Shown in pieces: positions 1-64,000 of a stretch of DNA of 64,000 nt. The notes under the pieces were generated by a model that saw nothing but the letters and a program-made list of their open reading frames with translations, did no database searches and was not told the DNA's origin. Position numbers and translations under genes: made by a program. Origin of the DNA: an uncultured euryarchaeote (GTDB lineage Archaea; Thermoplasmatota; Poseidoniia; Poseidoniales; Poseidoniaceae); assembly GCA_937892945.1 (NCBI GenBank), contig CALBIL010000039.1, positions 89,125-153,124 on the forward strand. Direction: 5' to 3'. The number at the start of each line of letters is the position of its first letter. Position 1 is the first letter of the stretch.

Positions 1-744
1 GAACTCTTTCCTCCTCATGAACTTCCGGTTCGCTGCTTGTGCTTTCGTTGTCCTGTTGTGCCACGTGAATTGGGGCAGGTGGCGCTTGCTTCTGTCGATG
101 AGGTTGCTACTTTTGCCGTTGATAAACGGCGTGATGAGCATTTGTCGGGTCGTTGGCTTTTGGCTCAAGCTCTTGTCCAGTGGGGTCTTGATCCGTCTCA
201 AATTGAAGTGCGCCGAACAGAGTTGCGTGCTCCAGTTCTTGGGTATCTTCCCGGGCTTTGGGTCAATACACCTTTGCCTTCGATAAGTATTGGTCATGCA
301 GGGGCTTGGGCTTATGTTGCACTGGTGGAATCAGGATGGTCGATTGGAATTGATGCTGAGCCTGCCGCCAGAGGAATCGCTTCAAATGCGTTTGATATGA
401 TGGCGAAAGGAGAGGAACTCCTCTGGTTACAGAAAAACCCCGAGCAAGCAATCCATTTGTGGACCGCCAAGGAGTCTGTGCAAAAAGCCATGCAGATGGG
501 GATGCATCTCAACCCTCGTAAAATTGAAATTCCAATTGGAGTAGGCATTCTAAATATTTCAATTGAAAATTCAAAAATGCAATTGCAAAGTTGGAGTTTC
601 TCCGATGCAAAAATAGCACTTGCTTGGCGGCGTGGTTCTGTCGTTTTGCGAACTCCTGAAGATGATTTGTTGGATGCGACTCAAAAAGCAATGAGTGAGC
701 AAGAATGGGGCGTTGGGTGCAAGACAAGTTTGGGGAAAGTCTGA
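1..744 (+). CDS. 4'-phosphopantetheinyl transferase superfamily protein (5'-truncated by window edge)
   Basis: Frame is open from base 1. Motifs SISIGHAG, IGIDAE and LWTAKESVQKAM match the Sfp/AcpS (I/V)G(I/V)D and WxxKE(A/S)xxK signatures. Confidence 0.8.
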   Translation, partial: ELFPPHELPVRCLCFRCPVVPRELGQVALASVDEVATFAVDKRRDEHLSGRWLLAQALVQWGLDPSQIEVRRTELRAPVLGYLPGLWVNTPLPSISIGHAGAWAYVALVESGWSIGIDAEPAARGIASNAFDMMAKGEELLWLQKNPEQAIHLWTAKESVQKAMQMGMHLNPRKIEIPIGVGILNISIENSKMQLQSWSFSDAKIALAWRRGSVVLRTPEDDLLDATQKAMSEQEWGVGCKTSLGKV

Positions 745-1200
745 TTATTTCCAGAACATGTATGCATCTCGACTTGATTCCCATGGTAACCCCACTGCAA
801 TGCCGAGTTCAGTTAAGATCACATAATTGAATAACAAATACAGTAGGTACGAGATACACAATACCAAGAGTGAAGTGTTGATGATTTTCCTTCGGTTACG
901 TTTCGCTTCATTAAATGTACAAATCCCTTGTTCTCGGAAATAAACGACAAGTCCAATGATGACACTAAGAGAGGCAATAAGGAGCATAGTTCCTCTGAAC
1001 CAACCAAAACCTTCACCTCCCCAGTACAATGTATCTGAGAGTGCAGCACCTGTAGATACAGTAGCAAGACCGAGCATGACCATGACGACAGAAGGAAGGC
1101 AACACAAAGAAGCTACAAGAGTTGAGCCAGCGATGTATTTCCACATGGCTTTGAGAGGATTGGGATTTCCCTCGACCTTTGCTGCAGATACATCTCCCAT
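745..1200 (-). CDS. Small three-TM membrane protein with a MerT-like vicinal Cys pair
   Basis: Hydrophobic segments; SLCCLPSVV in TM1 resembles MerT SACCLGPLV. Start moved to the ATG at 1200. Confidence 0.55.
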   Translation of the reverse strand: MGDVSAAKVEGNPNPLKAMWKYIAGSTLVASLCCLPSVVMVMLGLATVSTGAALSDTLYWGGEGFGWFRGTMLLIASLSVIIGLVVYFREQGICTFNEAKRNRRKIINTSLLVLCISYLLYLLFNYVILTELGIAVGLPWESSRDAYMFWK

Positions 1201-1243
1201 GTTTTTATTAAACAATGCTGGCTTTTGAAAGCATGTATTGAGC

Positions 1244-1678
1244 CTAAGGTTTGGTTGTATCAACTTGTTCCCAGAAACCAGTCCCTTCTTTCGCTGTGCT
1301 ATGCGGCTCTTGAGCCTCAGTGTTTGACACATTCTGAAGCATGGACTCAACGTTTGCAAGCATCATTTCAGATTTGACATTTACATTGCCAAAATGTCTC
1401 TTTTTTAGTATTCTTTGAGCAAATTGACTGTTCGGGAAGAGCGCAAACCAAATTGAAATCAATCCATAGGCTTGTACGAAAAGCCCAGCAATGAGAAACG
1501 GTATGGAAAAGCATACCATGAAGATGCTCATGACCAGGCCGCCTTCAAACGCTACAGGTACTATGAGCGCGGGTACGAGGGTAAATGGCATTCCAAAACA
1601 CAAGAGGAATATCCCGAGAACACTCGACCCAGCCCGTGCACCGATAGGGAACTCCAAGTTTGTATGCTCGTCAACCAT
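1244..1678 (-). CDS. Hypothetical membrane protein (2 TM)
   Basis: ORF with two hydrophobic helices. Start set at MVDEHT. Confidence 0.6.
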   Translation of the reverse strand: MVDEHTNLEFPIGARAGSSVLGIFLLCFGMPFTLVPALIVPVAFEGGLVMSIFMVCFSIPFLIAGLFVQAYGLISIWFALFPNSQFAQRILKKRHFGNVNVKSEMMLANVESMLQNVSNTEAQEPHSTAKEGTGFWEQVDTTKP

Positions 1679-1716
1679 AATCTTTCGCAGTCTGGGCAGT
1701 TTAAAAAGCACTGCTG

Positions 1717-3123
1717 TTAAGCGTTGACGTTTCGAATCTCAGGAGTTTGATCTGCTATTAAAAATTCGAGCATTGCAGCCCACATGACAAACTCAATCGA
1801 TTTCTCGAGTTCATCTTGCCCACCAACAACATCAACCATGTTATCGAGTGTGTCACTTGGAGAATGGTAGGCACTGTAATCATCATCGTATGCTCCCAAA
1901 TGGAAGATCGTTTGTGCGCCAAGGTCACGGAAGGTCACGTGGTCTGAACGTCCGAAAGTATCTTCGTGGACATCCATTACAAGGTTTTCGTGTTCGTCCC
2001 AATGCTGGTCACATCCTGCACCATAGGTTCCATCGATGGTGAGGTTCATTGGTGCTTTCAATATGTTGCGATGTACGTGGTCCATGACGGCGGAAATTTC
2101 CACATCGTCAACTTCAGGGTCGGCATCAGGGCCGGACCATGCGTGGTATGGGAATGGTTCACCTGTTGATTTCATTGCAGGCCATGAGATTCCCATCATA
2201 TCCATATTGATGTAAAATCGTAATTCTTTGTCTTGTGGAAGGCAATAATCGCAATCATTGTTTGCAAAGGCGTTTGATCCACGCAGTCCTTCTTCTTCTG
2301 ACGACCAAAGGGCGAGGAATGTATCGCATTCAAACTCAACATCGACAAAGGCTCGTGCAAACAGCATCATGGAGACTGTGCCGGCGTTGTTGTCGTAAGC
2401 CCCTTCGTATGTGCCACCACCGGGTGGTCCGCCAGGTGGTGCAATGTCCATGTGAGCACCCATGCCTTGAACACATTCGCTGCTTCTACCATCTTTCCAA
2501 GCGATGATGTTGAGTGACTCAGGTTGTGTTGGGTTCAAATGGTCTGTGACTCGCATGATGTTTGCTTCGTAACCCAATCCTTCGAAATGACCGTGGAAGT
2601 AGCTTGCTGCCCGTTCAAACGCAGGATTTGGTGAACCCATCCAACGGTTCACGTATCCACCGCATTGGCTCGAATCAGAGCAAACGGATAGGATGAAGTC
2701 CATCTTGTTGAACCAATCTTGGCCGTTAACTATGGGTGTTCCATTTTCGACTTCGAGATCAACAGCGACTCCAGTTCCATCGGCGTATACGATGGTGAGC
2801 GTGGTCGATGTGACGTATGGGGTGGTGAGGATTTTACCATTGAGCAACTTACTGTCTGGTACTTGGATAACGCCGAGCGGTACAATACTGTCGTTCACGA
2901 ACAGTAAGATGTCTTCTGGTACGACAAGACGAGTCCCTTCTCCTTCAAGCGTGAATGTATGCCATTCACCACTTCTGAGCGGAAGGTCTCCAGCAGGCGT
3001 GAAGTCGATCAGAAATATTTCACCGGCATCTTGGATTTCCTTTTCGTTTTCCCCAAAGCATCCAGCAAGCGGTGCCATGAGCATCAAAGTTATGAGCGAG
3101 AAAGCGCGAAGTGAGTTGAACAT
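1717..3123 (-). CDS. M28 family metallopeptidase, lipoprotein
   Basis: Lipobox PLAGC; GAHMD, GAYDNNAG, SEEEGLRGS, NMDM, RSDH and YHSPSD zinc-peptidase motifs. Confidence 0.9.
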   Translation of the reverse strand: MFNSLRAFSLITLMLMAPLAGCFGENEKEIQDAGEIFLIDFTPAGDLPLRSGEWHTFTLEGEGTRLVVPEDILLFVNDSIVPLGVIQVPDSKLLNGKILTTPYVTSTTLTIVYADGTGVAVDLEVENGTPIVNGQDWFNKMDFILSVCSDSSQCGGYVNRWMGSPNPAFERAASYFHGHFEGLGYEANIMRVTDHLNPTQPESLNIIAWKDGRSSECVQGMGAHMDIAPPGGPPGGGTYEGAYDNNAGTVSMMLFARAFVDVEFECDTFLALWSSEEEGLRGSNAFANNDCDYCLPQDKELRFYINMDMMGISWPAMKSTGEPFPYHAWSGPDADPEVDDVEISAVMDHVHRNILKAPMNLTIDGTYGAGCDQHWDEHENLVMDVHEDTFGRSDHVTFRDLGAQTIFHLGAYDDDYSAYHSPSDTLDNMVDVVGGQDELEKSIEFVMWAAMLEFLIADQTPEIRNVNA

Positions 3124-3274
3124 AACGACCCTTAGAACATGGCCACTCCTTTTTGTTCTTAGGGCTTCGCATTTCTTGGATAGGTTCGAAGGCTCCGATG
3201 CAGTGCAGGGAGTTTTTCATTCCGTCGCCAAGAGCAGGTAGCCAGGTTCATTAACCGATGCTCAAGGCAACACT

Positions 3275-3532
3275 ATGGAACGTAAACAATGGGGAATTTT
3301 CTTCATTGCGCTTTCTTGTTTCTTCTATGCTTCTCTCTTTTCGATTCCCTTTCTCTCAATGACCAAGGCGCAAAGTGGAGTTCTTGCAACCTGCCTGGTC
3401 ATTCTAGGTGAAGTCTCATTTGCAATTGGGGGCATCATTGCTGGAAAGAATCTTGTGGCAGATTTCCGAAGCAAATTTGTACCTAAGCGATTTCAAAAGA
3501 GAAACGACTCTCCTTTGGTCGAGGAAGAGTGA
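3275..3532 (+). CDS. Small two-TM membrane protein (transporter-suffix-like)
   Basis: Two hydrophobic helices, with GEVSFAIG..IAGK followed by a basic tail. Confidence 0.6.
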   Translation: MERKQWGIFFIALSCFFYASLFSIPFLSMTKAQSGVLATCLVILGEVSFAIGGIIAGKNLVADFRSKFVPKRFQKRNDSPLVEEE

Positions 3533-3608
3533 CTGCTTCGCTTTCGTGAACTTCATATAGGGTAACCCAATCCGCAGTATGTAACCGATGGTTAAGTAGT
3601 CGAGAGGG

Positions 3609-4337
3609 ATGAAGATGTCAGGCAACGATGATTTCGAGGAAAAATTGATTGAACAGATCACTGAATTGTTCCGAAATATGGGCATGAACCTCGATAAAAA
3701 GCAGATTCGAGCATTGATGGAGCAATTCCGTTCACAATTCGAAAGTCTCGGTCTCGATGCTGAAAAAATTGCCAAAGGGGATGTAAATTTCAATTTCGAC
3801 CTGTCGCAACTGAGTAAGATGTTTGAAAAAGGCAAGTCCATGGAAGACATCTTGAAGAATATGGGTGTCGATGTTCAAGTGGATGCCAACCCTATCGAAG
3901 TCGATATGCCCGACATCGACCAACTGGAAGACAATCTCTACAAATTACCTGCTGATGATGTTTATCTGGATGGTTGGAATATGTCGGTAACAATCGATAT
4001 CATGCTCAAAGAAGATGTGGAAGAAACCGAAATCGAACTTTTACTCGCCCAGGAAGGCCACCAGTTAGAGGTTTTGAAGCAAACTCGCCCTTCTCCATTG
4101 GCCCGTGTCGAATTGCCTCATCCTTGCGATGAAGTCGTTGAATGGTCTCTTAACAATGGCATTCTCGATGTCACTCTCAAACTCACGCCTCAAGGCTCCG
4201 CCGTAACTGAATTCAATGATGGTGATGACGAAGACGAAGGCGATGATGCCGATGAAGTACCGGATACCCCTGAGGTACATCTCGACCTTGGTGAAGACCG
4301 AGACGATGATGACGACGGTGGAATTCCAATTTTTTGA
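3609..4337 (+). CDS. Hsp20/alpha-crystallin family protein with extended N-terminus
   Basis: C-terminal VELP...[11 protein letters not shown] alpha-crystallin signature; acidic tail; lies directly upstream of dnaK. Confidence 0.75.
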
Positions 4338-4357
4338 AGAAAAAGGAAGTGAAATAT

Positions 4358-6250
4358 ATGAGCAAAGTAATAGGAATAGATCTTGGAACAACGAACAGTT
4401 GTGTAGCGACCATTGAGAACGGCGAACCCGTTGTCATTGCGAATGCAGAAGGTGCACGAACAACCCCCTCGGTTGTCGCTTTTGCTAAAGACGGTAGTGA
4501 ACGTATGATTGGTGTAACTGCAAAGAGACAAGCGGTAACCAACATTGACCGAACTTTGCTTTCAGTAAAGCGTCATATGGGTACCGATTGGAAAACGACC
4601 ATTGACGATGTTGATTATACTCCTCAAGAGATTTCAGCCTTTATTCTTCAAAAGTTGAAGGCAGATGCTGAAGCTTACCTCGGACACGAAGTCAAGCAAG
4701 CGGTCATCACCTGCCCTGCATATTTCACAGATGCACAACGAACTGCAACCAAAGATGCAGGACGTATTGCTGGTCTTGAAGTTCTACGAATCATCAATGA
4801 ACCAACTGCAGCAGCTCTCGCCTATGGCGTCGACAAAGGAGAAGACCAAACAATTCTGGTTTACGACCTGGGTGGTGGAACCTTTGACGTATCAGTTTTG
4901 GAGATTTATCAAGTCGATGGCCAACCTCAAATTGAAGTCAAAGCCACAGCGGGTAACAACAAACTCGGTGGAGATGATTTCGATGACCTTGTCATCGAAT
5001 GGATGGTCGCTGAATTCAAGCGTGATACTGGTATCGATCTGTCAAAAGATGTTCAAGCAATGTCACGACTTAAGGAAGCAGCTGAAAAAGCGAAGATTGA
5101 ACTTTCTGGTACTCAACAAACTCAGATTAATCTTCCGTTCATTACCATGCGAGACGGTCAACCAGAACATATGGACATGACCTTGAGCCGTGCGAAATTC
5201 GAAGACCTTGTCTCGAAGTTGATTGAAAAAACAATGGGTCCAACCCGTCAAGCAATGAAAGACGCTGGCGTCAAGAAAGGCGATGTTGACAAAGTGATTC
5301 TTGTCGGTGGTTCAACCCGTGTACCTGCAGTCCAAGAAGCAGTTGAAAAAGAAGCTGGAAAGGCACCTTACAAAGGAATCAACCCTGACGAAGCAGTGGC
5401 AATGGGCGCTGCGCTTCAAGCAGGTATCATTTCTGGTGATGAAGGCGTTTCTGACATCTTGTTACTCGACGTCACACCTCTTACGCTCGGAATCGAAACG
5501 CTCGGTGGTGTCATGACGACAATGATTGAACGAAATACAACCATCCCTGCTCGTCGCTCTGAAATATATTCAACAGCAAGCGACAACCAACCTGCAGTTA
5601 CCATTCACGTTCTACAAGGTGAACGAAACTTTGCTAAGGACAACGTAACACTTGGAGAATTCACTCTCATGGGAATTCCAGCAGCACCGCGTGGAACTCC
5701 ACAAATCGAAGTTACCTTCGATATCGATGCGAACGGAATTGTCGATGTCAGTGCCAAAGATATGGGGACTGGTAAGGAACAGTCAGTGAAGATTGAAGCT
5801 CAAACCTCACTTTCTGAAGATGAAATTCAAGCAAAGATCAGTGAAGCAGAAAAGTTTGCAGAAGAAGATCAATTACGCAAAGCAAAAGTTGAACTTCGTA
5901 ACATGGCAGACCAAGTTGTCTATCAAACCCGTCGAACTCTCGACGAATCAGCAGACAAACTCGATGATGCAGATGTAGATCCAGTGAAGGAACACCTTGA
6001 TGCATTGGAAAAGATGGTTCAAGATGATGACGGTAAACCTCTTGAAATCGATGATATCGATGACGCTGCAATTCAAGCGAAAGTCAAGGAAGTTGAAGAA
6101 GCAATGCATGCAGTTTCCGCAAAACTCTACGAAGCTGCTGCTGCTGAAATGGCTGAACAAGACGGTTCATCGGAAGATGGCGATATCGATGTCGGTGGCG
6201 ATGATGTGGTCGATGCAGACTTTGAAGTCGTCGAAGATGACGAAGATTGA
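4358..6250 (+). CDS. dnaK: Molecular chaperone DnaK (Hsp70)
   Basis: [26 protein letters not shown] and NPDEAVA motifs. Lacks the Gram-negative N-domain insert. Confidence 0.98.
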
Positions 6251-6301
6251 GTCAACCTCAGCTATCGTTGAACTTATGGCGAAGAGTTTGGTGGCTGTGC
6301 T

Positions 6302-7891
6302 ATGAGCGATGCCCCCATTCTCAAGGACACCGAGCGTACTACGGGACGCAGTGCTCTTCAGAACAACATTCAGGCGGCAATGGCTCTAGCTGGCGCAGTA
6401 CGTTCAACTCTTGGCCCTCGAGGACTTGATAAATTACTGATTGACGATGACGGGCGAACCCTTGTTACCAACGATGGTGTTACGGTTCTCGAATCTGCGA
6501 AAGTGGAACACCCCGTTGCACGAATGATGATTAATGCCTCTTCAGTTCAGGATAAGATCGCTCGAGATGGAACGACTTCAACCGTTCTTATGTCTGCTGA
6601 AATGTTGCAAAATGCTTGGCATTTAGTCACACAAGATGTCCATCCAGCCATTATCGCACGCGGATTTAGAATGGCAGAGGCCTATGCTCATGAAGTTCTT
6701 ATTGAGTTGGCCCTTCATTCCGAACATCACCACCGCTTACTTGCTGCACAAACTTCACTTGCAGGTAAAGGGCATCAGTCTATGCAATTATTACTTGCTC
6801 AACTTGCCGTTGATGCTGCTGAAGCCATTCAAATGAACACTCCTGCTGGTATTGTGGCGGATCCAACTCGTGTCAAAATATTACCCCAATCCGGTGGTAG
6901 CATTGGTGATACACGGCTGGTGACTGGTTTAGTCTTGGCAAAAAACCGAATCCATGAAGATATGCCTCGTGTGGCAGGTGCTGGAAAAATTCTTCTCGTC
7001 GATGGTGGAATTGAACGCCGTTCAATGAAAAACGATATGAAAATCAATGTCACTTCCCCGGGGGTTTTGGAGAGTTTCCGAGCCAAAGAAGTCGAATTAC
7101 TCCAACAACAAGTCGAGCATCTCAAAGAACTTGGAATCGGATTACTCGCTTGTAAAGAAGGGATCGACGAAGAAGCCCGAGTTCTCCTTGCTAAAGCAGG
7201 AATTCAAGCCTTCAGAAGGGTGGCGCGTTCAGATTTGGATCTTCTCGCTCGAGGCTGTGGCGCAACCCTTGTCTCTGAAATAAAGCGTTCAAAAGCCTCC
7301 GATTTAGGTGCTTTCATTTCGAGTAAAAACGAGACTTGGGGCAGTGTGGCGCATTGGATTGTCGAAACCGAAGAAGGTGGTGCAACACTGATTGCTTGTG
7401 GAAGCACAGAAACAGTACTTGGTGAAGTGGAACGAAGTTTTGCAGACGCCTTAGGTGTTGCCTGTCGGATGCTTGAAGATTCGCGCTTGATGGCCGGTGG
7501 AGGTGCGACACATGTCGCCTTAGCACGACGATTACGTCGCTATGCGGAATCGATTCCAGGTCGTGAGCAACTTGGTGCAGAAGCTTTTGCAGATGCGCTC
7601 GAAGTCATCCCGAGAGTTTTAGCTGAAAATGCAGGTTTGGATCCAATTGATACTTTGTTACAACTGGTTGCGGCGCAAGTGAACGGTGGAGATGACTCAC
7701 ATTATATCGGATTAGACCTCTTGAACCGTAGACCTGCAAACATGGTGGAACAAGGTATTCTTGAACCATATTTGATTACTCGCCAATCGATTGCAGGTGC
7801 GACTGAAGCAGCCATTTCTATTCTTCGAATTGATGATGTGTTGTGGGCAAGACAAGATCCAACTATGGCAGAAGTCCCAGAAATGGAATAG
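6302..7891 (+). CDS. Group II chaperonin (thermosome/TCP-1) subunit, divergent
   Basis: STLGPRGLDK, VTNDGVTVL and RDGTT (canonical GDGTT) motifs; ENAGLDP; ILRIDD. Confidence 0.9.
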   Translation: MSDAPILKDTERTTGRSALQNNIQAAMALAGAVRSTLGPRGLDKLLIDDDGRTLVTNDGVTVLESAKVEHPVARMMINASSVQDKIARDGTTSTVLMSAEMLQNAWHLVTQDVHPAIIARGFRMAEAYAHEVLIELALHSEHHHRLLAAQTSLAGKGHQSMQLLLAQLAVDAAEAIQMNTPAGIVADPTRVKILPQSGGSIGDTRLVTGLVLAKNRIHEDMPRVAGAGKILLVDGGIERRSMKNDMKINVTSPGVLESFRAKEVELLQQQVEHLKELGIGLLACKEGIDEEARVLLAKAGIQAFRRVARSDLDLLARGCGATLVSEIKRSKASDLGAFISSKNETWGSVAHWIVETEEGGATLIACGSTETVLGEVERSFADALGVACRMLEDSRLMAGGGATHVALARRLRRYAESIPGREQLGAEAFADALEVIPRVLAENAGLDPIDTLLQLVAAQVNGGDDSHYIGLDLLNRRPANMVEQGILEPYLITRQSIAGATEAAISILRIDDVLWARQDPTMAEVPEME

Positions 7892-7959
7892 ATCTACAAA
7901 CATCAACTTCACCTTTGTTTAAGGGTAATAATTTGAAATAGGGGTCGACAGAACCCGAA

Positions 7960-9534
7960 ATGATGGGAACTGATAGTCAAACCTGCGTTGGTATCGACGA
8001 TATTGCCATCCACTTCCCCCGCTTGTATATGGATATGCGAGATTTCGCAGAATTACGAGGTACAGACTTTGGCAAGTTAAACAAGGGTCTTGGACTTGAA
8101 GCAATGTCGATTCCCGATGTTCATGAGGATACTGCCACTATGGGTGCCATGGCGGTCATGCAAATCATCGATCGCAATGGGCTTGACCCAAACACGATTG
8201 GTCGTATGTACCTTGGAACTGAATCCGCTTTGGACGGTGCAAAACCAACCGCTACCTACATTGTTGACATGCTCACCCAGCGGTATGAGGAACGCTATGG
8301 CTCTGATTGCTTCAGAAATTGCGATGTTGTTGACATGACCTTCGCTTGTATTGGCGCTGTAGATGCATTACACACAACTCTTGATTGGGTTGCTCGGTCA
8401 AATGAAAACGATGAACGCATAGGAATTGTGATTTTCTCTGACAATGCCAAATATGCATTGGAGTCTTCTGGTGAGTATACACAAGGTGCAGGTGGCGGTG
8501 CGTTATTGATTCGTAGAAATCCGCGTCTTCTCGAAATTCCAGATTGTTTTGGTGTCTCTACAACACCCGTGCATGATTTCTTTAAACCTCGGAGAGAAGT
8601 GAGTATTCGCTCAGTAATTACGAACGTTATGCAACTTGCTCAAGAAACCGGTCAAACGATGAAGAAAGGTCTCATTGAAAGAATGATTCGTCATTTACCC
8701 GAATCAACTGTACGTAAATTAGGTATTTTTGCTCACGGTGAACAAAAAGTCAGCGTTCACCGAGATGATCCCATTTTTGATGGCCAGTACTCCAATCGTT
8801 GTTACCAAGATGCAGTTCGGCAAGCCTTCCACAATTTCTCGATGAAATCCGAAAAACAAGGCAGATATAACTACGACACCGACATTCGCCTTACCGAGCA
8901 ATGGTCTCGTATCATCATGCATTTACCGTATGCTTTCCAAGCCAAGCGAATGTTTCCTGATATCTTCAGGCATGACCGTCAAGATACAGAATATTGGGAG
9001 TCTATTGCAGAACAACTCGGCCCTATGCCGGCAGAACATAACTCTGAAGACCCCTTAATCATTGAAATCTGGGAGAAAGCCATGGATGGTTATCGCCGAG
9101 CAATTTCAAAAACACCGGAGTACCTTGAATTCCATGCCAGCCGAATTGAAAAAGGGCAGCGAGCAAGTAGTTTGATTGGAAATCAATACACTGGCTCAAT
9201 CTTCCTTGCACTCATGTCGACTTTTGAATCTGATTTGGAAGAAAACAGTAACCTCGACAATACCCTCTTCGGATTATGTGGTTATGGTTCTGGAGCTAAA
9301 GCTAAAGTATTCGAAGGAAAAGTTAGTCCTCGTTGGAGAGAAGTGGTTTCTCGCTGGCATTTGTTTGAACGACTTGGTGGGCGTGTTGCAATTGACCATA
9401 TCACCTATGAGAATCTCCACAAGGGCTTGCAAGATGACAGTGTAGTCACTCCACAAAGTGAGTTTGCTCTGGTTGAGATTGGTGACGAAGGCGTTGATGA
9501 AGGGGCCCGTCGTTACAAATGGGTTGGCGCTTAA
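7960..9534 (+). CDS. Hydroxymethylglutaryl-CoA synthase (bacterial-type, long form)
   Basis: GTESALD, catalytic FACIG, EYTQGAG, HLPYAF, GNQYTGSIF and GYGSG motifs. Confidence 0.9.
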   Translation: MMGTDSQTCVGIDDIAIHFPRLYMDMRDFAELRGTDFGKLNKGLGLEAMSIPDVHEDTATMGAMAVMQIIDRNGLDPNTIGRMYLGTESALDGAKPTATYIVDMLTQRYEERYGSDCFRNCDVVDMTFACIGAVDALHTTLDWVARSNENDERIGIVIFSDNAKYALESSGEYTQGAGGGALLIRRNPRLLEIPDCFGVSTTPVHDFFKPRREVSIRSVITNVMQLAQETGQTMKKGLIERMIRHLPESTVRKLGIFAHGEQKVSVHRDDPIFDGQYSNRCYQDAVRQAFHNFSMKSEKQGRYNYDTDIRLTEQWSRIIMHLPYAFQAKRMFPDIFRHDRQDTEYWESIAEQLGPMPAEHNSEDPLIIEIWEKAMDGYRRAISKTPEYLEFHASRIEKGQRASSLIGNQYTGSIFLALMSTFESDLEENSNLDNTLFGLCGYGSGAKAKVFEGKVSPRWREVVSRWHLFERLGGRVAIDHITYENLHKGLQDDSVVTPQSEFALVEIGDEGVDEGARRYKWVGA

Positions 9535-10586
9535 GGAAAATCCAAGACAACTTTACCGCACTTGCCTGAGATTGCTAATTCGACAGCTTGTTCGAAATCA
9601 TCAATCGACATTCGGTGAGTGAGAACAGCATTGACATCGATTAGACCCCGCTCAAGTAAATCATGCATCGTATCCCAAGTCGACCACATCTTTCGCCCAT
9701 TGATGCCCTTGAGATGGAGATAACGGAATACAACTTCATTCATTGGGACTTCTGGCATCGAGTTTCCATACACCGAGAGAATGTTGACATAACCGCCCAT
9801 GCGAGTGCTATGGACAGTATTCGCCAATGCTTGCGGCGAGCCTGAGAATTCACATGAGTTATCGACACCTCGGCCATTTGTTGCTGCTAAGATTTCTGCG
9901 ACGACATCATTTTCTTTGCCGAGGACAAGGTCTGCACCCAGTTTCTTTGCCAGTTCCATTCGGTAGGTATTGTCCCAGTCTACAGCAATGATTTTCTTTG
10001 CACCCATTGCTTTGGCAGCATTGACTGCAAACAATCCAATCGGTCCAAGGCCATGAATGGCAACTGTGGCCCCTTCGATTGGGCCTCCAGTCAACGTATG
10101 GATTGCATTACCCAGTGGGTCTTGAATTGAAGCGTGCCCGGGGTCAAGGCCCTTTGGAATATGACGCGCATTGACTGCGGGAACTACAAAATAGGGCCCA
10201 AAAGCACCATCGTTATGGACTCCAAAGATTGAGCCGTTTTCACAAATATGTGCATTTCCTTCATCGCAACGAGGGCAATTCCAACAAGCAAGGTGACATT
10301 CTATTGCCACTAAATCCCCGATTGCATGGGTGTCCACTCCAGTTCCTAGCCCCACCACTTCGCCACAGGTTTCATGTCCAGTAATCGTTCCAAGCGGTAC
10401 ATTTTCACGACTCCATTGATCCCATTTCCAAATGTGAATGTCCGTGCCGCACACTGAAGTTGAATGTGTTTTGATCAAAACTTCTCCGGCAGTGGGTGTA
10501 GGAACGAGGTGTTTGATTCGACTGAACCCACCGGAAGTATCGGCTGTTTTGGTCCAAGCCAGCATGGTCGTCGGAACTTCGCTCAT
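9531..10586 (-). CDS. tdh: L-threonine 3-dehydrogenase (Zn-dependent MDR family)
   Basis: CGTDIHI.KWDQW, GHE, CxxCxxC...C, DPLGNAIH, GLGPIG, GINGRKMW and GKVVL motifs. An alternative start lies at 10637. Confidence 0.85.
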   Translation of the reverse strand: MSEVPTTMLAWTKTADTSGGFSRIKHLVPTPTAGEVLIKTHSTSVCGTDIHIWKWDQWSRENVPLGTITGHETCGEVVGLGTGVDTHAIGDLVAIECHLACWNCPRCDEGNAHICENGSIFGVHNDGAFGPYFVVPAVNARHIPKGLDPGHASIQDPLGNAIHTLTGGPIEGATVAIHGLGPIGLFAVNAAKAMGAKKIIAVDWDNTYRMELAKKLGADLVLGKENDVVAEILAATNGRGVDNSCEFSGSPQALANTVHSTRMGGYVNILSVYGNSMPEVPMNEVVFRYLHLKGINGRKMWSTWDTMHDLLERGLIDVNAVLTHRMSIDDFEQAVELAISGKCGKVVLDFP

Positions 10587-10715
10587 ACTTCCCCTCTCTT
10601 TGGTTTCAGTGCACGCACCCTTTGATTCTTCGCTCATTTCGTCATGCTTGAAAAAACCTGTTTGAGAGGTATGTTGATATGGGAGGCGCGATGGCCTAAA
10701 AGCCCGTTGATGTGC

Positions 10716-12347
10716 ATGAAGTACGTTGTTGTGAGCGGGGGAGTCCTTTCTGGTTTAGGGAAAGGCGTAACCGCAAGCAGTATCGGGGTGCTGTTGAAAA
10801 GCGCCGGGCTGCGAGTCACTTCTTTGAAAATCGACCCCTATCTTAACAGCGATGCAGGAACAATGTCACCGTTTGAACACGGCGAAGTTTTCGTTTTAGA
10901 CGACGGCGGCGAGGTCGACCTTGACCTCGGAAACTATGAGCGATTTCTTGATATCAACCTTGGCCGAGATAACAACGTAACGACGGGTAAAATTTATTCA
11001 AAAGTGATTGAGGCCGAACGCCGTGGCGATTATCTTGGGAAAACGGTTCAAGTCATCCCTCACATCACTGGAGCTGTTCAAGATTGGCTCGAGGAAGTCG
11101 CTCATCGACCCGCAGATGGTAGTGATAAAGCACCAGATGCGTGCATTATCGAATTGGGTGGAACCGTTGGCGACATCGAATCAGCCCCTTACATTGAAGC
11201 ACTTCGTCAATTCCAATTCCGAGTTGGGCGAGAAAACGTCACTTTCGTTCATGTCTCCTTGGTTCCTGTGATGGGACCTGTAGGTGAACAGAAAACAAAA
11301 CCTACGCAACACACTGTCAAAGAACTCCGTGGATTAGGAATTACGCCTGATATCCTCGTCTGCCGTTCCTCCGCACCCTTAAACGATGAAACACGAGAAA
11401 AACTCGCAGCATTTTGCCATGTAGCACCAGAAGCAGTCATGTCAACTCACGATGTCCCAAACATCTACCATGTTCCTTTGATGCTGCATGAGCAAGGTTT
11501 GTGCGATATTCTCAAAGTTGATAGCACTGCAACAGACATACTTCAGCGTTGGAGAGTCATGGCTCACCATCTCGATACGTTGTCTGAAGAAGTTCATATT
11601 GCCATGGTTGGGAAATACACGAATTTGTCAGATGCTTATCTTTCAGTCATCAAGAGTTTACAGCATGCTGCAATGGCAGTTGACAGGAAATTGATCATCG
11701 ATTGGATTGAAGCAAGTCACCTTGAATCCGATTGGGAAAATGCCGACGAGCGTTCAGAAGCATGGGGATCACTCAAACAAGCATCTGGAGTTTTAGTCCC
11801 AGGTGGATTTGGTGACCGAGGTGTTGAAGGTAAGATTTTGGCAGCAGAGTATGCACGAACATCCTCAACACCCTATTTGGGAATTTGTCTCGGTTTGCAA
11901 GTTGCAACTATCGAATTTTGTCGAAATGTACTCGGGTTTGAGGAATCGAATTCAACAGAATTTGATGAGAACTGCAAAACCCCAGCAGTTGTCTTCATGC
12001 CGGAGATTTCCAAAACACATCTTGGTGGGACCATGCGACTGGGGAGCCGCCCGACCATATGGCAAGTTGATGAGTGTAAAATCCGTACCCTTTACGGCGA
12101 AGGAGAGTCTGTAGATGAACGTCATCGTCATCGATATGAAGTGAATCCAGATATGATCGATGTCATTGAATCAGCGGGTCTTGTATTTGTTGGCAAAGAT
12201 GAAACAGGTCAACGTTGTGAAATTTTTGAACTCAAAGGGCATCCCTATTACGTCGGCGTCCAATACCATCCTGAATTCAAGAGCCGCCCTGGCCGCCCAA
12301 GTCCACCGTTCCTTGGTTTACTCAAGGCTGCTACGGGTCAGTTGTGA
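10716..12347 (+). CDS. pyrG: CTP synthase
   Basis: [45 protein letters not shown] and QYHPEF motifs. Confidence 0.98.
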
Positions 12348-12348
12348 A

Positions 12349-13545
12349 TCAAGCCTCTTCTACTCGAATGAGTCTCGTCGTTCGGAAACCTTGTAAGATT
12401 TTGATGAAGCGTTTCTTTTGGAACACTTGGTCAAGTTCAAATTCACCCGTATCAATTCGGACAGCATTGAGTCCAATCAATTTCGCAGGAGTGGCTACAC
12501 CGAGAATATTGTCAATTCCAATCATACGCAAAACATCGGGAGAGAGTTGAAGGTTTCCGCGACCGATGAGGAATCCTTGCCCACCCATTGGAGAAAGGAG
12601 CAAAACACGCGGACGTGGCTCTCCTTTCTCATCGACATGTAAGGAAATCGTCTGAAGAAGTTGTTGTTCATTGAAGTCACTCAAAAGTTGACGTTTTCCG
12701 TTTTCTACAGGACCAAGAATATCAATTCCAAGTAAGGTGAGTTCCTCGCCACAAAAGTCACCCATTCGGCGCAATGTTCCGCCACTGCCCCAAATCACCA
12801 TCAAATCGGGCTGGTCTTGAAGCAGAGTTTGAACATGATTGGCAAGACCTTCGATGGTATCGGACTCGCTTGTTCGTTCGACTTGTTCTTTTGCACCTTG
12901 CATGAATCGAGGGCTGGCAGGAGTCCATGCTTCGCCATACATTCGAACTTTCCACACGCCCTCTTGATAGACCTCTTCATCCAAATCCATCACTTCAGTA
13001 ATCGCACATCGCAAATCCCCAATAAGGAAAGATAAGGTGACTTCAGCAGCAGCTTTTGGCGTAGTTGCAAAACAACCCGAATGCATCTTTACCCCACCAG
13101 GAACACCGATGAGAGGGATTTCTTGTGCCTCTTTACTAATGTTCTCAAGTGTATTCGCGATATCACGAGTTGTACCGTCTCCACCAGCGTAGAGAATGGC
13201 TTCAGCACCAGCCTTGACTAGAGCGGTAACCAATTGGCTTGTCTCAGTCACTGAAGTTTCATCGGGCGTTTCTCCAATTTCTGTAAAAAACATCTTTTCA
13301 TTTGGTGAAGGAACCCAAGTATCACCCATTCTCCCCTTCCACCCCAAACATTCGAGTTCCACATTTGAGCGATTAAGCGAACCCGAAAGGAGGGTTTTCA
13401 ATGCTTCAAGTGTCTGTTGCATTCGTGGGCCTGCTCGGTCTTCAGCACCTGCAGCACGGGCTTCAGCAGCACGCCCATCACTCCCTTTGAAACCCAACCG
13501 GCCGCCGAGTCCTGCGTCAGGATTGACCACGATACCGATGCGCAT
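12349..13545 (-). CDS. ATP-NAD kinase family protein
   Basis: VVNPDAGLGG..GFKGSDG, GGDGTTRD, GVKMHSG and GQGFLIGRGNLQLS motifs. Confidence 0.85.
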   Translation of the reverse strand: MRIGIVVNPDAGLGGRLGFKGSDGRAAEARAAGAEDRAGPRMQQTLEALKTLLSGSLNRSNVELECLGWKGRMGDTWVPSPNEKMFFTEIGETPDETSVTETSQLVTALVKAGAEAILYAGGDGTTRDIANTLENISKEAQEIPLIGVPGGVKMHSGCFATTPKAAAEVTLSFLIGDLRCAITEVMDLDEEVYQEGVWKVRMYGEAWTPASPRFMQGAKEQVERTSESDTIEGLANHVQTLLQDQPDLMVIWGSGGTLRRMGDFCGEELTLLGIDILGPVENGKRQLLSDFNEQQLLQTISLHVDEKGEPRPRVLLLSPMGGQGFLIGRGNLQLSPDVLRMIGIDNILGVATPAKLIGLNAVRIDTGEFELDQVFQKKRFIKILQGFRTTRLIRVEEA

Positions 13546-13635
13546 GAATGTGCGAAGCGTTTCACCTTCAAGAAGACCTGCATTGACGTGATTTGAAGCG
13601 ATGGCATCAAAAAGCAGTGCTAAGGGGGATATATT

Positions 13636-14379
13636 GTGAATACTGTTCAACGCCGGCGCCTTTCGATTCTTCTCATGGTTGGGTCGACTTGTTTATGGCT
13701 TATTGCAGGATACGTCACTTGGATTTGGAACGGTTGTAAAGCCTACATGCCGTTTATTTCTGATTTTGATTTGTATGAACCTGGTGACACGATTTTTACA
13801 GTTGGCACCTTTGTCAGCGGTTTTCTAGTCTTTTGGATCATCATGGAGATTCACTCAATGAATATGAAGCGTATTACTGATGGTGGCTATCATTCACTTT
13901 GGCATGGCTTGAATCATCTTGCAGTTTTTCCAGGCTTAATCGGAGCCTTTTCATGTATTCGCATAGGGTCAGTTCCATGGGATATCGACGGTCCAATGCA
14001 TGGGCACTACGCCCTTGACATCTTTACGAATGGCGTCTATTGGTGTTTGATTGTCTCGGCTGTTACAATCCGAATTTGGTGGGGTCATGAACGTTTTCGA
14101 ATGGTACTTGGGCTACGTGTTTTTGCAGCAGCGGCAGCATTTGTTGGTTTGGTCAAAATGCTCTCAACCCAAGCGAAGGTATGGGGCCCCGACTTCGATT
14201 GGGATTCATACAATGCAATGACCTCGGACATGCTCACTTTTTGCACAAGTTCCGTGTATCCTTTGCTGAATGTTGCTGCTGTTTGGGAGTATGTTCTTGT
14301 GTTTGGAATTCTCGGTACAATTTTATCGTTTTTACCTGAGGTCATCTTTGTTGATTCGTTGAATGATGAAGAGGAATAA
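13636..14379 (+). CDS. Frag1/DRAM/Sfk1-like six-TM membrane protein
   Basis: YMPFISD after TM1, a conserved His before TM4, and AAVWEY in the last TM. Confidence 0.6.
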   Translation: MNTVQRRRLSILLMVGSTCLWLIAGYVTWIWNGCKAYMPFISDFDLYEPGDTIFTVGTFVSGFLVFWIIMEIHSMNMKRITDGGYHSLWHGLNHLAVFPGLIGAFSCIRIGSVPWDIDGPMHGHYALDIFTNGVYWCLIVSAVTIRIWWGHERFRMVLGLRVFAAAAAFVGLVKMLSTQAKVWGPDFDWDSYNAMTSDMLTFCTSSVYPLLNVAAVWEYVLVFGILGTILSFLPEVIFVDSLNDEEE

Positions 14380-14434
14380 AGCCAACACACATCTTAGGAG
14401 AGCATTGATGTGCTCTACATGCTTTGGTAAAAAC

Positions 14435-14773
14435 ATGAGTCGAAGGAAAGCAGAGGTTCCAAGTCTTGCTGATGCATTAGCCAAGGGTTTTGCCGAACTC
14501 AAAACGACTGAAGAAAACCCTTTACCATCTGAGGAAGTTTCAGTGATCCCGGATGTGCAAGAATCAATCGAGGTTGAATCCTCTCAAAAGCCGCAATACG
14601 GCCGTCCAACACAACACAAAGGTCAAGAAAGCAGTTTTGTTTTTACCCCCGATACACCATCCGAATCAGTCAATACAGATGCAGAAGTTACCAAAAAAGC
14701 CGAACGACCAGTTGTCGAAATCCTTGACAAACCGAGCACTTCACTCGGTGATGATTTTGATGTTGAATGGTAA
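14435..14773 (+). CDS. Hypothetical acidic, probably disordered protein
   Basis: ORF rich in E/S/P/T, ending DDFDVEW. Confidence 0.6.
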   Translation: MSRRKAEVPSLADALAKGFAELKTTEENPLPSEEVSVIPDVQESIEVESSQKPQYGRPTQHKGQESSFVFTPDTPSESVNTDAEVTKKAERPVVEILDKPSTSLGDDFDVEW

Positions 14774-14817
14774 GAGTCGATACAGGTCCTTATGAGTGTA
14801 AACATTAGCCGGAGGGT

Positions 14818-15369
14818 ATGGAAGTAACGCGGAAATTTGTTCGAATTTTTATTATGATCTTCGGAACTCTTGTACTTGTATCCTATCTTTACGGCCTTTC
14901 ACACGCTTCGGATCAGGCTGCCTTATGGGGAGGAATACCTTGGTCACAGGCCCAGTTCATTGTACCTTTCATGTTCTTGGCTGCCTTTGGTTTCTTGATG
15001 TACTGGTGGACCATTCTCTATCAAAATGATGCATCTGCAATGGAATCTCTTCGCTGGCCTTGGGGAGAATCCGACGGCGGTGGAGGTGCCCGCCTCTTGT
15101 TGGCCTTCGCATTACTCGTCATCCCTTCGGCATTATGGCTTGAGGCAACCATTTTCCATCTTGATAACCAATACAGCTGGACTCCGATTCTGGTTGTGGG
15201 GGTTTTACTGCTTGCCTGTGTTGGAAACATTCTGATGGGTCTGCTGGCTTATTCGGCTTACGTCGATGAATTGCCAGGTGGTGGAAAAATGCTTCTTGGT
15301 TCCATTTTCCTCGGCATCCAGTGTATCATCTTTGACGGAATTTATTGGAATCTGAAATTTCCTTGGTGA
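14818..15369 (+). CDS. Hypothetical membrane protein (~5 TM)
   Basis: GGAGG SD directly upstream; hydrophobic helices; LWGG and PSALW motifs. Confidence 0.75.
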   Translation: MEVTRKFVRIFIMIFGTLVLVSYLYGLSHASDQAALWGGIPWSQAQFIVPFMFLAAFGFLMYWWTILYQNDASAMESLRWPWGESDGGGGARLLLAFALLVIPSALWLEATIFHLDNQYSWTPILVVGVLLLACVGNILMGLLAYSAYVDELPGGGKMLLGSIFLGIQCIIFDGIYWNLKFPW

Positions 15370-15437
15370 CGAATTGAAAAGTGTACTTGTATGCCTATTT
15401 CACTGCCATATCGAGTGATGGTTTGATGAAGGGTAGA

Positions 15438-15454
15438 CAACCCCGTAGGGGTTG
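15438..15454 (+). promoter_or_regulatory. Hairpin abutting the thrS Shine-Dalgarno sequence
   Basis: CAACCCC-GTA-GGGGTTG perfect 7-bp stem immediately followed by AAGGAG and a TTG start. Confidence 0.45.
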
Positions 15455-15468
15455 AAGGAGAGAGTAAA

Positions 15469-17496
15469 TTGACACTCATCAACGTCACCCTACCTGATGG
15501 AACAGTGAATGAATATGCAGCGGGTGTTACTTGCGCTGAAGTCATTACCGATGCATTAGGTCGTAAGCATGGATGTTTAGCCGCTCGATTGGATGGCATT
15601 GAATGCGATTTATCCCATGTGCTTGACAACGATTGTTCCATTGAAGGTATTCTTTCAGAATCTGATGATGGACTCCACATCCTCCGCCACAGTGCAGCAC
15701 ACTTACTTGCTCAAGCAGTAATGTCTCTTTATCCCGGTGCAAAACCAACGATTGGCCCGGCAATAGACCGAGGCTTTTACTATGACTTCGCCATGGAACA
15801 AATTGTCGAATCTGATCTTAAAGCAATTCAAAAGAAGATGCAAGAATTAGCCCGGAAAAACTTCACAGTTGAACGAATCGAATTAACCGATGAAGAATTA
15901 CAAGACCATTTTGCAGATAACCCCTACAAACTTGAAATCATGAATGATAAAATCGAAGATGGTAGTGGTTCAACAATTTACAAACAGGATGATTGGTATG
16001 ATTTATGCCTTGGCCCCCACGTTCCAAATACATCACGATTGATGAATGTTAAACTCACCAGCATCTCTTCAGCGTATTGGAGAGGCGATCAAGACCGTGA
16101 ACAACTGGTCCGGATTTACGGCATTGTCGAAGCGAGTAAAGAAGCCCTGCGTGCAACCCTCGACCGTCTTGAGCAAGCCAAAAAGCGAGACCACCGTAAG
16201 CTTGGTAAGGATTTACAACTGTTCCATATCGATGAAGAAGTCGGCCAGGGATTGATTTTATGGACGCCACGAGGTTCCATTATTCGTCAAGAATTACAGG
16301 ATTTTATTTCGTTCCATTTGCGCCGCCAAGGCTATTCGCAAGTCTTCACACCCCATGTTGGTAAACTCGATTTATACCGAACTTCAGGCCACTTCCCCTA
16401 CTATCAAGACTCTCAATACCCCCCTCTTGTTGAACGAGAGTTGATGAACAAACTCGCAGATGAAGGCTGCACCTGTGGCGAACTCTCGAATTTGATGAAG
16501 AGTGGAGACATCGATGGATACATGCTTAAACCGATGAATTGCCCACACCATATCAAACTCTATGCATCACAAATGCGCTCATACCGTGACCTACCTCTCC
16601 GATTGGCAGAATTTGGTACGGTGTATCGTTGGGAACAATCCGGTGAGATTTCTGGAATGACCCGCGTTCGAGGTTTTACACAAGACGATGCCCATCTCTT
16701 TGTAACAGAAGACCAAATTGCTGAAGAGGTCCTCGGATGTATTGAGTTGGTTCAAATTATATTTGAGAAACTTGGAATGACCGATTACCGAGTACGGGTT
16801 GGCCTACGCGATTTGGATTCCGACAAATACGTCGGTGAACCTGAACGCTGGGATAAAGCCGAAGAAGCATGTCGTGCCGCAGCAGAATCGCTTGGGGTTA
16901 ATTGGTCCGAAGAACAAGGAGAGGCTGCATTTTACGGTCCAAAGATTGATTTCGTTGTCAAAGATGTGATTGGTCGAGAATGGCAACTTGGTACAGTTCA
17001 AGTTGACTACAACTTACCAGAACGTTTCGGTTTGGAATACAAAGGGAGCGATGGTGAATTACACAGGCCAGTCATGATTCATAGAGCACCGTTTGGTTCG
17101 ATGGAACGATTCTGTGGAGTGTTGATTGAACATTTTGCTGGTAAGTTCCCTACATGGTTAACTCCAACTCACTGCCATATCATTACCATCTCCGAAAAAC
17201 ATACGGCATATGCTGACGAAGTCGCTCAGTTGCTTCGAGACAATGAAATACGTGTGGAAATCGATAACGGTGATGACACGATTGGAAAGAAAATCCGAAC
17301 TCATCGTAAGATGCAACCCGCTTATATGGTAATCCTGGGCGATGGAGAAATTGAAACTCGAACGGTTAGTTTACGCGCCCGAAACGGTGACCAAGTGAGC
17401 GGAATACCGCTTGATACATTTGTCAAGGATTTGAGAACTGAAATAGACGAAAAAAGAGTTGAACCTTCTTTAGTGGTTTCACCAAACGAGGATTGA
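15469..17496 (+). CDS. thrS: Threonine--tRNA ligase (bacterial type with TGS and editing domains)
   Basis: RHSAAHLLA, DLCLGPH, RDHRKLG, KPMNCPHH, RVRGFTQDDAH, FYGPKID and HRAPFGSMERF motifs. Confidence 0.97.
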   Translation: MTLINVTLPDGTVNEYAAGVTCAEVITDALGRKHGCLAARLDGIECDLSHVLDNDCSIEGILSESDDGLHILRHSAAHLLAQAVMSLYPGAKPTIGPAIDRGFYYDFAMEQIVESDLKAIQKKMQELARKNFTVERIELTDEELQDHFADNPYKLEIMNDKIEDGSGSTIYKQDDWYDLCLGPHVPNTSRLMNVKLTSISSAYWRGDQDREQLVRIYGIVEASKEALRATLDRLEQAKKRDHRKLGKDLQLFHIDEEVGQGLILWTPRGSIIRQELQDFISFHLRRQGYSQVFTPHVGKLDLYRTSGHFPYYQDSQYPPLVERELMNKLADEGCTCGELSNLMKSGDIDGYMLKPMNCPHHIKLYASQMRSYRDLPLRLAEFGTVYRWEQSGEISGMTRVRGFTQDDAHLFVTEDQIAEEVLGCIELVQIIFEKLGMTDYRVRVGLRDLDSDKYVGEPERWDKAEEACRAAAESLGVNWSEEQGEAAFYGPKIDFVVKDVIGREWQLGTVQVDYNLPERFGLEYKGSDGELHRPVMIHRAPFGSMERFCGVLIEHFAGKFPTWLTPTHCHIITISEKHTAYADEVAQLLRDNEIRVEIDNGDDTIGKKIRTHRKMQPAYMVILGDGEIETRTVSLRARNGDQVSGIPLDTFVKDLRTEIDEKRVEPSLVVSPNED

Positions 17497-17505
17497 GTGA
17501 TTCCA

Positions 17506-20058
17506 ATGACAGCACCACCAATTATTAGCGGATTCACCCTTGCCGCTTTGGTACCGTATGTTTTGGCTGCTGCAACCGCTTGGTTGTTTTGGACCCGTGT
17601 AGTCCCTCACCAATTACGTGGCTTACAAGTCGCTTTTGAAACAGGCGAAAAGCGATATGAAGTTCACGAAGTAACTTCTTCAACACAAGATGCTCGCGAT
17701 TTACTCCGTTCAAGAGGCATGCAACCTGGGGTGGCTACCTATATTTTCGCTTTAGTAGGAGCTCTACTGCTGTTTTTTGAATACGTGATGATTCGTTTAG
17801 GACTTTCAGAAGGCTATCATACGCCTTCACTGAGTGTAGCATTGATTTTTATTGCGCTACCTGCTTTGATATCTACGGGGACTTCTCTTGGCGCTCAGGT
17901 GATTAAGCCCATTGGTCAAAGCCGAGCATCTTTACAAAATTCGAACATTTGGCGGAGTTTGAAATATACATTACTGATCTTGACTTGGATTGTCTTGGTT
18001 ATCGGGCTTTATCTTGTTTTAGAGGATGCAGGAGTAGATGTATCACGTCGATTCAGTATTTGCATATTTGCGTTGATGTCACCATCTATTCTTGCCTATG
18101 GCCGAATTCTTGGTTCATCATGGCAAGCTCTCCGTCAGTCTTCTCGAAAAATTTCGCGAGGAGAACCTTCCCCGTTTCACAACCATATCCCGAATGCCCG
18201 ACAACAGGCCGTGGCGCAAATCGTTAACCTCAACTTGGTTGTAATGCCATACATCGCTTTGAATACGCTTCTTTCACTCCTCGTCTTGCTATATGATCCA
18301 GATCTCCTTCTTCATTCTAACCGAGTTCTTGAATTGCCTGAATACACACTCCAAACGACGTTTATGGAAGAGGGTGGACTCCTTGGTTTTGGTCTCATTG
18401 AATTATTTTCATTCATCCCAGTGTCTGGAATTCGTCAACCTCTTGTTCAATTTGTTTTACTGTTTTTGTTGTTGAACGTTGCCCTTATTGGTTTTCTTTT
18501 CGTGTATGAAGTTGCTCGAATCCTTTTCCTCGATGTTCAAGATGTATCTGGTAAAGGTGGCATCAAATTGGCTGACAGTCGCCTTTTGAGGGCTGAGCCA
18601 AGTCAACAGGCTAAAGTTCTTAATTTCTGTTTTACAGGATTTGCAGGTCAGTCGATGCTCTTATTGGCATTAGGAATGATTACTTTTTGGGATTCAGCCG
18701 CCCTACCCCAAGGCGCTAATTGCGGTGATTGGGAAAACAAAGTATGTGGCGTTTTAGAAAAGGATGCTCTTGAAGAACTCACGTGGATGTTGGCCTCTGG
18801 TGGCCAAATCGCCTTCCTCACCATCTGGCTCAAGTCACGTCGCATCGGGTTGGAATTAGAAGACATCACCTTTGATACGACAGTTGGAGTAGACAGAGCT
18901 CGCCTTTCCGAAATGCAAGATGTCATTTATCTCAAACAAAAACCGTTCACGGATTTGATTGCGAATGACCAATGGTCAATTGCTCTCGACCGTTTAGATA
19001 AGATTTATGAAGGCCATGGCAAGCAATTAGAGGGACTTACTTTGGCACGTAAAACCGACGCTATGATGGAATTGTATGCTGGATTGGGGCGTTGGAACGA
19101 GGCTGAGCATGAAGCCGTATCTCTCCTTGCTTTACGTGGAGGCCGTGAAGCACAAGTCGCTCGTTTAGTTCTCTGTGCATCCAGTTTATCACAACGTGAT
19201 TATGCGGAAGCAAAACCCCGTCTCGGATTGTTAATCTCCGATGATATTGAAACAGCTCGGTTACAGTGGGCTGCTTCATTATTCAATCCCAAACAACGAG
19301 TATTAGAGCCTGAATTCAAAGCCCTTCTTTCGATTGATTCGGTAATGAAACGAAATATTGACCTTGTCAAACGCTATCAAAAGGGTATTGCTCAAAGTGA
19401 ACTCAAATATCTCGATACACCCCCCGGACGAATTTTCTTACTGAGCGATATCGCTCGAATGCGTTTAGCGGGTACACCAGATAAAGCATTGAACTTGCTT
19501 GAACACTTCATTAAATCCTTTGAGATCACAAACTGGTCACATGGGGAAGTTGTTCGAGCCTTACTTCACATCGATGCAGGGAGAATCAATACCGGTGTGA
19601 CAATGGCTGAAAAACTTGCAGCCTCAAATCCCCGCCACCCTCACGTCCGAAATCTCATTGGTGCACTCGCCCGTGCAGGTCATACTGAGATGCTTCCATC
19701 AGAAACTACGCCGATAGAATGGCTCAATGATTCCGGTCTTGATTGGCTTGATGGCTGGACAATGAAACACGTGGTCGCGCCACCCCCTACTTTTGCAAGA
19801 AAACCGTTAATTCAACACGCTTGGAAATCGAATGGGTGGACAGCATTTAATGGATCAGGTAGTCTCTCTGAAGCAATTAAGAGAAAGGCAAACGGCTGGA
19901 AAGTCGTTCAGCAAGTGTGGCCTGATGATTTACCAATGTGTATTCACACCCACTTAACAGGAATTGTTGTCACTATTTCTGGAATGCCTGTTGACCTTGG
20001 GTTCCCTGGTACGCTTGATCTTAAATCAATTGAAAAGAAAGGTTTGCTCGAACTGTAA
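17506..20058 (+). CDS. Large multi-TM membrane protein with C-terminal TPR-like helical domain
   Basis: About 9 hydrophobic segments in the N-half and amphipathic A/L-rich helical repeats in the C-half. Confidence 0.7.
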   Translation: MTAPPIISGFTLAALVPYVLAAATAWLFWTRVVPHQLRGLQVAFETGEKRYEVHEVTSSTQDARDLLRSRGMQPGVATYIFALVGALLLFFEYVMIRLGLSEGYHTPSLSVALIFIALPALISTGTSLGAQVIKPIGQSRASLQNSNIWRSLKYTLLILTWIVLVIGLYLVLEDAGVDVSRRFSICIFALMSPSILAYGRILGSSWQALRQSSRKISRGEPSPFHNHIPNARQQAVAQIVNLNLVVMPYIALNTLLSLLVLLYDPDLLLHSNRVLELPEYTLQTTFMEEGGLLGFGLIELFSFIPVSGIRQPLVQFVLLFLLLNVALIGFLFVYEVARILFLDVQDVSGKGGIKLADSRLLRAEPSQQAKVLNFCFTGFAGQSMLLLALGMITFWDSAALPQGANCGDWENKVCGVLEKDALEELTWMLASGGQIAFLTIWLKSRRIGLELEDITFDTTVGVDRARLSEMQDVIYLKQKPFTDLIANDQWSIALDRLDKIYEGHGKQLEGLTLARKTDAMMELYAGLGRWNEAEHEAVSLLALRGGREAQVARLVLCASSLSQRDYAEAKPRLGLLISDDIETARLQWAASLFNPKQRVLEPEFKALLSIDSVMKRNIDLVKRYQKGIAQSELKYLDTPPGRIFLLSDIARMRLAGTPDKALNLLEHFIKSFEITNWSHGEVVRALLHIDAGRINTGVTMAEKLAASNPRHPHVRNLIGALARAGHTEMLPSETTPIEWLNDSGLDWLDGWTMKHVVAPPPTFARKPLIQHAWKSNGWTAFNGSGSLSEAIKRKANGWKVVQQVWPDDLPMCIHTHLTGIVVTISGMPVDLGFPGTLDLKSIEKKGLLEL

Positions 20059-20060
20059 AG

Positions 20061-21827
20061 TTAGATCTTTCTACGTAGCCGCTCCATTGAAGCATCTGCT
20101 TCCGATAAGTGATTGAGACAATCTTCAACACGTCCACCGGACAATGATTCACCCGCAAGAGCAATGGCTTGTTCGCATGCACGACGGTTTTCATCTTCAA
20201 GAGTAATTCCATTTGTGTCACATTGATTGCGAAGAGTTTTCCACTCTTCTGTTACAAAGTCATACAACTCAAGTGCTTCATCACTCGCTTGCCCTTCATT
20301 GTCAAGGTCGGTCGTTATGGCATCGAGTAAAGAATTTGCTTGCGTCCATTGTTTGAGATCCGCAGCATCCTCCATAGAAGCAAGACGTTCATCCCAATCT
20401 TTTTTGTCATCTCGATCTTTGTATTGGGCTACTAATTTTTTACGCTGTTTAAGAGCGCGCCGAACATTGTCCATGGCTTCACGTTCTGCTTCAATAGAGC
20501 GAACTACTCCATCAGCTAATCCAATTGCTTGACTTGGACTACCCGCTTCAATGGCTTGTTCAGCACGTTCTAATCGCAACAGCATCTCGGTGGTGTCAAG
20601 GCCATCGGTTTGTTGCAATTGGTGTTGAGCTTCTTCGACTGCTGTAATGGCTCGTTCCTGTGCATCTCCATCTGCCAATAATTGAGGGGGTATCACGCAT
20701 GCAAATTCATAGGCTTCTTGTGGTTCTTCAACCGCAAGTTTCTTTTTTGCGTCATTGAGTAATTCTTTCAAGTGTTGAACACTTTCAGCATCATTGCCGC
20801 CAAGCAATCGACTTGCCTCAGTAATGGCTTCTTCTGCCATTGCCCACCATTCGATGATTTCAAGAGCTAATTTCTTTGATTGGCGAAACAATATCTCTCC
20901 TTCACGTAATGAGCCAAGTTTTACTTCACGTAGGCCAATTTCAAAAGATTTCCGAGGGCGTTTTGCTGAAGGTGCAATTGCTTCAGCCTTTTCTATCGCT
21001 TGGATGGCATCTGCTTGAATTATTTCAACGTCTCCGGTGAGTGAAAGAGTACGTTCAATATCATCTTCGGCCTCATCAAGAAGTTTCATGCCGTAATCTG
21101 GATTAATATGTCCTTCTTCTTTTGCCGTCATGACTAGACTCGAAGCCTGATCGACCGCTGCACCTTGTGCTTTTAATTCTAATAAATGCGTTTCAACTGC
21201 ATCAAGTCGTTTAGCGAATTCTTTCCGTTCGACCCGCTGGTCATCTCCAACGAACCAAATGTATGCAGTTGCGATGCTGCCGATACTGAGTGAACTGAGT
21301 GATGCCAGCCATTCATAGGAATTTGTTTCAGGGACTTCACCGATAAAAAGAGAAAAGCCAGCAACAACTCCTAGTCCAGTCATAATAGCTCGCCATCGCA
21401 TGACATCAAGCCCACCTCGTAAGATTGAACTCGAGGTTTGAAAGCAAGTATAGGCTACAAGAACGATACACCCTGAACCAATAAGAGAAGCTAAATCTTC
21501 AAGACTGAAATGCTTTGAAGCAAGAATCAAGAGTACAGGCCAAGCAATAGAAGCAAATGACCCGATTCTCGTTCTCGCTTTCGCATCATCCAAGACTGAA
21601 TCTTGAAGTACCAATCCATAGGCGATAATTAGGAGAGGGTAACCAAGACCCTCAAACAAACCAGAATCCCCCTTTATTGCAGATTGAAGGCTTGGCCACA
21701 TCAACCAAACTGCTCCGACCAAGATGAGTAATGCCGAACTGCTGGTTAAGCGATCAAGTCGTTGCTGTCTTGACTTTCGTGCAGTAATAATTGCCGCATC
21801 AACATCTGCCCAAGCATCGAGAGCCAT
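20061..21827 (-). CDS. Membrane-anchored coiled-coil/helical-repeat protein
   Basis: About 6 N-terminal TMs followed by ~390 aa of A/E/L-rich helical sequence. Start set at MALDAW. Confidence 0.7.
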   Translation of the reverse strand: MALDAWADVDAAIITARKSRQQRLDRLTSSSALLILVGAVWLMWPSLQSAIKGDSGLFEGLGYPLLIIAYGLVLQDSVLDDAKARTRIGSFASIAWPVLLILASKHFSLEDLASLIGSGCIVLVAYTCFQTSSSILRGGLDVMRWRAIMTGLGVVAGFSLFIGEVPETNSYEWLASLSSLSIGSIATAYIWFVGDDQRVERKEFAKRLDAVETHLLELKAQGAAVDQASSLVMTAKEEGHINPDYGMKLLDEAEDDIERTLSLTGDVEIIQADAIQAIEKAEAIAPSAKRPRKSFEIGLREVKLGSLREGEILFRQSKKLALEIIEWWAMAEEAITEASRLLGGNDAESVQHLKELLNDAKKKLAVEEPQEAYEFACVIPPQLLADGDAQERAITAVEEAQHQLQQTDGLDTTEMLLRLERAEQAIEAGSPSQAIGLADGVVRSIEAEREAMDNVRRALKQRKKLVAQYKDRDDKKDWDERLASMEDAADLKQWTQANSLLDAITTDLDNEGQASDEALELYDFVTEEWKTLRNQCDTNGITLEDENRRACEQAIALAGESLSGGRVEDCLNHLSEADASMERLRRKI

Positions 21828-21983
21828 AGTGCATCTTGATGACATCTTGATGATAACCACTCCGCTTTTCAGTTTGGCTACCCCCCTATTCGAGTAGACC
21901 TGTTTTGAAACGGCAGAATCAATCATTTTGATGGTAATGTTCATGGGTGTCTTCGCCCGCCTCAAGATGAGGGAAGAGAGCAT

Positions 21984-22928
21984 ATGACTGGACTCATTAC
22001 CATGGACGACTTAACAAACGAACAAATTCTCAGTATTTTAGAGGATGCAGAACGCCTTCTGCCCGTGGCACGCGGTGAGATTTATCTCCCTCTTTTACAA
22101 GGAAGAATACTCGGGAATTTATTTTTCGAACCAAGCACACGGACTCGTATGTCGTTCGAAACCGCAATGAAAAGACTCGGCGGCGATGTCGTCAACCTTG
22201 GTGACGTCAAAACATCTTCAGTCGTCAAAGGAGAAACTCTCTTCGATACGATTCAAATGGTCGATGGTTATACAGATATTATCGCAATGCGACACCCGCG
22301 TCAAGGGGCAGCACAATACGCACAAGATGCAGCACGAGTTCCGATTCTCAACGGCGGAGACGGCGCAGGGCACCACCCCACTCAAACGATGCTTGACCTG
22401 TTTACAATCAAACAAGCGCACGGTCGTTTAGAGGGGTTGAAGGTCGTCCTTGCTGGTGATTTACGCTATGGGCGAACAGTCCATTCACTTTCTCATGCGT
22501 TGACTCGGTTTGGTTGCGAATTAATTTTTGCAAGTCCAAGTTTGTTGAACATGCCCGAGGAAATCGTTTCAGATTTACGTTCACACGGGGCAAATGTTAT
22601 TGAAACTGAAGACCTATATGGTTCGATGGCAGACGCAGATGTCGTGTATATGACTCGAATTCAAAAAGAACGTTTTGCAGATGAAGACGAATATGCAAGA
22701 TGTGCTGGCGCCTACAAACTTCATGCTCGCCATTTGAGTGAAGTGAAGCAAGATATGATTGTCATGCATCCATTGCCGCGTGTTGATGAAATCGACCCTT
22801 CTGTCGATAAGACCCGTCATGCACGGTATTTCGAACAAGCATTCAACGGAGTCGTAGCCCGTATGGCCCTTTTATGTCGTCTACTCGGTGTTACTGTCCC
22901 GGCCAAAATTGAAGGAGGTGCTCTGTGA
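21984..22928 (+). CDS. pyrB: Aspartate carbamoyltransferase catalytic subunit
   Basis: FFEPSTRTR, HPTQ, GDLRYGRTVHSL and MHPLPR motifs. Confidence 0.97.
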   Translation: MTGLITMDDLTNEQILSILEDAERLLPVARGEIYLPLLQGRILGNLFFEPSTRTRMSFETAMKRLGGDVVNLGDVKTSSVVKGETLFDTIQMVDGYTDIIAMRHPRQGAAQYAQDAARVPILNGGDGAGHHPTQTMLDLFTIKQAHGRLEGLKVVLAGDLRYGRTVHSLSHALTRFGCELIFASPSLLNMPEEIVSDLRSHGANVIETEDLYGSMADADVVYMTRIQKERFADEDEYARCAGAYKLHARHLSEVKQDMIVMHPLPRVDEIDPSVDKTRHARYFEQAFNGVVARMALLCRLLGVTVPAKIEGGAL

Positions 22929-23404
22929 TGTCCAATGAACACAGTATGCGTAGAGTGACAGCTATCCGTAATGGTACTGTGATTGACCATATCCCCTCTG
23001 GCCAAGCAATGCTTGTCTTGGAAATGCTTGGAATTGCTGGCGCAACTGCAGTGCCAGTTTCCCTTGTCATGAATGTTCCATCGAAAAAGATGGGATCGAA
23101 AGATATCATCAAAGTTGAGGACCGTGAATTGACACAATCTGAACTTGACCGATTGGCATTGGTAGCACCTGATGCTCGTGTTGCAATTATCCGTGCTTAT
23201 TCCGTTGCAGAAAAACTCTCAATCAATTTAGGTGAGGAACTGGTTAATGTTGTTCGATGTACTTTTTCAAATTGCATTACCACGAATCTACGTGAACCCC
23301 TCGCACATCGCCTGAAAGTCGTTCAAAGAGATCCGCTACAATTACGTTGCCATTACTGTGGCCGGCCTCAAGACTTAAGCGAATTAGCGAATAATGTTCT
23401 GTGA
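22925..23404 (+). CDS. pyrI: Aspartate carbamoyltransferase regulatory subunit
   Basis: IRNGTVIDHI and KDIIKVE motifs; C-terminal Zn ligands CxxxxC...CxxC; overlaps the pyrB stop. Confidence 0.95.
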   Translation: MMSNEHSMRRVTAIRNGTVIDHIPSGQAMLVLEMLGIAGATAVPVSLVMNVPSKKMGSKDIIKVEDRELTQSELDRLALVAPDARVAIIRAYSVAEKLSINLGEELVNVVRCTFSNCITTNLREPLAHRLKVVQRDPLQLRCHYCGRPQDLSELANNVL

Positions 23405-24412
23405 TTCGTCATTCATCAATGCTCGCATATCGCACGCCTTGCATTGTCTGCTCGAGGTAAGTTCTCCACACGACTCGCATGGCATTGGAGGGGAAGGTCG
23501 TGCTTCTTTTCCACCAAGTTCAATGACTTGGTCTCGTAGTCCTTTGATGTTATCTGCCATCCGTAACAATCCATGGCGAGTTCCTGCTACGTCTGCTTCC
23601 ATTTGAGCGACCATTTCTCGATGGCGCCAACGTAATGCACCCTTTGCGTGCGGGCATTCTTCATGATGAAGTGGTAACTCTCGATGTAAGGCATACAAGT
23701 GAACTTCTTGTTCGGGGATCCATCTCAAAGGGACAATTCGTGGTGCCAATCCATCAACGGGTGTCGTAGTATGTGGTGCAAGGCGTAGCGTACGTTCTAA
23801 ATCGCCGTTAGTCATGTTCATGAGGACTGTTTGGGCCATATCATCAAGATTATGTCCTAAAGCAACATAGTCCGCATTTACTCTTTTTGCCAAATGGTTG
23901 ATGCCTTGTCTACGAAAAACGCCACAGTAAGAACATGGCATTCTTGGAGCATCTTTGTTTTCTTTAACAAGTCCAGGGATTCGGCTTGCGACCTCATCCA
24001 TTTCTTTGAAACTTAATTCCGGATAGGAGACCGTAATGAATTCAATGCCAAGGCGATCGCACAACTCTTGGGCGCAAATCAATGACGGTGGCCGGTAACC
24101 ATCAATGCCTTCATCGACTGTTCCGGCAATGATAGTGACATCAGGTCGTTTGCCGAGGCGGTCGACAAGGCTATCGAGCAAAACGGCAGAATCTTTCCCC
24201 CCCGAAATCGCTACAAAGATTGTAGTTTCTTTATCTCGTGGGAGTTTGAGTTGATGGCGTAATTCCTTTCCAACTTTTTTCCGAACTGATTTTGCCATGT
24301 GCTCTCCACACAAAATGCGTCCAGAGTAGGCCTGTTCGAGGATTGCTGGTTTTGAGCAACTATCGCAGGTTGGAACGGAAAATACCGGTTCAACACTGTG
24401 CGCCATAGACAC
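23384..24412 (-). CDS. tRNA 2-thiolation protein, NcsA/TtuA/Ctu1 family (TIGR00269-like)
   Basis: N-terminal CxxC..C..H, PP-loop SGGKDS, CSYCGVFRR, GHNLDD, and C-terminal CxxC..CxxC. Confidence 0.9.
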   Translation of the reverse strand: MSMAHSVEPVFSVPTCDSCSKPAILEQAYSGRILCGEHMAKSVRKKVGKELRHQLKLPRDKETTIFVAISGGKDSAVLLDSLVDRLGKRPDVTIIAGTVDEGIDGYRPPSLICAQELCDRLGIEFITVSYPELSFKEMDEVASRIPGLVKENKDAPRMPCSYCGVFRRQGINHLAKRVNADYVALGHNLDDMAQTVLMNMTNGDLERTLRLAPHTTTPVDGLAPRIVPLRWIPEQEVHLYALHRELPLHHEECPHAKGALRWRHREMVAQMEADVAGTRHGLLRMADNIKGLRDQVIELGGKEARPSPPMPCESCGELTSSRQCKACDMRALMNDESQNIIR

Positions 24413-24538
24413 TTGCGGGCACCACTATCGTTTGAGTTCACCGCTTGATTCACGATTCTACACATGCATAAATTCCAATGAGGGGATAATTTATCAATTG
24501 GTTTTTTGATTTTCCAATTGAAATATTCGAGATGCCTT

Positions 24539-24568
24539 CGGTAAAATGGCGGTGAAATGGCGGTAAAT
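24539..24568. repeat. 11-bp-period tandem repeat in divergent promoter
   Basis: CGGTAAAATGG CGGTGAAATGG CGGTAAAT. Confidence 0.6.
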
Positions 24569-24732
24569 ACGAGGCATTTCAAAGCGCGGAAAACTGCTCA
24601 AATGTATCTCTCCGCGTAGCCTGTTTCGAATCTCCAGTTGGGAAATCATTTTGGGTCTTCAAATCCCCCTTTAGGGGGATAAAAGCGCAAAACTACTTGA
24701 AGGCTACAGCGCAGACGAGAAGTTTGAGAACC

Positions 24733-25074
24733 ATGCTGCAACGAGTACTTGCCGGATTATGCCGCCTTGAAGGTGTCAATCAAGCAATGCTTATCGACGA
24801 CTCTGGCCAATTATTGGCAAGTGTCGGTGAAGAAGGAGTCATGCCACCGTTTGAAGATGCAGTGGAAATGATTCATGTTGCTCAAGAAACCGGCGATGCC
24901 CTAGGCCTCGGTCAAGTCTACGAAGTGTGGTGCGAAAGCAAGAAACGAATGATAATCGATGTGGCAGCGCCAAATCGAATTGTCGTATTGAGTGGCGATG
25001 GAGGGCGATTAGCCCGATGGCGTCATGCTCTTGACCGCGACCGTCGAATTCTTGCGACAACCCCCAGAATGTGA
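24733..25074 (+). CDS. Roadblock/LC7 (MglB-like) domain protein
   Basis: About 113 aa; LxxL..LEGVNQAMLIDDSGQLLAS is the typical Roadblock N-terminal helix-beta-hairpin pattern. Confidence 0.65.
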   Translation: MLQRVLAGLCRLEGVNQAMLIDDSGQLLASVGEEGVMPPFEDAVEMIHVAQETGDALGLGQVYEVWCESKKRMIIDVAAPNRIVVLSGDGGRLARWRHALDRDRRILATTPRM

Positions 25075-28000
25075 GTGATCCCATGTTTAACCTACCAGAC
25101 GGAAACCCAATCGAAGAAAAAATAAAGCTCGGCGACGGTATAATTCAGCCGTTTGACAATGGCGTGATTAGCACGTGGATTGGCCGACGAAAAACACCTG
25201 CTGGCCATCGCCTTGTTCGTGCTGGTCGAATCATCGGTTGGCTTTCCGAATCGGAAAAAGGTAAGGTTTTACTGGGCGGAAAAGAGGCCAGGCAAAGACT
25301 TGAAGAAATCGAATCTCAAGATTCGTTTAAATTTACTGCAGGTTCCTATTCACTTACTGGACTTGGAAGTGTTGCTGAAGTCGTTCCTGAGGCTTTTGAA
25401 TTCGCAGCAGACCGCCAAGGGTTATTGCCTCGTGGTGACGCTCTTCAACGCTTGATGAGCCGCGACCTTTCTGCAGTATTACGTGTACTCATTGAACAAG
25501 ACACAGTTCGCGGCGGTATCGTCGTGGACCAGGGGATGTTGATTGATTCGGTTGGAGAGTTACCGGCCGACCCAGAGAGTCTTTCTGCTCAAATCCATTC
25601 AACCCTTTCCGATATGCGGATGGAAGGTTTGAATGGTGGTCTCGGACTTAATGGTTCAAGTCATTGGACTCTTCATACGAATGACGGGGCTCTTCTTCTC
25701 GCAGAATCGGGTGATATCTCGATTGGAGTATGGACTGAATCCAATACCAATCACGCACGACTTATCTCATCTGCATCTGGTCTTCTTGATGGAGAAATAG
25801 GTGCAGTTGGTGTTCGAGGCGCCCCTCTTGCAGAAGGCTTTGTGTTGAGAGAAGGACGAGGTGGCCCCGATGCAATTCTTTCGATGCTTACAGCTGCTGT
25901 AAAAGAAGAAGTTACTGGGTATTTACAAGCGGGTCAATCAGCGCAGGCAGTATCCGTTCTCTTGTCAAGAGGTATTCCAGTTGGAATCTCTGCACCTGAA
26001 GGAGATTCTTTAGAAGATGCAATGCTTAAATTCACTGATTCGAAATGGATCTTGAAACTTCACCGTCTACCCGTGGGAAGTATTGTTTCTCGCGACTCAG
26101 GGACCATTGACACATTCAGCCTCGATATGTTCCATGAATTATTGGTCGTGCTTCGAACCCGCTCCGAAAGCAGAAGGGCGAACCTCAAACTGAAACTAAA
26201 TGATTTGTTTGGTTTTGAAATCGGCATGGATGTGCTCCGAACCAGTAGAGCTTCAGTTAAATTTGTTGAAACGATTGAAGAAGTGAGTGATGGTCTTGGC
26301 GGGGAGGCTGCACAACCTATAGCCGTTGATTCAGGTCTTCGTAGACGGTTAGAAGCTGCCGACCATCGTATTGATGAATTGGAGAAAGAGAAAGCAGTAC
26401 TCTCTGGCCGCCTTGACGAATCTCATTCTGCAAAGAATGCAGCACAAATCCTTGCGAGAGAGGCGAGTGAGTCTCGAATGGAATCCATCACGAAAATCGA
26501 AAAGAACAATTCATCTCTCGATAAGATGCAACTGGACCTCTCGGAATCACGTGCAACGAGCGAACAAGCAGAAAACCGTGCTGAACGACTCGTAAAGCGA
26601 GTCAATGAACTCGAGCACCAAGTAAGCGTTCGAGCTTCGGAACTTGCCAAAGCACTCGGAGATGCAACCTCGAGTGAAGCTTTACGTTCCGCCATCGAAG
26701 AATTGGCCTTGAAAGAATCACAGTTAAATGCAGACTTAGCGGCAGGAAGTGATCGATTATCGACCATACGCCAACAAGCAGATGACGATGAACGTCGTTT
26801 GCGTGTTCTCCAAGAACAGGTTGAAGCAACCCGTGAACGGCATACTCGAGCTCAAGCCGAATCAATGCTGATGGAAGAAAAAATCCATTCCCATACATCC
26901 GAATTAGAATCAATTGATGCTGAAGCAAAGGCCTCGCGCCGACGTTCAGAAGAAGACCGTACCCGACTTGCTACTGATGAGGCACGTCAGGCACAAGTTC
27001 AGGCTGAACTTCGTGAATTAATGACTGAACGACGACAAACGTTGCGTGAACTCGGTGATTTGGGCGCACGACGTGGTCATGCCGAGGCAGAATTAGTTTC
27101 ACTTGTTGAACGGGCTGAAGCCCTTTCACAAGCTCATGAAGAAGCATTATCGGATATTCAAGAAGCGGAACGTCTGCGTGCTCGTTTAGCTGAAGAACCT
27201 CTGGCTCAAGCCTTGCTTGATGATGCCTCGACCTTTGAGGGCCTCGGCCCAGTCCTTGAACGACTCGAAAATGCACGAGTACTTGGTTACTCAGTCACTC
27301 TTCTCGACCGTGCCGTTGAACGTGGATTGCAAGTGATTCAAACTACAGTAGACCATGTGGCTGCAACCCCTCGGCATCTTCTTTCAAGTGAAGTCATGAC
27401 TTTACTCGAGCGTCAAGTTCCTCAAACTGCAGGTGCAGTTCGTGGTCTTGCTCGATGGTCTGTTCAACAAAGGCTTGAGCATCAACTTGGTGAAACAGTA
27501 GGCAATGTCGTTATTGATTTGGAGCATCTGTTGGAAGATTTCGATCGTTCAATTACAATGCTTCGGCGTCTTCGTAATGTCCTTGAACAACTTGTTCGAC
27601 TGGGTGCACCTCCTGAAGAAGTCGAAGCATTGCTCAATAATTGTTCACGTCCAGAAGCACTCCCAAGTATCGCACAAGCTACTCGAAAGTTGATTCAAGT
27701 TGCACTTGATGATATTTATCTTGAAGCTGACCAACGTGATGCTGGTGAGGCAATCGCCCTTGAAGAAACCGCCCGTGTTCTGGAAGAATTGATTACGCAA
27801 CTCGATGCATCAGGCTTGGCAGATGGAGTCCCACGAGGAATGCTTTGGGAATTCCAAAGAGATGGATTGTTACCTTATGAGCGAAACTCCGTACCAGATG
27901 CTCAACGTACACCGGTTGAAGAAGAGATGCTCACCGATATGGAGTCGAGCCTTGCGGGACCAGTTCCAGTGTCATTAGATGCAGTGAAGGAAGAATCAAC

Positions 28001-28259
28001 AATTGATGATGCCGGATGGGAAAGTATGCCAGTTCCGGTTGATGAAGGAGTTGACAATGAAACCATGACTTCCTCTGACGACCTTACCTCGAACATGGCA
28101 ACATCGTCGGTTGACCAAAGTGATGAACGTGCACATCTGGAAGCGGAATTAGCGCGTTTAGATGCATCTTGGAATCATCGGCAAGAACCTGCAGTAGAAC
28201 AAGCAGTTGATCCTGCTTTAGCAGCCCTTGAAGCCCGATTATCAGGCCTTGATTTCTGA
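25071..28259 (+). CDS. Large protein: DUF2226/PATAN-like domains + Roadblock-like domain + long coiled coil
   Basis: Internal VRGGIVVDQGMLIDS Roadblock-like segment; two ..TGY/G.I.G-type domains; ~300 aa E/R/A/L heptad region; acidic tail. GTGA overlap with the upstream gene (alternative ATG at 25083). Confidence 0.7.
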   Translation: MSDPMFNLPDGNPIEEKIKLGDGIIQPFDNGVISTWIGRRKTPAGHRLVRAGRIIGWLSESEKGKVLLGGKEARQRLEEIESQDSFKFTAGSYSLTGLGSVAEVVPEAFEFAADRQGLLPRGDALQRLMSRDLSAVLRVLIEQDTVRGGIVVDQGMLIDSVGELPADPESLSAQIHSTLSDMRMEGLNGGLGLNGSSHWTLHTNDGALLLAESGDISIGVWTESNTNHARLISSASGLLDGEIGAVGVRGAPLAEGFVLREGRGGPDAILSMLTAAVKEEVTGYLQAGQSAQAVSVLLSRGIPVGISAPEGDSLEDAMLKFTDSKWILKLHRLPVGSIVSRDSGTIDTFSLDMFHELLVVLRTRSESRRANLKLKLNDLFGFEIGMDVLRTSRASVKFVETIEEVSDGLGGEAAQPIAVDSGLRRRLEAADHRIDELEKEKAVLSGRLDESHSAKNAAQILAREASESRMESITKIEKNNSSLDKMQLDLSESRATSEQAENRAERLVKRVNELEHQVSVRASELAKALGDATSSEALRSAIEELALKESQLNADLAAGSDRLSTIRQQADDDERRLRVLQEQVEATRERHTRAQAESMLMEEKIHSHTSELESIDAEAKASRRRSEEDRTRLATDEARQAQVQAELRELMTERRQTLRELGDLGARRGHAEAELVSLVERAEALSQAHEEALSDIQEAERLRARLAEEPLAQALLDDASTFEGLGPVLERLENARVLGYSVTLLDRAVERGLQVIQTTVDHVAATPRHLLSSEVMTLLERQVPQTAGAVRGLARWSVQQRLEHQLGETVGNVVIDLEHLLEDFDRSITMLRRLRNVLEQLVRLGAPPEEVEALLNNCSRPEALPSIAQATRKLIQVALDDIYLEADQRDAGEAIALEETARVLEELITQLDASGLADGVPRGMLWEFQRDGLLPYERNSVPDAQRTPVEEEMLTDMESSLAGPVPVSLDAVKEESTIDDAGWESMPVPVDEGVDNETMTSSDDLTSNMATSSVDQSDERAHLEAELARLDASWNHRQEPAVEQAVDPALAALEARLSGLDF

Positions 28260-28268
28260 GGTGGACCC

Positions 28269-28514
28269 ATGTCATCTGAAACAAATACTCTTCTTTTACG
28301 AGAAGAAACGCCTGGAAAGCGATATCCACTTTTTGTAGAACGCCTTCTTTTGGTTTTGGTTGTGATTGGTTCAATCGTTCTTCACTCAAAAGTTCTCGAA
28401 ACGATTGATGGAGTATTCGGTACATTCGTTGCCTGGTGTGGATTGCCAATGTTTCTGCTACTCTGTGCAGAATTATTCGGACGCATGGTCCAAATCCTCC
28501 AGTCGGATTCGTAA
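28269..28514 (+). CDS. Small two-TM membrane protein
   Basis: GAGGTGG SD, two hydrophobic helices, 9 bp after the coiled-coil gene. Confidence 0.7.
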   Translation: MSSETNTLLLREETPGKRYPLFVERLLLVLVVIGSIVLHSKVLETIDGVFGTFVAWCGLPMFLLLCAELFGRMVQILQSDS

Positions 28515-29729
28515 CTAAATCTCAACGATTTCTTTACTTGGTGAACCGCCATCTTGTGCCCTTCGAGCATAAATCAATCCCCATATCCGTTCCCATGGGA
28601 CGAAGAATCTCAGTAATGCCATGATGCTCAAGAACATCGCTGCAGAAATAACCAATCCGTACGTGAGTGATAATTCAATGGATTCAGAAATTTGACCTGC
28701 CCATTGACTGCCCGTTGAATCTTTGACAATGTCTAAAAGAACACTATGGAACCCGAGGGCCACCATTGTTGCAATTCCAGTTAATCCAAGGAAACCAAAA
28801 GTGTGTTTGAGGTGAGTATTGAGAACATTATCCATCTGTCGAACATATTCAGGGTCTCGCTTACATGATTCTGGAAGACGATATGCATATTCCAAATAAC
28901 GGATTACACCGTATGATGACTCTTGGAACACCATGATGAGAATTGCAATCATGATGAGAGCGAATTGCTCTTTCGTCACCAACATCAAACCAAGTATGCC
29001 AACAGTAGGTTCACTAAATTGTGCTCCAATGACACTGACTGAATCACCATAGTCTCCGAGTTGACCATTGATTAGTGGGAATGCAAGTATGGCGTGGATG
29101 CCAAGGAACAAAAGTGTGAACCCAATAGCCCAAGCAATTGAACGGCGAGAAAGGCCCCATATTCCTCGAACACCCATGATGACAGGTAAAAGGTAAAGGA
29201 AGAGAATCATCAACGACAAAATCATCAGCAGAGGCCATTCTAAAGTGCTAAGTTCACTTGAGTTCGGTAAACGCAAATCGAAACTAAACAACATCCCAGT
29301 GATCCACGAAAGCAAAAGTTGACCGACTAATGCGACAATTAACGTGATGATGAAACCTAACTTCACGCGTTGTTGAACTACGGGTGTTTGGAAAGCAAGC
29401 AGAGCCATTCCTCCACCAAGAATTGATCCAAGAACCAAAGGAACGAAGAAACGAGCTAAACCAGTTCGTCCTTCACCAGTGAGCCAATCTCCGATTGGTA
29501 ATTGATCTCCGATGAGTACTTCAATTGTATCGAAAAGCATTGTGTGGTCAATTGACCCGACAACATACGTGGATACAACTTCAAGGTACATTCCAATCAA
29601 TGCTACAGTTGCAATAACCTGTAAAGTAATAATTTGCCATTGCTTTCGAAGCATCTTCAGATGCAATGTACGAGGGTGAATCGCCCCAGTAAGTGTCACA
29701 TCACCTTGCAGTCCCACATCTTCAGCCAT
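28515..29729 (-). CDS. Multi-TM membrane protein
   Basis: About 8 hydrophobic segments; last gene of the DUF58 operon. Confidence 0.75.
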   Translation of the reverse strand: MAEDVGLQGDVTLTGAIHPRTLHLKMLRKQWQIITLQVIATVALIGMYLEVVSTYVVGSIDHTMLFDTIEVLIGDQLPIGDWLTGEGRTGLARFFVPLVLGSILGGGMALLAFQTPVVQQRVKLGFIITLIVALVGQLLLSWITGMLFSFDLRLPNSSELSTLEWPLLMILSLMILFLYLLPVIMGVRGIWGLSRRSIAWAIGFTLLFLGIHAILAFPLINGQLGDYGDSVSVIGAQFSEPTVGILGLMLVTKEQFALIMIAILIMVFQESSYGVIRYLEYAYRLPESCKRDPEYVRQMDNVLNTHLKHTFGFLGLTGIATMVALGFHSVLLDIVKDSTGSQWAGQISESIELSLTYGLVISAAMFLSIMALLRFFVPWERIWGLIYARRAQDGGSPSKEIVEI

Positions 29730-29730
29730 T

Positions 29731-30984
29731 TCAGTACCCCCTCACTTGCATCAATGCTTGTGACAAATCCATGTCCGGCATCCAATCAATGACCATTGCA
29801 CCAGAGCCAGCTAATGTTGTCAATCGGTTTTGGCGTTCAAGTTTGAGAACTTCATAGGACATACGAGGTATACGACTTACTAAACGTTCAAAATCAATAC
29901 TTGAAGGCGAGAGAACAGTTACTTCGTGACCACGCCCAACAAGATCTCGTACGGCTGCAGGCACCGTTCCATCTCCTTCACAAGAAGAGATGATGAACAC
30001 TGGACTTCCTCTACTAAAACGACCGCTGAGGGAATTCGTTACAGCTTGTAATGGCATCTTTCCTTTTGGAGATACGCCAGCAAGTGCACTGAGGATTTTG
30101 AAATATTGTTTGTCACCAGTATCTGGCGGGAGGTACGAAAGACTGTCATCAAATATGGCTAAAGCCACCGAATCACGCCGTTTGAGGAAGAAAGCTGCAA
30201 GACTCGCTGCTGAGACGGTTCCCATTTCAAGTGGATTTTTGAGTACCGTTCCAATACGTGCAATGTCTCGACTGTCCAAGAGGATATACAAGTCCGTTAC
30301 CGCATCACGACATTTTTCGTTCACCATCAACTCACCAGTTCGAGCATATGCTTTCCAATTGATGTTCTTGAATGGGTCGCCTGGGACATATTCTCGGAGC
30401 GAGTAAAACTCTGAACCTTGACCAGGTGTTCTCAAAGTTGTAGCACCAGTATACATTTTCGGAGTTCGAGACCGAAGGAATGCTTCCTCAACTTCTTTGA
30501 TTTGTGGGAAGATAACGATATCACTATGGTGGTCGACATACATTTCATCGACGCCAAGATTGAATGTATTTCGTGAGCGAAGTGAAACTGGCCCAATGGA
30601 ATAATGTCCTCTCAAAGGGCAGCGCAGGACATATCGAATCCGCGCACTTTCCCCCGGGCGTAGATTCAAACGCATTTGATTGAGCCCACTCCGTAGTTTC
30701 ATTTCGTGAGGGATATTGTCGTAGACTTCCAAGAGTTGGGTATTTCGATTTGAACGGTTCGTGACCAAGAGTTCAACATACAAATCATCACCCTTGTAGA
30801 GATTATCTGCTGAAAGAGTTCTCTGAACTTCAACATCACCATGGCCAGAGATCCAAGAATTGACGACGATAAATGCAATGAACGCAATTCCAAGAATCAT
30901 CATTTGCAGATTTGCAATCATCATGCCGATAAGAATCAGCGCGATACCACCTGTGAATGTGAATGAAGCCTTACGTGTCCACAT
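29731..30984 (-). CDS. DUF58 (vWA-like) domain protein
   Basis: EFYSLREYVPGDPFKNINWKAYAR signature; N-terminal TM; RGHYSIGPV. Confidence 0.9.
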   Translation of the reverse strand: MWTRKASFTFTGGIALILIGMMIANLQMMILGIAFIAFIVVNSWISGHGDVEVQRTLSADNLYKGDDLYVELLVTNRSNRNTQLLEVYDNIPHEMKLRSGLNQMRLNLRPGESARIRYVLRCPLRGHYSIGPVSLRSRNTFNLGVDEMYVDHHSDIVIFPQIKEVEEAFLRSRTPKMYTGATTLRTPGQGSEFYSLREYVPGDPFKNINWKAYARTGELMVNEKCRDAVTDLYILLDSRDIARIGTVLKNPLEMGTVSAASLAAFFLKRRDSVALAIFDDSLSYLPPDTGDKQYFKILSALAGVSPKGKMPLQAVTNSLSGRFSRGSPVFIISSCEGDGTVPAAVRDLVGRGHEVTVLSPSSIDFERLVSRIPRMSYEVLKLERQNRLTTLAGSGAMVIDWMPDMDLSQALMQVRGY

Positions 30985-30993
30985 AGTCTCACC

Positions 30994-32628
30994 TCAGGTG
31001 CGTCCCCACGCTTTGATTCGTTTGACGACTGCCACCGTCTGCTCGAGTGAATATTTGGTTGGTTCAATTGCGAACTTTGCCAACACCGGGTCGTTGATGA
31101 GAGATACTAACTCTCGAGCAGGCATTGCATGGAATTCTTCACGGCTCAAACCATTTTGGTTTCGAACTTTAGAGAGGAATACTTGTCGGATTTTATCGGT
31201 TTTAGCGTAGTATGTGTACCGGTTCGCATCTCCAAAGCCATAGTAAATGATACTAAACACGTGACGCCATGGTTCCGGGTCTCGCTTCTTGATGAGAACT
31301 GCTTCAAAGGCAATAAAGAGTACGAGGAAGAGCAACATCATGGCTAATCCTTCGCCAGTGAAATAGACCAAAAGAAAGTAAACAGTATTGTAAGAATCTG
31401 CTAATAAGGCATTTTGGGGGTGACGAGATTCATCAAAAATTACCATGGCATTTTCTGCGGGTTGTCCTTCTTCACCGATATTCGTTGACATTAGGGCTTC
31501 AGCAATGAAATCCATTGCCCATTTCCGATTATCATTTGCAGGTATACATTTCTCATTGCTTGTGACGCAATCATTCGTCCCATACAAAGGGTCGTTTGGG
31601 TCGTTGAAACCTTCATAGTCGTAAATGGCATTAATCAGAGCAGAACCATCAGCCATGAACACAATACGGCCACCTTCATCGGGGTCGCAAGATTTTTGTG
31701 CACATGCTTCGATGCTCAAATTAAATTGGCCCCACAAATCGGGAGTTTCAGAAGTTTGTTCATTTCCTACCCAGATCTCTCCATCTCCATTGACATCGAC
31801 GGTTGCTTCATTACTGGTCACAGCTCGAATAGAAACTTCAGAAAGAGCACCGCTTACACCAGGGATGAGTTCCAAGGCAGTGATATTGTTCAGCAGTAAC
31901 TGGTATGTTGCGTTATACTGGATTTCACCATTCACCCAGTGCTGGGAGCACAAACCAGCATCTTCGAGAGGCATGGCTCTTCCGTTCAATGCTCTACAAG
32001 GGTGAGCGCCTTCGCCATTTATTCCACTCCAACGGTCATGGACAGAGAGGGTTGCAGGGTCGACACTACTCCCGTTCATTCCACAAGGTGTCGCTTGCAT
32101 ACACATCCAAATATAGTTGTAATCGAGTTCTTCGACATAGGTTGTATCGTAAAGTTGGTAACCAGTGTAACGCACACCATAGGCTTGAGCGATACTTCCA
32201 GCAAATCCATAATCATCAAGAACCAGAGCAGTACCTCCTGCATCAACAAACTCGACGATTGCATCAATTTCCGAAGGAGAGTAACCGTCTTCTGCTGCAA
32301 TGGTGATGAACCCATCACTGTCAAATTGAGGGAGTGAAAGTGTATCGCGTTCTACGCCAGCAAGAATGTAAGTTGTATTACGAGGGTCTTCTATATCTGC
32401 TAGCAAGAGTGGGCTGCTCACCAATGAACTTGTTTTGATGCCCATGTCTTTGATGTCTTGTCGAAATGCTGACATGTCATTCCAATCATCATCGTAAGCC
32501 GACAATTGGTTAGTATTGGACAGATTCACAAAGTTAAGCAAAATACTCGTTAGCAAAAGAAACATTACGATCCAGAACGCGGCTTGTAGGCCGATTCTTC
32601 GGTAATTGAGGTTTGCGTTGTCGAGCAT
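30994..32628 (-). CDS. DUF4350-like membrane-anchored extracellular protein
   Basis: N-terminal TM, SAY..DWNDMS, EFVDAGGTALV, GRIVFMADGS.LIN, IFDESRH and a C-terminal TM. Confidence 0.7.
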   Translation of the reverse strand: MLDNANLNYRRIGLQAAFWIVMFLLLTSILLNFVNLSNTNQLSAYDDDWNDMSAFRQDIKDMGIKTSSLVSSPLLLADIEDPRNTTYILAGVERDTLSLPQFDSDGFITIAAEDGYSPSEIDAIVEFVDAGGTALVLDDYGFAGSIAQAYGVRYTGYQLYDTTYVEELDYNYIWMCMQATPCGMNGSSVDPATLSVHDRWSGINGEGAHPCRALNGRAMPLEDAGLCSQHWVNGEIQYNATYQLLLNNITALELIPGVSGALSEVSIRAVTSNEATVDVNGDGEIWVGNEQTSETPDLWGQFNLSIEACAQKSCDPDEGGRIVFMADGSALINAIYDYEGFNDPNDPLYGTNDCVTSNEKCIPANDNRKWAMDFIAEALMSTNIGEEGQPAENAMVIFDESRHPQNALLADSYNTVYFLLVYFTGEGLAMMLLFLVLFIAFEAVLIKKRDPEPWRHVFSIIYYGFGDANRYTYYAKTDKIRQVFLSKVRNQNGLSREEFHAMPARELVSLINDPVLAKFAIEPTKYSLEQTVAVVKRIKAWGRT

Positions 32629-32753
32629 GAGGTCACCTTCTAGAGCACTGTTCCGACATACCCACGAGTTCCATTGGGTTTAGAAGGTTGTTATTTGATG
32701 GAAGGGAGATGCTCATTCAATGTGCCAATAAATCCGCGTAAAACAGTGCCTTA

Positions 32754-32993
32754 TTAGCGTTTCAAATGAACTTTTGAAGCAATACGAGCAACCTCATCAA
32801 CCGGGATTTCCATCATCCCGTCAACCATCTCCCAAGGAAGTGCAGACGGGTCAATATTTTCTTCGATCTTAACTCGAATTCCTGAGATTGAACCCGATTG
32901 TTTATCAAATATAATATCGCTAAGGATTCCGAGAAGTTGACTGTGTGAATCAATGACTTCACGGTCGATGATTTCACGTGCAAAGACAGCCAT
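32754..32993 (-). CDS. PRC-barrel domain protein
   Basis: 79 aa; IIDREVIDSHSQLLGILSDIIFD..SG.I PRC-barrel pattern. Confidence 0.85.
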   Translation of the reverse strand: MAVFAREIIDREVIDSHSQLLGILSDIIFDKQSGSISGIRVKIEENIDPSALPWEMVDGMMEIPVDEVARIASKVHLKR

Positions 32994-33063
32994 ACAAATC
33001 ACTCCCAGTAACAGGTCAACCACATCGATGCAGCACATCAATGCGTCGATTCAAGAAACCGCC

Positions 33064-35289
33064 TCACATTGACTCCATGCCATATCCAGTATCTCGGTCT
33101 CGTTTGATATTGGAGAGGCCAGATGTCAACAAAGTTTCCATCTTTTGATAGTAAGTGAGCATTTCTGCAGTTACTGTCGGGCGAACACGCTTGACGGCTT
33201 CTTCGAAATGTGACTTGGTGACTTTCTTCTTGTTTGCTCGCATACAAATGAGTGCAGCTTCTCGGCATACTGCTTCAATATCAGCACCTGTGAATCCGTC
33301 GAGTCCGACCATAATATCCTTGAGTGAAAATTTCGATAATGGCATACCTTCACTGTGAATCTTGAAAATCGTTTCACGTGCTCCTGCATCTGGGGGAGGA
33401 ACGTGAAGAACTCGTTCAAATCGACCGCTGCGCATGAGAGCAGGGTCCAACATTTCGGGGCGATTGGTCGCAGCGACAACGATGACGCCATCGAGCGATT
33501 CTACACCATCCATGCTAGCGAGCAATTGATTGACGACTCGGTTACCAACATCACTGCCTTCTGTTCCAGATGAAGAACGCCGACCGGCAATAGATTCGAA
33601 TTCATCCAAGAAGATGATGGCAGGTGCTGATTGTTTTGCTTTCTTGAATATTTCACGAATGCCACGTTCCGATTCGCCAACCCATTTCGAAATCATCTCC
33701 GGGCCTTTTATACTAATGAAATTGGCCTGAGCTTCGTTAGCAATTGCTTTGGCAAGTAATGTCTTTCCAGTCCCCGGTGCTCCGAACAGAACAATTCCAC
33801 GCGGAGGCTTTATGCCAAAGTGTTCAAACAACTCTGGTTTTGTAAGTGGCCATTCAACGGATTCCTTTAGACGATCTTTGACTTCTTCTAATCCTCCAAC
33901 TTCATCCCAAGTGACTTTAGGTATCTCAACATAAATCTCCCTCAATGCGGAAGGTTCGATGTCCTTAATCGCTTCACGGAAATCATCCATACGTACTTCC
34001 ATCTTTTCGAGAACTTCCGGAGGTACAGTCTCTTCTTCCAAATCTATTTCAGGGAGATAACGGCGCAAAGCCTTCATTGCGGATTCACGTACCAGAGCAG
34101 CTAAATCAGCCCCTACAAATCCATAGGTGTTGTCGAGTACCCAATCAATTTCAAAGTCATCAGAAATTGGCATTTGACGAGTGTGCACATCCATGATTTC
34201 ATTGCGTCCATCACGGTCAGGGACTCCAATTTCAATTTCACGGTCAAAGCGACCAGGTCGACGCAGTGCAGGATCGAGAGCATCTCTGCGATTGGTTGCA
34301 CCGATGACGACAACATTGTCTCGCCCTTCCATGCCGTCCATGAGTGTAAGCATTTGAGCGACAACTCTTCGTTCAACTTCTCCACTCACTTCCTCACGCT
34401 TAGGGCAAATAGAGTCAATTTCGTCAATAAATATGATTGCAGGGGCATTTTCTGCTGCTTCATCAAAAATTTCTCGAAGTTGTTTTTCGGATTCTCCATA
34501 GTATTTGGAGATGATTTCGGGACCGTTAATACTCTTGAAATGGGCATTGACTTCTGTAGCTACTGCTTTGGCAATCATTGTTTTACCCGTTCCAGGTGGG
34601 CCGTGAAGAAGAACTCCCTTTGGCGGATCAATACCGAGTCGACGGAATAATTCTGGATGTTTGAGGGGGAGTTCAATCATCTCACGTACTTTTTGTAATT
34701 GTTGTCCGATTCCACCGATGTCTTCGTAGGTAATACCTTCAGTTTGACCGGCATCGACATCGTCCACAGCTTCGTCTTTGATGACGATATCCGTATCGTT
34801 CGTGACTTTTACAATTCCTTTTGGCGTGGTTTGAATCACGGCAAACGGTAAGGCCTCTGCAAACAAGGTCATACCTGGGATGAAAATTCTATCTCCTTGA
34901 ACAACTGGGCGCTTTGAAAGCCCCCGTCGAGCAAACCCTTCTATGCCAGGACCGAACTTGACTTTCTGTTTGTTGGCCATGACTGGGGAAAGGATGAGTT
35001 TGGTACATTCCTTTGCATCAACTTTGCTTACAGTCACACGGTCGCCAAGACTTACACCTGCATTTTTACGAATAATACCGTCGACGCGAATGATTTCCAT
35101 CTTGGCATCTTCAGGCCGGCTGCGCCAATAAATAGCAGCAGTCGAGCGCTTTTCACCCTTGATTTCAACAATATCTCCGGGTTTCAATCCGAGATCATTT
35201 TCCCCTGAAATCCGGGCTCTACCATGACCTACATCAGACGGAATAGCTTTCGAGACACGCAACGACATTGTTTTTTGATCTTTCGCCAT
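33064..35289 (-). CDS. cdc48: CDC48/VCP family AAA+ ATPase
   Basis: N-domain plus two AAA modules ([21 protein letters not shown] and [21 protein letters not shown]). Confidence 0.95.
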
Positions 35290-35467
35290 ATTTTCACTTC
35301 CATTGTTGAACTGTCGAGCCTATTTAATGGTGGCCAGACCGCCTCTTCTCTGTTCGTTTCCGCCGGCCCCCTTTTAACCTTAAGATAAAAAACGATGGTA
35401 ATTCTTGAGAATTTTTCCGTTTGAATCTTTCCATCAATTTCAAGAAGGGCGTTCCATTGGACCTGAT

Positions 35468-37096
35468 ATGGTTCACGTTCTTGAAACAGGTCTCGAATTC
35501 TTAGAAATAGAAAATCCAAATGGTAAACCTTCCGTAAAAGGTTACAATATTATCAACGGTCAAATGAGTTTAGCCAGTGATGGTGCTACCTTTACTTCCA
35601 TTAATCCAGCGATTCTCAACGATACACTCGGTGAATTCCCTCTCTCAACCCGAGACGATGTTCATACTGCTTTGGATGCCGCACATGCTGCTTTCCCTTC
35701 TTGGGCAGCTACACCTGCGCCGACCCGTGGACAAATCATCGGTAACATGGGCCGTTTGCTCATGGATCACAAAGATGCAATTGTGGCGCTCGAAACACGT
35801 GAAATTGGTAAAACTCTGAAAGAATCAGCAGGTTCGGTCCAGGAAGCAATTGATACCTGTTTGTTTTTCCAATCTGAAGGCCGACGTCTTTACGGACAAA
35901 CCGTGAACTCAGAATTACCGGATAAAGAATTGTTCACCTACCGCCGTCCTCTTGGGGTTTGTGGAATTATCAATGCTTGTAACTTCCCAGCCGCTGTGCC
36001 TTTTTGGAAAATGATTCCAGCGATTATGTGTGGGAACACATGTGTTTGGAAGAGTCCTCAAGATGCACCACTCCTCTCCTTTGCTCTGGCTCGTATTATG
36101 CACGAAGCAGGATTGCCAGATGGTGTCATCAATTTGGTTCACGGTAAAGGCAGTGGCGCTGGCCAATTTTTAGTCGATGCTGTCGATGAAGGCCGAGTGA
36201 ACAAGATTTCCTTCACAGGTTCTACCGAAGTTGGAAAGATGATTGGAGAAGTTTGCGGAAGGAATTTAGTCTCATGTTCTCTTGAACTCGGTGGTAAGAA
36301 TCCATTGGTTGTTATGCCAAGCGCAGATCTCGACAACGCAGTAGAAGGCGCCTATTGGGGTGCTTTTGGAACAGCTGGACAACGATGTACTTCTCTTGGA
36401 AATTTGATTCTTCACAAGGATATCTATGACGAGTTCATGACCAAGTTCATGGCAAAAGTCGAATCGACTACTATTGGAGATTCACTTGCTCACGATGGCG
36501 TCTTGTATGGACCAATGTTGTCTGAAAAGTATGCAAAAGATTTCCTCAAAGGTGTTGAAATGTGTAACGCATCAGGTGCTAAGCAAATCTTTGGACAAGG
36601 TCGCATTACCAGTGACAACAAACCCGCAAACTTCCTCGGAACTGCTGAAGATGGCGTCTTCATGTGGCCTCACGTGTTCACCGAAGTCACCGAAGGCATG
36701 GAATGTTTCAATGAAGAGGTCTTTGGCCCAGCAGTGACAATCTGTAAGGCGAATGATTTCGAACATGCACTTCACCTTGCCAATGCAAGCCCTTACGGTT
36801 TGTCTTCAGCAATCTATACCAATGACCGATTGGAAGCCTACCGTTACAAAACCGGAATCAAGGCTGGAATGACTGGAATCAATAATTCCACAACCGGAGC
36901 AGAAGCACATTTGCCGTTTGGTGGTGTCAAAGGTTCAGGGAACGGGACACGGGAATCTGGGATTTGGGTAATCGAGGCGTATTCTTATTGGCATGCAGTC
37001 AATGATGAACTCTCTGGGAAACTCCAACTCGCTCAAATGGATGTTGAAGATGTCGAGATGGCCGAAGCTGATGTTGATTGGACTCAATTGGCTTGA
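35468..37096 (+). CDS. Aldehyde dehydrogenase family protein
   Basis: SFTGSTEVG, LELGGKNP, catalytic GQRCT, EEVFGP and PFGGVKGSG motifs. Confidence 0.93.
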   Translation: MVHVLETGLEFLEIENPNGKPSVKGYNIINGQMSLASDGATFTSINPAILNDTLGEFPLSTRDDVHTALDAAHAAFPSWAATPAPTRGQIIGNMGRLLMDHKDAIVALETREIGKTLKESAGSVQEAIDTCLFFQSEGRRLYGQTVNSELPDKELFTYRRPLGVCGIINACNFPAAVPFWKMIPAIMCGNTCVWKSPQDAPLLSFALARIMHEAGLPDGVINLVHGKGSGAGQFLVDAVDEGRVNKISFTGSTEVGKMIGEVCGRNLVSCSLELGGKNPLVVMPSADLDNAVEGAYWGAFGTAGQRCTSLGNLILHKDIYDEFMTKFMAKVESTTIGDSLAHDGVLYGPMLSEKYAKDFLKGVEMCNASGAKQIFGQGRITSDNKPANFLGTAEDGVFMWPHVFTEVTEGMECFNEEVFGPAVTICKANDFEHALHLANASPYGLSSAIYTNDRLEAYRYKTGIKAGMTGINNSTTGAEAHLPFGGVKGSGNGTRESGIWVIEAYSYWHAVNDELSGKLQLAQMDVEDVEMAEADVDWTQLA

Positions 37097-37176
37097 AGTC
37101 ACCTCATTATTGTCTTTGAGAAAAAACCGTAGTTCATATATGAATAGGCGTGAAAAGTATTCGTTGGGTGAATCAT

Positions 37177-38184
37177 ATGCCGTCTATCTTCCTTCTTAGC
37201 GATGAAACTGATTTGAGTTTTGTTGAACATGTGGAACTTGCTTATACTGAATGTGAACACATAGCGAGGAGAGCATCTTCCTCGTTTTTCCGATCTTTCA
37301 GACACCTTCCGGAGTCAAAAAGAAAATCAGTCAATGCACTCTATGCTTTTTGCCGCCGAGTCGATGACATTGTCGATGGTGATTGGTTACCAGATGGAGA
37401 TTTGAGTCATTTGGATTTGTTAACTGAAAAGCATTGTCAAGAATTGCTTGAAGAAAGAACATTTAACGCCTTATACTCGAAAGAGGAACATTTTATTCGT
37501 CTTCGTGCCTTACTTTCATTCCGTGAAAACTTAGATGGTATAGAAGCAGGTGTGAAAATGACAGACCCGGTATTCATGGCTCTCGCAGATACTCTGGATC
37601 GTTATCCAATTGAAATTGTTCATCTTCACGAACTCATCAACGGCATGGAAGACGACTTGTTCGAAACCACCTACGAACGTTTTGAAGATTTACGCCGCTA
37701 TTGCTACCGTGTGGCCTCAACAGTTGGTCTTTGTCTCATCGAAATTTACGGTTACTCTGATCCAAATACTCGCCGTCATGCCGTTGAAATGGGCATATTT
37801 CTTCAACTGGTCAATGTACTCAGAGACATTCAAGAAGATTTGTCCCGCAATCGCATCTACATTCCCTCTGAAGAACTTGCAAAGTTCGATATCAGCCATT
37901 CCGACCTTCACGATTCTTCTCTTGCAGGAACCAAAGCGTGGCAAAATTTCATGCGCCACTATATCGATCACATTCATGCACATCGTAAGAATGCGCTCGG
38001 ACTTTTACCGTTGCTCGATAAAGATGCTCGCCGTTCACCTCGTTTGATGTGCATGGCTTACAATGCAATTTTGGATGAAGCAGTACGACGTAATGGTGAC
38101 GTGTTAAGTCGGCGTTTAACGCTCAATTTTTATCGAAAAATGCAAGTAGCTTTTTCGACACTTCTTTCACCAAATCTTGACTAA
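37177..38184 (+). CDS. crtB: Phytoene/squalene synthase family protein (CrtB-like)
   Basis: YAFCRRVDDIVD, YCYRVASTVG, QLVNVLRDIQED and RIYIP motifs. Confidence 0.85.
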   Translation: MPSIFLLSDETDLSFVEHVELAYTECEHIARRASSSFFRSFRHLPESKRKSVNALYAFCRRVDDIVDGDWLPDGDLSHLDLLTEKHCQELLEERTFNALYSKEEHFIRLRALLSFRENLDGIEAGVKMTDPVFMALADTLDRYPIEIVHLHELINGMEDDLFETTYERFEDLRRYCYRVASTVGLCLIEIYGYSDPNTRRHAVEMGIFLQLVNVLRDIQEDLSRNRIYIPSEELAKFDISHSDLHDSSLAGTKAWQNFMRHYIDHIHAHRKNALGLLPLLDKDARRSPRLMCMAYNAILDEAVRRNGDVLSRRLTLNFYRKMQVAFSTLLSPNLD

Positions 38185-38260
38185 TGTCTAATAAAATCAT
38201 TTTTTTTATAGAACTCATAGGAATCATCAAAAGGGCCGTCTTGCACGAACATTTGATTCT

Positions 38261-39577
38261 ATGGATTCAGCGAACCTTTCTCTTCAAGCCTTGCTTTTCA
38301 TTGGAGTTGTTGCGTATTTGGTGTATAGCATCTTCAAAAGAGCAGAAACAGAGGGGGAAAAGGAAACCGAAATTCCAATCTACAGCCTCATTGCTAATAA
38401 GCGAGAATTGCCGGGGAGAATCAATTCGATTTTTTGCGTATTCGTCGTCTTTTTTATGCTCATTGTTTCAGCGGATTTGCATTGGGCTTGGAAAGATGCA
38501 CAATTTGATTTTGCCGAAGAAGAGAGGGAGCAATGCCGTTCAGTTTCATCACACCAAGCAAGTGATTGTGAATACAATCTAAATGGAATGTATTTTGATA
38601 CAGATGGTCCCACAATGTTCGATGGATATTCATCTGACCATCCATTCATGGCCGATGGACCTTGGATTTGGATAGGCTTTTTTGCTGTAGCATCTTTGTT
38701 ATCACTCGGTCTTTTGGGAAGAGGCTATCGACAAATACGTTCGCTTGAATTACAATTCAATAAAAGAAAAGCCGAAACTGCCCTTATACCAATGCTCGCT
38801 CTCGATCCGCAATGCGTTTCAGAAGGTCGAGTTGATTTACCTATGCCGATTGAACCTCTTTACCCAACCGTTGTAGAACAATTTACATCTCCATTACTCT
38901 TGTTTACCTCAGTTTTAGTGACTTTGGGGACACTAGCTGCTGTTGCATATGAATTATTTGATGGTGGTTTCAAAGATACGTATAAAATATCCACTGACTT
39001 ATTTGATTTACCAATTTTTTACGAATATGTCTTAACTGCTCTCTTAGCGTATTATGCATTCATGGTTGTCTATGTTTGTTACTCCCTCTTTCCATATTTC
39101 GATAGACCAATCTTCGATGAATCCGACTCCCTTTTTACATCCCAAATGACCGGTGTTGCTTCGGTTGAAAATCAAGACGCAGATGATGAACCAATTATTG
39201 AATCAGATGAACCTGCTCGAATGGATGCTGTAATTCAAATCTTAGAGATGGAAATGCAACAAGCACGGCAAGAAACTCAACGTCTGAAAGGTGAACTTGT
39301 AGAAGCTAACAAAAAAGTGGTGGTCTTGAACACTGAACTGGATGAAAAGTCTTCAGAACTTGAAGATATGAAAGTGGTGAAAGAGAAAATGGAGTCGGTC
39401 TTCGAAGAACAATCGCAAAACGATGGAAAAACACTCACAATGGCTGACTCGGTCTTGGTTGGTGATGCACTGTTCGGTTCAACGAAGATAGACCAGCAAA
39501 TAGTTAACGATCCATTAGCCATCGCTCGAGCAGCCATTGAAGCCTATCAGCAAGGAAAGAAAGACGCTGAAAAATGA
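38261..39577 (+). CDS. Membrane protein with C-terminal coiled coil
   Basis: About 5 TMs followed by an E/K-rich heptad segment and a DSVLVGD...IARAAIEAY tail. Confidence 0.7.
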   Translation: MDSANLSLQALLFIGVVAYLVYSIFKRAETEGEKETEIPIYSLIANKRELPGRINSIFCVFVVFFMLIVSADLHWAWKDAQFDFAEEEREQCRSVSSHQASDCEYNLNGMYFDTDGPTMFDGYSSDHPFMADGPWIWIGFFAVASLLSLGLLGRGYRQIRSLELQFNKRKAETALIPMLALDPQCVSEGRVDLPMPIEPLYPTVVEQFTSPLLLFTSVLVTLGTLAAVAYELFDGGFKDTYKISTDLFDLPIFYEYVLTALLAYYAFMVVYVCYSLFPYFDRPIFDESDSLFTSQMTGVASVENQDADDEPIIESDEPARMDAVIQILEMEMQQARQETQRLKGELVEANKKVVVLNTELDEKSSELEDMKVVKEKMESVFEEQSQNDGKTLTMADSVLVGDALFGSTKIDQQIVNDPLAIARAAIEAYQQGKKDAEK

Positions 39578-40951
39578 TTAATTCTTCCACTTACCTAAAG
39601 CATCTCGAAGTGCAGGTTCGAGCGTTTGATATTGAAATTCATAGCCACTTTCCAAGAGTCGATTTGGTAATACTCTCGCACTATCTGTTGCGAGTGTAAC
39701 ACCCATCTTCCCGAGTAAAAACCAGATGCCGATTGGAGGAACTGGGATGAATGAAGGTCTCCACAAGACTTTCCCTAACACTTTGGCGAATGTCTTTTGT
39801 CGAAGAGGATTCGGTGAACTGAAATTGTAGATTCCCTCGCATTCCTTTGTCATCATCACATAATCAATTCCGTAGACTTGGTCATCCATTGCCATCCACG
39901 AATACCATTGCTTACCCCACCCGATTGGGCCACCTGCGCCAAGTTGTGCCGGTAAGAGCATTTTTTGGAGCGCTCCGCCTGTTGCGTCGAGGACAAGACT
40001 GGTGCGGCAATGAATGGTGCGAATTCCAGCATCTCGAGCCGGTTGAGCAGCTTGTTCCCATGCATCACATACATCGGGTAGGAATCCTTCACCACGTTTT
40101 GATTCTTCAGTGAGTTCTTCATCTCCACGATTCCCATAGAATCCTATGGCACTTGAAACGATGAATACCTCAGGTTTCTTTTCGAGTTGAGCAATTGTCT
40201 TGGCAAGCAGTTCAGTACTTTGTGTTCGGCTGTCTTCGAGTAGCTTCATTCGTTTTTGTGTCCAACGCTTATCGCCAATTCCGGCTCCACCCAGATGGAT
40301 TACGGCATCAAAGCCTTCCAAGTCTTTTGGATTAATTTCCCCTTCACTCGGCTTCCATTTAATCTGATTTTTACCAGGGTCATTTCGTACCAATCGCCAT
40401 ACTTCATGGCCAGCGGTATCGAAAAAGGCAATCAATTGCCGTCCAATGAGTCCAGACGACCCCGCAATGAGGATTCGCTTTCGGTCCATATGTGCAAAAT
40501 CTTGGTAACGTTTTGTATCCTTTTCCAAACGTATTTGACGTGCCGTAAACATTCGCTTCAATCGACGTTTTATGCTCCCTCCGCCAAAAATACGGCCAAG
40601 AACTCCCATTGGGAGTGTGTATTGGACATTATCTTCTACTCGACATGCGCCATCTTCTGTTTCGACAAAGGAGTGGACATGATGCCATGTTTTGAACGGT
40701 CCACTGATCATTGTATCCTCAAAAGCATGAGGTGGATTATAGCCCGAATGTTCAGCAATCCATTTCATTTTAATGGGTCCAAGTGGAATTTGGAATGTTA
40801 AACGCGAGCCGTTTTCCAAGGATGAGAGTTCCCCTACTTGTTCGGCCTTCTCCCAAGGCGGCATCAATCGACGAAAAGCGCCCTTGCGCTCATGCCAGTC
40901 AAATGTATCTTCAACATTGGTTACAACTTGTGTCGTGTGTTTATATTCCAT
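39578..40951 (-). CDS. SRPBCC + TIGR01777 family epimerase/oxidoreductase fusion
   Basis: N-terminal WHERKGAFRRLMPPW...GPFKTWHHVH (SRPBCC), then GSSGLIG, W..A and G.GKQW..W motifs. Confidence 0.88.
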   Translation of the reverse strand: MEYKHTTQVVTNVEDTFDWHERKGAFRRLMPPWEKAEQVGELSSLENGSRLTFQIPLGPIKMKWIAEHSGYNPPHAFEDTMISGPFKTWHHVHSFVETEDGACRVEDNVQYTLPMGVLGRIFGGGSIKRRLKRMFTARQIRLEKDTKRYQDFAHMDRKRILIAGSSGLIGRQLIAFFDTAGHEVWRLVRNDPGKNQIKWKPSEGEINPKDLEGFDAVIHLGGAGIGDKRWTQKRMKLLEDSRTQSTELLAKTIAQLEKKPEVFIVSSAIGFYGNRGDEELTEESKRGEGFLPDVCDAWEQAAQPARDAGIRTIHCRTSLVLDATGGALQKMLLPAQLGAGGPIGWGKQWYSWMAMDDQVYGIDYVMMTKECEGIYNFSSPNPLRQKTFAKVLGKVLWRPSFIPVPPIGIWFLLGKMGVTLATDSARVLPNRLLESGYEFQYQTLEPALRDALGKWKN

Positions 40952-40960
40952 TTGTTCACC

Positions 40961-42457
40961 TCAGTAGCGAAACTCTTGCAAGTAGGGTTTGAGATCGAAC
41001 TTGCGTCGAGTATTGGCAGAAGACATATAGCGAATTTTCCCAAAAATTGCTCGCTCCGGGCCCCATGCTCTATCGTGACGTCCAAGAACCCAGAAAATCC
41101 CTGTGTAGGAATTGGGGTCACGTCCATCAAGTGCGAAACTGTCATTCAGTTCAATCATCCATTCAGCGGCAATTTGCGGAGTAGGAGCCCATTCAAGGAT
41201 TCGCTTACCCCAAAGCATTCTCAAGTAATTATGAATGATACCATCTCGTATTAATTGGCGTTGGGCAGCATTCCAAATTTCGTCATGCGTATCGGCCTCC
41301 TTGATTTGCTCAAAGGTATATTGGATACGTTCATCACTTGCGTGTTCCATCAAAGTGGTTTGCGCCCAGTTTGGAAGAGATTCATATGTGTCGTGTTTTG
41401 GGAGATGATAGGCATTGTTGAATCCAAGTTCCCGCCAAGTGATTATTTGGTCAAGAAAACCTTCAACCGCTCGGTCGAGATTCCACCATCCCTCACGAGA
41501 ACCTTTTCGAGGCATTTGAATGGTTTCAGGGTCCCAACTGTTTGATTGAAGTATTTCCTGAACGATCTCAATGGTTGATATGTGCCCGAAATGAAGCCAT
41601 GGAGAAAGCCCACTTGTTGCAGGCTTACTCACCGCATTGCGGTCATCTGCATATCGGTGCAAACGGTTTGATAGAAATTCATGCAACATGCGAACCGCAG
41701 TGCTACGACCGCCTCGTGATTGAGATACTGGAGGGATAGAATGGTCAATATCGATTGTTGATAACGCTTCACGCCCCGAACTGCCATTCTCTCCAACTCG
41801 CCATAACCATTCGAATGGAGTGACTTTGGCATCCCAATCCGGAGATAATTGTTCAAATAATTCATCGCTCATCCACAGATCTTTACCCTTTGGAATCGGA
41901 TTGAATTGAGGCCAAGTGTCCATGCATTCAACAAATCGCAGATGGACAAAACGACGGAAACCATGTGCAGTTGGGTACGCACGGTCGGTCCAACTCATCG
42001 GAAATACACCATTTGAATCTACAGCCACCATTCGACGATTGGTCGAACGGCTCGCATTTTGAACGGCCTTCAAGGGATAGTAGGTTGGGAAATCATCTGT
42101 AATGATCATTACAGCCTCTTGAGAGAGGTCGTGGAGTTTTCCTTTATGACCGCTTAAAGGGGTTTCAACCCAAGGGATGTAGCGAATGTTATTGTCTTTG
42201 AAAATGCGTATGTTTTCGAGCATGCCTTGAACCATGAAGGTGCAAATACGGTCATTTGAGAACTTGTGACTGGTTGAAATTTCTTCTAACACAAGCAAAG
42301 GAACATTATGTTGAATTGCCATTTCAGCAGCATATTCTAATGCTGCATTATGGTTGAATCGTCGGTTAGCAATCATCCAGTAGAGGATGTATTTTCCTTC
42401 AGAATGCAGTGGATTTTCATTGCAGGAGCGAACACGATCGACCATTCTTGGATTCAT
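40961..42457 (-). CDS. Class II CPD photolyase
   Basis: ILYWM, SGLSPWLHFG, QIITWREL, HNYLRMLWGKRILEW and ALDGRDPNSY class II motifs. Confidence 0.9.
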   Translation of the reverse strand: MNPRMVDRVRSCNENPLHSEGKYILYWMIANRRFNHNAALEYAAEMAIQHNVPLLVLEEISTSHKFSNDRICTFMVQGMLENIRIFKDNNIRYIPWVETPLSGHKGKLHDLSQEAVMIITDDFPTYYPLKAVQNASRSTNRRMVAVDSNGVFPMSWTDRAYPTAHGFRRFVHLRFVECMDTWPQFNPIPKGKDLWMSDELFEQLSPDWDAKVTPFEWLWRVGENGSSGREALSTIDIDHSIPPVSQSRGGRSTAVRMLHEFLSNRLHRYADDRNAVSKPATSGLSPWLHFGHISTIEIVQEILQSNSWDPETIQMPRKGSREGWWNLDRAVEGFLDQIITWRELGFNNAYHLPKHDTYESLPNWAQTTLMEHASDERIQYTFEQIKEADTHDEIWNAAQRQLIRDGIIHNYLRMLWGKRILEWAPTPQIAAEWMIELNDSFALDGRDPNSYTGIFWVLGRHDRAWGPERAIFGKIRYMSSANTRRKFDLKPYLQEFRY

Positions 42458-42945
42458 GCCCTTCCCCCCCAAGATTTTGAAAGCGTGTGCAACATGTAAG
42501 GGTGCCCTTGTTGGGGTTGGTAATCGATCGTTTGTAGAGTCTGATTTGAATTCACAGCAGATGCCGCCATCGAGTGCATTGCATCACTGATCCAATCGAG
42601 TTCTTCGAATTCATCTGCGTGAACAAATCGAGTTTCCGATACTTCATCACCTGGCAGGGGTATTTGGTCTCCTGGCAACTCGACAAGATAAGCAATAAAT
42701 ATTGCAGGAACTTCTTTTAGAAGTCGTTCACGAATTGCTTGTACTCCAATGATTTTACCATCGACATTACATTCCTCTGAAAGTTCTCTTAGGGCAGCGT
42801 GGCTTGGTAACTCGTCCTGATTGACATACCCTTTTGGAAGCCCCCAGGAATCCTTGTATCGACCATGAGCTTCTTTGACCAGTAGAATACTACGAGCCTT
42901 GCGAACAATTGCCGCAACGCCTACATCACATTCTATGGTGTGCAT
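42454..42945 (-). CDS. NUDIX hydrolase
   Basis: WGLPKGYVNQDELPSHAALRELSEECNV Nudix box; overlaps the photolyase start. Confidence 0.88.
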   Translation of the reverse strand: MHTIECDVGVAAIVRKARSILLVKEAHGRYKDSWGLPKGYVNQDELPSHAALRELSEECNVDGKIIGVQAIRERLLKEVPAIFIAYLVELPGDQIPLPGDEVSETRFVHADEFEELDWISDAMHSMAASAVNSNQTLQTIDYQPQQGHPYMLHTLSKSWGGRA

Positions 42946-43040
42946 GAATCTAGAGCTGGAGATTGGATTTATAAAGAAGTGTTTCTGAAAGTTCAAGGTT
43001 TGATACATTGCTTTATATCCGGATTGCCAAATGAACGAAT

Positions 43041-43652
43041 ATGAAGCAGTATCACATCCTTGCACAGAACATTCAATCAGATGCAGTATTGCCTACAGAG
43101 CATGGAAATTTCAGAATACGAGTTTTTGTTGATTCTCAAGGCGCAGAGCATGCCCTCCTGTCTGTTGGACTTGCAGATCTAACCAAGGCCCCGCTTGTGC
43201 GTGTACACTCGGAATGCCTTACTGGTGATGCATTTGGTTCTCTTAAGTGTGATTGTGGACCTCAACTTCAAGCATCGATGGCTCGTATTCAGGAAGAAGG
43301 ATGTGGAGCGATACTCTACATGCGTCAAGAAGGTAGGGGGATTGGTCTTGAAGCAAAAATCCGTGCTTATGCACTGCAAGATCGAGGACTCGACACTCTT
43401 GATGCCAACCTTGCTCTGAATTTACCTGCTGATGCGAGAGAATATGACTTCTGTGCAGTCATGTTGAAGAAGGTCGGAGTTGAACGTGTCCGCCTCATGA
43501 CCAATAATCCGCTTAAAGTGGAAGGTCTCCGTTCGAATGGAATCGCAGTCGATGAACGTCTCCCTCACATAACCGGTCGATGCCAAACAAATAACGACTA
43601 TCTCTCTACGAAAGCAAAGCGTATGGGGCACTTAATCCCAGATCAAGCATAG
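43041..43652 (+). CDS. ribA: GTP cyclohydrolase II
   Basis: [37 protein letters not shown] and YLSTK..RMGH motifs. Confidence 0.96.
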
Positions 43653-43687
43653 TATCAATTTACATGCAATACCATGGAGGAGTAGTT

Positions 43688-44167
43688 ATGGGAAGTCAAC
43701 TCGTAGGTGAAAAAGCACCAAATTTCACCTTAACATCCTCAACAGAGGAAACGGTATCATTAGCAGATTACGACGGTAAATGGAAGGTTTTGTTTTTTTA
43801 CGCAAAAGACGGCTCACCCACCTGCAAACGCGGATGCCTTACATTCAAAGAACAGTATGATTTGTTCCAATCACTCACACCGCCAGTCGAAATTATTGGT
43901 ATCAGTCAAGATTCACTCGAAGACCATCGGAGGTTTAAATCCCAACACGCCCTTCCTTTCTCACTTTTGAGTGATCCTGAACGTGAAGTTGCTAACGCCT
44001 ATGGGGTTCAACTTCATCTTGGAATATTCCCTACAAAATCTTCATTCCTTATCGGGCCAGACCGAACGGTTCACTACTGCTATGATTGGCTGTTTCGTCC
44101 ACGGCGGCATGTTGCTCGGATTCTTGACGCATTCAGTGCACTTTCATCTGGGGGGAAAATTGAATGA
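43688..44167 (+). CDS. Peroxiredoxin (BCP/PrxQ-like), atypical active site
   Basis: G.KAPNFTL, FFYAKDGSPTC, IGISQD, LPFSLLSD and YGV motifs. Confidence 0.8.
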   Translation: MGSQLVGEKAPNFTLTSSTEETVSLADYDGKWKVLFFYAKDGSPTCKRGCLTFKEQYDLFQSLTPPVEIIGISQDSLEDHRRFKSQHALPFSLLSDPEREVANAYGVQLHLGIFPTKSSFLIGPDRTVHYCYDWLFRPRRHVARILDAFSALSSGGKIE

Positions 44168-45567
44168 ATTGGGCAGAATTATTCCAAGATGCTGGTCTTT
44201 CTGAACGTGAAGCACGCTCTGTTGAAATTCTTTCATCCTCAAAGGAGTTGAAGGCCAGCGAATTGGCCAAAAAACTTGGGACAAATCGATTGGATGCATA
44301 CAATTCTCTTTCCAGATTAACTGAAATCGGATTGGTAAGTGTCACAGCAGACCGTCCAATGCGTTTTTCTTGCCCTTCATTACCTGTGTTGTTCAAGCGT
44401 TTGATAAAAGACCAAAGAGAGCGAATAGACCGAACAAGCCAATCCTTTGAAGAACTCATGTCTGGTGCAAAACCCGATTATGAAAAAGAGGAACAAGTGA
44501 ACTCTGATGAAACGAATGCACGTTTTGCGGTTCTAAAAGGACGAGAACATATTCACAAAAAAATTGCTAATTTTGCCGATGAAGCAGAAGAACGACTTAT
44601 CCTTCTTTTAGGCCGTTTCGGGATCTTACATCTCTGCCGATCATCAGGACTCGAGGAAGTAAATTCAGCAGCTCAAAGAGGTGTTGTTGTGACTGTTATT
44701 GCTCAACTGGACCGCCGTACAGTTCGATTTTATGACCAACTTGATGATTCGATTGAAATCCGTCACACTGATGAAATTAGTTCGCTTGGTGTTCTTCAAG
44801 ATACGAATCAAGTCATTCAATTTCTTCACGTAGAAGAAAACCCTGTTGGTCGTGGGCGTGATGATGCGGCTCTGGTAATCCATTCCGATGTGTTTAGTTC
44901 TTCACACTCTGATTTTGTCTCGGCCATCTGGAGTAAGGCTGTTGATTTTGAAAGTGCGAAAAAGCGATTCACTGAAGAACGAATCGTCGACCCACTTCGA
45001 TTAACAATTGGCCAGGGCTCATTTCTCGACCAATTCCGAGACGCTCTTGGAGTGAATGCTGAATTACCTGATACTGATACACCTTTCAACCCTAAATCCT
45101 TCTTGGCATCGACTCGTGAAATAAATCAGGCACGAAAAGCACTCCAAGGCGGAACTGTGCAAAGTCTCAAACAACTTGGTATTGATATGAATACGATGCT
45201 TCGCCAAATCGGTCAGCGCATCGGTGAAGAGTTGACCTTTAGTTTGAGAAAAATCGAAGGCCATGTCGAATTTCTTAGCGAACTTATGGATTGGTGGGAG
45301 CATGCAGGTTTGGGTGAGTTGGATTACGACAGCGACCCCTTCTTCCACATTGTGGTAAAACTCGCTCATCCTGAAGACATGTATACTCAGAACGCACTCC
45401 CTCTTTGGGAACTCGATGATGGAATTATAGAAGGTGCCTTGATGGCGCGATATCCACTCACAGGGAATGTGAGAATCCGCCGTGAATCTTTTGAAGATGC
45501 TGACGGCCCAACATGGCGCTATACCCTGATTTTCATCGACGATGACCCTGATGAAGAGACGGATTGA
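44164..45567 (+). CDS. TrmB family transcriptional regulator with C-terminal V4R-like domain
   Basis: GLSEREA..., Y.SL..L.EIGLV and RPMRF TrmB HTH; PLD-like middle domain (AAQRGV.V); C-terminal IGQRIG..AGLG..GIIEGAL pattern. Confidence 0.8.
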   Translation: MNWAELFQDAGLSEREARSVEILSSSKELKASELAKKLGTNRLDAYNSLSRLTEIGLVSVTADRPMRFSCPSLPVLFKRLIKDQRERIDRTSQSFEELMSGAKPDYEKEEQVNSDETNARFAVLKGREHIHKKIANFADEAEERLILLLGRFGILHLCRSSGLEEVNSAAQRGVVVTVIAQLDRRTVRFYDQLDDSIEIRHTDEISSLGVLQDTNQVIQFLHVEENPVGRGRDDAALVIHSDVFSSSHSDFVSAIWSKAVDFESAKKRFTEERIVDPLRLTIGQGSFLDQFRDALGVNAELPDTDTPFNPKSFLASTREINQARKALQGGTVQSLKQLGIDMNTMLRQIGQRIGEELTFSLRKIEGHVEFLSELMDWWEHAGLGELDYDSDPFFHIVVKLAHPEDMYTQNALPLWELDDGIIEGALMARYPLTGNVRIRRESFEDADGPTWRYTLIFIDDDPDEETD

Positions 45568-45606
45568 AAAACACTCTTTGATAAGTTCTGCTTTACAGCC
45601 AAAGGT

Positions 45607-46824
45607 ATGCGAATGCTTACTTTTTTTCGGTTTATGCGCCAAATACTCCGTAAGAAGCCCGCAGATCTTGATTGGATTCAGCGCCAAGGTCTAATCGCAG
45701 TAAAACTTGCTCAGATTTTTGCCTTACGTCCAGACTTACTCGGTGTAGAGAAGTGCCGTCAATTACAACAACTGTACCAACACGCTGCATCGATTGAATC
45801 TGAAAACCTGCATGAAACAATTGCATTAAAAGCACCTGCAGGTTTTGCTGACGCGTTTGATTTCATCGATGATGAACCACTTGCAGCAGCTTCGGTTGGC
45901 CAAGTACACCGTGGTCGCTTGAAAACAGGTGAAGAAGTAGTGATCAAATTCATCAAGCAAGCCAATGCAGTCGAATTCAAAAAAGAAGTTGTACGTATGC
46001 GACGATGGTTACGAATTTTCCTTATTTTTGCTCCGAAGTTACGTAAAGTCGGTAACCCAATGGCACTCATCAATCATGTTGCTGATTACACCTTGCGGGA
46101 ACTTGACCTTCGTAACGAAATCAAAGGGGCTGCTGAGTTAATGGAAATTCAAACATCCGTGTCTGATAACTTCGATATGTCGTTATTACGATTTCCGATC
46201 TACTATCCCGAACTGTCGAATCAAGATATTCTTGTTTCTGAGTTCATTGACGGTATGTCGCTTGAAGAAGGTATTGAAACCAATTCTTTGAGTTGGGATT
46301 TCTTGTTACAATTTTTCAGGATACACGGTGCATATCTGTTTGGCATCGGAACATTCCATGGAGACTTGCATCCAGGGAATTGCATTATTGATTCCGATGG
46401 CAAATTTGTTTTTATTGACAACGGTGCTATTTGTCATGCACCACAACATGTAGCCCATTCATTGTTTACCTTTTTCGACCATCTCTCACGTCAAGAACGT
46501 CATGAAGCGTTCACAGCTTTACTTACGATGACTGAATTACCCCCAAACAAAAAGAAATTGGAGAAGTATTATGCTACAATGGAAGAGATTTATCATGATT
46601 TTGAACTCAAACCTGTTGGAGAACAAAGTTTGACTCGAATTATGATGCGAACAGTTCGGGCAGCAGTTGAACATGCAGGTGCTCATTTTGGTGAAGAAGC
46701 CTTCCCAATTATTCGGGCATTGATGTATCTTGATGGATTAGTCATTCGAACTCATCCTGATGCACTTCTTATACAATCAATGGGGCCGTTTTTGGAAGAG
46801 TTCAAAACAAAACTGAATATTTGA
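45607..46824 (+). CDS. ABC1/UbiB/AarF family atypical kinase
   Basis: VKLAQ..ALRPDL, PLAAASVGQVH, VVIK, ELDLRNE, FHGDLHPGN and FIDNG motifs. Confidence 0.92.
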   Translation: MRMLTFFRFMRQILRKKPADLDWIQRQGLIAVKLAQIFALRPDLLGVEKCRQLQQLYQHAASIESENLHETIALKAPAGFADAFDFIDDEPLAAASVGQVHRGRLKTGEEVVIKFIKQANAVEFKKEVVRMRRWLRIFLIFAPKLRKVGNPMALINHVADYTLRELDLRNEIKGAAELMEIQTSVSDNFDMSLLRFPIYYPELSNQDILVSEFIDGMSLEEGIETNSLSWDFLLQFFRIHGAYLFGIGTFHGDLHPGNCIIDSDGKFVFIDNGAICHAPQHVAHSLFTFFDHLSRQERHEAFTALLTMTELPPNKKKLEKYYATMEEIYHDFELKPVGEQSLTRIMMRTVRAAVEHAGAHFGEEAFPIIRALMYLDGLVIRTHPDALLIQSMGPFLEEFKTKLNI

Positions 46825-46833
46825 GGGAGTTCG

Positions 46834-48075
46834 ATGGAACATTCAGTTGCTGTAATCGGAGCAGGATTGGCTGGTTTACAGTGCGCACTTCTTCTCAAAG
46901 AAGCAGGAATAGATGTTCATGTCTTTGAACGTGAACACCATGTTGGGGGTCGAATGAAAACTGAAAAAGTCGATGGTTTCTTGCTTGACTACGGTTTCCA
47001 CGTCATGCAAACAGCGTATCCCACTTCACAAAGAGTGTTTGATTTTGAAGCACTCAATGTCCAAGCGTTTGAACCAGGAGCGATGATTGTTCAAAAGAAA
47101 AAGAACAAGGCTAAGTTTTGGCGAATGGCAGATCCTTTCCGAAGACCAATTCAGGGTGCTATGAGTGGAATGAATCGGTTTGCTTCCCCTGTTGATTTAT
47201 TGCGTGTCGCTCGCCTACGTTTTGCCGTAAGAAAAGGCAAAACAGAACAAGTGTTCGAAGGTGAGAACAAGGACACCCTTTCTTACCTGAAACAGCAAGG
47301 GTTCTCGCAAAGTATAATCGACCGTTTTTTCCATCCACTTTTCACTGGAATTTTTCTCGAAGATGACCTAAGGACAAATGAACGAATGTTCCGTTTTGTA
47401 TTCCGAATGATGTCAAAAGGGAACATGGTGCTACCGCGTGAAGGCATTGTTGCTGCACCAAATCAACTTGCTCAACGGCTGGGGAAAGACCGCATTCACT
47501 TGAACTCCACTGTTTCGTTTGTCGATGACACCACCCTTGACATCAATGGTCAATCAAAATCGTTTGATGCAGTCGTTCGTGCTTTCAATACCAATCAATC
47601 GAATGAAAAGCGGCATGTATGGACATTACACTTTGATGCTGAACAATCACCTCTCAACAGCAGGCATGTCTTACTCAATGGAGATGTCAAAATAAATGAT
47701 GGCCTGATTGCCCACCTTGCCGTACCTTCAGATGTTCAACCGGAATATGCACCAGCTGGGCGGTCATTAGTAACCGTCACAGTGGTTGGGGAGCGTGCAG
47801 ATTCACTCGGGCTCAAAGAGGCTGCTGAAATAGAGGAAGCAGTTCGAAATGAAGTCAAATTATGGTTCCCTGATACATCATTGAATTGGCGCTTATTAGC
47901 CGTTCAACATATCGAACATGCCCTTCCTGAGGTTGGGAGTGAACGCCCTCTCCTCGCCACACCCCAAGGCCATGGTTTCGAATGTGGTGACCAGATGCTG
48001 CACGGGAGCGTAGAAGGTGCGTTGCTCTCAGCTGAAGCAGTTGCAAACGCCGTCGTTGTCCATCTCCAGGTTTGA
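46834..48075 (+). CDS. FAD-dependent oxidoreductase (amine oxidase/phytoene desaturase superfamily)
   Basis: VIGAGLAGL, GGRMKT, GFLLDYGFH and C-terminal CGD...SVEGALLS motifs. Confidence 0.88.
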   Translation: MEHSVAVIGAGLAGLQCALLLKEAGIDVHVFEREHHVGGRMKTEKVDGFLLDYGFHVMQTAYPTSQRVFDFEALNVQAFEPGAMIVQKKKNKAKFWRMADPFRRPIQGAMSGMNRFASPVDLLRVARLRFAVRKGKTEQVFEGENKDTLSYLKQQGFSQSIIDRFFHPLFTGIFLEDDLRTNERMFRFVFRMMSKGNMVLPREGIVAAPNQLAQRLGKDRIHLNSTVSFVDDTTLDINGQSKSFDAVVRAFNTNQSNEKRHVWTLHFDAEQSPLNSRHVLLNGDVKINDGLIAHLAVPSDVQPEYAPAGRSLVTVTVVGERADSLGLKEAAEIEEAVRNEVKLWFPDTSLNWRLLAVQHIEHALPEVGSERPLLATPQGHGFECGDQMLHGSVEGALLSAEAVANAVVVHLQV

Positions 48076-48079
48076 TTGT

Positions 48080-49714
48080 ATGATTGATCTTAGTTCAACC
48101 TCTTCCCAGAGCGGCTTTGCGCAACGAATCCTTGCTCCCTCGGAACCTGTTGATGCATGGGTGTGGGTGAGTTACGATCAGCTCAACCTCGAACTCTTGA
48201 AGGGAATTCAAGAGCGAATCGGGTCCATCGGAATACTCCTCATTGAATCTGAATCGAAAGGACGTTCACGACCATTCCACAAACAAAAACTAGCTTTCGT
48301 ACTCTCAAACCTCCGGCATTTTGCATTAGAGGCTCAAGTAAGTGGTTATCAAGTCCGTTATGTTGTTTCGAAAGGCGGCTATTCACAAACGCTGTCTTCG
48401 CTGCGTGGCGACTTGGGAGCGATTCATTGCATCGCACATGCCGAACGCTCCACCCGCGTCGAAGTTCAATCGCTTGTGGAACAAGGTGACCTCATCGTCC
48501 ACCCGCATTGCGGTTGGCTAACTCCCCGAGCATGGTTTACCGATGCAGTTGGGGAACAACCTCCATTCCGAATGGACCCATTCTACCGGTCTGTTCGGAA
48601 AAAAACTGGATGGCTTATGCAAGATGGTCAGCCAATGGGTGGGAAATATAGTTTTGATGAAGCGAATCGCCATCCCTGGAAAGGCGACCCTCCAGCCCCC
48701 TCTACCCCCATCTACGAAGTCGATGAAATTGATGAAGAAGTGGCGACAGTCATCGGTCGTGTATTTTCAGAAAACCCCGGTCGTGTTGATTTGAGTCAAC
48801 TTCCAACATCGAGTGCTGACATCGAACAAGCACGAAACTTTGCTGTACAATGCTTGACTCATTTTGGCACCTATGAAGATGCGATGTCAACCGAAAGCCG
48901 TGGCCTGTTTCACACCCGCCTGGCCTCATTGATCAACCTTCATCGAATCATGCCCGTACAGGCGATTCACTTTGCGCTTGAAAGCACGGCTGAACTTAAC
49001 AATGTGGAAGGCTTTCTTCGACAGTTAATTTGGCGTGAGTATGTCCATCACATCCATGCAGTCACGGATGGTTTCCGGACTCTTGAGGTCAACCGTTCGC
49101 TTTCACGACGAGATGCAAATTGGTTTGAATCGGCTCCTCTGGACAATGAACTTCATCCGAACCACCTCGAACAAACTTTCTCGCTCCCACAAGCCTATTG
49201 GGGGCAGAAAAGCGGTCTCGCATGTTTGGATGAATCGGTCGCTTCTGTCATGGATGAAGGATGGACCCATCACATTCCGAGGCTCATGGTGTTGAGCAAC
49301 ATTGCGCATCTCATCGATGTTCATCCAAGGGAGCTTACCGATTGGTTTCACGTCGCGTTCATTGACGCTTATGATTGGGTTGTGGAACCAAACGTGTTGG
49401 GAATGGGAACCTTTGCGCTTGGTTCAGCGATGATGACCAAACCCTATATTGCGGGCTCTGCCTACATCAACCGGATGAGCAACCACTGCAAAAAATGCGA
49501 GTTCCATCCGAAAAAAACATGTCCTATTTCTCGTTTGTATTGGGCTTACCTCGACCGTCATTCCCCTGCGTTTATGGGCAATCATCGTCTTTCGATGGCC
49601 ATGAAGAATGTTGCAAAAAGAAGCGATGAACAACGCAGCTTCGACCATAAGACCTTTTTGATGGTTCAAGATGCATTGGCGAACGGTCGCACCTTACGCC
49701 CTGATGAGCAATGA
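48080..49714 (+). CDS. FeS-BCP cryptochrome/photolyase (PhrB/CryB-like prokaryotic 6-4 photolyase)
   Basis: DQL, HKQKL, RMDPFYR, GGKYSFD..NR, HHIPRLMV, IDAYDWVVEPNVLGM, TKPY and YINRMSNHCKKC...CP (FeS Cys) motifs. Confidence 0.9.
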   Translation: MIDLSSTSSQSGFAQRILAPSEPVDAWVWVSYDQLNLELLKGIQERIGSIGILLIESESKGRSRPFHKQKLAFVLSNLRHFALEAQVSGYQVRYVVSKGGYSQTLSSLRGDLGAIHCIAHAERSTRVEVQSLVEQGDLIVHPHCGWLTPRAWFTDAVGEQPPFRMDPFYRSVRKKTGWLMQDGQPMGGKYSFDEANRHPWKGDPPAPSTPIYEVDEIDEEVATVIGRVFSENPGRVDLSQLPTSSADIEQARNFAVQCLTHFGTYEDAMSTESRGLFHTRLASLINLHRIMPVQAIHFALESTAELNNVEGFLRQLIWREYVHHIHAVTDGFRTLEVNRSLSRRDANWFESAPLDNELHPNHLEQTFSLPQAYWGQKSGLACLDESVASVMDEGWTHHIPRLMVLSNIAHLIDVHPRELTDWFHVAFIDAYDWVVEPNVLGMGTFALGSAMMTKPYIAGSAYINRMSNHCKKCEFHPKKTCPISRLYWAYLDRHSPAFMGNHRLSMAMKNVAKRSDEQRSFDHKTFLMVQDALANGRTLRPDEQ

Positions 49715-49715
49715 T

Positions 49716-50543
49716 TCACCGGTGAGGCGCTTGACATGTTGGGCAGTGGTCAAGTCTGCGACCGCCATACCTAAGTCGTACGATTAATGTTCCACATTTG
49801 AGACACGGTCGCTCATTACGACAGAACGCATAATGTCGCCATGACCGCCTCGCTTCGCCTCGTTGTTTCCCTGCTTTGGCCACATCCTCGGGAACGGTGA
49901 TTCCACCGGTTTGATACGCTTGTACTGTGACGCTTTTGATGGCATGAGCCCATTTCTTCAGCGTCGTCTCTGGCAGATCACACGGTCGGTCGTCAGGATG
50001 AACACCTGCTGAAAATAGAATTTCAGATCTCAAATAGTTCCCTAAGCCAGCGAAACTACGTTGTTCTAACATCAAGGTTGCACCTTTTTTACGGAAGCAT
50101 TTCTTTGATGAAAGTTGAGTATACAGGTCGCCTACTGTTACGTTCTCGTTCAGCACATCAGGTCCAAGTTTGGCCAAGAACGCATGCAGTGGTTCTTCCG
50201 CAGTAGGCAACAAATCAATATCGGTAGCGGACCATAAGCGAACCGCATGTTTTTGTGTACAGAGTTCGGCCCGCAGAGTTCGTTTCATTCGAGACACAGT
50301 GGATACCAAATTGACCGTCCAGCGACCGTAGAGTTGGTTATGGCTGTACATCGTCCACCCGTTTTCAAAGCGAATCAACATGGCCTTCGCCTGACTTGTC
50401 ACATCAACAACAATTTGATTTTGAATCAAGTGCTCACGGCCAATAAATGTCGTGTACGGAAGGTTGCAGTGTACAATCCTACGACCAATCAAAGCCTTAC
50501 CCAAACGATCTGCGGCACGCCGGATTTCGGGACCCTCTGGCAT
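49716..50543 (-). CDS. nei: Endonuclease VIII (Fpg/Nei DNA glycosylase)
   Basis: N-terminal MPEGPE, YSHNQLYGRW, H2TH GLGNYLRSEIL and a C4 zinc finger. Confidence 0.92.
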   Translation of the reverse strand: MPEGPEIRRAADRLGKALIGRRIVHCNLPYTTFIGREHLIQNQIVVDVTSQAKAMLIRFENGWTMYSHNQLYGRWTVNLVSTVSRMKRTLRAELCTQKHAVRLWSATDIDLLPTAEEPLHAFLAKLGPDVLNENVTVGDLYTQLSSKKCFRKKGATLMLEQRSFAGLGNYLRSEILFSAGVHPDDRPCDLPETTLKKWAHAIKSVTVQAYQTGGITVPEDVAKAGKQRGEARRSWRHYAFCRNERPCLKCGTLIVRLRYGGRRLDHCPTCQAPHR

Positions 50544-50625
50544 GATTCACATTTGAAGAATGTACCTATCAAGATGTGTTTAAACGAACCGATGAAGAAA
50601 AGAGCAATCACCTTCAGCGACCACC

Positions 50626-51420
50626 ATGGCGCAGGAGGTTCAGATGCTCGGAACGGGCAATGCCTTCCTCCCTTACGGGCGTTTCCATTCCTTTGCGATG
50701 ATTGATAGCAAACATGTAATCGATTGTCCTCCAACTGCCATGTCGAGCTTACGTCGGGCAGGTGTGCCTCTGTGTGAAATCGAAACGATTTTCATAACAC
50801 ATATTCATGGAGACCATGTTTTTGGATTCCCCTTCTTTTTACTTGAACGCCGGTATATTTCAGATCGAGAAATGCAAAAACCGCTGACTGTTGTCGCTGC
50901 GGAAGGCGTCAAAGAACATTTGTGGCATCTCTGTGAATTGGCGTATCCCGGAAGTCTTGAGGAAATATTTGCAACAGTCGAGTGGCGAACTGAATCAGAG
51001 GGTGCTCTCTCCTCTGGCTTGACTTGGAAACGATTCCGTGTTCTTCACGATGAATCTGTTGACCCATATGGCTATCATTTCAACGCAGGTCAATTTGGTA
51101 GTTTTGTCCACAGTGGAGATTCAGGACCTTGTGATACCTTACACGATGAAATCCTCTCTGCTGATATGGCTATTCTCGAGATGGGTTTGCCTGAATGGGT
51201 CGAATCTGACCATCATCACAAACCATCAGATATTCAATCACTCGCTCAACGAGCAGCACATATACCTCTTATCATCACCCACACTTTCATCGATCAACCG
51301 GGTTTTAATGCCAAACCAACGGTTACCGATACCTATCCAGTCCATCCAAAGAACGTGCATCATGCTGAGGACGGCCTTCGGTTAATTCACGATTCGCGAG
51401 GCTGGGTTCTCGAACGCTAA
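50626..51420 (+). CDS. MBL-fold metallo-hydrolase (RNase Z-like)
   Basis: LGTGNA, THIHGDH, HSGDSG, HH and ITH motifs. Confidence 0.85.
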   Translation: MAQEVQMLGTGNAFLPYGRFHSFAMIDSKHVIDCPPTAMSSLRRAGVPLCEIETIFITHIHGDHVFGFPFFLLERRYISDREMQKPLTVVAAEGVKEHLWHLCELAYPGSLEEIFATVEWRTESEGALSSGLTWKRFRVLHDESVDPYGYHFNAGQFGSFVHSGDSGPCDTLHDEILSADMAILEMGLPEWVESDHHHKPSDIQSLAQRAAHIPLIITHTFIDQPGFNAKPTVTDTYPVHPKNVHHAEDGLRLIHDSRGWVLER

Positions 51421-51424
51421 TATT

Positions 51425-51660
51425 CGATACTAATTCACTTGATGTAAATAGCCGGAATACGGCGAGAGTTTATGTTATTTTTACAAAAAACCGTATTTAA
51501 ATATAGACCCTTTATAATGTATTAAATATTTCTTCAAGTGAATCAAAACCTTGCCACCATCTGCTTCGAAAGGTCATGCTTATGAGGGGGACTCGGACTA
51601 ACGCACATTATCGCGCAATGCCGTCCCCAGCATCCGTTCGATATTGCAATTGAGAAAGAG
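51425..51660. other. Candidate replication origin (inverted ORB-like repeats flanking an AT-rich segment)
   Basis: ATTCACTTGA (51433-51442) and TCAAGTGAAT (51534-51543) form a perfect inverted pair around an A/T-rich stretch, directly upstream of cdc6. Confidence 0.55.
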
Positions 51661-51669
51661 GCAACCAAC

Positions 51670-52911
51670 ATGAACAGAAACATTTTCGACGATTTTCTTT
51701 CTCGTCAAACTCTGTTCATTAACAAGGAGATCCTTCGACATGACCACTTACCTCAACACCTTCCTCATAGGGATAAAGAAATTGAAGCAATCGCTTTCAA
51801 TTTGGTCGAAGCCTTGAACGGGCAAATACCATCGAATATGACATTGTACGGTGTGACTGGTGCTGGAAAAACTGCTGTGACAAAATATGTTTGTAATCAG
51901 CTTGAAGAGAAGGGTGCTGAAAAGAATCGAAGTGTCCGTTCCATTATGGTGAATTGCCGGCAGATCGATACCCAATACCGAGTCTTGAGTCATCTCGGTA
52001 ATTCGTTACGTGAAGAACATGAAATCGATGAGATTCCATTCACTGGCTGGCCAACTGACCGAGTTTTTGGAGAACTCGTCCGTCGTATGGACAAAAAAGG
52101 CGGAGTTTTTATTCTCGTTTTGGATGAAATCGACCATCTTGTTCGTAAAGCAGGCGATGACCTCCTCTACAATTTGACGAGTCTTAACGCTTCGCTCAAA
52201 TCGGCTCGAACCTGTGTAATTGGAATCTCAAATGACCTGAAGTTCACAGATTTCCTCGACCCCCGTGTCCGTTCAAGACTTGGGCAATTGGATGTCGTGT
52301 TCAATCCATATGATGCAGAACAATTGCAAGATATTCTGCGACAACGTTCTGAAGGTTCTTTGAAAAAGGAAGTTCTTGATGATGGCGTTATTGCCTTGTG
52401 TGCAGCTCTCGCTGCACAAGAACATGGTGACGCACGTTGTGCACTCGATTTACTACGGGTCTCAACAGAAAAAGCCGAGCAAAGTGGAGATACAACAGTT
52501 GGTCAACGTCATGTTCGAATGGCACAACATCAAATCGAGCGAGATCAAATGATTCCGGTCATCTCTTCTTTGCCAAGTCAGCAAAAGTTGGTTCTCGCTT
52601 CTGTTCTCCTGAATGAAAAGAATGGCCTTCGTAATATTCAAACTGGTGAAGTGTATGATGTCTACCAACAAGCATGCCGTTATATCGGGCATAATGCATT
52701 GACACAACGTAGAGTTTCTGGATTGATTTCTAATCTTGATATGCTTGGTTTGATCACGGCTCGAACAATCAGCAAAGGTCGATATGGCCGAACAAAACAG
52801 ATTAACTCCTGTATTCCACAAAACGTCGACCCTCAGGCAATTATGATTGAATCTGAATCCGAAATGGAAGAAGTATTCACTCGTCCTTACCGGCATCAAA
52901 CACGACTTTGA
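51670..52911 (+). CDS. cdc6: Orc1/Cdc6 replication initiator
   Basis: LPHRDKEI, Walker A GVTGAGKT, VLDEIDHL, DPRVRSRL, HGDARCALDLLR and a C-terminal wHTH with GRYGRT. Confidence 0.96.
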   Translation: MNRNIFDDFLSRQTLFINKEILRHDHLPQHLPHRDKEIEAIAFNLVEALNGQIPSNMTLYGVTGAGKTAVTKYVCNQLEEKGAEKNRSVRSIMVNCRQIDTQYRVLSHLGNSLREEHEIDEIPFTGWPTDRVFGELVRRMDKKGGVFILVLDEIDHLVRKAGDDLLYNLTSLNASLKSARTCVIGISNDLKFTDFLDPRVRSRLGQLDVVFNPYDAEQLQDILRQRSEGSLKKEVLDDGVIALCAALAAQEHGDARCALDLLRVSTEKAEQSGDTTVGQRHVRMAQHQIERDQMIPVISSLPSQQKLVLASVLLNEKNGLRNIQTGEVYDVYQQACRYIGHNALTQRRVSGLISNLDMLGLITARTISKGRYGRTKQINSCIPQNVDPQAIMIESESEMEEVFTRPYRHQTRL

Positions 52912-52983
52912 GCCGTGAGATTGGGAAAATCAGCAATCTTGAGGCTTCGGTGTTCTTATATCCAAAAGGCAGGTGGCGAGTTC

Positions 52984-53550
52984 ATGAGCACAGAAGAGAG
53001 CGACCCTACCAACAGCGTAGTTTCGATGCTAATGAACCCTTCACGAAGTATGGCAAACTGGTATGCCTGCCTTGGTATGCTCGGAATATTCCTTGCAATT
53101 CTCAATATCACAGGTAATATTCACCCGAACTACCACCTTTCTTGGGGCGGTTTGTTTACTTTCGAAGCCACCAATGCTGCCTTTGAACCAAAATCCAGTT
53201 CAATTCAATTTGTTCTTTCTGATGTCATTTTCATCGGCCTCTGTGCGGGAATTTCCGGTATTGGTTTCCGAACAATCAACAATGGTGAATTAGGACTTGC
53301 TGCTTGGTTCAAAGGAATGTTCGCCAATGATACATGGCCGGCACTGGTTGACCCAGACAATGGTGGTTGGAACAAACTCTTCGGAGCTTGGTCTCTTTTA
53401 CTTGGAATCGTGTTTTACTTTTTCTACGGAATTATGTATACCGGTTGGATCGACATTGGTGTCTATTCGATGAGTGTTTCTCTCATTGCCTTTGGACTTG
53501 CACTTCTGATGGCAGCGAATGCACCTGAAGGCAACGATAACTTGGATTGA
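52984..53550 (+). CDS. Hypothetical four-TM membrane protein
   Basis: Hydrophobic helices; AGGTGG SD-like sequence upstream of MSTEES. Confidence 0.7.
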   Translation: MSTEESDPTNSVVSMLMNPSRSMANWYACLGMLGIFLAILNITGNIHPNYHLSWGGLFTFEATNAAFEPKSSSIQFVLSDVIFIGLCAGISGIGFRTINNGELGLAAWFKGMFANDTWPALVDPDNGGWNKLFGAWSLLLGIVFYFFYGIMYTGWIDIGVYSMSVSLIAFGLALLMAANAPEGNDNLD

Positions 53551-53552
53551 AG

Positions 53553-54680
53553 TTACTTCTTGTTCTTTGCAAACAGTTTACGATGGCCGTTTGCCCCTCG
53601 TATTGCATCTGTGATTCCCAAAAACAATCCTTGCCATAATGCTATGCTCCATCGAAGAGTAAGGTTTCGAATTTTGTAAATTGTTAACAGTGACCACTTT
53701 CCTTGTTTGATGGCACCACGGTTTACAACGCCAAGCGGGCCTCGCCAAAGAACGAATTCATGAATCAACATCAACCCTAATGTTACCAATAGAAGCCGAG
53801 TCTGCCACCAAGACTTTGCGAGTTCCCAAGACCAATCTGGTTGCGTGAGAAATGAAAAGAGAAACGGAATTCCTGTTGCGAGAACCATGACCCAAAGGGG
53901 AAATACGGTAAGAACAAATGTGGAACTCCCGATAAAATCTAATTCAGGCCCCTGGCGTTTCCCTCGTGGGAATTGGCGCATAATTCGCATATGAGCCCGA
54001 GCATCACGTCGACGTTTTGCTAAGAAGCGTGATGATTCAGTTTCAGGGACATGATGTACGACTGCATCAGGTGCGTAAACGATTGTGCCACCATTTGCAA
54101 TAAGTCGTAGGCTCACCTCCATATCTTCAGCATGATACCAAGCCGGATTGAAACCACCAATCTCTAACAATTTCTCTCGTTCAAACATTGAGCAGGGACC
54201 ATTCGCGAGACTGGTTCGCCGTGGGCGTGAACGGTATTTGGTTGCGATTTCAACAGAACGTACACGACTTACGATATCACCCGCATGTTCAAAAACAGTA
54301 CGGCCAGTAATGGCAACAACCTTTTCTTGAAGATCTATTGGTCGAGTTTCAAGAACCATATTTGAAATCCAATCGGGTTCGGGCCGCACATCGATATCAG
54401 TGATGGCAACCCATTTCCCTTGTGCTTGCTCGACCGCTAACTGTCGACCTGCGGAGAGTCCCTTGGCACCTTGAGTTGATATTCGGATTGGGATGTCACT
54501 CTCCTTCTGATGCCATGCAAGTAATTTTTCTTTTGAACCATCACTTGAACCATCATCAATTCCAATGATTTCCAATGGCCGATAGGTCTGAGCGACAAGG
54601 GATTCGAGACATCCATCGATCCAATCTACCCCGTCCCGCACACATACTGTGACGCTAACGAGCGGGTTTTTCTCCGACAC
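53553..54680 (-). CDS. Glycosyltransferase family 2 with C-terminal TMs
   Basis: VSVTV, DDGSSDGS, TDID, GGF...AEDME and RRRDA motifs. GTG start shares a base with the upstream TAG. Confidence 0.88.
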   Translation of the reverse strand: MSEKNPLVSVTVCVRDGVDWIDGCLESLVAQTYRPLEIIGIDDGSSDGSKEKLLAWHQKESDIPIRISTQGAKGLSAGRQLAVEQAQGKWVAITDIDVRPEPDWISNMVLETRPIDLQEKVVAITGRTVFEHAGDIVSRVRSVEIATKYRSRPRRTSLANGPCSMFEREKLLEIGGFNPAWYHAEDMEVSLRLIANGGTIVYAPDAVVHHVPETESSRFLAKRRRDARAHMRIMRQFPRGKRQGPELDFIGSSTFVLTVFPLWVMVLATGIPFLFSFLTQPDWSWELAKSWWQTRLLLVTLGLMLIHEFVLWRGPLGVVNRGAIKQGKWSLLTIYKIRNLTLRWSIALWQGLFLGITDAIRGANGHRKLFAKNKK

Positions 54681-55699
54681 TAAACCACCTCGAAAAGTGA
54701 AAGAAGGAACCGACACCGTTGTTTGACTTCCAGTGTTGTGTATTGAACAACAACGCCAGTTTTCGGTTGTCCATACAAGACTAATGTTCCAATAGGAGCG
54801 AAACAATGAATGATGAGAGGTGCTAAATCTTCTTCACCTTCGACTTCCAATACGAGTGTTTCTTCAGCGAGTAATGCAGTAGAAATTGCTTGATTGAGAG
54901 ATGGAGTAAGGAAACCTGCTGGGTTTTCAGCATGAATCTGGTGGTGGAACCGATTGGGGTTTACTTTGAGACTTGGTTCCAATTCGGTACGTTTTGTTTG
55001 CCCATCAATGAGGGCAATATCTGGAGTGAGTCCCATATCAAGCATAGTTTTTGTAGTGACATCTCCAACTGTGATTATCGCTCCATGAGGCGATGGCAAT
55101 CCATCTAATGCTGCAGTCATTCCGATTTCAGGGTCATTTTCAGGCCCTTCGAATAAAATTCCCATGGGTGTCTTCAGTTCTTGGTCAAGAGCTGATGCCA
55201 TTTTCAATTTACTTTCACGTAATTTACGGGGCATCCAAGGATGCCCTTCTCTGTCCATATGGCCGTTTCGAATCGCAGAGGAACTGATGATTCCACCTTC
55301 AACTGCATCCAAGTGCATGACTTCAATGACATGTAAAGACGCGAGTCCATTCTTTATTCGTTCTTCATTGATGAATGCGCACATGCCAATCGTTTCTGGT
55401 GTTGCCACAATTGCATCTGCTGTAGAGTGGTGTCGAGCAGGGCCATAGTCATCATTGAGTTGATGCACTGAAATTTTACAGCCCTGAATCCGATTGGCCC
55501 AATTGTGCAATTCATCCATTCGGTCATCAAAGGATTGGACAAATGGAGATTTTTCTTCCGCCATCACATCTGATGTGATATGAATTTCTACGGCCTCCGC
55601 ATTTTTACTTGCAGCATTGAGTAGTAATCGATGGCCGGCATGAAGTCGGTCAAATGTGCCTCCAACAAGGCAACAGCGAAAACGCCGAGCAGAGGGCAT
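54680..55699 (-). CDS. coaD: Phosphopantetheine adenylyltransferase + GTP-dependent dephospho-CoA kinase (DUF359) fusion
   Basis: GGTFDRLHAGH and ISSSAIR (PPAT); LKTPMG, TVGDVT, DGQTKR, NPAG, VEGEEDL and YGQP (DUF359). Confidence 0.9.
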   Translation of the reverse strand: MPSARRFRCCLVGGTFDRLHAGHRLLLNAASKNAEAVEIHITSDVMAEEKSPFVQSFDDRMDELHNWANRIQGCKISVHQLNDDYGPARHHSTADAIVATPETIGMCAFINEERIKNGLASLHVIEVMHLDAVEGGIISSSAIRNGHMDREGHPWMPRKLRESKLKMASALDQELKTPMGILFEGPENDPEIGMTAALDGLPSPHGAIITVGDVTTKTMLDMGLTPDIALIDGQTKRTELEPSLKVNPNRFHHQIHAENPAGFLTPSLNQAISTALLAEETLVLEVEGEEDLAPLIIHCFAPIGTLVLYGQPKTGVVVQYTTLEVKQRCRFLLSLFEVV

Positions 55700-55789
55700 A
55701 AGTCGTGGTGAATTGAACCGCTCTTTGATTGCATCGCTTGTTTGGTGCCCAAGCAGTGCGATTTGGAATGCAAGAGAATTGAACGAGGA

Positions 55790-56054
55790 GCTGTACCCCG
55801 ACGCGTAACGGCCCTTTTCATAGCGAAGCTCGAGGGCCTGACCCAGCGTCAGGGTTTATGCTGTCCAGTTGGTTGGTTGTCTCGTGTTCATCCTGTCGTC
55901 GCACGAGGACCCATTACCTACCGGTTGGTTTACCGCCTTGCACCGAAAGTCATTCCCCGAGGGGTCACTTCAGTCTTCGATAGCGGACCGTACCATTGGT
56001 ATCGGACTTCACAGCAATTTTCACAGTAGCTCTGCCAGATGTTGCGGGTACGGC
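55790..56054. ncRNA. Unassigned structured RNA candidate (~265 nt)
   Basis: Intergenic and GC-richer than its surroundings; terminal helix 55790-55809/56041-56054 enclosing at least five hairpins. Confidence 0.55.
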
Positions 56055-56093
56055 AATCGAATCCTGCGGCCTACCCCTTTTCAAGTCATCGAA

Positions 56094-58616
56094 TTATTCT
56101 AATTTCGATGCAAAGGAACGGGCATAGAGCAATGCACCAATCTCAGGCTCACCTTGGCTGAGTACTTCCAAGCCCATAGGGGGCCAAGAATCCACTGATC
56201 GTGCCAACCAACCTACAAGAGGGTGCGTGCGGCCATAATGGACAGGTTCTTGACGTTCTGAAGTAGCGAGCATATCGTAGACATCTAGCAATGCCGGTTT
56301 TCCTTTTTTGTCTTCGAGAAGCAGAATATGGAGCACCTCATCTAGGCCAACCCGCCCTGCTGGATATGGGATTGGCCACGCAGGCAACCCTCCCCGCTCA
56401 CCCGCAGGTCGTGTTAACAGCGCAGGCCATGGCAACGGAGTTGCTGACAACCATCGGCGGCCTGATGATGATGTGAGTTGAACCTGTAACCAGTCTCCCG
56501 CCCATGCTCTCCACCAATCAGATGGGAGTTTGGTCATAACCTTTCGAAGAAATTCTGGTGTTATGGGCTCATTTGATTCCATGTTCTCCAGCAACGTACT
56601 CCAAAGAGAAAGTATGGAATCATGCGGATGTACCTTTGCTGCAGCTTTGCATTGTATCAAACACTCCTCAACATGATTCGACAGCGGTAGGCCGATTGGA
56701 AATAAGGATTCCAAAACTTGCTTTGGTTGGCGAGGGGCATCAACCCATAGGCTGCAGGCCTGTTCAAGGAGTGGATGAAATTCTTCAGGCAGTTGCCCCG
56801 AAGCGAGTAGAACAGCAGTCGCCATCCAAGGGCCAAGTACCTCATCTTGAAAGAAAGATTCGTATCTGAGTATAGACTCGACATTATTGGTAAACCGTTG
56901 ACGCGTTTTTTCCAATGCATGAAGGCTCCATTCTTCGGAACCTTTCGGCATTGCGCTGATGAGGGTAGCAGTTTCACAGAGTTCGATTGGTAGCAGATCG
57001 GCCCATCCATTCGGAAGAATGGTACGCAATCGTATCCAACGTGAAGTTCGGTGTTCAAGGGGTGTAGCAATCCAAGCGGCTAACGGATAGGTGCTTTCAT
57101 TGAGGTTTGCCCAGTTCTCATCTCCTTCCGGATAGTTTGAGAGCGCATGCCAAATCGCTTTTTGGCGGTTCGTATCCGGTTCAGTTCCAGTGAATCGTTC
57201 TTTTCTCATGCCTTCATTGTGGTCCCAAGCTTGAACCAGTTCATTGGCTGAAGAAGGCACTTCTTCATGCATATTCTGTTGAGACGGCCCTGCTGTAGAT
57301 TGAAGTAATGAAAGTGGTAATATCTTGCCACGGCCGAGATTTATGGCTGCCTTCATCAATGTCTTTTGAGTTCGGATAACGGAGGTAGCTGAAATGAGAG
57401 GTGAATAATCTCCATGGGATGTGATGAGCAGCCGGCAGCGGCCAGACGACAGTATCCTCTCGAGAATACGGCGGTTCTCTTCAAGCGAATATGGCCATTC
57501 AACAGCGCACTCTTGCGTCGAGTTTTGGAAATACCATTCAACCAATGCCAAAGCCCCAGCATTTGATATGCCTGAGAAATTGATATTTGTGATTGTACCC
57601 CCTTCTCGCCATTCTACAATCCCAAAATCTCCGAGCAATTGTCTTTGGAGGGCAATCGATGGAGAACTTCCATCTGGCTGGAGCAAGTAGGTTCGTAATT
57701 CTTTATTTTTCCGAGTCAGTTTTTCTTCACTCAGGCGTGGATGCCTGGCTCTTAACCAGTAGTAAAGGGCCTCATGGGGTAAATACCGGGTGATTCGTTG
57801 TTGAGGCCGTTCTTCAAACACAAGGGCGTTTTTCCGTACTGCATTGAGTACCATGGCTCTGTTTACTGGTAGGCGAAGGTGCGCATGAATGCCATGCTTG
57901 GGGGATACTGCGATTTCAGTACCTGTTGCTGTACCAATTACATATTCTCCCTGCACCAATGTATTTGGCAAAGCCGGTGGAGTTTCAGGTTCTCTATACC
58001 ATGTGCCCGGACTGAGTAACCATTCTCGGCTGGTGTCGAGTAGAGTTGCGTGGAGTATTCCGATGCGGTCGATTTCTTCAGTCCACTCCTCGAGAGTGCC
58101 TGGTGAGTTTTGTGTACGTGGTGCATCAGTCACTTGCAAATCCGTCAGTGTATACCACCTGATGGGCTCATTGCGTTGAACCGCCCAACGCCCCCCTTGG
58201 CTTCCAGTGGAGACAGAAGGGGTCTCTACTTGACTCGATAATCCCTGATTTGGCAATGAAAGCAATCGCGAGCGAGGAGTTTTCACATAACCAAGTAAGA
58301 GGTGAGGTCCATCTTGGCCGAGAACAATTGCTTCTGCTTGCGCAGGGATTTGAGTAAGGAGGGTGCGTGTACGCGCCAACGCATCATTTGCTAAACGTGC
58401 CCGACCTGCTTCATTGAGGCGGTGGATTGCGCCGCGAATGCTTCCTTGTTCATCTCGGCTGACTTCTTGCCGTTCACGTAGTTGGCGCAGGGCTAAGGAG
58501 GCGTGGGGCATTCGTAATTGGAGTGACTCTGCGATCTCAGTAACCGTGCCTCCTCCGTCCATAAGCCAGTTTAGGACTCGGCGTTGATGGCCACTTCGAA
58601 TCCGTTCTCCTGACAT
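56094..58616 (-). CDS. Large protein with N-terminal winged-helix (MarR/ArsR-like) DNA-binding domain
   Basis: RVLNWL..GGTVTEIAESLQLRMPHASLALRQLRE...L...GR HTH; the remaining ~750 aa are Trp/Pro-rich and unassigned. Confidence 0.7.
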   Translation of the reverse strand: MSGERIRSGHQRRVLNWLMDGGGTVTEIAESLQLRMPHASLALRQLRERQEVSRDEQGSIRGAIHRLNEAGRARLANDALARTRTLLTQIPAQAEAIVLGQDGPHLLLGYVKTPRSRLLSLPNQGLSSQVETPSVSTGSQGGRWAVQRNEPIRWYTLTDLQVTDAPRTQNSPGTLEEWTEEIDRIGILHATLLDTSREWLLSPGTWYREPETPPALPNTLVQGEYVIGTATGTEIAVSPKHGIHAHLRLPVNRAMVLNAVRKNALVFEERPQQRITRYLPHEALYYWLRARHPRLSEEKLTRKNKELRTYLLQPDGSSPSIALQRQLLGDFGIVEWREGGTITNINFSGISNAGALALVEWYFQNSTQECAVEWPYSLEENRRILERILSSGRCRLLITSHGDYSPLISATSVIRTQKTLMKAAINLGRGKILPLSLLQSTAGPSQQNMHEEVPSSANELVQAWDHNEGMRKERFTGTEPDTNRQKAIWHALSNYPEGDENWANLNESTYPLAAWIATPLEHRTSRWIRLRTILPNGWADLLPIELCETATLISAMPKGSEEWSLHALEKTRQRFTNNVESILRYESFFQDEVLGPWMATAVLLASGQLPEEFHPLLEQACSLWVDAPRQPKQVLESLFPIGLPLSNHVEECLIQCKAAAKVHPHDSILSLWSTLLENMESNEPITPEFLRKVMTKLPSDWWRAWAGDWLQVQLTSSSGRRWLSATPLPWPALLTRPAGERGGLPAWPIPYPAGRVGLDEVLHILLLEDKKGKPALLDVYDMLATSERQEPVHYGRTHPLVGWLARSVDSWPPMGLEVLSQGEPEIGALLYARSFASKLE

Positions 58617-58889
58617 CAAAAGACACCTTGTTCCTACGCTAGAGTCGCTTGTTGATAAAACCTACAGTCTGTGCCGCAATATAGTTACATTTAGTTACGC
58701 ATTTCCACTGGAGAAAGTTTCTTTTTACTTACATACAAGGCGAGAGGTGTGAAAAAAACACTCAAACGGTATATCAATTGTAACTATCAACTGATTTCTA
58801 CGGCAAGGGTTATATGAGCACCCTCGGTCATCTGTCTTAGTGGCCGAACTCCTTTGCGGGAAACGGCCTCATGACAGGAGGAGCAATAC

Positions 58890-59219
58890 ATGAAAACAAC
58901 CAGAATCAGAGAAAAGATCAAGAAATTCTTAGGAGATCGACCACGCAATACTGCTGAGATTTTGGAACATATCAACAGTACCATGCGTCATGGTACTACA
59001 AGTCAACAGCTTGGTAACGTTCTTTCTAAGGACAAGGATATCGTCAAGGTCGGATACATCAAGCGCTCTGGAATTCTTTCCGGGGGCTATGATATTTGTG
59101 AATGGGCTACTCGTATATGGGTTTCTTCAAATTGTCCTGGATGGCAAGAAGGAACGCCGATTATCATCGATAACGATGGCAACGTAACGACTGGCAACAG
59201 CACAAGCCGAATTCGTTGA
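58890..59219 (+). CDS. Small basic winged-helix protein (DUF3860-like)
   Basis: GGAGGA SD; NTAEILEHIN..RHG.TSQQLGNVL.KD..IVKVG pattern. Confidence 0.7.
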   Translation: MKTTRIREKIKKFLGDRPRNTAEILEHINSTMRHGTTSQQLGNVLSKDKDIVKVGYIKRSGILSGGYDICEWATRIWVSSNCPGWQEGTPIIIDNDGNVTTGNSTSRIR

Positions 59220-59303
59220 ACTCAAATCCTCGTTCAAAAACCTCTCCGAGGAATCTCTATCCACTAACGGGGGATTCAATAAGGGGAAGCATTTGGGCAC
59301 GCC

Positions 59304-60578
59304 ATGGATAACTTGGATAAGACTGAGAACTATACCGTCCGCGACATGAGTTTGGCTGAACAAGGTGCACTTCGTGTCGACTGGGCACGAGCTCGCATGC
59401 CTGTCATGGCAAAACTCAAGGAAGAAGCTGAACGTACCAAACCTCTTGCAGGAATGCGCGTCGCTGGTTGCCTTCACGTCACCAAAGAAACAGCAGTTCT
59501 GATCGAAACCATCGGTGCAGCAGGTGCTGAAATTTCATGGTCTGGATGTAACCCACTTTCAACACAAGATGATGTAGCCGCCTGGATTGCTTCTGAAGGA
59601 TACTCCGTCCACGCTTGGCACGGGCAATCCAATGACGATTTCTATTGGTGCATTGACCGAACTCTCGAATTCAAGCCTACGCTCACTCTTGACGATGGTG
59701 CAGATTTGATTGTCCGTGTTCACGGTGACAAATCTGAATACGCTGCTGGCGTTATCGGTGGAACTGAAGAAACAACAACAGGTGTTCACCGACTTCGTGC
59801 AATGGCTGCTGCTGGTGACCTTCGCTATCCAGTCCTTGCTGTCAACGATGCAGTCACGAAGTGGGACTTTGACAATGTTTACGGAACTGGTCAATCAACC
59901 ATTGACGGAATTCTACGTGCGACCTCGGTTCTCATCGCTGGAAAAACATTCGTTGTTTCAGGATACGGCCACTGTGGAAGTGGATTGGCAATGCGTGCCC
60001 GTGGAATGGGTGCAAATGTCGTCATAACAGAAGTAGACCCTCTCCCTGCGCTTCGAGCAGTTATGGAAGGCTACAGCGTCATGACTATGGAAGAGGCTGC
60101 TAAGATCGGAGATATCTTCTGCACCGCTACTGGAATGGAAGATGTCATCTTTGGTCCTCACTTTGATTCAATGAAAGACGGTGCAATCATCGCCAACACA
60201 GGTCACTATGATTGTGAAATCAAGATCACCGATCTGGAAGAGCGAGCAACCTCCGTTCGAACCATCCGTCCGAACAATGAGGAATTCCTCATGCCAGACG
60301 GTCGACGTATCTTCTTGCTTGCACGTGGTCGTTTAGTCAATCTCGCAGCAGCAGAAGGCCACCCATCAGAAGTGATGGATATGTCCTTTGCAAACCAATT
60401 CCTCTCACTTTGCCGCTTGGCAAAGGAAGGCGCTTCAATGGGCAAAGAAGTCTATGATATCACAAAGCAGCAAGACCAAGACTTGGCAACCACCAAACTT
60501 GAGACGCTCGGTTTCAGTATTGACGTACTGACCGATGCTCAACTTGCTTACCTTGACGACTACACTGTTGGTACGTGA
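59304..60578 (+). CDS. ahcY: Adenosylhomocysteinase
   Basis: GCLHVT, CNPLSTQD, DDGAD, EETTTG, FDNVYGTGQS, GRLVNL and GHPSEVMDMSF motifs. Confidence 0.97.
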   Translation: MDNLDKTENYTVRDMSLAEQGALRVDWARARMPVMAKLKEEAERTKPLAGMRVAGCLHVTKETAVLIETIGAAGAEISWSGCNPLSTQDDVAAWIASEGYSVHAWHGQSNDDFYWCIDRTLEFKPTLTLDDGADLIVRVHGDKSEYAAGVIGGTEETTTGVHRLRAMAAAGDLRYPVLAVNDAVTKWDFDNVYGTGQSTIDGILRATSVLIAGKTFVVSGYGHCGSGLAMRARGMGANVVITEVDPLPALRAVMEGYSVMTMEEAAKIGDIFCTATGMEDVIFGPHFDSMKDGAIIANTGHYDCEIKITDLEERATSVRTIRPNNEEFLMPDGRRIFLLARGRLVNLAAAEGHPSEVMDMSFANQFLSLCRLAKEGASMGKEVYDITKQQDQDLATTKLETLGFSIDVLTDAQLAYLDDYTVGT

Positions 60579-60767
60579 GTACGAGACTCTCGCTAACGTG
60601 AACGACCGTGTTCACTGACTTACCGTGCACTTCGATGCACCGTTGCTATGCCTTGAATCAGTGTAAGCATGGTGGAGCCTTCATCCCATGATTGGGATGT
60701 AATGGCGCTGGCTGGAAAAGCCGTAACCTTAGATTCTATTCTGATGGCAGTAACTCAACCCAACCAT

Positions 60768-63700
60768 TCAAACCCACTTCTTCCAGTTACCAGAGTCCCG
60801 GTCACGTACGAACCAAACTCCGCTTCCTGCAGGGTGCTCAAGATATTCGTGTCCATCTTCTGAATTTACGTTTCCTTGCATACTGGTGGCAGGGGCATTG
60901 TCGTCCGATTCTCTTTTGACTTCGTTTACAGTTTCCTCAGGTACATCTCTCATGGCAAGTTCTTGCTGTAAGAGTTCAGTTCGCTCAGCAGCATCTGTTG
61001 TACCAATGAGCCCGAAGTATGCATCGTTGTAAGCGATTCTTTCCATCTGTTCTGGACTGGTCGATAAGAGACCCTCAATCAGCGTGTTTAGCTTTTCACG
61101 AGTTTCCTTTGTAATCTCATTATTGGTGTAACGTGCGGTCAGGTCTGCATTTAATTGCAATAATTCTTCAGCGAGTGCCGGCATGTCTGCATAGTAGGCT
61201 TGGACTAACGATTGGAGATAGGTAAGTTCTCCTCGTTCTTCCTTGGAGAGTTGGTTTGAACGTCGAAGCACTTGCATCCATCTGAATGCATCTGGTAACA
61301 TGGCAGCCACAAAGTTTGTTTGCAACAGTGCGAAGAACGCCACCATGATCGCTCCAAATCCAACCGTCGTTCGAACAGAATCTGAGCCTCCAGACAGAAG
61401 AGAATCGATGAAGGATTGTTCTTCTTCATCCCCTTGAATGGACAATTCACAGCCTTCAACGGTCACTTGCGCGCCAAGTGTCGTGTTTGGACAAATATCC
61501 GTGAGGTCATCAATACCATCGCCATCACTGTCAATGATGCATCCAACATCGTCTACGTAGGTCCCAAGAGCGCTGTTTGGACATGCGTCTTCGGAATCGA
61601 GAACACCGTCACTATCGGAATCATTGGTATTGGTCGAATTCGAATCGTTCATTTCTCCCTGTGGGGTTTGGTCATAGATGTTAGCGATACCATCGCCATC
61701 ATCATCAAGACAACCATAGAATCCATCACCGGTTGAATTACCGAATTCCAAAGGACAGTGATCGGCAAGAAGTGCGCCATCAACAAATTGTCCTGGCCAG
61801 ATAAACAAACGCGAGGTGTTCCAAGAGCTGTTGCCCCAATTGTCGCCGTATCCATCGCCATCGGTGTCCACCCATTGTGTTGGTTCATTGAGGAAAGCAT
61901 CGGAGTTGTTACCCAGCGGGTTGTCTCCATAGCCATCTGCGTCGGTGTCGTTCCATTGAGTGGAATCATCAGGGAATGCATCGACTGTGTTCAGGTATCC
62001 GTCTGCGTCTGCATCGAGGTTATTGTCAATGAAAGGATGGCTGTCACTGTTGTCACCGATTCCATCGCCATCACTGTCCATTGTTTCAGTCGAGTCATTC
62101 GGGAAAGCATCAGCATTATCACCCACGCCATCGCCGTCAGAGTCCATTGATTCGGTAGCATCCAGTGGGTACATGTCGCTGTTATCGCCAACGCCATCGT
62201 CATCGCTGTCAAGGTGTTCCAGTGCGTTAAACGGGAAAGCATCACTCATGTTTGAGACACCATCTCCATCGTCATCAGGGCATCCTAAAGCATCCAAGGT
62301 GGAGTTTCCGGCCACAGACGGGCAGTCATCGGACTGATTCCCAAATGGGTTATCACCGTAGCCGTCCAAGTCAACGTCATCCCATTGACTTGAATCGAGT
62401 GGAAAGGCATCCCCGTTGTTTTCGTTCGAATTGTCGCCATACCCATCGCCATCGGTGTCCAACCATTGTGTGGCATCGTTTGGGAACACATCGACACCGT
62501 CGCTGTAGCCATCGCTGTCAGCATCTGGGCAACCAACTGCATCGTTTGTGACTGGACCAGCAACGAGAGGGCAATCGTCGTATTCATCATTGATGCCATC
62601 GCTGTCAAAGTCGTCCGGGAGGTAGAATCGGAATGCGTTGTTGATTTGGTGCTCAACCCCATCAACATCCCAAATGGAAGGAGTGACTGTACCTGCAGTT
62701 GCACTAAATTGTTCGGAAGTGTGGCCAGGTGTTGTCAGGACAATTGTGGTGTCGTTAACCACCGTTCCAATGACTGAACCGTATGAACCAAAGTCCACCC
62801 GTACTTCGTGCGTTTGAATCATACCTGTAGAACGATTCGCATACTTCAAATTCTTGTTGGTTGTGTCGTAATATGCAATGTGAACCATGTTATTGTCATC
62901 AACAACAATGTCATTTCCATAGCCTACGTCTCCAACGTTGTCGACAGTCATCGATTGGCGTGAGGTCCCTGGGGCCACCATACTGTAACCAAGGTTTGAG
63001 CCGCCATTGTATTCCGAAATGTGAACGATGTCGAATTGGTCAATGTACATGCTAAATGTGTCTCTTGAGTTCCCCTGGTTTGAAACAATCCAAGCCGAAC
63101 CGGAGGCACCGTCTGCAAAGTAGGCAGTATTTCCGGCAGCATTGGAGGCGTAAACAAGATGAAGTCCATCGTTCGAGTCAACAGCCATAGCGCTGTGATA
63201 GCCCACACCATTGCCGTTATCCACCGTGTACCGTTGCCATGTACCACTGATGTTTGAAGCAATCAACATGTCCATGTTGCCATGGTGTCTGTAGGCGACA
63301 TGGACAAAGCCGTTTGAGTCAATGGCAATGGAAGAGTCACAACCAATGTAGGTGCTTGTGTCATCCAAAGTGACCGTTGTCCATGAAGATCCGTCATGAT
63401 AGGATAACAGCGCGGCATTGCAGATGTATCCATCCCTTGAGTAGGAGATATGTGGCCGATCATTCGCATCAAGGGCTATGGAAATTTGGTCGTTCTCAAC
63501 ATTCGACTTACTCCAATTATTTGTCCATGATGTTCCATCATACATGGAATAGAGTAGGTAACCATTGTTGTAATGAGCGATATGAACATTGTCATTGCTG
63601 TCAATAACGAGGTCAATATTTCTACAATCACAATTCCTGATTTTCGCATGACTCCATGTGGAACCATCATAGGTGCTGTGCCATAATTCATCGCTATCCA

Positions 63701-63998
63701 AAATGACATGGACAATGTGAACTGTTCCATTTGAATCAACTCCGATGGAAGGGTCCCATCCGCTCGAAGTGACGTAGTTCACCGTGCTGGTGGTCCACGT
63801 GTAGGCCTCACCATCATGCGTGACGTTCTTGTATGCCATGTCAAGGAAGCCAGTTCCCGTGATGGTGATTTCTTCACCGCCATCAGTCGAGCCTAAATTT
63901 GGATTCACGGTCTTGGAAATCGTCGAATTCTTGATGGACGCCGATAAAAACGGATTATCTTCAACTTCTTGCGTTTTAAAATCGTTTATCTGTGCCGT
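60768..63998 (-). CDS. Surface protein with IPT/TIG-like and beta-propeller region, thrombospondin type-3 repeats and a C-terminal TM (5'-truncated)
   Basis: Frame stays open to the window edge. GGEEITITGTGF; repeated SIAxDSNxxxHIxY blades; many DxDxDGxGD/DAFPxD repeats; TM near the C-terminus. Confidence 0.85.
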   Translation of the reverse strand, partial: TAQINDFKTQEVEDNPFLSASIKNSTISKTVNPNLGSTDGGEEITITGTGFLDMAYKNVTHDGEAYTWTTSTVNYVTSSGWDPSIGVDSNGTVHIVHVILDSDELWHSTYDGSTWSHAKIRNCDCRNIDLVIDSNDNVHIAHYNNGYLLYSMYDGTSWTNNWSKSNVENDQISIALDANDRPHISYSRDGYICNAALLSYHDGSSWTTVTLDDTSTYIGCDSSIAIDSNGFVHVAYRHHGNMDMLIASNISGTWQRYTVDNGNGVGYHSAMAVDSNDGLHLVYASNAAGNTAYFADGASGSAWIVSNQGNSRDTFSMYIDQFDIVHISEYNGGSNLGYSMVAPGTSRQSMTVDNVGDVGYGNDIVVDDNNMVHIAYYDTTNKNLKYANRSTGMIQTHEVRVDFGSYGSVIGTVVNDTTIVLTTPGHTSEQFSATAGTVTPSIWDVDGVEHQINNAFRFYLPDDFDSDGINDEYDDCPLVAGPVTNDAVGCPDADSDGYSDGVDVFPNDATQWLDTDGDGYGDNSNENNGDAFPLDSSQWDDVDLDGYGDNPFGNQSDDCPSVAGNSTLDALGCPDDDGDGVSNMSDAFPFNALEHLDSDDDGVGDNSDMYPLDATESMDSDGDGVGDNADAFPNDSTETMDSDGDGIGDNSDSHPFIDNNLDADADGYLNTVDAFPDDSTQWNDTDADGYGDNPLGNNSDAFLNEPTQWVDTDGDGYGDNWGNSSWNTSRLFIWPGQFVDGALLADHCPLEFGNSTGDGFYGCLDDDGDGIANIYDQTPQGEMNDSNSTNTNDSDSDGVLDSEDACPNSALGTYVDDVGCIIDSDGDGIDDLTDICPNTTLGAQVTVEGCELSIQGDEEEQSFIDSLLSGGSDSVRTTVGFGAIMVAFFALLQTNFVAAMLPDAFRWMQVLRRSNQLSKEERGELTYLQSLVQAYYADMPALAEELLQLNADLTARYTNNEITKETREKLNTLIEGLLSTSPEQMERIAYNDAYFGLIGTTDAAERTELLQQELAMRDVPEETVNEVKRESDDNAPATSMQGNVNSEDGHEYLEHPAGSGVWFVRDRDSGNWKKWV
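61470..62620 (-). repeat. Intragenic TSP3-like Ca-binding repeats (DxDGDGxGDNxDAFP)
   Basis: Degenerate tandem peptide repeats in the surface protein. Confidence 0.75.
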
Positions 63999-64000
63999 TG

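Follow-up and report, generated by a model that had tools for sequence, protein, structure and literature searches.

A probable four-hairpin box H/ACA guide sRNA of the Poseidoniales (Marine Group II) and its predicted targets in 23S rRNA

The genome of an uncultured euryarchaeote of the order Poseidoniales contains, within a stretch of 64,000 nucleotides (the whole of which is called the window here), a gap between two minus-strand open reading frames in which a conserved block of 265 nt is found, and the question raised by this locus is what kind of RNA the block specifies and what such an RNA would do. The flanking reading frames encode an 841-aa protein (56094-58619) and a 339-aa protein (54680-55699), the latter being a fusion of phosphopantetheine adenylyltransferase (PPAT) and GTP-dependent dephospho-CoA kinase (DPCK). 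A nearby Cdc6/Orc1 gene marks the organism as an archaeon. A default Rfam scan of the whole window at the gathering scores gave nothing, and a scan of the window for tRNA and tmRNA genes was also empty. The evidence set out here indicates that the block very probably encodes, on the minus strand, an archaeal box H/ACA guide sRNA of the Poseidoniales (Marine Group II) composed of four hairpins, and with this assignment a supposedly unknown structured RNA falls into a well-understood class.

A DNA search of 61 related genomes recovered the element from 30 of the 36 other same-genus genomes, with identities of 75-97%. In the alignment of 30 same-genus copies, conservation sets in abruptly at TGCCGTACC and stops at ...GGGG(U/C)ACAG, corresponding to window positions 56055 down to 55791, and the flanks on either side are unrelated among the copies. 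Because the limits of conservation fall at 56055 and 55791, the block of 55790-56054 given in a preliminary description of this DNA, which was made from the letters alone, was right to one base. That description had wavered between the strands, since a TATA-like word spoke for the minus strand and wobble pairs in a supposed closing helix for the plus strand. The first of these indications held and the second did not: the RNA lies on the minus strand, where about 131 of the 1837 pair cells in the genus alignment (our own sum) are G-U pairs, which become A-C mismatches if read on the plus strand. RNA positions (r) are given as 56056 minus the window coordinate.

Read on the minus strand, the RNA consists of four consecutive hairpins, A to D, each of which rises from a lower stem through an internal loop (the pocket) to an upper stem with a GA...GA kink; the kink is a kink-turn in A and B and a kink-loop in C and D, and an ACA box follows C and D only. 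Hairpin A (55987-56054, r2-69; helices 1-3) has the lower stem GCCGUACC/GGUACGGU, the pocket CGCAAC (56046-56041)/ACCAAU (56000-55995), the upper stem AUCUGGC/GUCCGAU and a kink-turn formed by GA (56032-56031) and UGU-GA (56010-56009), and no ACA comes after it. Hairpin B (55933-55986, r70-123; helices 4-6) has a lower stem of only 4 bp, CCGC/GCGG, the pocket UAUCGAAG (55982-55975)/GCAAG (55941-55937), the upper stem ACUGAAG/UUUCGGU and a true kink-turn, GA-CCC(CUCG)GGG-AAU-GA. It is followed by a linker, UAAACCAA (55925-55932, read from the sequence), which contains AAA, an ANA word, 10-11 nt from the top of the hairpin B pocket, and whose AAACCA fits the eukaryotic H-box pattern ANANNA; this linker is kept within the genus and not in other families, in which C often begins right after B. 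Hairpin C (r132-191; helices 7-8), which together with its ACA (55864-55862) occupies 55862-55924, has the lower stem CCGGUAGGU/ACCAACUGG, the pocket AAUGGGUC (55915-55908)/ACAACCA (55880-55874), the upper stem CUCGUG/CACGAG and a kink-loop of the form C-GA...GA-A. Hairpin D (r201-261; helices 9-10), which extends over 55792-55855 with its ACA (55794-55792), has the lower stem ACCCUGACGC/GCGUCGGGGU, the pocket UGGGUCA (55845-55839)/GUUAC (55809-55805), the upper stem GGCCCU/AGGGCC and a kink-loop of the form C-GA...GA-AA.

This arrangement is supported by covariation, for which the preliminary description had suggested looking among homologues. In the genus alignment the 62 pairs of the ten helices reach 94.1% pairing, a value that falls to 30-44% if the partner is displaced by 1-3 columns, and 23 of the 62 pairs show compensatory change on both sides; none of 500 shuffles reached the observed values. 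The RNA was then followed through the order with two half covariance models, R1 for hairpins C and D and R2 for hairpins A and B. R1 found the C+D half in 148 of 151 genomes, in one copy each, with all 22 genera and each of the three families of the order represented, and R2 placed the A+B half immediately upstream of the R1 match in every one of the 20 representatives taken from 20 other genera, with E-values from 3.5e-27 to 0.037, the three weakest being poorly aligned. The full layout and the gene order are preserved in every locus inspected. In addition, a collection scan with 14 letters gave mostly chance matches in bacteria; nine of the 13 loci tested were confirmed with R1, and their contigs are assigned to Poseidoniales, Poseidoniaceae, Poseidonia or Methanobacteriota archaeon, which puts the lineage in Marine Group II. 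Two-sided changes were seen order-wide in 29 of 31 pairs of A+B (90.5% paired; 16 of 17 in hairpin A) and in 28 of 31 pairs of C+D (92.7% paired), counts which lean towards the models because the order-wide alignments were fitted to their own covariance models. Thus all ten helices are supported by covariation, which gives the stem/loop/stem build of H/ACA units. The stems vary and the pockets stay fixed, the hairpin A pocket GCAAC/ACC being identical in every well-aligned order-wide row.

The block had been called highly structured at the outset, and covariation agrees with this, whereas folding energy does not, the z-scores (200 shuffles each) being +0.04 for the plus and -0.34 for the minus strand. 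Minimum-free-energy folds of both strands, which were no more stable than shuffles and did not recover the covarying structure, were discarded. Among the nine helices originally drawn, GGCCCT/AGGGCC, CTCGTG/CACGAG and CCC/GGG all covary, but the other six, namely the closing helix GCTGTACCC/GGGTACGGC, its GTAAC/GTTGC extension, CTGAC/GTCAG, TGCTGT/ACAGCA, CGGT/ACCG and CCGTACC/GGTATCGG, have two-sided changes in 0 of 35 pairs, and their covariation score was matched by 469 of 500 shuffles in the minus-strand orientation. Moreover, the motif TTC(G)ATAGCG, which had been seen twice, recurs by coincidence, since in the alignment one copy belongs to the variable kink-loop of D and the other to the lower stem and pocket of B. 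These results bear on whether the RNA, closed by a long-range terminal helix, could represent a stand-alone structured RNA of a new class or else the remnant of a ribozyme. The ends can pair in the single sequence and no Rfam family reaches its gathering score, but neither the terminal helix nor the other long-range pairings have a compensatory pair, and the four-hairpin H/ACA model accounts for the covariation and the complementarity to rRNA as well as for the invariant loops, GA motifs and ACA boxes, so that a new class is hardly credible. What remains of the novel stand-alone RNA first proposed is a stand-alone, conserved and structured gene with a promoter-like box; its H/ACA build takes away the novelty of class, and a ribozyme-derived or group-I-like origin is set aside because all four hairpins are built as H/ACA units whose pockets match known 23S pseudouridylation sites.

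How closely the hairpins follow the rules of archaeal H/ACA guides can be judged from the published descriptions, which, in the parts dealing with these rules, give a lower stem of 7-9 bp, a distal G:A pair 9-10 positions above the base of the upper stem, an ACA or ANA 15 +/- 1 nt from the target U and no fewer than 8 pairs between guide and target, 3 or more of them on each side (PMC7075261, PMC4652768, PMC7991803, PMC2377435). The lower stems measure 7-8 bp in A, 8-9 bp in C and 9-10 bp in D, and that of B, 4 bp in the genus, is about 5-7 bp in other families as read by eye. Counted on the sequence, the distal G:A lies 10 positions above the base of the upper stem in A and B and 9 above it in C and D, compared with the published 9-10 (PMC7075261) and the range of 8-11 for natural motifs used in the test. 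All 29 of 29 sequences keep the GA...GA letters of the four kinks and both ACA boxes without change, and the predicted kink-turns and kink-loops match the L7Ae-type kink pattern in sequence in all four hairpins. Measured from the top of the pocket, the ACA boxes lie at 16 nt in C and at 15 nt in D, and they are present order-wide in 24 of 26 and 25 of 26 rows, respectively. An ACA box is thus found at its proper place in C and D and not in A and B: hairpin A has no ANA at the canonical distance, as the lower stem of B begins after 14 nt, and hairpin B has no ANA 14-16 nt from its pocket, the AAA at 10-11 nt in the genus having no consistent equivalent in other families. Reviews describe archaeal H/ACA sRNAs of one to three hairpins, as far as their sections on this group go (PMC7075261, PMC7991803), and the present RNA, having a fourth hairpin and two units that lack an ACA, is an unusual variant of the known build.

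If the RNA is a guide, its pockets should find partners in rRNA. As the assembly to which the window belongs (100 contigs, 93.9% complete) has no rRNA, the targets were read on relatives, with the 16S and 23S rRNAs of five of them, the main reference being the genome G009, whose sRNA is 97% identical to that of the window. The 16S and 23S rRNAs were scanned for two-part complementarity around an unpaired U-N, whereby one site stood out for every hairpin, and then with only those pocket letters that stay fixed, the order-wide invariants being GCAAC/ACC in A and CGAAG/GCAA in B. For each conserved pocket a single U-N site with full complementarity was found in the 16S and 23S rRNAs of G009, and all four sites lie in the 23S: GUAAC-UA-UGACCC at 1894 for hairpin D (5+6 bp), CUUGC-UA-CUUCGAUG at 2468 for B (5+8 bp), GGUUGU-UC-GCCCAUUA at 2527 for C (6+8 bp) and, after the upper stem had been correctly defined, GGU-UU-GUUGC at 2578 for A (3+5 bp), so that every hairpin has at least 8 bp with at least 3 on each side. 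By alignment, these sites correspond in E. coli 23S numbering to U1915 in helix 69 (D), 2496 (B), U2555 (C) and 2606 (A), and the four are identical in 4 further genera. Out of 2000 shuffles, any match was obtained in 4 for B, 5 for C (G-U allowed) and 1 for D; the corresponding 37 for A is an optimistic figure because the guide segment was fixed after the candidate site had been seen. An earlier hairpin A pocket, in which the upper stem was opened, led to 23S 2547 (E. coli 2575); this site was dropped because its letters form the covarying upper stem and are unconserved in other families. When a perfect 4+5 target of hairpin A was sought by pattern throughout the genome, the reversed control yielded more matches than the true pattern.

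From these complementarities hairpin D is predicted to direct modification of U1915 in helix 69, and U1917 is probably a second product, because the UAUG at this site fits the UVUN arrangement used by Haloferax sR-h45. Hairpin B is predicted to act at position 2496, adjoining the peptidyl-transferase centre, and hairpin C at U2555 (or U2554) of the A-loop. Perhaps U2586 is an additional target of hairpin C, which has a second, weaker site at 23S 2558 of G009 (E. coli 2586) with 4+4 bp; 4 genera have other letters in both strands of the C pocket (UAGGUC or AAGGUC with ACUACC), and these altered pockets fit the invariant A-loop poorly. For hairpin A, whose match comprises only 8 bp, U2606 (or U2605) is tentatively proposed. 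Together these sites, which lie in helix 69, in the A-loop and around the peptidyl-transferase centre, provide a first predicted map of guided pseudouridines for the uncultured Marine Group II.

A permissive Rfam scan of 55600-56200 gave a single match, to HgcG/Pab40 (RF00064), on the minus strand and over the full model, with 16 bits and an E-value of 0.031, so the view that the RNA is neither RNase P nor SRP RNA was sound. An Rfam scan had been named from the beginning as a check, and a known family was indeed matched, but only below its gathering score of 77 bits. The same family matches 2 of 20 homologous loci of other genera, one with 42.9 bits and an E-value of 1.8e-8 over RF00064 positions 58-276 (its three hairpins) and the other with 34.5 bits and an E-value of 6.8e-6, also below the gathering score; the other 18 are without a match at E<=10. 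The Rfam HgcG model therefore misses the Poseidoniales lineage and could be widened. In the alignment by cmscan, hairpins B, C and D fall on the three hairpins of HgcG, with B on hairpin 1, and they have the three motifs of the family in order, the first with a site in domain V and the third with the loop of helix 69.

For comparison of the numbering, the Pab35 sites, which we take to be E. coli 2457, 2605 and 2580, give an inferred offset of 92 between the 23S rRNAs of Pyrococcus abyssi and E. coli, whence P. abyssi 2588, 2647, 2678 and 2698 become E. coli 2496, 2555, 2586 and 2606, respectively. Haloferax 2605 is presumed here to be E. coli 2586, on the basis of the Haloarcula numbering. HgcG, also known as Pab40, Pf7, Pho40 or Afu4 in the Thermococcales and Archaeoglobus, resembles the present RNA in being an H/ACA guide of several hairpins that carry kink-turns or kink-loops, and the sections of the report devoted to it state that Pab40 motif 1 guides P. 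abyssi 23S 2588, as shown experimentally, that motif 3 guides 2016 in stem-loop 69, and that motif 2 varies by species, Afu4 having first been proposed to act at 2647 and its authors preferring 2678 (PMC2377435). Hairpin B and Pab40 motif 1 thus have the same 23S site (2588, equated with E. coli 2496), hairpin D and motif 3 are both directed to the helix 69 loop, and hairpin C can pair with both sites put forward for Afu4 motif 2, 2647 (about 2555) and 2678 (about 2586), by the offset (same source, PMC2377435). Judged from sequence and structure, the RNA is a divergent relative of HgcG/Pab40/Pf7/Afu4 (RF00064), and on the inferred offset hairpins B, C and D would be the counterparts of Pab40/Afu4 motifs 1, 2 and 3 in order and in target, with hairpin A as an added 5' unit. 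The differences from HgcG are this fourth, 5' hairpin A, the lack of an ACA at the canonical distance in A and B, whereas the Rfam consensus has an ACA after each hairpin, and the lower stem of hairpin B, which has 4 bp rather than 8.

Other archaeal guides resemble parts of the RNA. The region of the site predicted for hairpin A (2697/2698 in P. abyssi, E. coli 2605/2606 by the offset) is that of Pab35 motif 2, which according to the passages on Pab35 guides 23S 2697 in P. abyssi, the adjacent 2698 being frequently pseudouridylated in eukaryotes (PMC2377435). Unlike hairpin A, however, Pab35 motif 2 belongs to a separate RNA and is a canonical ACA motif, and no sequence relation between the two was found. 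In Haloferax volcanii, as described in the part of the report on helix 69, the 3' stem-loop of sR-h45 makes both helix-69 pseudouridines (1940 and 1942) by means of an unpaired UVUN, and the ACA is needed (PMC7075261). Similarly, hairpin D with its 3' ACA leaves UAUG unpaired or partly paired, and in both cases one RNA would serve helix 69 and domain V; sR-h45 differs in having two hairpins with a 56-nt H-box region between them instead of four hairpins, and its other target, Haloferax 2605 (about E. coli 2586), is only the weak second option for hairpin C (PMC7075261). Hairpins A and B are like the H/ACA-like sRNAs of Pyrobaculum, which combine a kink-turn and guide strands with a departure from the canonical lower stem and ACA; as their published account puts it, the latter are single hairpins with a truncated lower stem and free single strands (PMC4652768). 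Unlike in Pyrobaculum, lower stems are present in A (7-8 bp) and B (4 bp), and the single-stranded ACA is missing because the next hairpin follows at once. No archaeal H/ACA RNA with four stem-loops or without ACA, and no H/ACA RNA of Marine Group II, was found in the part of the literature covered.

Whether hairpins A and B also work as guides has to be considered separately. It could be that only C and D are working guides and that A and B are inactive relics, or have non-catalytic roles as stabilisers that bind L7Ae or as folding chaperones that pair with 23S rRNA. Such inactivity would agree with the lack of an ANA 14-16 nt from either pocket, the 4-bp lower stem of B and the short target match of A, and also with the two-hairpin guide of Haloferax, for which the section on its boxes reports that the ANA of the internal H-box is required by the 5' stem-loop (PMC7075261). 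On the other side, the same report includes a single-hairpin guide that is active without an ACA in the typical configuration (PMC7075261), the site of hairpin B is the one demonstrated for Pab40 motif 1 in the corresponding account (PMC2377435), and the spacing from pocket to kink-turn is canonical in both hairpins. Furthermore, the pockets of A (GCAAC/ACC) and B (CGAAG/GCAA) remain fixed across the three families while every surrounding helix changes, a pattern that speaks for selection to maintain their pairing with an unchanging partner. Inactivity of A and B is therefore judged unlikely, though deserving of some weight.

The alternative is that a single all-in-one RNA carries four guide units, A and B being active without an ACA or ANA to anchor the PUA domain of Cbf5; this is put forward tentatively, as a reading with somewhat less than an even chance. 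For A and B to be active, the enzyme might be positioned by L7Ae-Nop10 on the kink-turn and by stacking on the neighbouring hairpin. If this were true, a whole order outside Pyrobaculum would offer a natural example of guided pseudouridylation that needs no ACA, and four guide units would be seen for the first time in one archaeal H/ACA sRNA. Since A and B combine a canonical pocket and kink-turn geometry with the lack of an ACA, their activity would also bear on the debated need for ACA in the loading of Cbf5.

The box H/ACA reading also implies the presence of partner proteins. Genes for Cbf5 (315 bits, cut-off 238), Nop10 (41.8 bits, cut-off 27.2) and an L7Ae-family protein (43.9 bits, cut-off 22.1) are found in the genome of the window; for Gar1 (PF04410) the cut-off was exceeded neither here nor in the 41 genomes of the order that were compared, with a model that also misses 1 of 4 archaeal controls. 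By analogy with archaeal H/ACA RNPs, L7Ae would bind the kink-turn or kink-loop of each hairpin, and Cbf5-Nop10, with Gar1 if present, would dock on the upper stem and, in C and D, also on the lower stem and the ACA. Both strands of the internal loop would then pair with 23S rRNA on either side of the unpaired U-N, and Cbf5 would turn the unpaired target U into pseudouridine.

The remaining evidence concerns the RNA as a gene of its own. Upstream of it stands a promoter-like box on the minus strand (56077-56091), consisting of CGATG (56091-56087) and the TATA-like TTGAAAAG (56084-56077), 22-29 nt before the 5' end; the TATA-like word had been pointed out in the preliminary description and finds similar words across the same-genus loci. 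A word TT[GC]A[AT]A is located at -29/-28 in 18 of 27 such loci and, as read by eye, the remaining 8 or 9 have the variants TTCATTTA, TTCATGTA, TTTGATTA or TTTAAGAG at about the same place, with TTCAAGAA at the TATA-like position in 2 of the 27 loci. The TATA-like word is preceded by (C/A)GATG in most same-genus loci, and words like TTGAAA or TTCAAA are visible by eye upstream of the RNA in several other genera. The sRNA would accordingly be expected to start about 25 nt downstream of the TATA-like box and to end just past the 3' ACA.

Twelve RNA-library runs from marine, seawater or aquatic samples contain part of the stretch, and in three of the four compared in detail short contigs are confined to or centred on the RNA, metatranscriptome contigs from 3 studies lying on it. 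One contig of 263 nt with a depth of 818.8 lies on 55814-56048, and the contig of the neighbouring gene has a depth of 3.14, a difference of about 260-fold within one RNA library; a second contig of 185 nt is identical to 55863-56047, and a third, of 308 nt, lies on 55805-56112, extending 57 nt past the predicted 5' end. These contigs, which record presence in RNA libraries and from which strand and ends are not readable, are a hint of expression; parts of the stretch lacking contig cover and small word shares of other runs were counted neither for nor against it.

The position of the RNA, on the same strand and 91 nt upstream of the start of the PPAT/DPCK gene, brings up the explanation that it acts in cis as a leader of this gene, for instance in the manner of a riboswitch or an attenuator, or that it exists only as a piece of the mRNA of the gene. 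The order of 841-aa gene, RNA and PPAT/DPCK gene is conserved with respect to the upstream gene in 26 of 26 and to the downstream gene in 25 of 26 loci inspected in the three families, the single exception being interrupted by the end of a contig, and the window's copy has no T-run of at least 4 within 40 nt downstream. A leader is very improbable nevertheless, for conservation ends right at the 3' ACA and does not extend into the spacer before the gene, such T-runs follow the RNA in 17 of 27 same-genus loci, a promoter-like box of its own precedes the RNA, whose contig depth in one RNA library is far above that of the neighbouring gene, all four pockets match rRNA, and no Rfam riboswitch was matched. 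The roles first imagined for the RNA, as a cis-regulator of coaD or as a partner of the adjacent protein of about 840 aa, find nothing in their favour beyond the conserved gene order. The 841-aa protein itself belongs to no Pfam family, an N-terminal winged-helix match being sub-threshold, and apart from gene order no link between it and the RNA was seen.

The gene directly upstream of the predicted box H/ACA guide RNA (hereafter, the sRNA) occupies window positions 56094-58619 on the minus strand and encodes an 841-aa protein, to which no Pfam family was matched and which has at its N-terminus an ArsR-type winged-helix match that is sub-threshold (E 3e-4). In all 26 of the 26 loci inspected, which come from three families (loci L002-L089), this gene holds the position immediately upstream of the sRNA, ahead of the PPAT/DPCK gene. 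Even so, the protein is fast-evolving, with identities of 25-37% between genera. The PPAT/DPCK gene, that is, the 'CoA synthase' gene (54680-55699, minus strand), encodes one polypeptide, an archaeal PPAT (NF001985, 126 bits) fused to a DUF359 GTP-dependent dephospho-CoA kinase.

Gar1 (PF04410) did not exceed the curated cut-off in any of the 41 genomes (the window's own genome and 40 genomes of the order); there were weak matches only, of 16.7-23.2 bits, in 20 of the 41, and these fall within open frames 126-444 aa long. The order Poseidoniales may lack Gar1 or have a divergent form of it.

Neither the 16S nor the 23S rRNA gene was found in the window's own assembly. In each of the five relatives used for target reading (G003, G009, G016, G020 and G032; loci L031-L040) the two genes are on separate contigs, and therefore they are probably unlinked in these genomes.

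The pocket of hairpin C, the third unit of the sRNA, is altered at loci L081, L084, L086 and L088, which represent genera g5, g8, g10 and g12. Its two strands are altered jointly: one reads UAGGUC or AAGGUC in place of AUGGGUC, the other ACUACC in place of ACAACC. The predicted target, the 23S A-loop, is unchanged in three of these four genera, namely those with a readable 23S. This means either that hairpin C now has another target or that the two changed letters form a pair with each other.

The small family f2 is represented by L077 and L078, where hairpin C is followed not by ACA but by the words CCUAC and CCUGC; the L077 sRNA has ACCA at its 3' end. These two copies gave the lowest scores with both covariance half models, R1 (hairpins C and D) and R2 (hairpins A and B).
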